Shown in pieces: positions 1-64,000 of a DNA stretch of 64,000 nucleotides. The stretch's first letter is position 1. The number at the start of each line of letters is the position of its first letter. A program made the translations under genes and the position numbers. The notes under the pieces are model-generated. The model saw nothing but the letters and a program-made list of their open reading frames with translations. It made no database searches and was not told where the DNA came from. Source of the stretch: Lama guanicoe (lineage: Eukaryota); NCBI GenBank assembly GCA_013239625.1, contig MU053431.1:2258485-2322484 (forward strand), given 5' to 3'.

Positions 1-278
1 TTTGCAGAACAGGCTCTGTGTCACCATGACACTGGCAGAGCCAACGTGACAACGAAGACAAGACGGTGTGGCCAGACAACCTGCTTGGGGCTGGGGTCTC
101 TGGGGACCGACCCCCGGAACTCACACCCTCGGGAATAACGTCCACCCCAGAGGGACTAGCTCAGAAACGCGAGTGGAGGCCCCGTGGGCGCCCCATGCCG
201 ACAGCGCCACTGGGAGCTCGACGTTTAGAGCTGCCCTGGGCACTCTCAGCCCGGCCCGGGGCCATCCGTTTCCCGGGA

Positions 279-654
279 CGTGTCAGGTTCCTGGGAGGCC
301 AAAAGCAAGGCAGCACAGACCTGCACTGAAAACAACAGAAACACGCCCTCTCCCAGCTCTGGAGACCAGACGTCCGAAGCCAACGCGTCCGTCAGGCTGG
401 GCTCCCTCCAGCTGCCCTGGGAGGGTCCTTCCTGCCCCTCCAGCTCCTGGGGGCCCCGGCCTGGGCTCATGGCTGCCTCCCTCCAATTTCAGCGGATGCG
501 TCTCCTCAGGACACTTGTAAATGGCTCTGGGATCCACCAGACAGCCCAGGACGAGCTCATCCAGAGACCCTTAACCACAGCGGCAAACAAGGCCCATTCA
601 CGAGGCTCCAGGGCACGGACCCGTCTTGGTGGAGCCACCATTCAACCCACTTCA
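279..654 (-). mobile_element. MLT1-type (ERVL-MaLR) LTR, left LTR of a provirus
   Basis: Plus strand resembles the reverse complement of an MLT1 LTR: ctgaaaacaacagaaa..ctctcccagctctggagaccaga..aggacacttgt..gccaccattcaacccact. Boundaries approximate. Confidence 0.75.
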
Positions 655-1909
655 GTCCATCCCCCAAAGTTCATGTCCACTTTACATCCGGAACACATTC
701 ACCCCAAGCCAACATCTCTCAAAGACCCAGCCCGCTACAGCATCAGCTCTGTGTCCAAAGCCTCACTTCAGCCCACAAAGTCCCGAAGGTCATCGTCTCA
801 ATCACCTGAATCCGGTGTGAGCGGCTCTGGGTGTGGTCCGTGAGTGGACCTGTGAACCCAGAAGGCAAGTGATCTGCTCCAAAATGCAGCGGCAGGACTG
901 GCACAGGCCAGACGCGCCTGTTCAAAACGGGAAACCAGGAGGAACAGCCACCGGTCACCCACATTTGAAATCCCACAGGGCAAATCCACTTGGTTGGAAG
1001 CCCCTTGCCCACCTCTGTGCTCCTGGCTCCCTAAGCCTCGGCCCGCACCCCCGGCCGAGGCATCGTCCCTCCTCCTGGAGGGCCACACGTGCGCAGCCAG
1101 CCGACTGCTCCACCAGCCTGCTTCCCGCGGCGGAACCCCAGGGCTGCCGCGTTCCTGCTTTCTGCCCACCTCCCTCCCTCGCTCTTGGTCCAGCCAGGCA
1201 GTGTTTCTGCCAGAATGAAACTCCTAAAGCCTCGTGGGCACCCGCACATGCCCCAGGAGGGACCTCTGCCCGGTGACCCACCCTAGTCCCGCTCCTGCCA
1301 GGAGGGCCGGTCGCACCCACGATCACACACCGGTCTCCCCCACGACAGCCGTCCAGCCACGCCCATGGCCCTCTCTCCAGAGCACGCTCTCCTGGACCCA
1401 GGGTCCTGGTTCATGGTCCTGTGCACCCTGGACGGGCCCGGGCCGCTCCTGCCTCCACCCCCCTTCTCTCCACCTGCGTCTTCCCACAAGCAGCGAGGAG
1501 ACACCAGGCCCACGGCCCACACTCTGCCTGGAAATCTCCTCACTAAACGTCCAGGTTCATCGGGGGCAAGTTCTGGGATGGGATTCGGCCACTTTCTATG
1601 CCACTTACACAAAGGGTCACCTTTCCTCCAGTCCCCAACAACTCGCCTCATGCCAACCGACCCTGCCTCTGCGTCGTATGTAGAGCAGTCACGGCAATTC
1701 CTGCATCACGGGACGTCCCCATGCGCCTCAGTCATCGTGCCCGCCAGCTCCCACGGGAACCGAGCTTAACGTCCGTATTCCCACCAACTGCCTCTCCCAG
1801 GCAACCTGGGCCTTCTCTCCTGTGCTCTTCAAAACGCTGCTGCCGTCATCCAATTCCAGCCACTCTCCAGTCTCAGCCTGGCAGCACCCCACCTCCCGGC
1901 CCCAAAATC
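655..1909 (-). mobile_element. MLT1-int (MaLR internal region), decayed
   Basis: Matches recalled MaLR internal motifs: ccccaaagttcatgtcc..acattcacccc; ctgctccaaaatgcagcggcaggac; tgccacttacacaaagggtcacctttcctccagt; ends ..ccaaaatc just before the second LTR. Confidence 0.7.
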
Positions 1910-2332
1910 CCTGCTCGGCTGCCAGAGCTGCTGCGATGCTGCACCACAAGCAGGGCGGCTTGACTAGATCACAGAAGCGCGTCCTCGCCCAGCTCTGGAG
2001 GCCAGGCTCCAAAATCACGACGTCAGCAGGGCGACCCCTCTGGGGCTCCAGGGAGGGTCTTCCTCGGCTCCCCAGCTCCTGGTGGCCTCAGGCATCCCCT
2101 GGCTGGCGGCCATCTCCCTCCAGTGTCTGCCTCCGCCCACGTGGCCATCTTCAGTGTCTCGTGAAGGACACGTGTCATTGGCTGAGGGCCCACACTGATC
2201 TAGGAGGACCTCACGCTGAGGCCCCTCACTTAATCACATTCACAGAGATTTCTTCCAGATAAGGTCCCATTCACAAGTCGCAGGACATGGACATATCTCT
2301 GCAGGGTGGAGGCCACCATTCAACCCACGACG
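1910..2332 (-). mobile_element. MLT1-type LTR, right LTR of the provirus
   Basis: caccacaagcagggcggcttga..cagctctggaggccagg..aaggacacgtgtcattgg..taatcacattc..gccaccattcaacccac; homologous to 279-654. Confidence 0.8.
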
Positions 2333-2780
2333 GCTGCTCACCCCGAGGAGGGTTCTTCAGTCGGGGAGCCCCGTGGGCACCGTCCTTGCCTCTCTCCCAT
2401 CTGCAAGCTTGTCTCCCATGCACATCCGTCTCTGTCCAGCACTCTGGGAGTCGCAGATTTTGTGTTCATGGGAGAACCGGCGGTTACCACCCACATGTGT
2501 GTCCACTCAATGCTCCAGGGAGATGCGGGGCTGGACTCTGCCTCCCACCCGCAGCCAGAGCTTCCTGGCCCCACGGGGAGGTCCACCCTCTGCCCCACCC
2601 TCACAAGCAGCCGCCCTTGGGATGGGAGCCTAGGGCAGGGTCGGCAAAAGCGGAAACCACCAGTAGCACCGGGTCCCGTGGCCAGCCCACCGGGAGCGCC
2701 CCGGGGCTCGGCGGCAGCCGGGGCCCCTCAGGAGTCCCAGACACCAGGGCCCCGAGCTCCAGCCTGCAGCACCCGCTAAC

Positions 2781-2849
2781 CTGAAGGTGAGGCCAGATTT
2801 ACTCTTGAGGTTCCGCAGCAGCTCCAGCTGGTTGAGTGGCGGGATCAGT
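2781..2849 (-). CDS. KCNQ2: KCNQ2 exon 10 (69 nt): (R)[22 protein letters not shown](R)
   Basis: tgcag| acceptor and |gttagc donor; translation matches the Kv7.2 C-terminal linker. Confidence 0.97.
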
Positions 2850-3739
2850 CTGCAGCGAGAGGAGAGGGCAGTGAGCCCCCGCCACGCAGCCCAGGGCCCT
2901 CACCCCGCCCTCACCGGGGTCACCTCGCACACGGGGCAGGCGGCGCCCGGGGGACTCGGGCTGCGCCCTGTCACAGGCAGAGAGGGGGACTTCACGCGGC
3001 CCGGGCTGGCGTCTCCACCGCTGGGGCCGGGACAGCAGCCACACTCCCCGGGGGCACTCTCCAGGGGCTTGGCCCTGGCAGTGGGCGGTGCCCAGGCCGT
3101 CCCTAGAGACCCGGCCCTGCCCACATGGAGCGGGCCCAGCACAGCCCTGGAAGACAGGGGCTGGGGGCTTCTCCCAAGCCCTGAGCACCCCCTGGGGGCA
3201 GCACAGTGGCAAATGCAGCCCCCCAACGTCCTGAGGCTCCCCGACCCGTCTCCTCAGAGCCACACTCTCTGCCAAAGCTGGGGCGGGGCCGAGGCCAGTG
3301 GGAGGGCTGTGCCAGGCAGAGAGGCCCACTGGTCTGTAGGTGAGCCTCCAGGACGGCTGGAGGAGAGGCCCAGGACCCTGCACCACCTGGCCTGGCTCTG
3401 TTCCAAGGCCCCTATTCCCAAACCGAGTCACGGCCACCAGGCCCACATTCAACACTGCAGCCACCAGGCAGGGAATCCGAGAGGTGAATCAAGTTTCCTT
3501 GTGATGCCAGCGGCGGGCTGCACACCTGGGAGGCTCCCGGGGAAGCCCAGGCTCCCCACTCCGGCCGTAGGAGCCTCGGGTCCTCACTAGGTCTGCAGAG
3601 ACTCCTCCTCCCCACCCACCCCCAACCCACCCCTCACCCACCTCCTCCCAGCTCCTTGTCACCTTCTGCCCCTTCACAGGTTCTCGTCTCTTTGCCCTGC
3701 TTCCTGACCCTGGTCTCTCCTTCCTGACCCAGCCTGACC

Positions 3740-3790
3740 CGCTGTGACACCCCCACCGCTGTGACACCCTCAGTGCTGTGACACCCCCAC
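3740..3790. repeat. 17-bp tandem repeat x3 (YGCTGTGACACCCYCAS)
   Basis: Units at 3740-3756, 3757-3773 and 3774-3790 read directly. Confidence 0.85.
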
Positions 3791-5866
3791 CCAGTCTCAG
3801 CCCCCGAATCTTGTCCTGAGCCTCCATGGTTCCTGACCCTGAGGCCCCCGATGCCCCAGGGCACCTCTGTCCAAGCCTCTCCTGGGCATGCTCCCTCTGT
3901 GTCCTGCAGTGCCACCACTCCAGGCCCTGGCCTGGCTCCAGCCCTCGCCCCACCCCCCACCCCGTCTCCTCCTGGACCTGCCTCTCCCCTCCCGCCCCTC
4001 CTGTGCCCTCCTCCCCTGGGGCTCCCTGGACGCCCACCACCCTCCTTCCTGGGGCTCGTTCTTGTCACCCTCCTGCTCAGACTCTCCAGAGCGCCCTGTT
4101 GCCTCCAAGGTAGAAGGATCTCTGACCCCGCTGCACCCGGACGCGCCTGCCGGCCCTCCCTGCTAGTCTCTGGCTTTGCTCTGGTCCGCCCTCCTCTGCC
4201 CAGCGCTGCCCTCTGGCGCCAGGTGGAGTGCCCTCTGCCCCCCTGTGGCCCCAGCAGAGCCAGGCCTGGATCCTGGAACACGTGCCCTCCCCCCGCTTCC
4301 CCATCCAGGGCTGTCCCCTGTCCTCATAGGTCAAGACCAAGCAGGAGGCCCGGGCAGTCGGGTCGCTCACGTCATGGGTGCAGCGGAGCCCCAGGACTGG
4401 ACATGGGGCAGAGTTGGTCCTCCCACCCCCCGACCGCCCACCACAGGGCCTAGAGCAGAGACCCCAGACCGCTGGCCCCAATCAGCCCCCACACACACAG
4501 GTCCAGGGTAGGGACACGCAGTGAGGACATCATGCCTTGGACACACAGCGGCAGGGAACAGAACACGGGCGGGCAAGGCCACGGGCAGGGACGTGCACAC
4601 ACCACGCACATCGGGGCCACGCACACGCAGCACCGGTGTGGGGGATGAGGGTGCCGTGAGCGACAGGGGTGGGGACACGCTGGGGAGCGTCTCCCAGGAG
4701 CGAGCAATTGTTAGTCTGGGAGTCAGCCACCTCCAGGAGGCCTGGGGCAGGGGGCACCTCCACAGACGTCGAGGAGTGTGGGGCTGGCTGGAAAAGACGG
4801 ACCGAGGGAGCCACCAGGTCTAGGAGGGGCTGTCAGGGCCTGACGCAGGCGCCCTCCAGCTGCATCTGCCCCAGCAGACCAGGACCAGCAGCTGGGGAAG
4901 GACGCTGCTCCCACTGGCACCTTGTCCTCTGAGTGAGGCCCCCGGGGTCTGCAGCCAAGGGGAAGGGTAAGCACTGCTGGGTGGAGAGGCCGAGGGGCTC
5001 AAGTCCCTCCCTCCCATGGAGCGTGCCCTGCACTGCCCAGCACGGCACCCTCTTCCCTTCTGGGAGTGGAGGGGCTGACTTTCTAACAGGGCGCCCATTC
5101 AGGTGCCAGGGGAGGGTGAGAGACCCCTGGAGGGCCCCTCCTGGCCTACGCAGGGAGACGGTGTCCCTGGCTCGGCAGGGCCATGCGTGGATGTCCCCGT
5201 CTAGCACAGTCCCACCACTCTGCAGGGAAGGACAGGGCCTGCAGGGGGACCTGGCCCCGGGCTCGGGGAAACCTCCTATAGCAGCTCAGGGCCCCCAGTA
5301 GGCCCGGAACCCCAGACTAGGGCACAGCAGGAGGAGAGCCCTCGGCGCAGACACAATGCAGGGACACACAGGTGCACCGCAGCCTCTCCTCCCAGGGCCT
5401 GCAGCCTCCCTCTCGCTGCAGTGGGAAGACTCGAGGCAGGGGGAGCGAGGGCATAGAGGGAGCCCCCAAGCAGGGTTGGGGTGAGCTGGCTGGGCAGAGG
5501 CCCCATGAGCAGCACAGAGGGCCGCAGGCTGGGGAGCCCCGTCTCTACCACCTCTGCGTTGGGTGTAAGTGGGGCCCGTGGGGCGGGATGGAGGCGCAAG
5601 GAGAGACTCCAGCCACTGAGACAAGGCAGGAAGCGGGACGAGGAACAGAGGACACCTGGGACAGACAGATCCAGCACGAGAAAGCAGGTTGGGGTGGGGG
5701 CAGTCGAGAGAGGTGGCCAGGGGAGCGAGGGAGGCGCGCGTGACTCCAGGCTGGGGCCACAGGCTGGGCGGGGCACAGGGGCGCCTGGCGGGGGCGCGGG
5801 GCGGCCCCGGAACGGACCCCAACAGAACAGGACCACACCACACACTTTCTGCCCATGCAGTCCTAC

Positions 5867-5896
5867 CTGGAGGCCCCGTAGGTTTGAGTTTGCGAG
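5867..5896 (-). CDS. KCNQ2: KCNQ2 exon 9, alternatively spliced 30-nt microexon: (S)SQTQTYGAS(R)
   Basis: gaaag|CTCGCAAACTCAAACCTACGGGGCCTCCAG|gtagga; matches the known 10-aa optional Kv7.2 segment. Confidence 0.95.
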
Positions 5897-6972
5897 CTTT
5901 CAAGGGTTTTCACACACACACAAAGGGAAAGGAACGAAAATTGGAAAAGAACGGGATAAGAAAAACGAAGCGAAGAAAACGGTCAAGGAAAGTGGGGGGA
6001 ACAAAAGAACAAAGAAAATTAGCAGGAGGGTCAGTGCTGCCTGGACCGGAGCGCTGGGAGCGCCGTGCGGGGCCGAAGGCAGGCGCCTCTGGCGGGGAAG
6101 GTGGCACCGGGCGCCTGCACCAAGCTGAGTGCTCCAGAAAGTGCGGGTGGGGTGGACGCGGAGGGAGGGCTGGGCGGCCCCCCCTCTCCAGGTGGCAAAT
6201 CCTCACAGAGGCAGGGGGCCGGTGGAGCCCCAGGCGGACAGCTCCGTGAGTGCAAACCCCAGGAGCAGGTAAGGAGACTGGGGCCCCCCAGGCCCCCAAG
6301 GGTGGAGGGCAGGCTGGCGGGGCAGTGCCCACCTGAGGGCACCCGCCCTGCATGGACTCCGGGCGGCCCCATCGCTTCTCAGCTCAGACCTCGTCTAAGC
6401 TGGAGCCTGGCACAGACAAGCCCAGGGTGGCCTGGAAAGCCGCCGGCTGACCAGCGGCCTCATGGGTCTACTGGCACTGCCCCCGCTGACCGCCCCCGGG
6501 GAGGGACTGCCGGCCCCTTCTCTCCCACCGAGGGCACCTAGGGGTGTCTGTGCTTTGTCCTTTCGGGGCCTCACTGTGGTCCTGGGTCCTCTCCTTTCTC
6601 GGGGAGAGAACCTGGCCCCCGCTGAAGGACAGAGGGTCAAGGTTAGCCTTTCACTTCTAAACGCGGGGCCACCCTGGCAGGGCCGCGCCGCACCGCACCG
6701 GGGCTGCGATTCACGGACTGGCCAGCATTTACCTCCGCGAGCTCTGGGGGGCTGTCTCCGCGGTGCTCACACACAAGGCACCTGACAGCAAGGACACTAA
6801 GCAGGGGGGCGGAATGAAGGTGAAAAATAAAAGCCGCAAACTACAAAACAAAGAACAAAATTAACACCTCAAAATAAATCACACACAATTCTTTTTTGGA
6901 AGTTACACACATTTTAAAGAAAGAGAAACAAAAGAAATCAGAATGATGAACAACAACAAAAAATGGGGCTTA

Positions 6973-7116
<144 letters not shown>

Positions 7117-7569
7117 TCAGGCGGCCCTGAGGGGAGGCGGGGCTGGCAGAGCCCAAGGCCTCAGGAGGGGCCCCCACCTCTCCCAGGGCCTGGCCCCTGA
7201 GCACCCCCCTGCACCAGGCTCTGGACCGCGGTCCCCTGGCACCTGCCCCACCCCCAACAGGCCTCAGCCTCTGTAGAATGGACACACATGTTTGCCCGCT
7301 GTGGCTGGCGGGGCCTGGAGGAAGGGGCGCAGGTCAAGCACACGGTGAGTCTGCAGGGGGCCTCCACTTCTTTCCTTTCATCTCATCTCACTGAGGCCCA
7401 GCAGCTACCACCTGGCATCGTGGCTGCCTTCCTGCCCTCCCCCAGCCCTGAGGGAGCTTTCCACTGGACTCCGGAGCTGGGGGCGGGGGCAGAGCCAGGG
7501 ACCCGCTGGCCAGCCCTTATTTTGAAATGCGTCACCCCACCGCCTTCCGGCCCCCACAGTCTCTGGTGA

Positions 7570-8900
7570 GGAATCAGCAGTTACTCTCACTGAGGCCCCT
7601 TGGGCATCAGAAGTCACTTCTCTCTCGCTGCTTCCAAGATCTGCCTTCACCAGTGTGCTCCCAGTGTGTCCCGGAGCAGCTCTGTGACTATCCTGCTTGG
7701 ATGTATAGATTCACGTCTTTCACCCAATCTGGGAAGTTTTCAGTCTTTTCGCCCGCCTCTCTTCCCTTTCTGGGACTGCCATTATGCCAAGATCGGCAGG
7801 TTAGCTGGTGTCCCGCCAGTCTCACGGGCTCTGTTCATTCCCCTTCCTTTGCTTTCTTTCTGCCCCGCAGCCTGGGTAACTTCAACTGACCCGTCTGCAG
7901 GTTTGCCGACGCTTCCTCGTGCCGGCTCAGGTCTGCTGCTGACCCTCCGGTGAGTTTTTCGTTTCAGCCACTGTACCCCTCAGCTCCCGAATTTCTCTCT
8001 GGCTCCCTTTTATAATTTTGATCTCTACTGACACTCCCCATTGGGTGAGATGTCAGTCTTCTGTTTTCCTTTGGTTCTTTCCTGTGGATCCCTTTAGACT
8101 TTTGAGCATACTTAAACGGCTGACTTGATGTCTTCGTCTAGTAAATCAAATACCTGAGCTTCTTCAGAGACAGTGTCCACTGATTTTTCTCCTTGTGATT
8201 AGACCATACCTCCTTGTTTCTTTGCATGCCTCACAATTTCTCGTTGAAAACTGGACATTTTGAGTATTACCACGTGGTTCTTCGGAAGCAGATTCTCCCC
8301 TGTCCCCAGAGCTTTTCGCTGCTACTCGCCACTGACGGTAGCTGTTTGTCAAATGACTTTTCTAAGCTGTTCTGCAAACACTGTATACTCTTCATTGTGT
8401 GTGGTCACTCACATCTGTTCCCCTTACCTCAGTGGTCAGTGACTTGACAGAGGTTCCATTAAACCCAACAAACCAAAGAGGAAACAAACACCCTCGGTCC
8501 TTGCAGACCGGCCCTGCGTGGGGGCACATTCAGCAAGGCCACTTACAGCTCCACCTTAGCCTTCACTTCCTGCTTGCATGGAGTCTAAAGACGGCCTGAG
8601 GTGAGCACTGAGGGTCTTCTCTAGTCACTTCCGAGCCTGCGTCCAGCACTACGCAAGTGAGTGGCCGCCTACATCCCCCCGAGACATGGGGGTCCCTCCC
8701 AAACCCTCAGTCCCCTGTGAATCCTTCCCAAACCTCTGAGCTTCTTGGAGAGGAGAGGAAGAGGGGAGGTGCCGTGTGTTCGGGCCTCGCTCCCTCCCTG
8801 CGATGCCCGAGCCTCTGAACCGCAGGCAGGGCTGCGACTTCACTGCCAGTAGTGGGCGAGACTGGGGCGCTTTTGTTCTTCTTTATATCCTTGTGCAATT
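7570..8900 (-). mobile_element. Old L1 (L1M-type) 5'/ORF1-region fragment in KCNQ2 intron 7
   Basis: T-rich plus strand with typical antisense L1M phrases (atctgggaagttttcagtc; tgggactgccattatg; cagctcccgaatttctctctggctcccttt; tgtcttcgtctagtaaatc). Boundaries approximate. Confidence 0.7.
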
Positions 8901-9456
8901 AAAACAAGTAGCCATTTGAAGCTCTTATGGTGAAAGACACATGCGTACATATACCCGTAAATGCAGGCTGCACCCAGGGCAGGACCTCGTCGTCAAGAAA
9001 GACAGACACGTGAGGTGCTGGGGCCATGTCCAGCCAGCGGTAGAGCCGGTCAGTTCCAAAGTCCCCGGGCCCCCCACGCTTTGAGAGGGGCTGTGGGAAC
9101 ATGAGGCCACACTTTCAGGATGGCTCAGGAAGCACTGCTGGACGCCGAGCAGCCACTGTGGCCCCTGGCAGTGGGGTGGGCCTTCAGCTGGGGCACCTAC
9201 CTGAGGTGGGGCCTCTGAACCCTGATCCCACACCTGCAGGATGGGTACCAGTGCTATGAAGGGACACCTCAGGGGCAGCTGTGACAGCCTGGCCCAGAGC
9301 CCGGGGCCAGCACCAGCCTCCACGCTGCCTGGGCTGGAGCCGCCATGCAGCCCGGGGTGTCTGAGCTGGTTCTCGGCACAGACACTGACTCCCCGACAGG
9401 GAGACACTGAGCAGGGCTCTGCTCCGACGCCGTGGGCCCGGCCAGAGGCTCCGCCA

Positions 9457-9517
9457 GTTCCCGTGGGGGTTCCTGTGGGGGTTCCCGTGGGGGTTCCCGT
9501 GGGGGTCCACGTGGGGG
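9457..9517. repeat. 12-bp minisatellite x5 (GTTCCCGTGGGG)
   Basis: Five units read directly, about 15 nt into KCNQ2 intron 7. Confidence 0.95.
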
Positions 9518-9531
9518 CCGCCTGGACTCAC

Positions 9532-9627
9532 CTGGATCAGGCCAGCTGCAGGGTTCCGCCTCTTCTCAAAGTGCTTCTGACGATGCTGCTCTTGAACTTT
9601 CAGGGCGAAGCCAGACCCCAGAATGCC
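9532..9627 (-). CDS. KCNQ2: KCNQ2 exon 7 (96 nt): [32 protein letters not shown]
   Basis: cag| and |gtgagt; S6 end and proximal C-terminus. Confidence 0.99.
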
Positions 9628-10216
9628 CTGCAGGCCACTGGGATCAGATGGCGCCCCAGGGACCACAGTCCCCCCACCCTTGCCTGCACTCCTGGCTCTG
9701 CCCTCCCACCTTCTCAGCCCCTCATCACCAGGAGTCACCAGGAGACAGGCTGGGGGGAAGACTTGGGCTCACAGGAGCCTGGCAGGGCCCGCCCACACGG
9801 AACACACCTGGGCCCAGAGAGCAGTCCTCCTGCCCTGGTCTGTCCACACTGACGTGAGCGGAGGGGTGAGGCCCAGGGTCACAGGAGGGCCACCTGGGGA
9901 GCAGCCCCACTGGCCACCCCCGACCCTGCCTGGCTGTGGGTGACAGTTATCTGAAGCTCCGTGGCAGGAGATGGGGTCCCGGGTGCCCTGGGAGCTGACG
10001 GGGGGCCGTGTCGCCCTGCAGCACTGCTCCTGGTAATAGGGCCCCTCCTGGCCCAGCCCACTGGGCTGGGGGGAGCTGGCAGGTGTGGGTCAGAAGGCAC
10101 AGCTGGGAGAGACTCAGAGCCCCCGATGGAGCCTTGTGGGAGCTCTGTCCCCACGGAGGTGCCGCTTGCAGCTGCTCGGGGGCTGGGGGCCTGCTGGGAG
10201 CCATGTGCCCGCCTCA

Positions 10217-10600
<384 letters not shown>

Positions 10601-12399
10601 TCAAAGGCTCTGCTCCTGCGTGTCGCCCAGGCTAGCAGGGCAGGTTTGCCGTGGACGGAGCAGCGGCTCCAGCTGAGCTCAGGCCAGGTGGGTGGCCAGG
10701 AGGCTCGCAGAGAGCAGGGCCTGAGAGGGGACAGTGCCCAGAGGGCCCCTCCAGGGACACAGAGAGGGTTGTGTGGGGGCCCTCAGAAGGCGGCTTGTAA
10801 GCTGAGGCCAGAAGAGGAGTGGGAGAGGGCTGGGGGAGGAAGAGGACCTCTCCCTGTGGTGTGGCGGGCAGCGCGGGCGGCCCCAGGGCGATGGAGGGAC
10901 CGGGAGACTCGGCGTCCGGGGGCCAGCACCCGGGGGCCGGCGTTCATGGCCCGCACGCGGGAGGCCAGCTTGAGAGGGAGGCAGTGGGGGGACTCCCCCA
11001 ACACCAGTGAGCCCCTCCAAGGGCCACAGGCCTGCAGAGCAGAAGAAAGGGGGCCTCAGGCAGGAGGCTACCCAAGAATGGCAGTGATGGGAAGGGGGCT
11101 GACCTCATCCTGTCACAGCACAAAATGAAATCTTCCAAGTGTGACGTTCACAGTGGGGGCCACGGTGTAGGTGTGACTGGGGAGCACGCAGGAGGGGTCC
11201 GGGCTGGGGAAGACGGGCACAGCGGGGGTTCCATGTAACACTCAGGCACTACTCGGCATATTAAAATTTTGGATTCAATTCTTAAAGATGGGAAGGCCCT
11301 CAGGAAGGGCAGGCCGCATCACCAGCGGGGGCAGACTGTCCAGTCAGAGCCTGGACCTGCAGGGAGCTGTGGGCTCTGGGCCCCAGCCTCAACTCCCCTC
11401 GCCTACCCTGCGCCCAGGCCCCTGACCACCCTGCTGCCCACGTGGTGAGATAGAAGGACACGGATTCGAGCCTTGTGGCAATTAAAATGACCACAAGTAA
11501 ACTGCATTCTGCTTAAACGCTGGGTGGAGGCTGGCATCTCTCTTCCCAGCAACTGGGTTTGCAGCACCTGCCTAGCGTCACAAGGTCGTCATTTTCTGAG
11601 CTGGGTCTAGGGTCCCAGAGACAATAGGCTCTGCCCTCCCAGACCTACGGGACCCTCCACAGGCCTGGCGCCCCCCAGGCGGAGTGTCCAGCACACCCAG
11701 GAAGTGCCACAAAGGAGGGGTACTTGGGACCCCGCACGTGGAGGCGTCCATGGAAACGGCTGAGAAGGAGCCAGGCTGACAGCCGTTCAGCTACTGGGGT
11801 TGCGGCCTGTGGGGCCCAGCTCGGTCTCCAGAGGGCACTCTGAAAGCACGGGGTCCCCACTAGGAGCAGGAGGGGCCCAAGAAGGCTTTTCTCACAAAAG
11901 GCCACTAGCGCTGGGCCCAGGACGGGGTGGCCATGAGCATGGACCAAAAGTCCGTAGGCAGCCCTACTACGCTGGGCAGGGGCAGCCTGGGAGGTTAAGC
12001 TCAGGGAGGCAGGGGGTCCAGTTCCCCTTTTTCAAACTCTACTGTCCCTTAACATGACAGGCAAAGCCGCCCCTCCTCCCCTCCAGCACAAAGGTCACAC
12101 AGGTGTCAGTAAGGCAGGAAGGTAACTGGCCAGGCTGCTCACGGGTTCCCCGGGGGCCAGGCCTTTCTCCGCCCCACATGGGCCAGCGCATCCCCACCCA
12201 GCCTGGACCAGCACCGCCACCTGGCCTCTTGGTCAGGAGTGGCCAGCAGGTGGCCCCCGAGAGACGTCTCCAGCCAGGTTGGCCAGGGAGAGTCACTGCA
12301 CCTCCTGTTCAGCCCAGGGAGTCGAGGGCACACCCGGGGGGAGGGGGCAGACAGTGGCGGAAGGACCCCGAGGGGCCGTGCCCAGCGAGCGCATCCTCA

Positions 12400-12564
<165 letters not shown>

Positions 12565-12950
12565 TCATAGCCGCTGGGCCAGCGTCCAGCCCTGTCCGCC
12601 CCTGGAGCACTGAGGCCCCGCCTGCCTGGAGGCCTGCTGGGCTCCGCGACGCCAGGGCTTCAGGGGGTGGACGCCCTTCCAGAGTGCCAGCCACAGAGCC
12701 CCCAGCACCCCAGGGCCGGGGCGGGCAAGAAGGGCAGCTGGTTTCCAGTCCTGGCCCTGGGTTGTCCAGCCTCTGTGCATCTCACACCTGGGAGGGCAGC
12801 GGGGAAGGACGGCCCAGCGCCGCATCCACCCGGGTTAGGTGTGTGGTCAGGTGGCCTCCAGGCAGTCAGGCTGGAGAACCTCGGGACTGTGGGGACCCTA
12901 TCCCAATTTCCCCGAGCCTGGGGGAGACACCTCAGTGCCTTTGGGGACTA

Positions 12951-14957
<2,007 letters not shown>

Positions 14958-17900
14958 TTAACACCAGCTTCACACACACCCATCCCAGACGCCCAGATTG
15001 CGTCCGCAGTTCCCGACTGACGGAACTGAGAGCCGCTGGGCAGCAGGAGTGGACTCCGAGGCCCTGTCCAGTGTGTCCCACCAAAGTGGACAAAGTGAAG
15101 CTAGGGAACAGAGCCCCTGAAGGCTGAGAACGGGGTCCAGGGCTCCTGAGAGGCACAGAGTACATGGTGTGAAACACTGGACAGGGGCCTGCACACCACG
15201 CCCCTCCCACATCTTCACCGCCCAGGACTCCCTCATCACCCCAGCTCCACCGGCCCGAGGAGGCAAGACCACCAGCCTCCCTGGTGGAGACGGGGGATGA
15301 GACCCTTCAGAGCCACACGGCACAGGCCAACCCCGGGGCAGCCACAGCGACACGGGCTCGGGCCAGCCCCGCCCTGTCCAGATGGGCATCCTGCCGGCAC
15401 CACCGAGCGGGGGCCCGACACCGAGAACACCGAGCCTGGGAGGATCCAGGCACTTCCAGCAGCCCTGCCCACATGCCCTGAAGAGGCCTGGCGAGCAGGC
15501 CCAGAGAGTGCCGCCCCCACTGGGCCAACCTGGTGCCTCCCCGCCTCCCAGCACGCCCCCAGCTCCCAGGCAGAGGCGCTGGTAGCGGATAACAAGGGCC
15601 ACTGGAGCAGGCGGATGCACGCGGGGAAACGGTCACATTTCAAAGTCGCAATTAATTTCCTTTGCTCATTAGCCAATTTATCCAATTAGCTGAGTCCTGG
15701 GAAAAAAAGTCCAGATATCTCGTGTGCCTCATGCTCGTAATTCTCTGCCTGGGGGTATCTTCTCCCAGCTCTTGGTGGGAAGGAGCCCACGTGCCCAGAG
15801 GGGCCTGCCAGGGTTGGAGACCCTGGGTTGTGGGTCAGGATTCCGGAGGCCTGGGCGGTGGGAGAGACTGACAGGATTGCCCACTCAGAGGGGCAGCTGG
15901 ACCCGGCTCAGCTCAGCACTGTGATGCAGGAGCCCAGGGGGACACATAACCCAGCAGGCTTCCCTGCGGAGGTGCACACAGCACTGCAGGGTGAAGAGCT
16001 GGTGGGCATCAGGGGAGAAGGGAAGGGAGCTCCTGGCAGAGCGAAGAGCAAGGCGGGTGGCTGGGCGTGGAGGTGGATAGTGTGTCCAGGACCCTGTCGG
16101 GGAGACTCAGAGTCCAGGGCTGTGCCCATGAAGGCCAGCACCTCGTGTGGTATAAAATCACTTCTCTAAAGTCAAACAGACAAGGCCCAGGTCCCGAGGT
16201 GACCAGACCCTCTCTCAGCCCTGCTTCCCGAGGGCGGCTCTGACCAGCATCTCGGAACATTCCAGAATGACTCACCCACGCTGTATGGAAGCGCAGCCCT
16301 TCCCAGCAGGCAGTGGCCAGGATGCCGGGCACCAGGCCAGCAATTCAGGAGACAAACCCACAGCTGCAGCCGGAAGGTCCCGTGGCCAGGGGGAGGAGGG
16401 CTGGCTCCCGAGAAGCGGGCCTGGGAGACGGCCCCCTCCCAAAAGTGCCGGCGACACTCCAAGATTTGTTTCTGCTGTTTGGGGACAGATGGCCACAGAT
16501 GGCACGTCCTGGTGGTGTGCAGCGGCGGCAGCAGGTCAGACACTCGGGAAGAGGCCACCCGCCCACTCGGACATGAGGAGGAAACAGCCAGGCAGCTGCG
16601 CGCGTCCCTGTCACCCTATCACGTCCCAGAGCAGAGACAGTCCCACGGGCGCCCGCATCCCCACCCACACCTCTAGGACCCTGCAGGTCAAGAGAGGAAC
16701 ACCTCCAGAGCATGGTGACTTCCCGCCACCCCTCAGCCACTCTTCCAGGCAGCTGAATGACGGGAAAACCTTTCCAGACCTCCTCCTGTCGCAGGCACCA
16801 CAGTGACCAGCGCCCAGCCACCTCCTGGACCTGAGACCTCCGGTGCTCACACCCATTTAGAGACGGGGCAGCTGAGGCTACGAGAGGCCGGTAGGGGCTC
16901 TGCCTCTGGCCTCACAGTCCCTAGACTCAGCATCTTCGGTCATAGGGACACTTCACTGGGGCCCAGCCCCGCTGGCTCAGACCCCAGCATCGCCCTCCCA
17001 CGGGACAGCAAGGGTGACCACCCACAGCTCCACAGCCCATCAAGGGGTCACCTGCTGGAGTTATGTCGGGGTCCTGGCTCCACCGCTTCCAGGAGACACT
17101 GGGGAGTCTGAGCCAGGCAGGGGCCTCCCTGCCCAAAGGCGACCGGTCATTCTGGGTCCTGGCTGATGGCAGGCTCAGGAGAGATGGACCAGAACCCCCT
17201 CGGGAGAGGAGCTGGGCAGATGCACAGGGGACACCACTGACACCACCGGGGGGTGCTGCGTGCTGACCCACAGGCCCCAGAAAATGGGGGGGCTGGTAGC
17301 TGGGTCTGCTTCCCCCCCAGGACAGCTAGCTGAGGCGCTCCACCCGCCCGCAGGCTGGGGGTCCCACCCCTCAGCTGCAAGGTAGGGGCTCGCCTCTGGC
17401 CTCAAGCCCAGCACCACCTGAGCATCCCCCCAACATCCAGACCGAGGCCTCGGGGCCCTACGGGAAGGGTTCCCAGGCCTTCCAACCCAGGAACTGTCCA
17501 GGCTGTTTCAGGAAAGAAAGGCAGGGAGGCAGGACACGGTGGTTCTCCTACAACCGAGGCTAATTATGAAAATGAATTCAACATCAAGATGCTTCCCTGG
17601 CTGCGGTTGCCAAGGAGACAAGCAATTCAAGCAGCTGGTTCCCAGCCCCAGACTCCAGGGGCCGAGATGGCTCAGGAAGCAGAGCTGGGAGGGGAAGGAC
17701 CTCAGACCACGCTCACCTGAGCAGTGGGGAAGGCAGCCACCTGCAGAGTGAGCTTCGGCCAGAACAGCCTCGTCCCAGGTGCACACCCAGGTGTGCGCCA
17801 GCCAGAGCGCCCAGTTCACAAGCCCCAGCACTGCAGGATCCACAGCAAACAGACTGTCTTCACCCACAGCAGGACAGACCTCAGCCAGGCTTCAGGAGGG

Positions 17901-18659
17901 GCTTCTGCCGCCTGCACCCTGGGGGAGGTGGACCCCTCTCTTAAAACAGGTGGAGGCCCGGTGGGGTCCTGAGCGCAGGGATTCTGATGTTTGGGGAGAC
18001 AGGTGGGGAGGGGCCCAGGGAGGTAGGAGGTGGTGGGAGGAACGGAGGGTGGTGGAGGCTGGATGGACGCCAGCAGAGGAGACCCCAGTCGAGGCCTGAC
18101 AACACCCACACCTTGCGGCAGGCAGCCACCGCCACACCCGCAGTTCCTGGCGTGCGCTGTGAATTCTGCCTGCCCCTAAACTCTCGGGAAGCGCAGCCCC
18201 TGCCTCAAGAGAGAGACCTCTGCTTCTGGATCTCCCCCCTGCCCCCACCACATCGGACTGCAGGCAGTATTTCTTTTCTAGAAAAATGTGACAAAGCCTC
18301 TGCCACCTTGTTCCCACATCTGACGCCCACTTCACCATGGGGAGGGGGTGGGCGCCAGGGAGGGCTGGCGATGCAGCCCAGGCGGGGACAGAGCACTGGA
18401 GGTCGGTCCCTCAGCCCAGACCCCCCACTCCCTCCAAAGGCCAGCTTGGGAGAGGGCAGTGGTCATTAATCTCACTTTACGTATTTAAGGAAACAAACCT
18501 TTCGCAAGCAACCAGCAGGGCTGAGAGGAAAGCGGGGCATGTCACCAGCACCACTCGCTCACCTGGCCCCCGGCCGGCAAAGCTGGGACAGGAGGGTGGG
18601 GAGGGGTCCCCGACACACAGCACCACCCCCAGGCTAGAATCATGACAGCCCTGCAGACA

Positions 18660-18740
18660 GGGAGATGCTCGTCCATTTCACAGATGAGAAAAACAAGGCT
18701 GTAAAGCAGCTCACCGTGACCCCATGGGGTCAAGCCTGAG
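18660..18740 (-). mobile_element. MIR fragment
   Basis: MIR core in antisense orientation: ccatttcacagatgagaaaaacaaggct. Confidence 0.6.
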
Positions 18741-20189
18741 CACCCCTTCCAGGGGAGGGGTCTCCCCACAATGACGCCCATTCCAACAAGGCTGTGTCTC
18801 CCTGGGGGCCACACAGCCCAGGAACCTGAGGGAGATGGGAGGGAGAAGCAGCCAGTGCAAGGCCACCGCGGTCCCCTCAGGTCCAGGCCCACACCCGGCT
18901 CCCCAGGGAACCTCCCGCTGCATTGTCCATTCTGCGGCTGGCGCTGCAGCCTGGAATCTAATTTCACCCCCTAATAAACTGCTCTGCCCCCAGGACCCAC
19001 TGCCACTTCCAACCTCTGGGAGCGACGGGAAGCCTGGACTGCTGACGGCTGCTCCAGGTGCAAACCAGATGCAAAGAATCACACAGATCCCACCAGGATC
19101 AGAGGGAGCAGGAGGCCACATGCCTGAGACCACCCCTCTCCCAGAGCCCATGGTCAGCCCACCCCCAGCCCACTGCAGCCCGTCCCTGTCTGAGCCTGCT
19201 CATCGGAGAACCCCCAGAGCCTGAGGGACCCTCGTACACAGCAAGTGCTCAATAAATGCCTCAGACCCGCAGGCCTCCACCGACGGGCCTCACCTCCATT
19301 GCCCCTCCCCACCCCCACCCTGCTCCAGCCCCTTTCCCAGCTGGACCCGAGGGCACATCACGTCTGTGGCCTTTCCACACCAGTTCCCCCATCCAGCCCC
19401 CCTCTCGCCCCACACCCAGGGCAGGAAGGCACACTCAGGGGACCCCTTGATGACCCCCACTGGCCAGTGACCTCTGAACAGCCAGTGTCCCCCAAAGCCT
19501 CAGCCGTGAGTACTGTCCAGGACTGGGGGCTCTGGTGGTCTGGGGTCCTAACCTCCCCAAGCACCAGTCCCTAACCATTCACCCACCAGAAGCTCTAGGT
19601 TCACAGGGACCCCCAGCCCCACCTTGCTCACTGCAGATCCCAGACCCCCCAGAAAGACCGGGCATCTTCGGTGAAGCTCCAGGTGCTCGGGAAGTCACAG
19701 GGTGTGGGGGGAGCTGCCACTCGGGGGCGGGCCGGGATGGGGGGACTCGGGGCCCTGGCGGCACATCTGCTGGCTCAGCACACAGTAAAGCCACTTCCCC
19801 AGGCGCCTCCCACTCCGTCCAGGAGACATTGCTCCACTCGGGTGATTTGCTGTCCATTGGTCACCTGTCCACACGCAGACTGTAGAATCAAAGGTTCACC
19901 TGCGCACCCTCCCCATCCCACACCAGAGCCCACTCACACACATACCAGGCAGCATCGGACACCTGACCCCACCACACCCATGCCCTGGGCTCTCCCTCTG
20001 CCTCCCACCCCCACCCTTCTCAGAGACAACAGTACCCCCGACCAGGCTCACAGCCCCCAGTCAGAGGTCCTCCCTCCCAAGAGCTCACCTCAGCCGTCCC
20101 ATCCATTGTGCCCCGACTGTGTCACAGCTGTCCAACCCCCATTCCTGCCACCTGTGGCCCCCACCAACACTAAGACCACAGGAAGAGCA

Positions 20190-20520
20190 CCTGCTCCCCT
20201 CCTGCCTATTTCTGGGCCTCACCAAGCCAGCTTCCCTGCCCCAGGCCCTTTGCACCTTCTCCTCCACCACCTGGAATGTTCTTCTGCCAGCACGTCTGTC
20301 ACAAGGCTGCCTCCTCCTCCTGTCCAGGATTTACCTTCAACATCACCGTCTCTGAGAGGTTGCCCAGCCCCCAACTCTCTTCAGTTTCTCTCCTGGGGCC
20401 TCGACCCTCCTAGCACCAGCACCCTCCTCGCCCACTCTGTTCACAGGCCCCCAAGTGCACGGCCAGAGCCCACACACAGCAGTGCCCTCAGCTCGAAGGC
20501 GTATACCCACTGGACAGTTC
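20190..20520 (+). mobile_element. L2 3' fragment
   Basis: caggccctttgcaccttct..cctggaatgttcttc..aacatcaccgtctctgagagg resembles the L2 3' region. Confidence 0.55.
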
Positions 20521-20529
20521 AGGAGTAAG

Positions 20530-21135
20530 GAGCCAAGAAGTGGCCATGGACAGGAGACCTGTGTCCCAAGGAACGCAGAGGCTTCCAAAGGCCATCCTGG
20601 AGGTCCCGAGACCAGGAGGGCACAGCTGGCCCCGGGGGGCCTGGCCACGTCTGAGCCCATGAGGTGGGAAATGCAGCTCATTAAAAACAAGGCTGCAGTT
20701 CCACAAGAAACGCTTGCGTGTCTCCGCACAGAAACCTGAACTGCCACGTCCCACAGTCTGGGCACCGCAGACCAAGGCAGAGGGGCTCAGTCATCGGCAG
20801 ATGAGTGGTGGACTTGGGGGCCCGTCCACGGCGGAGCGCGACTCAGCCTGAGGCGAGTGAAGCACCGACACCCGCCACAACCTGGATGGACCTTGGAAAC
20901 ACGATGCTCAGTGAGAGGACACAGACACGCCAGGCCACAGGGCATGCGACCTGCTCACATGAAAAGTCAAGAACACGGAATCCGGCTCCAGGGGCCAGAG
21001 GTGGGGAGACAGGGACCTACAGGAGCTGTGGCGCTTTATGGGGTGAGAAAAAGACACCTCACTGTGAACACACTGAATACCACCAAACTGGTTGAAAATG
21101 GCTCCCTGTGTGTCCCGTGCACTTCACCTCAGGTA
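20530..21135 (+). mobile_element. L1 (L1MB-like) 3' end
   Basis: gccacaacctggatggaccttggaaacacgatgctcagtgagagga..; actgtgaacacactgaataccacca..aaaatgg are typical of an L1M 3' UTR. Confidence 0.8.
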
Positions 21136-22399
21136 CAGGAAAGAGAATAGGCCAGGCCGCTGAGGCCTGAAGCAGCAGCCCAGCCCCGCCTGCCTGCCTG
21201 TGCCCGGCAGTGCCCCCCCACAACCTGCGCCCTGGGCCCCCCTGCGTTGGCACAGATTTGGGTGGGAAGAGTCACCACCTCCCCCCAGACACCACGCCCC
21301 CGCCCCCCTGCCAGGGGCCTGACCCCGTCCTGGGGGGGGTCTGTCCGGGAACAGTCCCAGCCCCCACCCCGTGAAGCCTCAGCACCAACACATGAGGTAG
21401 CCTCCTGCGGGGAGTGGGCAGCCACTGGCCAGTCGGTTTCCCGAGCTGGTGGCGGAGCACCCCTCCCATGGTCTCCTCTGGGCTCTGTCCTCATAAGCCC
21501 CAGTCTCCCCTGACCCCGGCTCACTCTGGGGGCCCGTCCTTGGGTGTGTCTCCCTGGCCTGCCACACACGCCCCCGACACACGCACCTTTCAGGTCCCTC
21601 GATTGCCCTGCCCCGTCCGGAGCTGGCCTAACCAGACCAGCACGGCTGACTCCTGCCCCTGCAGGTCCCACAGCCCCGCCCTGCCGGGTCTCGGCCCCGC
21701 TGTGTGGAGCCTGCCCAGGAGCGGGGTAGGGAGGGGCTCCCCGAGGGCAGTACTGCTGTGGACAGGCCTCTGCGATCAGGATGCGATTACAGAGCTTGTA
21801 ATTCACTGCGCAGACACCAGTTTTCAGGGGGTGCTCTTCCCCCAACAAGGGGGTCCGTGTGGGCCACACCCCTGGCATCTAACATCCCCTTCGTGAGCAT
21901 AGGAACTCACGCAGGTGCTCAGGGCCCCCCGCAACAGCTCTGCTGACCCAGGGCCCCTCACAGACCTGCCTCCCCCATGTCAGTCTCCCCCAGACTCTTT
22001 CTGCAGACCCTCCTAGTGTTTCTCTGTCTGGCCCACCCCCCAGGCTCCCCAGCTCTTGGCTCACTGGTCCCCTAAACCACTCCCAGCGTTCTCTCAGTCT
22101 CCACTTACACGCTTCCAGCGACACAGGGCTCACCCATGGGCAGGACCTCGTTTTAACAACCCCCTCCCAGGGCAGCCCTGGTCCTGACCCCGGGTGGCCG
22201 CCAGGCATGCTCTCACTCGGGGGCCTGCCCCAGGCCAGCACCCACTGCCGCCATCTGCTCCCCAGGTGTAAGCCAGCGAGGGCGCAGGGTGAGGGGTCGG
22301 GGACAGGCCACCTCGTCCCCTGCCCCAGGGAGCACCGGGAGCCCTGACGACAGAGGCAAAGCGAACACTCGCCCATGGGCGGCCCATCTGTTGCCACAG

Positions 22400-22580
22400 C
22401 ACGTGGTTAACACAGAGGAGGACAGCAGAGTCTGAGTTTTGCCTCCTGTAAGGAAGGAGAGATGGGCACAGACGGTCGGAAACACATCGGAACAGACAAA
22501 CGTTCCCCCTCGGGTTTTCCGCGTCTTCCCCGTTTCCTGCAGTGGACATGTATTATTTCCGAAATCAGAAAAGATAACAG
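22400..22580 (+). mobile_element. L1ME-like 3' terminal fragment
   Basis: tttcctgcagtggacatgtattatttccgaaatcagaaaa resembles the L1ME 3' terminus. Confidence 0.5.
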
Positions 22581-22915
22581 AGCACAACCGAGCATTCTCC
22601 TAAGAGCCATCGGTGCCCCCGCTCAGGCTGTGCAGTGCTGCCTGCCCATCGCCTGGGCCGAAACACTTGCTTTCCATGCACACAATATTAATTCAGCTCT
22701 CAGCTAATTAAACCGCACAGACCAGAGGGGACCATCTTGGAGAACCCTAATGAGGAGGGACGCGTCCTGGGAGCACAATGGCTGAGTCTGGAGATGGAGG
22801 AGTGGCCGTGCCCGGGTGTCGGCCCCGAGAGCCCCACCCTGTGCCAGCAGCAGTGGGCCAAGCCCCAGCTCTCCCTGGGCCTGAGCCCCCACGGAGAGAC
22901 GGCTGGGGGCTTGTG

Positions 22916-22936
22916 CTCAGGACCATGGCCAGTGCC
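22916..22936 (+). promoter_or_regulatory. RE1/NRSE (REST site) in KCNQ2 intron 1
   Basis: CTCAGGACCATGGCCAGTGCC versus consensus TTCAGCACCACGGACAGCGCC, with canonical 2-nt spacing. KCNQ2 is an established REST target. Confidence 0.85.
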
Positions 22937-25900
22937 CGGCATGGCCCTCCCCTGTGTCACCCACCCGGTTACACGACCCGGCCCCCCGCCCCCACCCCTG
23001 CCACAGGCTGAGCTCCAAAACGCTCCCCCTTCCTGGGGCTCTGGGTCTGCCCTGCCCTCCTGCCGGGGGCCCTCCCGGGTGGTGCCACCACATCCCACAC
23101 CAGGCTCACCTCTGGGGTGAACAGGCTTCTAACCCCCCATGGATGTGGCCAGGCTCCTGTGGTGACCTGTCCACTGACTGGACGCCTGGCTCAGGGCTCT
23201 GCACGGATCAGCCAAGTGCTCACCGCGGCTCCTCCCACTTCCACATCCCCTCCTGGTGACCCAGCTTCCTCCCCTCAAAACCTGGGGTCCCAGGAGAAAT
23301 AGGCCTTACCCTCCTACAAACCCTTCAAATATTTTTTTCCAAACCTGAATGGAAAAGCAAACTGAAAAGGTCAAGACTGAGGCTCTGTGGAGGAAAGGGG
23401 CAGACCAGACAGGGCCTGGAGGAGGGTGGGGCCTGGGCAGGGGGCTGCTCGCAGCAGACACCAGAACCACCTGAAGGACACTCCCTGCGGGCGGCCGCCT
23501 CGGGCCCTGGGAGCTGTGACCCGCCGCCACCACCAGTGAGTAAGGGATCTCTGGACACACTGTGTTTCCAATCGCTTCCAGCAGGACTTTCTGGAACCAA
23601 TGCTGTTTGGTACATTTACAAAATTATTCCGGGTAATCCAAAAAATTAAAGACCTAATTTTATTCAAGCCAGTAACTGGTTGAGCCCAAAGATTCTCAGC
23701 TCTGAGCACGTCCCAGAGACAAAAGTCAGACTCAGGACTGAGAGCCTGGAACCCGGGCCCTTCCGCCCGCTCCCCCAAGTGGAGCCACCGCGGCCCCCAA
23801 CCACCACGGCCTCTGCAAAGTGCTGCCGGAAAAGGCTCCGCCTGCCCGCCTGCACCCCCTCCCTTTGGCCAACTGCAGCTGCTGGGCGGTGGGGCTAAGG
23901 CTCTGCACAGCCGGTGGCTGGGGAACAGTGAGAGCCCCATCATGCATAGGTCACCTGCCCCGGACCAGGGGTCTCCCCACAGTGCTCGGGGCTGCTGAAG
24001 AAGGCGCAGCCCCCGCGCTGCACCAGCCAAGCTGCAGAGCTGGCGGCCTCGCTCGCCAGCGCGCGGTCTCGGTTCGGTTACTGCACTGGCCCACCTGGGC
24101 CCCCCACCTCAGTGTCACGACACCTGGCAGGAGGCAAGTCATCGTCCCTGTTCTCCACTGGGCACCATCCTGCCCGTTCTCGTGGGAACCCTTCTCCGTG
24201 ACAGAACCCACACTTTGCCAAGCCCAGGCCTTCACAGGCAGGGATGCTGGGGCCTGTGTCCTCCGAGGGCCCTGGCTGGCTGCAGAGGGAGCCACACAAG
24301 CTCACCAGCGTCGAGGTGGGGGACATGAGCCCTGCAGCCGCACGAGGAACGCAGGTCCCAGAGCGGCCCAGCCAGGGCATGTGACCCTCGAGTGTCCGGT
24401 CCTGTTTCCTCCCAGATGAATTAATAGCATGGTGCATCCCAGCTTCAAGCAACAAAGACCCCGGTCCTCCCTCTCTAACTCCTGACCAGTCCGTTTGCTG
24501 ACCAGCCCCTGGGCCCCTCCTTCCAACTCCGTGGCTGTGACTGTCTTAGCTCAGGTGAGGAACAGACAGGCCTCAGAAGTAGTGATCTCGCTGCCCCGAG
24601 CCTCTCCTGCAAGCACCCACCTCACCACAAGGGGTTTCAGGGGCTACATAACCCTCTTTTTCCTTCCTTGGTCCTGACCAAGCTGGCCTGGCCTTGCTGG
24701 CGGGGGGCCCGTGGCCACGCCACGAGGACGCCGCATGGAGCAGGTGAGGCCCGTTTCTGGAGGCCGCCAGAACTGTCAGCAAACCGCCGTTGGAAAGCAC
24801 GGCGCAGATCCAGCCTTAGGGAAGGAGCAGCCCCACCGGCAGGCGACTCCCACGTGCAGGGACCCACATGGCACCTTGTGGCCCACATGGCACCAAGTCA
24901 CCACACAACAGCTTAGGAGAGAGGGGGTGCTCATGGGGACATATCCCACGTGGAAATCTGACGTCCCCTTTACGGTCTAGGGCACCACTGGTACAACCTG
25001 CCCACAATGGTGGTTTTCAAGCCAAAACCATCCCGGCCTCCCTGCTCGGAGGTTCAGGATGCTGGGGCCGTGAGTCCATCAGCTGTGGACAGAAGGCCTC
25101 TCCCAAACCCAGGCAGCCATGGAGCAAGCGGTCTCCTTTAGGAAAACGGCCAGGCCCCCTGGGCAAACGCACAGCGTCAGACCGGGGCCCCGTGCCTAAT
25201 CATGAGGTCCAGTTAACAGCAGCCCCAAACCTCTCCATCCAGGTCCCGCCACTGGCCAACTGGACTGAGAACTGGGTGGGGGAAGGCGGCCCAGGGTGTT
25301 GTCCAAGATGCACCAGCCTCCAACCGCCTTCGTCTGCCTTTCTCCCGACCGAGCCACAATCACGCAGATGGGACGATAGCCAGAAGCCCCCCGAACACCA
25401 CACACACCAAGCGTTGAGCGAGTCACAGGAGGCCAGCACGGAACTGTCCCCACATCACAGATGAGGAGATGCGGGCCCCAACTCGGAAGCACCGGTGGAG
25501 GCAGAGCCCGCGGCCCCCACCACTCACCATCCTCTGCCACACACGCCCTCTGAACCGTTTCCACTGGTTATACCCTCACATCGCACCTCGCGGGGGGCGT
25601 GGGAGTGAAGAGGTGACGTGTGTCACTGACGCGCACACCCAGCAACGTCCACCCAGGGAGCACCTGGCTTACGCCTACGTTCATGCTCCAGAATGCTTCG
25701 CGCGTCCCACCTGCAAGGTAGCCTGGGCACCACTGTTTGTCGTAACCAGATGTCGGCACACGCAGTAACAAGATGCCAGCGTCCTCCTGATGCAGCATCC
25801 AGCCCAGAGTCCACCCACCAGCCTGGCCCTTCAACAGGCTCAGCCTGGCCTCTGGCCCCTCCCCTCCCGCCCAACCTCCAGGAGACTCTCAGGCGGCCCA

Positions 25901-28900
25901 GCACACCTGCTGCGTGTCCCTCCGCGATGTTCTGTAAAGAGGTTCATCTTCCATGTGGTCTCCCCTGCCTCCCCCACCTTCTCACCTTCCATAAAATGCC
26001 CAAGAAACCTCGTCCTCTGGACTCTGTTTCCTCTCCAGGGCGTCAGAATGTGCCTCCTGGGGGGTGGAGGCCAGCCTTGCGGCTCTCGGTGGCAGGGACT
26101 CAGGGCATCCTGTGAGTGACACTGATACACAGACATGCTGGGCCTCCGTGGACAGGCCGGAGTGCAGAATTGACAAGGTCTGAAGATCATTTACTGACCG
26201 AAGCGAGCTGGGGAAACACCACCTTGAACACTCTACCGACCACCGGACTCAGCCTGTGCTCTGGGAAGCGATTCGGTCTCTTCGAAAACGTTCCGGGACT
26301 TACGCCTCTTCAGAGGCTGTGCCCGCGCCGAAGGCCTGCTTCTGAGTCTCCACGGAGACCCGCTTTGATGTCTGACTGATTTCCAGTAAAACAGGCTCTC
26401 TCTGCTCCAGTCTGCCGCACCGTCAAGAACAGGGGCTCTGACCTGCCCCGTTGCCTTGAAGACACGAGACTGTCTGTGGGATTCGCTCCACAGTGTAATG
26501 AGACACAGTGACGAAGAAACAGTTCACGGTCGTGGGTGAGAAATCCGACAAGGAGGCCAAGGTCTCCAGACAGCCGGGACAGCCTGCTGAGCCCCGGTTT
26601 CCCCGGAAACCACACCCTCCCCCTGCTTTCACCTTTGGGGAAATTTCCGTATGTCTCTCCAATCAGCAGCCACTTCCTCCCCGGGGCTGTAGGGAGGTCT
26701 GGGACCTGAAAGAAGGTGAGAATTCAGCCGTTCAGGCTCCAGTCCCCTGCTCGGAAGCAGAACACCCGTCGGCAGAGACGCTGGCCACTAGCCTGAGCCC
26801 ACGCTCGCCCTCAGATGCGGTCAGACCAGGGAAAGAGCGGCCAGCACGGGGGTCCCGACTCCGCCTCCCATCCAGGCTCGCCTGCTGGGGGCAGAAGGTG
26901 AGCCGGGCTATGGGACCCACATGGGTCGTCCAAGGCCACGCAGGGGACTGGAGCAGGGCCCTGGGGCTCCAGGTCCCCATCCCACTGCCATGACCACAGC
27001 TGCCCAGCAGCCTCCAGCCATGGGCCCCCGATACGTCAGCCTCCAAAGACGCCCCTGGGTGACACCCGAGGATGGAAAGGGCTTGACGGACCAGCCCGGG
27101 GGGGGGGGGCTCTCAAAGGCCGGCGGTCCAGGGGGCCCCAGCCTCCGGGGGTCAGCCCCACCCTCTGCTGTCACCAGCACTTTCCATCTGGCCTACTTCA
27201 AACACGGTTTCATCCTGACAACTCAGAGTAGTTTTAGGATGTTGGAAACGTCAATTTATCTGCACCCCAAGCTGCGCCGCTGGGCAGAGACCCCTCTGGG
27301 CGCCAGTAGGCAAATCCGGAACTCGACCGTCTTGGCCTCGGTCTCCCCACAGCGAGCGAGGGCCAGCAAAGTGAGAGACGCCTGAGCCCCGCACACGGCA
27401 GGCCCAGAGCAGGTGTCGGTCCCTCTCCCACCTAACTTGAGACCCCCCTACCCCCGCCTCCGGGGATAGACTGACTGCCGCTCCCAGCTCCCACCTGCGG
27501 GCTCTCAAAGGAGCCTCAAGGGCTCTCCTGGAGCAGGTGAGTAAACTAGGAGCCCCGTGTGCCCAGACACGTGTACCTAGGATGGTCCGGGGCCTTTTCT
27601 GTAGGTCACATGCCCTTTGAGAAACTCATGAAAACCGCACCTAGAAAATTCTCTGTAAAGATGCCTGGTCCTGAGGTGCACAGACCCCCAGAGCCCAGAC
27701 ACCTGCCACGGAGTGTGAAGGGCGGGCAACGGGACCCTGAAATACACCCTTCCCCACCCCACGTGGCCCAGCTCCTCGAGACAGGGCTCCCACCACCGCT
27801 GAGGACGCGAGCCTGTGCCCCAGAAGCCCACCCAGGTCTGGGTGCACACTCATGCAGGCTGGGGCCTGCCCCCCCCCCAGAGACGGCTTTGCCTCCAGCC
27901 TGGGCAGAGGAAAGAACCCTCCGGGGGCTGCAGGGCAGGGAGAGGTGGTCTGAGCTGTTTCGTCCCTGACTCAGGGAAGTCTCCCATCTCCAGAAGGGCT
28001 TCTGGAGAAGCTCACAGGCTAGGGCGTGATGGCCGTGGCTCCATGCCCAGAGGCACGGCTGCGGAGACAGCCCCTTCCGCAAAGAGAGGAGGCCTGGTCT
28101 GATGCCCACCAAGCCTGGGGGCCACTGGGTGGCTGCCTCCTCCCCACTTCTGACAGCTGCTGCCCATGGACCCACTGGGACACCCAGAGGGCCCGGCACA
28201 TCTCCACCTTCCAGAAGCCAGGCTTTGGTGAGAAAGGCAGAGAAAGGTGGCCCAGGAGGGGCCCCCAGCCCTGGACTGTAGTCCCTGCCCCCACCAGCTT
28301 CCCCAGGCCCAGCTCAGGAGGGACTTGAACTTGCTTAATTAAGGAATCAACAAACCAACCGATTGATGCAGACGTGGGCCAGCCCATGCAGGGTGGGAGT
28401 GGAGGGTGCAGGTGCACAGGGGAGGCCACACCCTCTGGGACCAGCACAGGGGCAGTAGAGGCCTCCTGGGTTGGGTGGGCTGGACCTAGGGACAGTGGCC
28501 TGGGGAGCTGGGGCACAGCCAATGAGCAACAAGCAGGACAGAGATGTTGCTGTTCAGGGAGAGCCCCCAGGCCAGACCTGGGAGAGTGGAGACTCCACGT
28601 GGTTCACCTCCACAATGCCTTGGGGACAGGGGAGCTGTGCCCTGCTTACTGCCACTGGAGCCCCCCATGCAGCAGGCCCTTCTGTCCCGACTCAGGGACA
28701 CCCAAGGAGGAGACAGCACAGACCCCACGCGCAAAGGCAGCTGCCTGATGCACGGCCCCACACACTCTGTCCTCGGTTCCAGGTGCTGCAGCCGTCAGGA
28801 CGCAGGACACACAGGGAGGTGGACCACTCAGGCCCAGGCAGGGAGAGGCCACACAGACAGGACCCAGGAAAGGCTACCATCAGGGACATTCACACCCAAA

Positions 28901-30359
28901 GCACAACGAGTCCTCCAGCAGCCACGCCACAGGCCAGGCGGGGTGGGCTGTGGGGGCAGGCTCTGTCTATGTACTGGAGGTCACCTCGGGCCAGGTCTTG
29001 CCTGACCAAGGAGACCCCTGAGCCCCAGCCAGGCAGGGCGGGAGGAGGCGTTAGGAAGGCTATGGATGAGGAGACACAGAGCTCTTTCAAGGATGCAGGG
29101 CACACCTGGGCATGCCTGCATGGGAAGAGCCAGGGCCACCTCCCGGGGGGCAGGCGGGAGCTGCCACCTTGGTGCCAGGGGAGCCCGTGCCTCTCGGAAC
29201 TCCCAGGGTGGCTCAGCGCTGGGGCTGGGGACAGCGCCCAGGGCTGTGGTCGCTCCAGCACACCCACCCCGCCAGCAGCCTGGCGTTTCCCTCCTGGGTC
29301 TCCTCCCCCATTCCACACAAGGTCTGTCCAGAGCACACACTGGCAAGTCATAGGCACACTCAAGGGGCACATACCCCCTCACCCCAGGGCGGGCACCAGG
29401 TCAGAGCCAGTTTCCCAGAATCCACCCCTCACTCCCATCCCAAAATGCCTCTTTCATACAAAATGGCCGAGTCCCGGTCCCAGTCTAGCTGGGATGGGAG
29501 AGAGCGCCTGCACGCTCAGAGGCTGTGCACGCCAACGGCACAGGGGCACACGCACATGCAGCGACTCCTGCACAGATGCCACACACACAAACACCCCTGT
29601 GCACACAACACCTGCCCGAGGCCACCAGCCCTGCCCCAGGAGCCGGGAGTTCCCTGAACACCCAGCCTGAGGACACTGACAGCCCCTTCTAAGGCCAGGG
29701 CTGGTGGGCCCCAGGACGGTGGCACCCCTCCTCCTGGAGGTCTGCTCTGCCAAGGAGGGGATCCAGAGCCCAGAATGTGCGCAAGGGTGTCAAGCATACA
29801 CCTGGTCCCCAGCTGGCTGCTGCAGAGAGGGGTCAGGGCTGCACTGGGTGGAGGGGGGAGTGGGGGGTGCAGGCCTAGCCAGGGCTGGATGCAGGTACAG
29901 GGGGGCAGGATGGCCAACTGCCTTTAGCTTAGGGCTCAGCAAGTAGGACCCCTCCCCCATGTCAGCAACCCAGAAGTTCACCCCAGATGGAGAGTGAGAG
30001 GTTTGGGGGGATGGGGAAAGGTAGGCCAGCCCCTCCCCACTCTTCCTTCCTTGGGGGAGCCCATGTAGAGGGGCCCCCCCCAGGAGTCCGGCTCCAGTGG
30101 CAGGACAGGCAGCGCCGCCCTCCCTCCCAGGCTGGCCTTTGTTCGGTGCAGCGGCCGTGGGGAGGGGCCTCTCGGGCTGAGGAGGGGAGGCTGGGGCGCT
30201 GCACATCTCCCCATCCTGCGGGGGAGGGGCTGATGCAACCCAACCAGGCCGCGGGCGGGGGAGGGGGACAGGCGCCCCTACCCCGACCTGAGCGCCAGAC
30301 CCCAGAACTCCTTCTAGCCAGATATCTCCAAAGTCGCTCTCCAACCTCCTCCCTTCGCT

Positions 30360-31150
30360 TTAACCATGGGACCCCAGGCACACGGTGTGACCGTGTGACA
30401 GACGCGGGCCCTCATGGCCCGCGGCTGCGCGGCTGCGGGCCGCCAGCAGCCGACCTGCCCGGCGGTGCCGCACGACCCGCGCCCGCCGCCCNNNNNNNNN
30501 NNNNNNNNNNNNNNNNNNNNNNNNNNNNNNNNNNNNNNNNNNNNNNNNNNNNNNNNNNNNNNNNNNNNNNNNNNNNNNNNNNNNNNNNNNNNNNNNNNNN
30601 NNNNNNNNNNNNNNNNNNNNNNNNNNNNNNNNNNNNNNNNNNNNNNNNNNNNNNNNNNNNNNNNNNNNNNNNNNNNNNNNNNNNNNNNNNNNNNNNNNNN
30701 NNNNNNNNNNNNNNNNNNNNNNNNNNNNNNNNNNNNNNNNNNNNNNNNNNNNNNNNNNNNNNNNNNNNNNNNNNNNNNNNNNNNNNNNNNNNNNNNNNNN
30801 NNNNNNNNNNNNNNNNNNNNNNNGCGGGCACGGGCTCAGCGAGGGCGGTGCGTAGGGGGCGGCGCGGCCCCGAGCCCAGGTCCCCAGCCCGGGAGCCCCA
30901 GGGCCAAGGCGGCGGCAGCGGCGGCGGCGGCGGCTCCGCGCTCCTACGGGCCCCGGGCCGCGCGCGGGGACGCTGCGGCCACCTCGCTCCGCGCGCCTGG
31001 GCTCCTCGCCCGCGGCCCCGCCGGCTCCGCCCGCCGCCTCGCCCCGCCCCCCGTTAACCCCTGCGCCGCCGTGCGGGCCCCAGGAAGAAAAGGGCGGGAG
31101 GAGAGGGAAGAGAGATGAGGGAAGCGGACCCCTTTCCGCTCCCCGGACAC
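30360..31150 (-). promoter_or_regulatory. KCNQ2: KCNQ2 CpG-island promoter, 5' UTR and start of intron 1
   Basis: Extreme CpG density on both sides of the gap; GC box ccccgcccc near 31022-31050; (GGC)n run about 30908-30933; minus strand of 30824-30940 resembles the KCNQ2 5' UTR. Confidence 0.9.
30492..30823. other. KCNQ2: Assembly gap (332 N) that almost certainly hides the KCNQ2 exon 1 coding sequence (about 296 nt, Met1-Val99)
   Basis: The exon 1 CDS is absent elsewhere; the 5' UTR runs into the gap; the gap size fits 296 coding nt plus short flanks. Confidence 0.85.
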
Positions 31151-34100
31151 CTGTGCCCTGACGGGGGAATCGGCCCCCTGGTCTCACCTGGGGTGAGCAG
31201 GACCGGGCAAGCACACTGCCTGAGCAGAACCCCTAGCTCTCTCTGGCTCCCCAAGCGGTACCAGGGCCCAAGCCCTGTTGAATTCTTACCAGCTGGGCCC
31301 TGGGACTGGACACCTTGGAGTGGGGCAGGTACCGGCTCTTGCCAGGCTATGACCCAGCCGCCTGGGGACAATATGCTCTTGGCCTCTAGATGAACCAGGC
31401 ATGAGGACCCCCAAGACCCCAGCCCCCTGGGTGTGCAGAGAGGTGTCTGGGGAGAACCTAAGAGGTAGCCTGAACTGGGCCTTGAGGAAGGCATCTTGGG
31501 CAGGGGCGAGGCGGGCATTTGCAGAGGTCTCTTGGCAGGGAGAGGGGCAAGGATGGTCAGAAAGGCGAGGCCTGAGAGACTCACCCCTGGAGGACCTCGA
31601 AGTCTTTGTTCTACAGACCCCAGAGGGGCCTGCCACAGGAGCAGGGGATTGAGGGTGGGTCTCAGGCAAGGCCTAGGCCTGAGGCCAGTAGGGACGCTGG
31701 TGCCACAGTACAGGACAAAGGAGGGCAAGCTCTGGACACAGACGGCAGGCTGTCCCCTTAAAGGAGACTCGGCAGAGTTGGCCTCCTCTAGCCATGGGTG
31801 TCCTGAGGGGTCGCTCTGGACCCTGCTGCTGGAAGGCCAAAGGACCCTTTCCTCAGCCCCTGAGGGGTCCCTGCACACTTGATGCTGTCAGTGCCTCCCC
31901 TGTGCCCACGGGAGCCTCCCTCTGCACACCTGGGATGGTGCTGCCGGCAGGTGCCCCTCCTGATGACATTCAGCCCCTCCCACATCCATCCGGCGTGGTG
32001 GGGTCTACCGTGGGGTCTACCGAGAGAAAGGCCCTGCTGAGCACCTGGTGCTGCCCCCTCAAGTAACTCAGCCGCTAAAACAGTAGGCCCCCTGGCTCCA
32101 GGGCAGCTGTGTTGTTTGCCCTTTGGGTTCCAAAGCCAGTGGCCTGGGCTTTTTTTTTAATTGGGCAGAAAACATAATGGTCAATGCAGGTCATCTAGAA
32201 GGTTGGAGATGGACTGCAGCTCATGCCACACACATACTTGTGCACACAGGTTCGTCCTGGGGCCACACCTCTGACCCCCAACTGCCTGCCTCCATGCCTG
32301 GTCACTAGCTATGATCATCAGCATTAGGTAGGTTTGCCCCAAGTGGTTGCAGGCACCCCCACTGAGCCCAGGCTGAGGAAGGAGGCGCCAACCTGGTCAG
32401 TTCAAGGGGCGGAGGTGGACCTGGGTTACAAAAGGAAAGAAGGGACCACTGGGTCCCCACACATGCTAGGTCTACATGGGGAGGGGGCGCATCTGGGGGA
32501 CACTCACATTCAGTCCTCAGAAACCGGACATGCAGATGCCACAAGGTTTGGGCCACCTTGTCGTACTGAGGAGGAGCCTTCCAGACCCCGGGGTTCCACC
32601 TGAGCTGGGCATGGTACCTTCTGGACCGTGAGAGCCCCTCCCCAGGGTAGGATGGGAGAGCAAAGTGGGCCCATGGTTAGAGTGGTTCACAGAGGATGAA
32701 GGTGTCACTTTAGCTGGTACGTTGAGACAGGAGCAAGGTTTGGGCTCTGCGTTCTAGGGCGCTGAGCAGGAAGAAAGAGGAGTGGGTGTCCTTGAAGACT
32801 GAGGGGCCCCTGGCTATCTTCAAGATCTCCTGGGGGAGGCAGTGCTGAAAGGGACCCCTCACCCAAAGGCTGGAAGGGGACCAGGCTCAGGTGCAGGTGG
32901 CCTCTGCCTCCCTGAGCCCCCGCTCGCTTGTCCCCAGTGGCCTTGGCACCAACAATTTTGCCACATCTCTCAGGGGTTCTGGAAGGCGAACCTGCATCAA
33001 AGTTTGGAAACCTCTTCCTCTATTTAGGGCATCTTTTCCATGATCACTGACGCTCTCAGCTTTGTGTCTTGCACACCATAGACAGTGTGCCATCAGCGTC
33101 CTGGTCACCACTGCCCCCACCCCTGCAACCCAGGCAAAGCAGGTCCGTTGAAGACAGTCAGTTGGGGCTGAATTTCATGCAAGCGAGAAGAACTCCATTT
33201 ATTTAAAAATAGATGGGAAGAGCTTTCAGGCTCAAGCCATCTTTGCCAAGACTGCACTGACAGGATCCAGAGAAGAGGAGTGGAAAAATTCAGATGCACA
33301 TGACACCCAATTCCAGTTTGGGAAGAACGCTTTCACCGGAACTTTGGGGCAGCAGACGCCCAAGCCGGGCGCTGTCCTTTCAGCACCACCGGCACCGCGC
33401 GCTCTCCCCTGAACCTTCCGAGCCAAACACCCTCTTCTTTCGCCCTCTCCCCATGGCCTTCTCCTCCTGACTGGCACGTCACTAAGCAGCCAGAATGGAA
33501 TATTGAGCTGACAAAACTGATGTTGGCCACTGTCACATCAGAGGCCAGCTCAGGGTCTCACAAATCCCCTCCCCAAGTATTACTGTGCTTTCTTTTCCCA
33601 TGGGGAGCTCATCCCGCAGGGCTGTGACCCTGCCTCTCCTGTCCTGGCTCCCCTGCCTTTGTGTGCCTCTCACCCACCATCGTGTCCCCCCGAGCCTGTC
33701 ACAGACAGGACCCACGATGTAGTCCGGGGATGTCACAGCTGCTGTTGGCAGAGGCCATCGGGAAATATACCTGGATTATCCCATCTTTGGGGAACCTACA
33801 ATGGTGACCCTCCCCATGGCGGTGAAGCTGAGACAGTGGGCTCAGCACCTCCCGGGAACCCACTTCTCCGCAATGCCGGTGGCTCATGTCTCTAGTTCCA
33901 CACACTCAACCTTGGACGGTGGGGCCAGAAGGGAAGACATCAGAGCAGAAGAGAGTCAGTGGGGAAGAAGCCAGCTTCCACCGGCTGCCCATCCTGGCCA
34001 AGGGCCATCAGCTGCGAGGGCGTGCAGGCCACTCTAGTGGAGGGGGAGGTGGCTCCAGCACCTTGCTGCGGGGGCCCTTTTGGCACAGCCCCATGGGATG

Positions 34101-35214
34101 CTCTGCTGAGACCCTGCAGCCACAAAGAAGATCCTTACATCCCGCTCGTGGCCAGTGACCACAAGGACACGGGGGACCAACGCTGAAAAGCAGCATCTCC
34201 CGTCCCATCCCCTCCCCGCTTCCTCCCAGCAGGGAAGGAGCAAGCTCCTTCTTCAGTCACGGTGCCTTCAGGAAAGCAGACGACCACACGGCACCCAGAG
34301 AGAAAGCTCTGCCAGACAGAGATCAAGACTTCATTTGGGGAATGAGAAGAGCCAGGTTCTCGGTCGTGTAACCTGGGTCAGGGCTGCTGTTGCCCTCGCC
34401 CTGTGGTTTGGGCAGCAGGAAGTGCCTACCAGACAGAAAGTCCCGGCCCTCCCTGCCAAGGAATTTTCCGTTATTAGGGAGAAGGGCTGTGCTATTTATC
34501 CAACTTATGGGGGAACAGGGAAGTGAGGAAAGTATTTAAGACATGAAAGCACTGATTTTTTAAGTCATCTTACGCTAAAGTCAATATAAATTTAGTTTAT
34601 AGTTTTTTCAAGATTGGGACTCTCAGCAAGCTCTCCAGCCCCTGGCAAACCAGCCAGTTGTGTGAGAGGGAATTTCTCACCCACCAGTAACACCTTGACA
34701 CCAGGAGCCCACGGTCGCCCGTGGCAGCAGAAACAGGCCAGGCGAGGGTGGCCCTGGATGTGTCTAGAGGGCAGAAATCAACTTGTAGATTCTGGACCGT
34801 CCAGGGAGCCCCTAGACTGGCACTCTGCCTCGAGGTGCCCCCACCCCACACCCCAGCTTCTAGGAGCAGGGGCTGTTTGGGAGGCTGTGCGTTTTGTCCT
34901 CATCAGTCCATGGCTTCTGTACAAGGTATCTCACCCTCCCCTTTCCACACCTCTGGGCAAATGTGGAGTCTGCGACACTCATCCTCATTCCGTGAGAGAG
35001 AAAACAGGGCTCAGAGCTCACACATTCTGGCTCTGAGGTGTGACCCAGGCCCCACTTAGATTCTCAACTTGCCGTCTCTCCCAAGGCAAGTTGAGGACAT
35101 CCACTTTCCTCGCCACAGACTCTTCACCTCTGTGATCCAGCCCTGCAGCTCACAGACCACCCCGTCCTCACCCCACCTCCCTACCTCCCACCTCCCTACC
35201 CTGGGCACATGACA

Positions 35215-35605
35215 GCTGCAAGGACCCTCAAGCAGGAGCCTTCACATGTACTGTTCCCTCTGCCAAGAATGCTTTTCCCTTCACTAGCACCAGAAGTTCC
35301 CTTCATGAGCACCAGAAGGTCCCTGTGTTTCTTCTCAGGGAGGCCCTGCTTGTGGGTCTCCCCTGAGGTGGGACTCCAGCCCTCCCTCTCAGCTCCAGTT
35401 CCTCATCACAACCTGAGACTCTGTTACTTACTTTCTCTCTCCTGTTCATCCGCTACCCTGACTAGACAGGAAGCTCAAGAGGAGAGCAGTGCACACACTC
35501 ACACCCGTGCACTCACAGCCCCATGCTCACACTCCCTCCCCGTGCACACGGCCACTGGCCCAGCCCACAGAAGCTGCTCATCAGCCTTCCTTGTATGAGT
35601 GAACA
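35215..35605 (+). mobile_element. L2 3' fragment
   Basis: gccttcacatgtactgttccctctgccaagaatgc..actagacaggaagctc..tgtatgagtgaa. Confidence 0.65.
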
Positions 35606-36427
35606 CCATGTTCTAGGGCTGGATGTCACTTGGAGTCTCTAGCCAGGATGCACCCTTGATGACTCGCCTTGGGCTGGTATGGGGCAGCAGCTGCTGGGAT
35701 AGACCAGGGAGGATGTGAGCCAGAGCTCAATTCCGTGGAGACAAGCTCCCCAGCAACAGAGCGGTCAGCCGCCCTGCCCACACACAGGCTGTTGGCATCT
35801 AGGCCCTGGCTGCCCGCCCACTGCCAGCCCAGGCTCGCTTGAGTGCTTGCTTGCTTGCTTGCTTGGCCAGATGTCCATTAGGCATTGGGCAGAACTGTCC
35901 AGCCTGGGGCAGAGCCCATGGGCTGTGAGAGTCCCCCCTCCCTTCACCCCCTCACCCAGGACAAGGTCACCACACACTAAGCCAGGGAGATGGGACAGAA
36001 AAGGTGGACTCCTGGACCAGCACACCAGGACACATCAGCCTAGGAGGAGCTGCAGCCGTTGGCCAGCACCAGGGGCCCTGCTGGGGTGGCCACTGAAGAA
36101 CCACAGCACTGGCAAACAGGAGCTCACCTCGCGGCAGTGCAGAAGGCCGGGGGCAGCTCCTCACTGGTCAGGCAGAGGGAGATGGTCCCACTTCATGAGG
36201 CTGCCCGGTGCTAAATGGAGATGATCCTGTAGAGCAGCACCCAGGACAGGGAAGTGCCCAGGAAAGAGCAGGGAGATGCACGGTGACCCCCATCCCAGCT
36301 TAGAAGCCCCTGCTTCCTTGGTTTCCTGCAGACCCTCCCATGGGGAAGGACTCCCAGCTCAGACCTGCTGACACACCACCCCTGCCTCCTCCCGGCGTCT
36401 AATCACAGAGATAAGATCCGCTTAAGC

Positions 36428-36630
36428 CAGTCACTCTCACGCGGGGCAGCTCTGTCCCCCAGGGGACATCTGTAATGTCTGGAGATATTTTGATTGATTG
36501 GTATGATGGGAGCAGGGACTATTGGCATCTAATGGGTAGAGGCTTCCAAGAGTGCACAGGACAGGCTTCCCACCCCTACAGAGAATTGTTTCTCCCTGGA
36601 TGATGAGAGTACTGAGGTTAAGACACCATG
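36428..36630 (+). mobile_element. MER20 (hAT-Charlie MITE)
   Basis: ccccaggggacatctgtaatgtctggagatattttg..attggcatctaatgggtagaggc..tgcacaggacag..tgaggttaagacaccatg follows the MER20 consensus end to end. Confidence 0.9.
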
Positions 36631-37029
36631 ATTTGGTTAACAAGTGTTCTTTCTTAAACGGCAAATATTTCTGATATGTTAGCCATTCACACCTTAGTAT
36701 GAAATAGTGCCAACAAATGAATTTTCTCCCTAAAGCTCCTAAGGATACCTAAGCCAAGGGAGGAGAGCTTTCACAGGCAAGGAGGAAGGAGTCTGGGGTG
36801 TTGGGAAGGAGAGCAACTCCCCCCACTCCAGGAAAGGCTTTGGGTGGTGAGTATCTGCCAAATGGCGACAGGATAGCTCCTCACCGGAGTTCAACAAAGT
36901 AACCCTAGGTTTTTCCACGTTGCTATTTTCTAGCCTGATGACAACATCTACCTTTATACCATCACAGAACAAGGAATCTCTGCTTCTGCTTCCCAGCTCA
37001 CTGGCTTACTCTAAGTGCATCACTAGGCC

Positions 37030-37165
37030 AGCTGTGAGACTCTCTGTCCCTCCATCCCTCAGCCTGTACATGGTGGGGTGATGCTGCTAAAGATGTCACG
37101 GGAGTGTAATGACAGTGCACAGCACCTAGAACAATTCCTGGCATGAGTAAGCGTTACATAAGCTT
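37030..37165 (+). mobile_element. MIR fragment
   Basis: ctctctgtccctc..gcacctagaacaattcctggcatgagtaagcg. Confidence 0.7.
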
Positions 37166-38454
37166 CAAAGTAAAAATAAATGAATCGATTCCAGGGCCGG
37201 CTCTGAGTGATCACATTTCCAACGTGTACCCCCTTCTTCGACACCGGGGCTGTGGATCCTGGGTGTTGGGAGACACACAGTAAAGGAAGGGCTGAGAGGA
37301 CACCAGAGGCACCTAGTGTCCCCAGAGCCTGCCCCTACCCCAGCAGAGGCCGCTGCAGCCTTCCTTCTGAGAGAGCTGGGGCACAGGCAGCAGCCCTGGT
37401 CTCACCCAGACCCCAGGCCTAAAGGTGCATAGAGCCCCTATTCAGGCCCTTCCCACTCCGAGGAGCAGGAAGTTTGCTCAGAGACCTGAGACGGAAGGGG
37501 AAATTTTATAAAACCCCACTGTGGGATTCAGGAGCACGGCCCCACCCCTCTCCTCTCCCTCTGCCTGTCCTCCAAGCCCCCATGGCTCAGCACTGTGTCT
37601 TACTCTCTGGACAGCTGAGGCCTGGACCCCAGGACCCCAGCCGGCAATACAGGCCCAGCTTCAAACAGCAGCTGGTATGATGCTCATTGCCAGAGCCTGG
37701 GGTGGGCTCCCTGGGCCAGGGAGCTGGGCCCATCAGGCACTCGGGGCTGGCACAAGCCCAGGGCACAGCCCCCAGCCCCCAGCCCCCATGGGGCTGCCAG
37801 TGTGCCTGGCAAGACGGCTTTCAGAGGCTGGGGCCACTTCGCCAAGCATCTTTAGAGACGGCCCAGAGCGTATGATCTGGTCCCTGCTCCACTGACCCTT
37901 CCAGGCCGCCTACTCTACCCAGAGTGGACACAAGACAAGCAGGGCCTGGACAACCTCTTGCCTCCTCCTGGTCTTGGCGCCTTGCTCACTGCTACCTCAG
38001 GCCCTCTCAGCCCATGTGCAGGCCAGGCCCTGGTGTGAGGCTGACTGGACCGCCATTCTGGTAGCAACCTTGGCTGGACTCCCAGCTGATGAGCCCACAT
38101 TTGAGCTGTTTTTCTCCTCGTGCAGTCATGGCCACCCCCAGCCCTTCTCTGCCTCCTCCCCACCTGACCCCCACAGAGAGACACCAAGAGCAGGAAATAA
38201 AGCCAGGAAAGGAGGCAGCTCCCCCTTTCATGAGCTCCATCCCTCCACGACCCAGCCCAGCGGAGTCAGGAGCAGCGTGGACTCATACTCTACCCAACAA
38301 GTGTGGCTGCCTGGCTGGCTTCTCCCAACATGGCTGCTGGGCCAGGAGAGCTGCCCAGTGCTGCCCTCATGCAGCCAGCCATGGGCACCCCCAGGGGTGC
38401 AGTCCTGACTCCAGGCAGCCAGCCATCAGCGCAGGTGGAGCCGAGACACAGTTG

Positions 38455-38720
38455 GTGTGTGCTCACACACAGTCATGCTCAGGTACTCATATGTGCATGC
38501 ACACACATGCTCTCCTGAGCACGCACAAGATGCACATGTATACACACACGCACACACACCTGCACACATTCACTGCCCCAGCTCCCAAGGACTCCGGTTC
38601 ACTCCACCACGTTCTGCCCACACTCTACACAGCAACACGCAGATGTGCACAGTTCTCACACAGGTCTGTACGGCTGGGTACACACCCCTGGGGCACATGT
38701 GTAGTCTGACATACCTACGG
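38455..38720. repeat. Degenerate (CA)n low-complexity tract
   Basis: Alternating purine-pyrimidine runs such as catgcacacacatg..tatacacacacgcacacacacc. Confidence 0.8.
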
Positions 38721-40853
38721 TCCCACTCAGAGACATGCTAGGGCACCCAGGAGGAGACACACCCACAGCCACCCACGAAATGAGAAACCCTGGGGTCCCG
38801 TCACTGGAGTCTGAGGTCCCTGTTCAGACACAAAACTGTTACCACCAGGGTCACCCCAACCCCTGGAGGAGGGAGGGAAGGTGCTTCCTGCCTTCAGGGA
38901 AGGGCGCTGGGAATCCTGGGGAGACAAGGGCAGGAGAGCCAACCAATTTGCCCAGCTCAGCAGGACCCTGCAGCTCCACGGACTCATTAATTTTTCAGAG
39001 GCACCAAAAGTGCAGATTGAAGTTGCCAATCCGGTCATGGCGGGTCCTGCTTTAAATTATTCACCAGACCAGCAGAGCGGGAGAGACCTGGCCCCAGGCC
39101 CCAGGCCCCAGGTTCCAGCTTCAGGGGCCACTCGCCCTGCCTGGGCTTGGCACCAGCTCTGTGGCTTCGGAGAGGGCAGCCCCCTGGGCCCCTACGTCCT
39201 CCTTGGCAGCCCAGGCTTTCAAGCTGGGTGTGAGCACTGGTCTGTGTCCCCTGTTTGGGCCCCGACCCTGAGGCTGTACCACTGCCCCCACCCCAGGGTT
39301 CACTGTCCGGGCTCTGGTGGCCCAGCCCCTCCACCCGCCGCCCCCCCAAGGCTCGGTGGACTCCGCCCCCTACCCTGCTCCTCTGCCCCAGCCTGCGATG
39401 GGAAAGCCCGCTGGACCAAAGGGAGGGTCCCCCCACTCCAAACATTTCACCGCGCGGCCTCAGCCCGGACTCCAGGGCCCGCGCTGGGAGCTGGACAGCG
39501 GCAGGGGCAGTTGGGAGGCCACTGCGCAGTGCCAGCGAGCACCTGACCGCAGCGGCTCCTTCCACCCTCCACCTGCTCCATCCGCGCGCGCGCGTTGGGC
39601 GTCCGGGGAGCCTATGCCGGAACCTGCACCCTTGCTTCCTGCACTGCGGTTCTTAAAGTTCAGTCCAGGCACCCCAGGGCCCAAGAACCTTCCAGAAGGC
39701 CCTCAAGGTCAAAGCTGTTTTCACAGCAATACCGAGGCCTGGTCTCTGTCCAGCCTGCTCTCCCTCCTACAGTGGGGTATTCGGGGCCACGTGCTGTGTG
39801 ATCTTGTGCTTCATGCATTTCTGATTTTATTTCCTGGGCACAAAACCCATGGCTACGACCCCAGTGGTGTTTGACACTGAGGGTTTGACAACCGGCACCC
39901 GGAGTGATGAAGGGCTCAGCTGTCCCACCCAGCCCTCCCCTCCCGACTGGGGCACATCTTCCCGCTATCAGGCCCCAGATGTGGCCAGAGCCCACCCTTC
40001 CCCAGAAGCCCCTCCGGAACAGCCCAGAGACCCTGGCTTCTGCCCACCCCCATCTCTGCAGGGTACTGGTGGTAGGGGAGCTCCAACCCGGAGGTCAGCG
40101 GGAAAATCCTGGGAGAAGTGCTGTGTGTGCTGCCCCCGCGTGGACACTGGGAGCTACTGCATGTCCTCACCAGCTAGGACCCAATTTCTCCTCCGCCCCC
40201 CGCGAACTCCACTTTGAGAAAGGCACCAGGGGCGCAGCGAGGTACGGATCCCTACCAGGCAACAGAGTAGGAGCCTGTACCTTCCTGGGCCTGGCTTTAT
40301 TACTCCATCCCCAAAGGGGCCCGAGGCGCCCAGATCCTCCTGAGATACCCCACCCTCCACCGCTGTGGGGACCTCCGTCTGCTTCAGATTACGCTGGGCA
40401 CCAGGAAACGCTTCCACTTCTGTCCTCATGCCATCTTGGGAGTCCATGGGCCTGGAAGTATCTGTGCCCCCACACCAGAAACACGCCGACCAGAGGGGCG
40501 GGCAGTGTGACCCCAAGGGCAGCCCTCTGGTGGGCAGGACAGGTTGACATTGCTCTGCCCATGACATCTCGATGGTCAGAATTTGCTGGGACCAGAGAGT
40601 GAGTAAGGGTCCCCTCAGGGACCACACAGGGGGCTTCCTTGGACCCCAGCTGGTTTCACTCTTACCTTGTCTCAGGTTGGCAAGTTTCTCTGGCTTGACC
40701 CTAATTCTAACTGGGCCAAAATGTGTCAGAACAGCTTCCTGGGGCACAGCCTGTAGGATCACACCAGGTTCCTCTCACCAGCAATGGTGGCTCAAGGAGG
40801 CCCAGGACTGCCAGGGCTCCGGAGAGCTGCAGGAGGCCCCCAGTTTCCTTGGG

Positions 40854-41015
40854 TAGGGCCACCAGATAAAACACATAGTCCACTTTGAATCTCAGGTAAG
40901 CGACAAATACTTTTTCAGTGCAAATATCGTATGGGACATATTTACATTGAAAAGTTATCCACCATTTATCTGAAATCCAAATTTGACTGGGGATTCTGTG
41001 TCTGTGTTTGCTGAC
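40854..41015. mobile_element. MER53 (palindromic hAT MITE)
   Basis: ccagataaaac..tttgaatctcaggtaagcgac..atgggacata..tttatctgaaatccaaatttgactggg. Confidence 0.85.
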
Positions 41016-41304
41016 TCAAGCTGCCTTCCTTGGAGGCCTCTGTGGGTCAGCTCCGACCCTTCCTGGCTACCAGCACGACCCTGGGAAGGGCGTCCTGACC
41101 CACTTTCTGCCTGGCCAATTCAGCTGTCCTTTTCCTGGTCCTCTCCCTGCGTGCAGCCCATCCCCACTCCAAGAGGCCCGTCCCCACTTTGGGACTGGGT
41201 GGGGAGACACCAGCAGCCCCTCCATGGGCTTAACCCTGAACCACGTGCACCCTCCTCTCCTGGCTGGCCCCTTGTTTGCCTGCACAACTCCCATCCCCAC
41301 CTAG

Positions 41305-41742
41305 TGTGGTGAGCTGGTTATGCTCCCAAAGACTTCAGGCCCAACCCTGGAACCTGTGACATGTGGCAAGAAAGTGTTTTGCAGAAGTGACTGAATCAAG
41401 GGTCTTGAGATGAGATTATCTGGGATTGGTCAGGTGGGCCCTCGGTGCCCTCATATCTGTCCTTGTAGGAGGGAGGCAGAGGAGACTTGACCCAGAGAAC
41501 AGGAGGCCATGGGACCATGCAGACAGATTAGGGGCATGCGGTCACAGGCCAAGGAAGCTTAGCAACCACCAGAAGCTGCAGGAGACATGGGATGGACCCT
41601 TCCCGAGAGCCAGTGCAGGGCGCGGGCCTGCCCACACTGGATCTAGTCCCAGTGGTGCTGACTGTGGACTGAGAGTTCATTGCTGCTGTGTTAAGCTGCC
41701 AGCTTGAGGTCCATTTGCTGCCGCAGCCCCAGGGGTCTCACA
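41305..41742 (+). mobile_element. Solo MLT1 (C/D-like) LTR
   Basis: TG..CA ends, both flanked by CTAG (41301-41304, 41743-41746); ggaacctgtga..ggtgggccct..gccaaggaa..caccagaagctg. Confidence 0.85.
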
Positions 41743-42166
41743 CTAGGGTGCCCTGCGATTGGCCCAGTGCTCACCCTGGAGGGGAGCCTGCACCCTGCAG
41801 CCCAGTTCCCGCTGAAGGCAGACAAGTCTGCACTGTGCACACTGTCAGGGAATCTGCTCACCCCCACCCTGAGCTCGGTCTGCAGCACCAACACCTGGCA
41901 CAGTCTGGCTGTGTTCTGGGAGCAGAAGTGGCTGAGATGGGAGTGGTCCTGCTGCTCCACCCCCTACTCCCACCCCCACACCCTGTGCTCACTGACCAAG
42001 GTCAGGGCTTGCTCTGGGGTTCCTGGGGCTGGAGTTCCTGGGTGTGCCAAGGGCCCCGATGCGAAGCAGGATGGATAGGAAGCTGTCTCCAGCCACAAGT
42101 GACCGGCTGGCAAGGACAGTAAGACAGGGCTTCCAAGGGCGTGGGAGCTGGAAAATCTGGGTTTTC

Positions 42167-42190
42167 TGTGTGTGTGTGTGTGTGAGTGAG
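42167..42190. repeat. (TG)n microsatellite
   Basis: ctgtgtgtgtgtgtgtgtgagtgag. Confidence 0.9.
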
Positions 42191-42555
42191 ACAATCACGC
42201 GTGGGGGAGGAGCCCTCAGCCCATCTGTCCTTGGAGAGAGCCCAAGAACACTCAACCCCCTTCTGCGGGTCCGAAGTGGCTTTGTCCTGGAAGCCCCCAC
42301 AGGGGGAACGCCAAAGCCCCCTCACCAGCTGGACTCGGGATCCAGCGCCCCACGGCCCACCCCAGGTAGCCCAGGAGGACACTGGTCAAGGCGCCGGCAG
42401 GGCTGGTGGACCCCGGGCGGGACGCCGAGCGGGGAGAGGCCACCAGCTTGGTCGGGGACCTGGAAGGGGCCCTAACAAGCACCCTCCTGCAGGACAGGCC
42501 GCCCCGCCCCACCCCACCCCCAGCAGCAGGCGCACACGGCTCCGGGGTCGCTCAG

Positions 42556-42561
42556 TTTATT
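42556..42561 (-). terminator. EEF1A2: EEF1A2 polyadenylation signal AATAAA (3' UTR about 42540-42814)
   Basis: tttatt on the plus strand 254 nt past the stop codon, followed on the minus strand by GU-rich and G-rich tracts. Confidence 0.9.
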
Positions 42562-42814
42562 GGTAAAACGGGCACTGAGCGTGGTGAAGGCTGGACGCGG
42601 AAGCCGGGGCGGCAGGGGCGCTTTTCCTCTTAAAGAACTTCCACTGGACCTTGATGGCGAGCAGACAGTCGCTGACGGAGAGCCTCTTACAAGCGGAGGT
42701 GCAGACATGCGCCTGGAGGGGGGGCGGGGCTCCGGGGCCGCGCCGGGGGTGGGGCCGGGGGCGGGGGCGGGGCGCGGCGCCGCCGGGGAGGGTCGCGCCG
42801 CGGGCGCCCGTGCT

Positions 42815-42991
<177 letters not shown>

Positions 42992-43064
42992 CTAGCGCCC
43001 GCAGCATCCGCCCCAATCCCTGCGCCGGTTTGGGGTGGGGGGAGGGGCAGTGGAGTGGGAAGCT

Positions 43065-43365
43065 CCCGTCTCCTAACTTCGGTGGCAGGAATGACTCACA
43101 TAGAACTCGGCCAAGGCCTTGTTGTGAGAATTAAATGGCATGTGACCCGTCCTTAGAACATGCCTGGCACCGAATGTGCCCTTTTAGCTATTTTAACAAT
43201 GGCCAGCAACCTTGCATAAGGCAGCCCTCCAATATAGATCTGTGGGTCATCCTGTGGGTATCTGGGGCGGGCCAGCTGGAGGTGGGTGGTTAGTCCTAAC
43301 TCTGCTACTAGACTAGCTGTGGACCTTGGGCAAGTCACTTAGGGGCCTTCATCTGCAGAGAGGGA
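43065..43365 (+). mobile_element. Two MIR fragments in EEF1A2 intron 7
   Basis: ttgttgtgagaattaaatg..cttagaacatgcctggcac and ctctgctact..tagctgtggaccttgggcaagtcactta. Confidence 0.75.
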
Positions 43366-43445
43366 CACCATCCCAGACCTGCCCAGTGGAGCCACCTGTG
43401 CTTCTGGAGACAAAGACCAAGGCTGGGGGCTTCTGCTAAGCTTTA

Positions 43446-43913
<468 letters not shown>

Positions 43914-44133
43914 TCAGGCTGGGGGGGGGACCCAGGCCCCCAGACCTGGACTTATGATCCTCATCAAGCCCCTGAAAAGCCACAAGAGACAGACAAGGAC
44001 AAAGGCGCTGGTGATAAGACTGGACCTTGGTGACCATCTTTCAGTTGTATCAGTAAAGCCAATTTTAAAAATTGTAGTCATGTACGAGGTGACCAAAGAG
44101 GGCATAGTGAAAATGTAGAGAATAAGAACATCA

Positions 44134-44814
<681 letters not shown>

Positions 44815-45489
44815 CTAGGAGAAGAAGGGACTGAGGTAGCAAGTTCCCAGAACATAAGGAAAACAGGCAAGGGGAGGCAGTCTGGAAGGGCCCCACCCTG
44901 CCCCTGGGTGGCAGCAGTCCCCAAGGAGGCACTGGGGGGTGGACCCTGCCTGTGGGCAGCAACATTGAGCGGGCCCCACTGGGGTGGCCCAGCTGGCCCC
45001 AGTGCTGCGGTCTTGGGGGTCTCGGGGCCAGTCCTGAAGGGCACGGGCGCCCAACACTTGCCACAGTCTGCTTACCCTGCAAGGCTACTCAGTAGGTGTC
45101 TGGTGCCCCCCAGAGCAGGGGATGGGGGCTCCACCCTGGCCTCCTGGGCTGTGACAGAGGCTCACGTGGCCTCACGGAGACTGAGGTTGGTGGCTGTTCT
45201 CTGTGCTGGGTGAGCGTGATACCTGCACCCTGCACACAGGCCCCCAACATCTCTTACCATAGCCGCCTGGCCAGGAGCCCCTATTGCCACCCCTCACTGG
45301 CCTCATACTGATTCATGGTTTCTGTACCATTTCACAAACAGCTTTTCCCATCCCTGGAAGAGACCTTGTCTCCCACAAGACCAAAACCTCCAGGTGAAGG
45401 GCAACATGTGACTGACCCCATGCCAAGGTCCTGGCTGAGGGCTGGGCACTTCTCTGGAGGGAGGAAGATCCTGGCAAATATGAGATGGA

Positions 45490-45625
45490 CTGCTGAGTGG
45501 GTGGGGGTAGGTGGGCGGATGAATGGACAGGTGGATGGACACATGGACAAATGGATACTGGATAGGTTGGGGTGAGGTGGACCGGTGGACAGATAGATGG
45601 GTGGATGGAGATGGGGGTAGATGGT
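45490..45625. repeat. Degenerate (TGGA)n tract in EEF1A2 intron 5
   Basis: ggatgaatggacaggtggatggacacatggacaaatggat..gatagatgggtggatgga. Confidence 0.8.
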
Positions 45626-45755
45626 CCCCCAGAGAGTGTGCAGCAGAAGGGAGAGGCAGAGATAACCCGGCCATGGATGGTCCTTGTCAGGGGCCTGTCC
45701 TCAGGAGGAGGTCTGAGGGTGGAGCTGGTGGGATGGGCAGATCATGGTGCCCTCA

Positions 45756-45968
<213 letters not shown>

Positions 45969-46717
45969 CTATGTGAGATCCAGTGAGGGGAGTGCCATCC
46001 ACAGCACCAAACACGCTGCCCAGCCAGACCCAGGAGCCCCCGACCACAGAGTTCCAGAGCTAGGTCTCCCCTGGCTTCCCTGAAGTCCCCTCCATGTCCG
46101 CCTCCCTCAGTGTGGGCAGCTGCAGCCTGACCAGGATGAGCCCACCCTGCCGGGCCAGGGGTGTCCTCTGGCTTGGCTGTGCGAGGCACTGGGTCCTGGG
46201 CTCCACACATTCATAACAACCAGGCTCCACTCCTCACTCCCTGTTGAGTCAGAGTCCCTGGGACACGGGCTGCCAGGGCCCCCAGCTTCCTGGCTGACTA
46301 GCAGAGAGCCTGACCTGCTCCAGGCCTCGGGGTGGTACCTGGGAGCCCTCTAGGCCCTGGCTCCCATGGAAGATGAAAACTAACCCCACCACACAGGTGT
46401 CCCAGAGATGTGGCAGGTGGGCCTGGGCCACTGCCCACACAGTGTCTGCTGGGGGGGTGTTGTCCCTGGCCAGAGAAGGGGCTGTGGAGGCAGCCTCATG
46501 AGGAGGCTGGACTGAGGGGCAGAGGCTGGGGCTCCCCACCAGCGCAGACACCCACCGGGGCTGGCACCACGCTAGTACAGACCCAGGGAGCCAGATAGAG
46601 TCGAAGGGAGCCCAGGGACGGCCCTCCGACCTCCCGCTCCTGCTGTCTGTGCCACACCCTGACCCAGGGTCGTCGGTGAGGGGTCTGAGCAGCCCCTGCC
46701 CCCCGCCGGGCACTCAC

Positions 46718-47014
46718 GTTGGGCGAGGGCTCCAGCATGTTGTCACCATGCCAGCCGGAGATGGGCACGAAGGGCACGGTGGCCGGGTTGTAGCCGATCT
46801 TCTTGATGTAGGCGCTGACCTCCTTGACGATCTCATCGTAGCGCTTCTCACTGTAGGCAGGCTCCGTCGAGTCCATCTTGTTGACCCCCACGATCAGCTG
46901 CTTCACGCCCAGCGTGTAGGCCAGCAGTGCGTGCTCCCGGGTCTGCCCGTTCTTGGAGATGCCGGCCTCGAACTCTCCCACTCCCGCCGCCACGATCAGC
47001 ACAGCGCAGTCCGC
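46718..47014 (-). CDS. EEF1A2: EEF1A2 exon 4 (297 nt): [28 protein letters not shown]
   Basis: G4 motif NKMD; cag| and |gtgagt. Confidence 0.99.
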
Positions 47015-47404
47015 CTGCCGCAGGTCCCGTAGGGTGAGCCCAGCCCCGCCCCGTGCCCAGGCCTAGGCCCCCGGGGCAGCAGGCGGCGGGCTGGGCAGTC
47101 GCCCTGGGGTAGAACCTGGGGTCTTGCCCTCAGGGGCAGTGTCTGTCTGTCTATGAATTCCTGGCAATGTCGGATTGTCGAGGACCGTCTGTGTGCATTT
47201 CTGCCCACATTTGCAGTGTCCCCATCCTGGCCTGTGTCCGTGTGTCTGTGAAGGTGGCCCTGACAGTGGCCGGTTGTCCTTACAGGCATCCTCACTGGGC
47301 TGAGATGCCAGGAGACTTAATTAGTTCTTGGTGGGGGGCAGTGGTGACAAAGGTGAGAGGTCTCAAGCTCTGGCGAGGACGCAGAGGAGACCCAACTATC
47401 CTCA

Positions 47405-47710
<306 letters not shown>

Positions 47711-47901
47711 TCAGGACGGGACCCGGACAATGCTGGCCCGGCCAGCGGGTCCCCCTGGGCCGTGGGAGCAGCATGTCACCGCGGAGAAGCCCCTCTGTCC
47801 TGCTGGGACCCTGGGACTCTGGACCCATCTCTGGAACGGGGCATACCCATGCCCCGCTGGGCCAGCCTCCGCCGCCTAAACGGGCGCCATTCGAGCGTCC
47901 A

Positions 47902-47915
47902 CCAGCAGGTGGCGC
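47902..47915 (+). promoter_or_regulatory. CTCF motif in EEF1A2 intron 2
   Basis: CCAGCAGGTGGCGC is a full match to CCASYAGRKGGCRS, in a local CpG cluster. Confidence 0.6.
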
Positions 47916-48807
47916 AAGGGCCTGGGAGCCACTCTCGGAGAGAAGCCGCCAGGCGGTTTCGACCCCTCCCCCACTGCCGAGGGCTCCCCTTTATCTGAAG
48001 CCAGCCCCCCCACCCCTGTGTCGGCTGACGACACCACTGGGTTTCAGACTGTCCAACCAAAAAACCCCTCTGTGATTTTTTTTTTAAGGGAAAAAGAAAG
48101 ACATGGGATGAGGCTGCAAGGAGGGGCCTGGCTTTCCAGCTCTTTCTGCAGCCCCTAAAGCGCCCGAGTGGCGCCGAGGCGCCTCCTCCCTTCCCTGCCC
48201 AACCTGAGCAGGGGAAGCAAGGCCTGGGCTGCCCTCTGCCAACACCTGTGCCCAGAGCCCACGAGACCCCAATGCCCAGGGCCAGGGCTGCAGTCAGGGC
48301 AGCAGCTGTGGTCACTGCCCAGCTGGACAGGGCTCTGCCCTCTAAGGAGGCTCTGCAGCCAGGGCCCAGCTGGACCTGAACCAGACACCCTGCTAACACC
48401 CTCAGCGCCCCTCAACACCAGCCCCGCAAGGAAGGGGAGACGTAGCTATGGGCCCAGGAGCACCCCCACCCCCTCCGCAAGGCTCAGCCCAGGCCAGCCA
48501 CTGCCCCCTCCTGAGCCCTGACCCCAGCCCTGCCATCATCCAGGTGAGAGCCCTCACAGCTCCCCTGGACGGGCCTTCTCCTATGAAGGGACACAGAGAG
48601 CAGATCCCCACTCCGTGGACACTTCCCACAATGGATCTCGGCCATGTGAGAGGACCGGCTTCAAGAGAGGGAGGTCAGCCAGTAGGGCCCTCTTATCCTC
48701 ACCAGGCGACCAAGACGCTGCCCTCCAAGGGCGCCATCCTGGATAAACAGCCTGCCCCCACCCGGCATGGGGAAGTGGAGCTGATGGGCTGGGTGCCCAT
48801 CGGTCAG

Positions 48808-49398
<591 letters not shown>

Positions 49399-50329
49399 TT
49401 AGTGAGGGTGGAAGAGCCTCCCGAGCCTGTGCTTGGCCAAGCAGAGCCCGGTGGCAAGCCCAGACAGTCCAACTGCCCGCAGAGATACCCCTCCACGAAA
49501 GAAATTCACCCCCATCTGGAGGGACCGAGAAACACCCGGCTGGGTGAGCCCCATGACCAGTCAGGAGCCTGCTGATGAGTCACCCTGCCCTGTCCCCAGG
49601 ACTTGCTCCCCCACCCGGAGTCCTGGGCCAGGACACTGCACCCCCACCCACCCCCCCCCCACCCCACCCCCACCCGCAGAGCTGCCACCAAGGAGAGACG
49701 GTCAGCGTTTCCCACTCCCCATCCCGAGCAGGGACAGCGCCATCTTCCTCTCATCCCTGCCCGGCTGGCTGGCACCAGGGGAGACAGGCTGGATCAGAGC
49801 TCAGGCACGGTGATGCGATGCCCAGATCAGGGGCCCAGAATAGCTCAGGCCCTCCCGGGATCTGGACGGGGGCAGACAGTAGGGCGGGGGGGGGTCTCTG
49901 CTCTGTCCAGAGGAGGGAGAATCTGGCCCCAACAGCCAAGCTCAGCAGACGCCAGACAGATGCCTCAGCCTGGTGGAATAAGGGGCCATCCCCTCCTCCT
50001 TCCCTCTGGTCACAGGGTCACAGCCCCTGCCCCATTCTGGAGGTTAGTGAAGAAACCTAGGCAGGCCAGGAGGGGACAGGTGGCTGGGGGAGGGAAAGAG
50101 AGCGAAAACCGTGCACCCTAGGGTGGGGACACTGGGTGGACATGCCGGCATGGCAGGGGGCAGGGTGGCAAGGACCCCTCAGGTCTCACTGCCTCCCTCT
50201 TCCCACTCCGTCGACAGGGCACCCCCAGCGCCCACCTTTACCAGCCCCAGCGCTGACGACCCTGCCCCAACCCCGCAGGGCCCCAGGTGGTCCCAAGGTC
50301 ACAGCTCCAGGGTGATCGCAGCAGCCCAG

Positions 50330-50900
50330 GAGACCAGCCCCCGCGGCAGCTGCCGCGTAAATAAGCGCCCTCGCTGTGCCCCTACCCCACGCCCGGGGAC
50401 TGACCGCCCGCGCCGGGTCCGGGAGTGCGAGGCCGGCGGCCGATCTCCGCGGTGAGCAGCGCAGCCTCGCCAGGCGCCGAGCCTGGCCCCTCTCTGCCCC
50501 TAGGGCCAGTCCCCAGGGAAAGGACCCTCTGCGGAAAGCTGGGCGCGGGGGCGGGGACCCGGAGGCCCAGCGTCCTTACCCAGAGCCGAGGTCTCAGCCA
50601 GAGGGACTGGCAGCACCGGCGCCGGCGGTTTTATCTCTCCAGGAGGGGGTCCACCTATTGACGGAGCAGGCGCAATGCACTGCGCCCCTGCAGTACGGCA
50701 ATGCGGTACCCGCGCGGGCGGGGCCGGGGGGCGGGGACGCAGGGATGCAGGGATGCAGGGATGCAGGGAAGGCGGCCCGCGGACGCTTGCGAGAGCGGCA
50801 GGGGCGTGAGAAGGGGATGCGGCGAGGGAGCGAGCTACAGAGGCAGAGAAGAGCCCCCGAGGAAGGGCGGCGCGTGGAGACAAACACCCGCGGAGGCAGG
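50330..50900 (-). promoter_or_regulatory. EEF1A2: EEF1A2 CpG-island promoter
   Basis: CpG-dense; GATAAAA at 50635-50629 about 25-30 nt upstream of exon 1; GC boxes 50715-50736; (GCAGGGAT) about x4 at 50739-50769. Confidence 0.85.
50580..50607 (-). other. EEF1A2: EEF1A2 non-coding exon 1 (5' end approximate)
   Basis: CAGTCCCTCTGGCTGAGACCTCGGCTCTGG|gtaagg: strong donor, resembles the recalled mammalian EEF1A2 5' UTR start. Confidence 0.8.
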
Positions 50901-52879
50901 GGAGGGGTGGGGACCCGGAGAGGGAGACAGAGGGAGGGAGGGGCGGAGATGGAGAGAGGCACCGGAGAGACACACAGCCAGAGGCAGAGGACAGATAAAG
51001 CGGAGACTGAGGCACCAGGCTCAGGCGCGTGGAGACAGGAGCAGTGGGCCCCACACAAGACAGAAAGACATTTTAATCATAAAAGGAGGCCCAAGGATGA
51101 GGCTGGTCCAGGGAGGGGGCAGGTGGGGCAGGGGAAGAACCGGTCAGGTCTGGGAGGGGGTTGCTGAGGTCGGGGGTCTGGACAGCTGTCCTGCCTGCGT
51201 CTCCCAGGGCCAGGGCTGGCCCTGCATGTCCTTGGTGCCTAATTTTCAAATGGAGCTGTGTTCTGAGACTTCTCCCGGAGGTGGCCTGGGGGTTCAGGCC
51301 ATCCTGGTGAGACCCCAGAATCAGCTTGTTTCCAGCACCCCTGCCTCAACGTACCTGCCGCACGGGCTCACCTCAACAGGCCCTCAAAGCCAGGTTCTCC
51401 CTATCTGCCCCATGATTTGGCCCTGAACAGGGACCTCCAGGGTCCCCTCAGCTGGCCACGTGGCCTGAGGCGCCATCAGCAGGCCCAGTCAGACCACCTC
51501 CCTCAGAGGCCCCTGGAAAGAACTGTTTTCCACCCGGGGCCCCCCTGAGTGCAGGGAATACTTTAAGTCCACCCCGAGGGCCCACCGAAGTCTTCAAGGG
51601 CTGCGCTAGTCTGCACGCATAGGCGAGGGTTCCCAGGGAAGCAGAGTTTGCCAGTGAAACAATCAGTTCCCAGATAGAGTTCCAGGCTGTGGCCCCTCGG
51701 CCTCCCTCACTCCTGGCCCTGGTGGGGTCACAGTGCCGAACCACAGCCAGTCTGTCAGAAGTGCGATGGTCACTGAGGATCCTGGTCATACCAGCGTAGT
51801 GGCCAAAACAGACCTTGAGGAGGGGAATGGGGTAGCGAAGACCAAGGTTGTGGGCCTCTACCAGGGACCTCTGATCTTGTCAGTTCACCCATGACTGCAT
51901 CTCCCCGTGGCCACCCCTCCTGTCTGCCTCAGATGCGGAGGACGCTTGCATCTTTTCCAGCTTTGTAACCACAGGGTCCAGGAGAGGGTTAGGCAGGGTT
52001 TAAAAAAATGTGTGTTGAGTGGGTGAGAGCGGAGGCCTTGTGCCTAGCACCTTCTGATGGGCAGTGCCCATGGAGAGCCCCAGAGATGGGACCTCCACCA
52101 GGTCAGCAGGTAAAGACGGGCCCGGGGCAGTCGCTGGGGCCGAGCAGGTCTCCCCAGCCCATGGGGAGGGTCTCTCAGGGAGGGGAGGGGCCCTCCTTCC
52201 GGACTGTCCCAGAGTCTGCCTCACAGAACAGGCAGGGAGCAGCTTGCAAGGACCCAGCCCTTCCAAGTGCTGCTGATACCACCAAACGGGAGCCAGGGAT
52301 TAAAAATAAACGCCTGCAGAGAAGGCGTGACCCGCCCCACCCTGCCCAGCTGGCCTCTATATTTACCACGTCCCCTCTTGCTGAAGGTTAGGCAGGATTT
52401 GGGAGTTGCTGTGACTGGCTGAGGCTGGGATGGGACAGACCAAGAGGGCAGGAGGCCTGGGTCCCTGTGGATGCCACCCCAACTCCCCCCAAGGGACCAC
52501 CAGCTGCCTGCAGCCTCAGAGGGTGTCTATCAGACACCCCCTACACAGGTCTGAGCCTCGCCTCTCCACCCCCTCACCCACAGCTGGCAGTTGGCAGGAA
52601 TCAAACCGCAGTGGGGTGCCCGTGCCAGGGGCTAGTCTGTGCTGGGAGGCCCGGCTGCCCAGAGCAGTGGCCACTGCTGGTGGAATGCAGTGTACTCCCT
52701 CGCTGGCCCTGGCAAGGGGTCTCCAGTGGTTTCTCCAAAGGGCCTCTGTGTCCCCAGGACGTGCCCATCAGCTGGACTGCCTCCGGGGCCCCGGGAGTCC
52801 AGGCCGCTGGGCCATCTGGAGACACTTGGGCTCATGCAGGCAGTGAGACTAAGGAAGGTATGATGCTAAATACTGACAC

Positions 52880-53150
52880 ACCAGCAGTGCTCACCTACTA
52901 ACCGAGGCATGGCACAAGTAACTGGTCAGCAGCTCCTAACCACTGCGTCATATAAATAACTAGCAGGCAGCTGCCACCACTGCGTGGTGCAAATAACTGC
53001 TAAACAGCTACTAACTACGAAGTAGCACTTGATGTCTACTAGCGACTGATTCGTACTTAGTAACTAGTGAATAGTACTAACTTACTGCTAGTCACTAACT
53101 AGTACTGAATAACTACTAACTACTAAGCAATACCGCTTACTGCGTCAGGT
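52880..53150. repeat. AT-rich degenerate tandem array (about 38-bp period decaying into ACTA/TAAC repeats)
   Basis: gcagctcctaaccactgcgtcatataaataactagcag / gcagctgccaccactgcgtggtgcaaataactgctaa / acagctactaactacgaagtagcac..; multiple TACTAAC. Confidence 0.75.
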
Positions 53151-55159
53151 ACTGAATTGCCACGGTCACCAAGCCTTGCAAGTTCGCCGAGTGCCGGGGG
53201 GTCCCCCAGGCAGCCTGAGGACCCGTGGGCCAAGAGCCAGCTGGACACAGAGAGGCAAAGCACAGCGCCCAAGGCCACAGAGCAAGGAGGCCGGGCTTGC
53301 AGCTGGCTCGGAGGGCCTGACCCAGGCCCCTGTTACTTCCAAACGAGCCCTCCAGGGACCCACCCGGGCTCTGCCCCTCCCCAAGGTCAGGCTCCGCCAC
53401 CCCAGCCACAGCGGCTTTCTCCCACGTCTGAGCCAATGGTCACAGCGGCCCCAAGCAGCCCAGGGCACGGGCGGTGGAATGGGGGGGGGTCCAGCCAACC
53501 AGGCTAGGGCAGCCTCCCAGCACGAAGGGTGCAGGCCCCGCCCCACCTCCTTGGCCCCGCCCCGGTAGCTCCCAGGCCCAGCCGCGAGCGGTTAGGGGCA
53601 ACACAGGCAGCCCCCTCTTGGCTGGACTGCGGGGGTTTCACGAGCCTGGGGAAAGAAGATCCAGCTAAAATTAACCGTTATCAAGCTGTCAGCCCTGGAA
53701 ATAAACCCGCCTTCCATTGGCTACGAGTGATGTCACCGCGGACCAGGTTAATAATAACCTGCCAATGCAGAGCTTTCTACCTGTGCCGCCTTCCTGGGGG
53801 CCGTGGCCAGCAGGTGGGGCTTGGGGGCGGGGTGTCTCAGAATGACCTCACCTCTGGCCTTGGGCCGCGGGCTGCCCTCTGACCCCTAAGCATCAGGTGC
53901 ACATCCTCACATGTGGGTCAGTCTCCCAGCCTGCCTGGGCAGCAGGATCTCAGATGGCCTCAGAGGCACGTTCCCTGCCCCCAGCTCTCCAGCCCAGGGG
54001 TCTGAGCTGCCCTTGAGGCAGAAAATTAAGTGGTCTCCATGGCAAAGAAGAGCTCTTGGCTATAGAGCTGCCCTCAGAAAAGCGAGGTCACGACCCCTAA
54101 TCAGAGAAGGGGGGCTGGGCTGGGTGGGGCGGGGCCATGTGCACACTAGCTGGACCCAAGGCCAGTCAAGGCTGCACAGCCTGCCGGCGCTGTGCTCAGT
54201 CCCTGGACCAAATGAAATGGGGAGTTGGGGTGACTTACTGGACAATCCAGGCTCCCAAATACTCCACCCTCCCAGACACAGTGTCTGGGAGGGTATGAGG
54301 CCGACCTGAGTCACCTAGGGAAGGAGGCCTGGAGAGGGGCTCACAGCTCCTCAGAGAGGGGGAGGGGCTGCCTGGCCTGCCCCACCCCCAGCCGCGCTGG
54401 GGCCACCTGTACCTGCAGTGCTGAAGGAGTAGGTGGCCCCTGCGGGCTCCTCCCCAGGCCCTCACCCCACAGGAGCCCTCAGATGTCTGAGTGCAGCCCT
54501 GCTCACAACCACAGGCCGCCACCGGCTTCTAGGGAGCAGAGAGGGGGTCTGGTGGGCCGGCGCCCAGGGCCAGGGGCTCCAGCCTGGAGCTAAGAGGAAG
54601 GAGCGGCCAGGCTCCCCATTTGGTCCATTGCAGGCTGGGAGGCCAACCAGAGGTGGGGGTGGGGGTGGGGATCAGCCTCAGGGGCCAAGAAGGGACAGGC
54701 GAGCTCCTCCTGCGGCTGGATCCAGATGCCCTGGCACTGGCACCGCCCTGGAGCCCTGGAGTGGGGGAGGCGAGGCCTCAGCACTCAGCCAGCCTCCCCA
54801 CCCCCAAGTTCAAGGGGTGCATCTCCAGGCAGGAGTTGCCCAGGGGAACGTGAAGCTCGTTAGCATCTCCCAGCCCGTGTTTTCTCCTCTCTGAACGGAG
54901 CTCCCCTCAACTGGGCATTTGGGAATAACCCGGCCTGGGGAGCCCCACAGACGCTGGGGCCTCTTGGGATGGGCTGATGCCAGAGATGGCGGGCGGGGCA
55001 AAGGATGGGAGGGAGACTGAGGGGGACAGTGCCCCAGCTTGTCCCTGAACAGACCTAGAGACCTACAAATGTGCCCCACTCCCAAGTCGGGAAACAGCCC
55101 CGCCCTCCCGCCCTTGAGAGCACCGCTACCCTGGCTCCTGCCGCGCAGACAGCGCCGCC

Positions 55160-57700
55160 TGCTTGAGCGCTGCGGGGATAGTGTGCATGGTGTGTATCCT
55201 CTGGGCGGTTTCCCTCACCTGCCATCATGCTGACGGCTGTGCCCAGGCTGCTGCGCTGGGGAGCTGTTAGTTTATTTTTGCTGCTGGGTGTCATTCCACT
55301 TCCAGCTTGGGGCTACAGCCAATAAAGCTGCTCGGAACCTCCCTGCGTCCCACCTGTGTGCGTATTTCCATTTGCCGCACACACAGCTGTATGTACATCA
55401 CGCCAGTCTGCCATTCACTGCCTCTTGGCTGTAAGATCCCCCTGTGATACCTGGTCAGTGACACCGAACAAAGTCATGGTGGGCATTCCTCCTTTACAGC
55501 GAGCAGGTCTGTTTTCGCAGAGCAGGCAATGACAGGGTGAATTTGCAGCCAAGAGGAAACGGATAGCTGGTGTTCTTCCTCGACAAAGAGGAAATTGTCC
55601 TATTGTTTTGCATGTCTGACGATTTGGGGCTGCATACTGAGCATCCTGTGAAGACCCCGGTCCCGACTCCTCCGGACTCCTTGGGAGACCGCTGCTTCGC
55701 GTCCCAGCGGCTGTTTGTGCTCATGCGCTGCTGCTGACCTGGGAACCTCGAAGTGCCTCCCAGGCCCTCGACTCGGTGACACTCAGACTCCAGTCTCTGC
55801 CCCCGCAAAGCTCTCTGCGGGACTCAGCTGTAACTTTCTTCGGTCGGGCCCGGGGTAGGCGTTGCTCTGGGTTGTAGCCTTTGCTCCTAAGAAGTAAGCA
55901 AGCAGGTCTCTCCCCTCTGGCTGGGCCCGAGCGTGCGGGCTGCCGCGTACGCGTCGTCGTTCGGTTGTACCACCGTCTCGTCACCACTTTCCAGTTGATG
56001 GGCATTCGAGTCGTTTCTGCTTTTTAGCTAGGAGGGACGGTGCTGCCACGCCAGTCCTGTCCGAGCTTTCTCGCTGGGTATCTGTTCGTCTTTCCCGGGT
56101 GGACATCTAGGAACAAAACTCCTGGGTCTTTTGGTGCCTGTGACCTTTCAAGAAACTGCCAGACGGCTTCCCACAGCGGCTGCACCTTTTCACGTCCCCG
56201 GCGGCCGGGCGGGAGGGCTCCAGCACCTCCACAGCCTCACCGGCACTCGCGACTGGTCTGTGCTTTTGATCAGAGTTCATCTGTGAGTGTGAAGTGGCGT
56301 CTCGCTGTGGTTTGATCTGCATTTCCCTGAAGACTGACGATGCTGAGCGTCGTTCCGCACGTGTGGCCATCTGTGTACCTCCTCTGGAGAAGCGTCCGTT
56401 CGGACCCTTAGCCCGATTCTAAGTGGCTTGCTTATTCTCTCAGCACTGAGCTTTGAGGGCTCTTTGTGTCTTCCGGATACAAGTCCTTTGCAAGTATTTT
56501 CTCCCCGTCTGTGGCTTGTCTTTTTATTTACTTAACAGCCATTCATAGTACCAAAGCTTTCAATTTTGATGAAGCCCGATGCACCCACCTTTTTTCTTGC
56601 GTGGGATGATCCACTGACACTGGCAAACCCCCAGGTTTAGGACCTACGGCTTCAAAAATTTCGCTGAGATTTTTATCAAAACTGTATGAAATCTGGACGT
56701 CAGTTTGGAGGGAACGGGTGTCTGTTCTGCTGTGTTTCCACTCACTTAGGCCTTCTTTGATTTCTTTCATTAGCAGTTAGTTCTCGGTGTGCGGACCCTA
56801 GACATGTTTTGTTAGGTTTATACTTAAGTGTTTCATAGCAGAGGGTAGCCATTATAAACGGTATTTTTAAAATTTCTGCTTCTCACTGTAAATCACTAGT
56901 GTGTAAGGACACGGTTGGTTTTTGTGTGCTGACTTTGTATCTTGCTAATCTCATTTGCTCAGTTAGTCTTTTTGTGGGTTCCTTGATGACGGGCCACCAT
57001 GTTGTCTGTGAAGAGGCACAGTTTCGTTCCTCACTTTTGATCTATGTGCCCCCTGTGTCTTTCTCTTGCCCCACCGTACTGCCTAAGGCTTCCGGGGGGT
57101 GCTGGGTAAGCCTAGCGAGAGAGCCCCGCCCCGGGGAGGGAGCCTGTCTTTCTCCTTCAAGCACACGTGGCCTTGCTCACTGGGAGCTGGCTGGTGTGAG
57201 CTCTCCACTGACGCTCTTTACAAGATCGAGGACGCCCTTTTCCCTTCCTGGCTTGCTGAGTTTTCATCGTGAGTGGGCCTACCAAAGCTCATTGCCCATC
57301 ATTTGACAGGCGTGCTCACGGCTGCCAGCTGGTGCATTTCCACAAGCACTGCTTTAAAGCCTCCGTCGGGTCCCCGCAGCGTCAGGGTTCGTCCCTCCAG
57401 TGCCACTTCCTGGGGTTTTCCTGGTGCTTTTATGCCGAGCGATTTAGCTCTTATCCCGAAGTTCAGTGTTTCTGAAGAGTGAACACTTTGTGGTTTGCTG
57501 TACACCTTGAGCTGAATTCCAGGGCACTGAGATGCTCGTTTCTGACGGTTTCTCCAAGGCTCCTATTTGCTTTTCGGAGAGGGAGTTTTTTGACCTCCTC
57601 ACTCCTTCGTGCTGGGAATCTGTAGTATCCCTTACTACACGACTCACCTTTTCCTGCTCAGGGCTGATCTCCCTTAGCCACTGGGGACGCAGTGGGTCCA
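55160..57700 (-). mobile_element. Old L1 (L1MC/ME-like) ORF2 and 3' UTR fragments
   Basis: Relic ORF2 peptides in the ORF track (FREMQIKPQRD ~ IREMQIKTTMR; MKEIKEGLSEWK ~ LKEIKEDLNKWK); gtggtttgatctgcatttccctga; aagaaactgccagac. Confidence 0.9.
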
Positions 57701-60700
57701 AGCCTGGCTCTCACAGATTTGACTAAACCAGCAGGAAAACCGTGAGGTCACCGCTGGTGGGAACAGCGCTGCAGCTGGTGACCACACCTGACCTCCACGG
57801 AGCGCCTGCTTTGAGCTGGGCCCTGGTCTACGTATCCACACCAAGCCCCACGAGTCACGCGCGTCCTGTCTCACAGACGAGGAAACTGTGGAGTGGCGGG
57901 GCCAGCTGCGGCTCCCCGAGGAACCTTCTGGCCGCACAAAGCGACCCCCGCGATGAGCTCTCATCAAGTACTAGTCAGTAGCTTCATTTCTTCTGAGAAC
58001 AGTGACATCACCGACAGAGGCTCAGCTCCTGCTCGAGGGCCCAGCCGCGGCTGTCACCCAGGGAGGCATCTTCTGACCCGAAGGTAGGGCGGGGCTGGGT
58101 GCCATCCTGATGGGAAACATCTCTGGCCCTCCCAAGGGTTTTCCTGTCCCCACTTCCCAGGTGGCTGGAGGCTCAGGTGCTACGTCCTGACCCCGGGCCC
58201 AGCCCTGCCCACCTTGAACCCCAGACAAGCCTCCAAGCACGCGGGCCACCATCCCTTCGGGGCCGGTGGAAGGCAAGGGCTGACCTCTCTCCCCTGAGCT
58301 CAGCCCGTGCCAGACCTTGTCGTTACCGCCCACTCTGAAGTAGCCCCCCTGAGGCGGGGCAGCCAGCGTGGGCAGGCGGGTTCCAGCCCAGGCCTCAGGG
58401 CTCCAGAGCCCGTCTTCCCCCAGGGCTAGAGCCATTCCTAGGAGAGCCAGCAAGACAGCGTCCCCGAGGTCAACTCAGCAACTCTGAGGACGCCAGACGG
58501 GTGTGTGGCCACCTTGGGGTCATCCCAGATGGTCCACACACAGGCTGGGGATGGACAAAGGGAACCTGAGACCCCGAAACCCCACCCCTTTCCCCACTCT
58601 CACCAGGACGTGCCCCCATCCCCCTCAAGACCGCTGACCCAGCTCTGGGGAGGGACTGGCAGAGCCCCCACCTTCCTAGCTTAGTACACGCAGCTTTTAC
58701 ATGTTCACTTAAAAAACCCTCTCTTCAGGTTGCCTGTTATTGAAGTCACCATCGGTGAGGCTGAGAGTGGGGGGGACTGGGGCAGGCTGGCCAAGCAGGC
58801 AGCTGGAAGGTGGCCTGGGAAGGTGGGAGACACACTCATCAGTGCGCCTTCAGGGAAGGTGTCCAGCCGGGAATGGTCTGCAGACGGCCCCACTGCCGGC
58901 TCCTTTAGGGCAGGCCTTGGCCACAGAGCCACCGTGCCCAGGGCTGCTTCCCCAGGGGGCCACATGGGGCCTCACGCAGGTCACCCCCGACGGCGGGCCA
59001 GCACCCGAGCTGACATGTCCCCCGACTGAGCCCTTTCCCAGGTGTGGGTCACCAACACACATCCTGCATCCCAGCCTCTGTCCCAGCCTCTGCTCCCAAG
59101 ACCTCAGCTTGTGACACTTGTGCAAGCAGGAGTCCCAGACGGGAAGTGGCCACGGGGGGTCACAGCCGAGTGCCCTGCCCGCCCAGGCTCCCTGACCGGG
59201 CCTGCCACAGGGTGACCCCGGCCTTGCCCTCAGCCCCGAGCACAGGCTCACTGGCTCTGCCCAGTGCTCAGACCCAGCACACGTCCGCGCCCAGCGCGGG
59301 GTGTCACGTGGCCTCAACAGGCTGGGGGAGCCCTGCCGGCTGGAGCCAGGGGAACTGGAGTGGAGAGAACAGAACTGAATTGAGGCGTGCCATGCTCTGA
59401 GCATGGAAGAGGCAGCAACTGTCCCCAGGAAGTGTCAGCTCCCAGGGAGGAGAGGACAGCCTGAGAACTCCTTCAGGTCTCTCTCACGAGGGTCCGAAGC
59501 TTCCAGTCCACCCAGGAGGTGAGCTCTGCCCAGGGCAGGGGCAGCAGGTGGAGAGGGCTCCATGGTTTCCTGAAGAACGGAGGAGGGGTGTCAGGATCCC
59601 AGCCACCCAGCACTTCCCTTCTCCCCAGCTGACCAGGCCTGAGCCAGGCCCAGGGAAGTGCCAGGAGGCAAGGCCTGGGTCCCACGAGGAGCAGGCGCTG
59701 GCTGTGGCTGCGTCAGTGTTGTCCCAGGGGCCCAGCACTGTTCATGAGCCCTGTGGGAGGAGAGGCTGCCGAGGCCCCAGGGGCAGGACCACCAGGCTGT
59801 GAGGCCCGCATGAGTGACTAGGGTGTCACAAGCTCACCCACCCCTGGGGAGCCACTGAGACATCTCCTCTGCTCCCTGCCAGCAGAGAGCGCCTGACTTC
59901 AACCTCCCCACACCCACAGCCCAGTGCACCAGGGCTCTCTCCAGTCCCAAGCCCCTCCCAGCAGAAGCCCTGGTGGCCCTCCTGCCCTGGTCAGGGGGTG
60001 CTAAGCTGACCCTGTTCTCCAGGGCAGACCCATGTCCCTGCTCTCTGTTCAGACCCTGCCATAGGATAAGTCTTTCCCAGGGGTCCCACCCCATCTGGGA
60101 TCTCACCTCCCATATTGCTGCTCCCCACTCCCCCCAGGGTACACTGCATCCGTCCCGCGGGCCCTCAGGAATGGCACCCGCCCTCATTTCCTGAGCTGTG
60201 CCCCATCCTGAGCAACCACGAGGCCAAGGATTCTGAGCAGACACCTCACCAAACCTTGCTTCCTGACAATATGAGCTGTCCATGGTCCTGGGCAGGCGCC
60301 TCACGCCGGCCTCTCCAGCTCCAGGCCCCGGAACCCCAGTCCTGTTGGAGGCACCAGCAAGGGGCATACCACAAGATGCCCACACACCTGGCCGCCAGCC
60401 ACGGGGACACGGGAGTCCAGGGAAGGGGTAGAGCCCTGTGGCTAAGGGTTCTTCAGAGCGAGACAAGACTAGAACATTCTTGCCAGAATGTCCCATCCTC
60501 CTGCTGTCAATTGCACTGACCAGTCTGCCTTATCAATGACCCCTCAGGGCCCCAGTGAGGAGGCCTGACTACCTGCCTGTCCAGCACACCTGCCGCCCTG
60601 CCCTTGCCCAGCTCTGAGCACTGGGTCTCAGAGTGTCTGTGCTGGCCCTGTCCCAGCGCCTCCTTGCTTGGCCCTCAGCTTAAGCCTGACACCCCGCCTC

Positions 60701-62879
60701 CTGTCCCTGCTCACCAAGGAGGGGCCCTGCCCTCTGGTCTGGCCCCTCTGCCAGAAGGAGCCCCCATCTGACTCCCCAAGCCACCCCCATGCCTGGCTGA
60801 GCTACACATACACAGAAGGTGCCTTGCCAACCCGAGGGCTGAGTGAACAGTGTGGTGCACGGTCCACGCAGGCCCAGTTTCACCCAGAGGCCCCCTTCAG
60901 TGCCCCTGCCTGGCTCTCCTGTCCTCACCACGAACTCACAAAGGCAGGTGCCGTTGGCCTCAGTGTCCTCAGCCTGGGGCGCACAACTGGTACCCAACCA
61001 CCCCAATCACCTTCGTGAACCACAAAACACGGAACCCAATCATGCTGCAAGCCCACTGGGGGCTGCCCCTCTCTGGGGGAGGGGTCTGATGCCCAGCATC
61101 TTGGGGGGGGGCATGAGGGGAAGATACTCGGGTACCAGGCAATTTGTCAGCTGAGGGGAGGGTGCCCTGTTGCCCATCCCAGGCAAGCATGTGGTCAGGG
61201 GCCGGCTGAGAGCTAAGACCAGAGGGGAGAGGCCACTCCACACAGCGGGCAGCTCTATGAGGCCCCTAGTAGAGTTGACGGCTGGAGCTAGCGTGAACCC
61301 AAATGGCCAATAACCCAGCCACATGGCCCTGGTGCATCTCATCCACTACCAAGCTCAGGGTTTGGTGAGTGTACGGGGGCAGGGGAGGGCAAATGGCAAG
61401 TGGTAAGAATTAAACTTGATTTTAAATTTAAGTAAAGTCATGATCCAGAACTAATGCCCTGGAGGGGCAGGAAGCCGGCCAGGGCACGGCTGTGGGTGAC
61501 TCTGGGAAGCGAAGGTCTCTGGCTGTGAAGTGGGGTTGAGGTGGGAGCAGTGGGGGGCCATGTGCCTCTCCTCTGAGGTCTGGCCTCACTTGAATGGGCC
61601 ACATCTCTCGCCGTGAGCACAGTTATCTTGGAGGCCCACGAAAGGCCCAGCTGGACAGGTGGCAGGGAGAGCCCCTGGAACTGTCCTTTTCCCTGTGACC
61701 AGCCAGGGTCCAGTCCGTGGGGACGCCAGGAAGAGATGGAGGACCAAAACTCACCTAGGCCAGGTAGCTCTCCTCTGAGGGTCCTCCCAGCCCCGCTGCT
61801 GCCCAAGGCAGGTCACAGTTAGAAGTCAGCAGCCTTGACCCACCACCCAGACCAATAAAGGGCCACATCCAGGGGCACCCAGATCCCTCCCCTCCTGGGG
61901 CCTTGGTTTTTTCGTCTGCTGAGTGAAAAGTCGGACTGAGGTGTGAAGTTATATAGAGCCCAGCCAAGAGGATTATGGGCTCTTCCTGGTGGCCCCCCTG
62001 AAGCCCCCACAGATCTCCCGAGACCTTCCCGACCACCAGGGCCGAGACTGCCCAGCCAGGGCCTAGCGACAAAGAGCCAGGGAGAGTGCAGGGAGACTTC
62101 CCCCCCTGCAGAGGGAGGCTGGGGCCTGGAGGAGGTTGTGCGGTGGAGGGGGTAAGCTGGTTTCCACACTGAAAAGGAAATCCTCCTCCTGACTGAAGAG
62201 GCAGGGTGTGGCAGGGCCCAAGCACAACAGGGAACATTCTGGGGTTGCCCAAACCAGAGGGCCTTACCTCCAGCTACTGGAGGCTTCTCCAGACAGCAGC
62301 TCTTTACCTCATCCACTGAAATAAGCCCCACTTTGCCTGCCCTGATTTCCACTCTCCCTCCCTCCCCCACGCCCCACGAGCAGCTGGATGCAGGCTGGAG
62401 CTGAGAACTGGGAGTGGGTTCCAGAACCCCCAGGGCTGTGAGGGGTCATGGGTGGTGGGTTCCGCAGCTTCCCACCCGCGGTGAAGTCCCTGAAGGGCTG
62501 GAAAGCTCAAGGCATGCAGCCTGTTCTGGGTACCACCGTGTGCCCGCGGGGGCTCACGTCTGGTTGGAGGGCTGAGCATGCAGAAGCAAAAACCCCCAAC
62601 CTGTCTTGGGTGAGAAGGGGCGGGCCCCATCCTCAGCGGAGAAGGCCAGAGCAGAGGGGCACTGCGGGGCCTCGGCCTGAAGGGCTCAGCCCAGGGCTGT
62701 GACAGCAGCAGAAAGGGACCAGAAACGCAGGGGCCATCGTCCAGCTGCTCGCCGCCCCCACAGAGCTGGAAAGGTGGGGGCAGGCTAGACCAGCTGGGGG
62801 CCAGGGCCCAAAGCAATGGCCAGAGCCCGGGAAGGGGGGTCCAGGAGGTGGGAGGGAGACAGGCTGTGCTCTAGGACTG

Positions 62880-63760
62880 GGGCGAGGGTCATTGAACTAC
62901 TCCAACTCCAGGCCACGCCAGGGGGCGCTGCCTCGGAAGCCCAGGTCTGACCGACGCCGCAGGACTGAACTTCCGCCGGCGCAGGCCGGCGAGAGCCAGG
63001 CCAAGGGGGCGGGGCAGGGAGGTGCTTGGGGCGGGGCCGAGCCGAGGCCTCGCAGGGGTCCTGGGCGGGGCCTGGATCGAGGCGGGGCCTGGGGGCCAGC
63101 TCGTCCCGCCCCCCGTGACGAGACTGCGGCGCCGCCGTATAAGGAGACGCGTCCGCGCGTGCGCGCCCCGCGCGTCTGGGTCGTGGAGCTGTAGCTCGCG
63201 GTCGCTTCTGTAGATGGGCTCCGTGGAGTAGCGTCCCCGTCCCCGCCACCTGTGATCGTGCGCCGAGGCCCACGAGGGGTCGCCGCCGAGGTGAGGAGCT
63301 GGGGCGGCGCGAGGGTGGGGTCGAGCGGCCCTCATGGGCGGCGCGGGCCGGCCCGTGCGCGACGGTGGCGGGGCGGGTCGCACGGCGGCCGAGAGGAGGG
63401 CAGGGCGGGCGGGGTCGGGGCCGCGGGCGGGCAGGGGCGGCGGGCCGGGCCCGGGACGCGGAGCTAGGGGCGCGCTGGCCGCTTCCACGAGCCCCAGGCC
63501 TGCGGCCCCGCGCACAAAGCGCCTTTGTTACCCCGCGCGGCCGGTTCGGGCTGGTTGGAACCGCCCGCGCGGAGAGGGCGGGCCGGGAGTTCCCGAGCCC
63601 CGCCTCGGTTGGGTAAACAAACCCAGCCTTTGTGCCCCGCCCCGGAGCCCGCGGGGCTGAGCCTGGCGTCCCGACCGGGCGGCTCAGCTCGGGTGGGGAG
63701 CGTCCCTCTCGACGGGCAGCGGTGACCAAAGGGGTTCCCCGACGGCGCCTTTGCAGGTTT
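62880..63760 (+). promoter_or_regulatory. PPDPF: PPDPF CpG-island promoter with TATA-like box
   Basis: GC boxes at about 63006, 63027 and 63081; TGACG half-CRE at 63116-63120; TATAAG at 63138-63143; dense CpG. Confidence 0.85.
63168..63290 (+). other. PPDPF: PPDPF non-coding exon 1 (start estimated from TATA +30)
   Basis: Ends at the donor GAG|gtgagg; the next acceptor is ttgcag| at 63756/63757. Confidence 0.65.
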
Positions 63761-63780
63761 CCACCAGCCCAAGCAAGATC

Positions 63781-63835
63781 ATGGCAGCCATCCCCTCCAG
63801 CGGCTCGCTCGTGGCCACCCACGACTACTACCGGC
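63781..63835 (+). CDS. PPDPF: PPDPF first coding exon (exon 63757-63835): MAAIPSSGSLVATHDYYR; gene continues beyond the window
   Basis: Recognisable PPDPF N-terminus; Kozak aagATCATGG; donor GGC|gtaagt; expected synteny with EEF1A2. Confidence 0.95.
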
Positions 63836-64000
63836 GTAAGTAAGCCCCTTGCTCGCCCCCTCCCCAGGTCTCACCCAGCCCGTGGCGGCAGCTCCAGTGT
63901 CTTGAGAACCCTTATCTGGGTGGGGAGTGAGCTGCTAAAGATCCCTGGCACTGGCCCTGTGCTGCCAGCAAAGCCAGCATTTGGCCTGGTGGGCAAGGGG

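Follow-up and report, generated by a model that had tools for sequence, protein, structure and literature searches.

The window, a stretch of 64,000 nucleotides from Lama guanicoe, carries the epilepsy gene KCNQ2 on its minus strand. Using tblastn of KCNQ2 proteins and splice-site snapping, we placed exons 2 to 10 at 14598-2781; the later exons lie outside the window, in the adjacent 20 kb of the same genome. Residues 1-99 (exon 1) gave no tblastn match in the readable sequence of window positions 14600-64000 (a second search covered positions up to 30400), and the window has one run of N, at 30492-30823. For the C-terminal half of the protein, sheep and goat were the closest among the retrieved proteins (about 93%). 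The distal 36-residue insert of Kv7.2 has a 108-nt exon of its own, some 18 kb downstream of candidate exon 8a, the subject of this work. A GC donor (CAG/gcaag; L002, about 465-470, minus strand, about 9.5 kb past the window start) follows the exon ending ..NLQSR, and therefore the distal 108-nt cassette has a GC-AG intron in front of it. The features around exon 8 are as follows.

7001..7095, minus strand: KCNQ2 exon 8, 95 nt, ending ..TVPMY plus AG, phase 2 (tblastn and splice-site snapping)
6995..7003, minus strand: exon 8 donor, CAG/gtaccc, 6/9 U1 matches
6970..7000, minus strand: predicted exon 8 read-through tail, 10 residues and then TAA at 6972-6970 (ORF 6970..7116)
6841..7000, minus strand: U-rich island, 49% T, which is the 160-nt intron when the 6840 acceptor is used
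6860..6864, minus strand: branch-point-like TTAAT, candidate branch A at 6861 (from the sequence)
6840..6865, minus strand: alternative 3' splice site 1, polypyrimidine tract and TAG/T, acceptor ttttgtag/T at 6841/6840
6733..6840, minus strand: candidate exon 8a, 108 nt, phase 2-2, open in this species
6796..6800, minus strand: second, weaker acceptor, TTAG/T at 6797/6796, score 1.5, used by gray whale model P0123 and AG-compatible in P0005
6727..6735, minus strand: candidate donor GAG/gtaaat at 6733/6732, 7/9 U1 matches
5867..5896, minus strand: KCNQ2 exon 9, the known 30-nt cassette (tblastn and splice-site snapping)
2781..2849, minus strand: KCNQ2 exon 10 (tblastn and splice-site snapping)

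Two further stretches near these exons stand out in composition. In intron 7, at about 7550-8500, a low-GC stretch that is A-rich on the minus strand has, by eye, the look of an old LINE fragment. A second U-rich island (5897-6020, minus strand, 49% T, with a (TG)6 run) precedes exon 9. Control of this neuron-specific cassette is likely seated there; the exon 9 acceptor is a weak AAG with a lowest-type score and a tandem AG-free tract of 138 nt.

The first-pass annotation of this DNA had proposed 8a as an in-frame cassette exon in KCNQ2 intron 8. Its description of the layout survives recalculation: a strong acceptor with TTAAT lies at 6841/6840, 160 nt past the exon 8 donor, a good donor lies at 6733/6732, and the interval between them is 108 nt long, runs from phase 2 to phase 2, is stop-free in the KCNQ2 frame and encodes the peptide as written there. 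The claim that 8a differs from the known distal 36-residue insert also holds, given the separate position of the distal exon. To score the sites, we built a weight matrix from the 17 acceptors and 16 donors of KCNQ2 itself, of which one donor was mis-snapped at the GC-AG intron. The 6840 acceptor scores 8.0, which is mid-range for the real acceptors (-1.9 to 13.7) and is reached by 55 of 1,937 intronic AGs, and it is the most T-rich of those 1,937 (14 T in 20). The branch-point consensus, for comparison with TTAAT, is yUNAy. The 6733 donor scores 8.4, and 12/1,619 intronic GTs score as high. The upstream intron had been called a U-rich island, and rightly so, as the T-richest 150-nt stretch of window positions 1-14600 falls in the 160 nt after exon 8.

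Several products can be read from these sites. Joined to exon 9 (5896-5867) or exon 10 (2849-2781), 8a is stop-free and encodes a 36-aa peptide. When the 6733 donor is left unused, the frame ends after 37 residues at a TAA (6731-6729) that lies inside the donor, so that the 6840 acceptor is followed by an in-frame stop, as in an alternative last exon. Two AGs within 8a, at 6797/6796 and 6782/6781, give frameshifting exons of 64 and 49 nt with the same donor. A premature stop, as in a poison exon, is thus apparent here with acceptors 2 and 3, as it is in the orthologues described below, and is absent here with acceptor 1 plus the donor. A search of the animal's own genome found the element in single copy (1 match), with no TRF array over it, and so gave no sign of repeat origin. 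Recursive splicing is ruled out, with TT rather than GT following the AG at 6841.

How much of this could arise by chance? Stop-free frames occur in 43% of shuffles of 8a, which, multiplied by 1/3 for a length divisible by three, gives a joint chance of about 14%. In 28.5 kb of intron sequence, 13 strong AG-GT pairs exist, and 2/13 are both 3n in length and open. The caution in the first-pass annotation that frame and openness can be fortuitous was well placed: the open frame of 8a in this species is probably chance. Its peptide had been called strongly hydrophobic, and it is (KD 1.78), but no more than chance allows (shuffle p=0.064), with another frame at 1.73 and all three frames of the island at 1.4-1.5; the hydrophobicity follows from U-richness. 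The appeal to NOVA-like motifs fails, as the island holds an ordinary 3 YCAY in 160 nt (p=0.37), short of a NOVA cluster. We therefore dropped both the NOVA cluster and the hydrophobicity as evidence. We also rejected a TDP-43 cryptic exon, given that the element is conserved and its UG runs reach only 3-4 units. The published TDP-43 event in KCNQ2 concerns exon 5, and that paper mentions neither exon 8 nor intron 8 (PMC12672377).

Independent evidence for the acceptor comes from proteins of other animals. Our sample of exon-8-bearing proteins comprised 120 of 977 matches, 38/39 candidates at 132-420 aa, 53 representatives and, in addition, cluster members (≤15 per cluster). Among the matches listed, 282/310 retrieved proteins carry exon 8; 155 of these 282 continue into exon 10 and 55 into exon 9 (mammal-type start), and most others read into intron 8. 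Three of the 282, again among the matches listed, continue with SLRLLF and so enter 8a in this frame. P0185 and P0189 are two distinct Logan contig ORFs (contigs of 3,020 and 3,933 nt) from one other animal. Each runs from intron-7-like sequence through exon 8 and then joins directly to the orthologue of the 6840 acceptor (SLRLLF..), and P0185 matches the 8a peptide at 14/18 residues. In the same cluster, 4/6 members carry the same upstream sequence and run unspliced into intron 8. Partly spliced RNA would lose one intron piece exactly while retaining the intron upstream, and it is the best explanation of P0185 and P0189, as we infer from the ORFs rather than from contig DNA; the junction comes from one organism and gives no frequency. 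The red deer model OWK02933.1 (P0180), marked partial and a hypothetical-protein model, uses the same acceptor, with 11/11 residues identical. The gray whale model J1605_012995 (P0123), likewise a hypothetical-protein model, uses the second AG at 6797/6796 and reads through the donor region; it has no indel between 6796 and the donor, keeps E-V-N across it and is donor-compatible. On the site scores, the junction in P0185 and P0189 and the deer model, 6841/6840 is a real 3' splice site, and the hidden acceptor posited by the first-pass annotation exists, spliced to exon 8 in another animal. No new spliced record emerged from a search of 50%-cluster representatives with P0185 (24 of 53 matches listed), and none of the retrieved named RefSeq mammal isoforms uses the 6840 acceptor in this frame.

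It could be argued that 8a is a chance AG/GT pair and that assembly or gene prediction produced the joined records as artefacts. The 13 strong pairs in intron sequence and the hypothetical-protein status of the deer and whale models would allow this. Against it, no intron-aware gene model entered the read assemblies behind P0185 and P0189, and their join coincides exactly with the exon 8 end and with an AG that had been predicted blind, from sequence alone. We regard an artefact as highly improbable.

The surrounding RNA sequence is conserved, whereas the reading frame is not. The comparison used back-translated genomic read-through ORFs of other animals, that is, proteins and not DNA. All nine back-translated read-through tails (9/9) align with the island, with scores of 36-75 vs 9-29 for the best of 8 shuffles each. 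Conservation of the non-coding flank thus covers the upstream island in 9/9 tails, and the downstream flank as compared in the whale. Five read-through ORFs reach 6841, which may stand for two or three lineages only, and all of them (5/5) allow the AG, with similarity continuing beyond it. In 3/5 (P0006, P0011 and P0148), there is one extra nucleotide (+1 nt) just behind the AG. The other two (P0149 and P0005) keep the frame at the exon start, one staying in frame for ~7 codons and then diverging, and the other being shorter by 6 nt as far as the second AG. P0149 lacks the branch-like A. Among the spliced records, tails end after 17 residues in P0185 and P0189 and after 11 in red deer P0180; these early ends are likeliest to be stops, with a contig or model edge possible. 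Judging from the indels and early ends in orthologues, it is the U-rich RNA and the AG, rather than the peptide, that appear to be under selection.

This bears on the in-frame cassette of the first-pass annotation, in which, for this lineage at least, 8a would supply the helix A-B linker with a functional hydrophobic insert of 36 residues. The good acceptor and donor, the 3n length and the open frame all suit such a cassette, as does the donor-compatible whale sequence, which lacks an indel from 6796 to the donor, and in a close relative both sites persist with the frame intact. It also suits a cassette that the first 11 residues are identical in deer and 14/18 in P0185, although matching first residues in these two are expected if the RNA near the acceptor is conserved. 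Against a cassette, the records in the same frame stop within the exon, the frame is shifted by +1 nt in 3/5 orthologues, and none of the exon-8 proteins among the matches listed (0/282) has the 8a peptide running on into exon 9 or 10. Likewise, use of the 6733 donor was not seen in the relative's contigs, openness has its chance level of about 14%, hydrophobicity is compositional, and the sole exon difference in the relative is a missense change (n=1). A search with a 43-aa peptide among proteins of 77-2000 aa, which put the predicted peptide to a weak test with P0180 and P0185 hidden as cluster members, found 0/11 candidates. Of the features expected of a conserved cassette, a functional 3' splice site was found, while a frame kept in orthologues and the peptide in full-length isoforms were not. 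Coding constraint across species is not supported by these alignments, in which the 8a peptide is not conserved, and the claim of a conserved in-frame coding cassette finds no support in the tails ending at 11 or 17 residues, the added nucleotide and the 0/282 count. The first-pass annotation had asked after conservation of both splice sites and frame: the AG stands (allowed in 5/5), but the frame is broken in 3/5. The alternative it offered, conserved sites with stops or frameshifts that indicate a poison exon, fits the early tail ends and the +1 nt better. We consider a functional in-frame cassette unlikely.

Reads from a close relative bear on use of the acceptor. Of the 21 runs listed for this lineage, 9 are RNA or guessed to be so, with small shares; we compared contigs of X1, X2, X3 and X9 over the covered parts of 6000-6995, a stretch that excludes coding exons, so that a junction contig with little overlap could escape. 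The contigs of X1 (6565-6903) and X3 (6381-6917, depth 48), from one study, are unspliced across both 8a sites and 96-99% identical to the window; X2 bridges the donor, and X9 does not cover the exon. The junctions proposed by the first-pass annotation, 7001>6840 and from 6733 onward, did not turn up: the relative's contigs, 3 of which bridge the donor, show no joints or loose ends at 6840/6733 (tissue unspecified, and RNA a guess for X1-X3). Loose ends at 6883, 6919 and 6930 were set aside as 34-37-nt low-identity matches. As contigs drop rare forms, these data show only that the form with 8a does not predominate there. In the relative, both 8a sites and the frame are intact, and the exon differs once, by P to L at 6811. 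For exon and island taken together, divergence (2/185 vs 12/352) was not significantly lower (p=0.15).

The same region was searched for transcript ends. None of 18 poly(A) hexamer variants occurs on the minus strand of 7000-2850, and therefore the case for a polyadenylated terminal exon here is weakened. The contigs stop at 6381 (X3), 6427 (X9) and 6565 (X1), with no common end. X3 consists of a single contig at depth 48 over 6381-6917, with nothing over 6000-6380, a pattern unmatched by other runs; its edge could be a transcript end without a poly(A) hexamer.

Intron 8 is already known as the site of a short isoform. Human KCNQ2 has six curated transcripts. In one of them, transcript e, exon 8 continues into the intron; this form has its highest abundance in fetal brain, carries no current and suppresses the full channel, and the same source describes the short exon 1-8 form as lacking follow-up since 2001 (PMC7657400). 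The human isoform e protein (P0156; NM_172109, NP_742107.1) has a 21-residue tail and stops before the position of the 6840 acceptor. The tail at 6970..7000 is its predicted positional equivalent here, read-through in this species being likewise predicted, and the island after exon 8 belongs to the same intron into which the known short isoform reads. This short isoform, Q2S, and the 8a route share a branch point at the exon 8 end, the same intron 8 island, truncation at the start of the A-B linker and a non-conserved tail. They differ in that Q2S reads through the exon 8 donor, whereas the 8a route splices that donor to an internal acceptor 160 nt away and includes a candidate donor from which a return to exon 9 or 10 is possible.

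In a rival account, the island is kept for another job, such as extending the short isoform at its 3' end, keeping intron 8 in the transcript or enhancing the exon 8 donor, with the acceptor a by-product that is used as low-level splicing noise. The extension of exon 8 in the human short isoform speaks for this account, as do conservation that spans the whole island and not just the tract, the relative's unspliced contigs at depth 48, the loss of the branch-like A in P0149, and the lack of the acceptor, in this frame, from the named RefSeq mammal isoforms retrieved. It sits less well with a junction that survived contig assembly, which drops rare variants, in 2/6 cluster members, with an AG compatible in 5/5 orthologous ORFs and similarity past it, and with an acceptor tract that is the T-richest of 1,937 intronic AGs. 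On balance we rate it as somewhat unlikely, yet as the strongest competitor.

In the reading we favor, with moderate confidence, KCNQ2 intron 8 has at 6841/6840 a conserved alternative 3' splice site that likely opens a truncating (terminal or poison) exon, not a coding cassette. Three fates would then be available after exon 8. Splicing to exon 9 or 10 gives the full channel, as the annotated proteins show. Left unspliced, the transcript reads through to a stop within about 10-20 codons, the fetal Q2S type, as shown for human isoform e and predicted here. In the third fate, removal of the 160-nt U-rich piece would lead into 8a, as at the junction in one animal, and the frame would soon end; the product would be a Q2S-like subunit that stops beyond helix A, or an NMD substrate in the event that the downstream donor returns it to exon 9 or 10. 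Such a truncated product would end at residue 373 plus a short tail, past helix A and short of helices B-D. With acceptor 1 and the donor, this species would yield the 36-residue insert; the acceptor alone would end the protein after 37 residues, and the second AG would shift the frame. Likely controllers would be U-binding regulators of the PTBP, TIA1 or Hu kind. We infer for this exon that it serves truncation or NMD, that it is developmentally regulated and that U-binding proteins control it. The hydrophobic insert is probably a lineage accident.

It is tempting to go further. We tentatively raise the possibility, with doubt outweighing belief, that intron 8 holds an undescribed, regulated off-switch exon mammal-wide, human included. 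It is similarly conceivable, if doubtful, that a developmentally controlled acceptor leads to NMD or to a Q2S-like suppressor, in parallel to the read-through form, and offers a site for deep-intronic epilepsy variants and an ASO target; on that same view, 8a might in this lineage have shed its stop and turned into a young coding exon of 36 residues. Neonatal excitability depends on KCNQ2 dosage and isoform balance, and a second, spliced truncation route with one discrete conserved AG makes the short-form switch testable. If present in human, the acceptor would be a place to look for missed intronic variants and to attempt splice-switching up-regulation, and a true off-switch would be an ASO target to raise Kv7.2 in haploinsufficiency. 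The best-known comparison is the poison exon of SCN1A, which is named 20N. It is a target of splice-modulating ASOs, and the 2026 review that describes this lists, in its available part, no established KCNQ2 ASO treatment (PMC13762165). Poison (AS-NMD) exons of epilepsy channel genes resemble 8a in having conserved intronic sequence, a used acceptor, no conserved peptide and early termination in orthologues; unlike them, 8a is a candidate by sequence as regards donor use and NMD, and its 108-nt form here has no premature stop. The in-frame cassettes of Kv7.2 (exon 9, exon 12 and the distal 108-nt exon) share its 3n length, exon 9 also its phase 2-2 and region, but their peptides are conserved and recurrent (exon 9 in 55/282), whereas the 8a peptide reaches the downstream exons in 0/282.

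Kv7.2 has many C-terminal variants (PMC8209339, in part), a long-read atlas has, in its accessible text, a novel KCNQ2 isoform by exon skipping (10.64898/2025.12.16.693263), and PTBP2 reportedly regulates Kcnq2 splicing, at an exon that the consulted text leaves unnamed (PMC3896118). We found no description of the 6840 acceptor in the literature, including the available portions of 10.1101/2021.09.17.460749, PMC10802467 and PMC2597720; the isoform tables of 10.64898/2025.12.16.693263 may list 8a, and an earlier mouse or rat account (Nakamura 1998, Smith 2001, Pan 2001) is possible.

Short KCNQ2 records in other vertebrates raise a related point. Automated short models from a marsupial, two frogs and two fishes (P0292, P0132, P0184, P0142 and P0295) end soon after exon 8, with tails that start in Ser, which suggests, on the strength of these models, recurrent truncating acceptors at the exon 8 end across vertebrates. 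Like the deer and whale models, the automated Tasmanian devil and Lithobates records splice exon 8 elsewhere than to exon 9 or 10 and soon end, and they differ in that only deer (acceptor 1) and whale (acceptor 2) map to the 8a element. A spliced short tail follows exon 8 in automated annotations of Tasmanian devil (X12, XP_031807642.1) and of two frogs, with Lithobates X4 (XP_077316484.1) among them. The devil and frog tails, which are too short for a homology test, hint at an older habit of truncation here.
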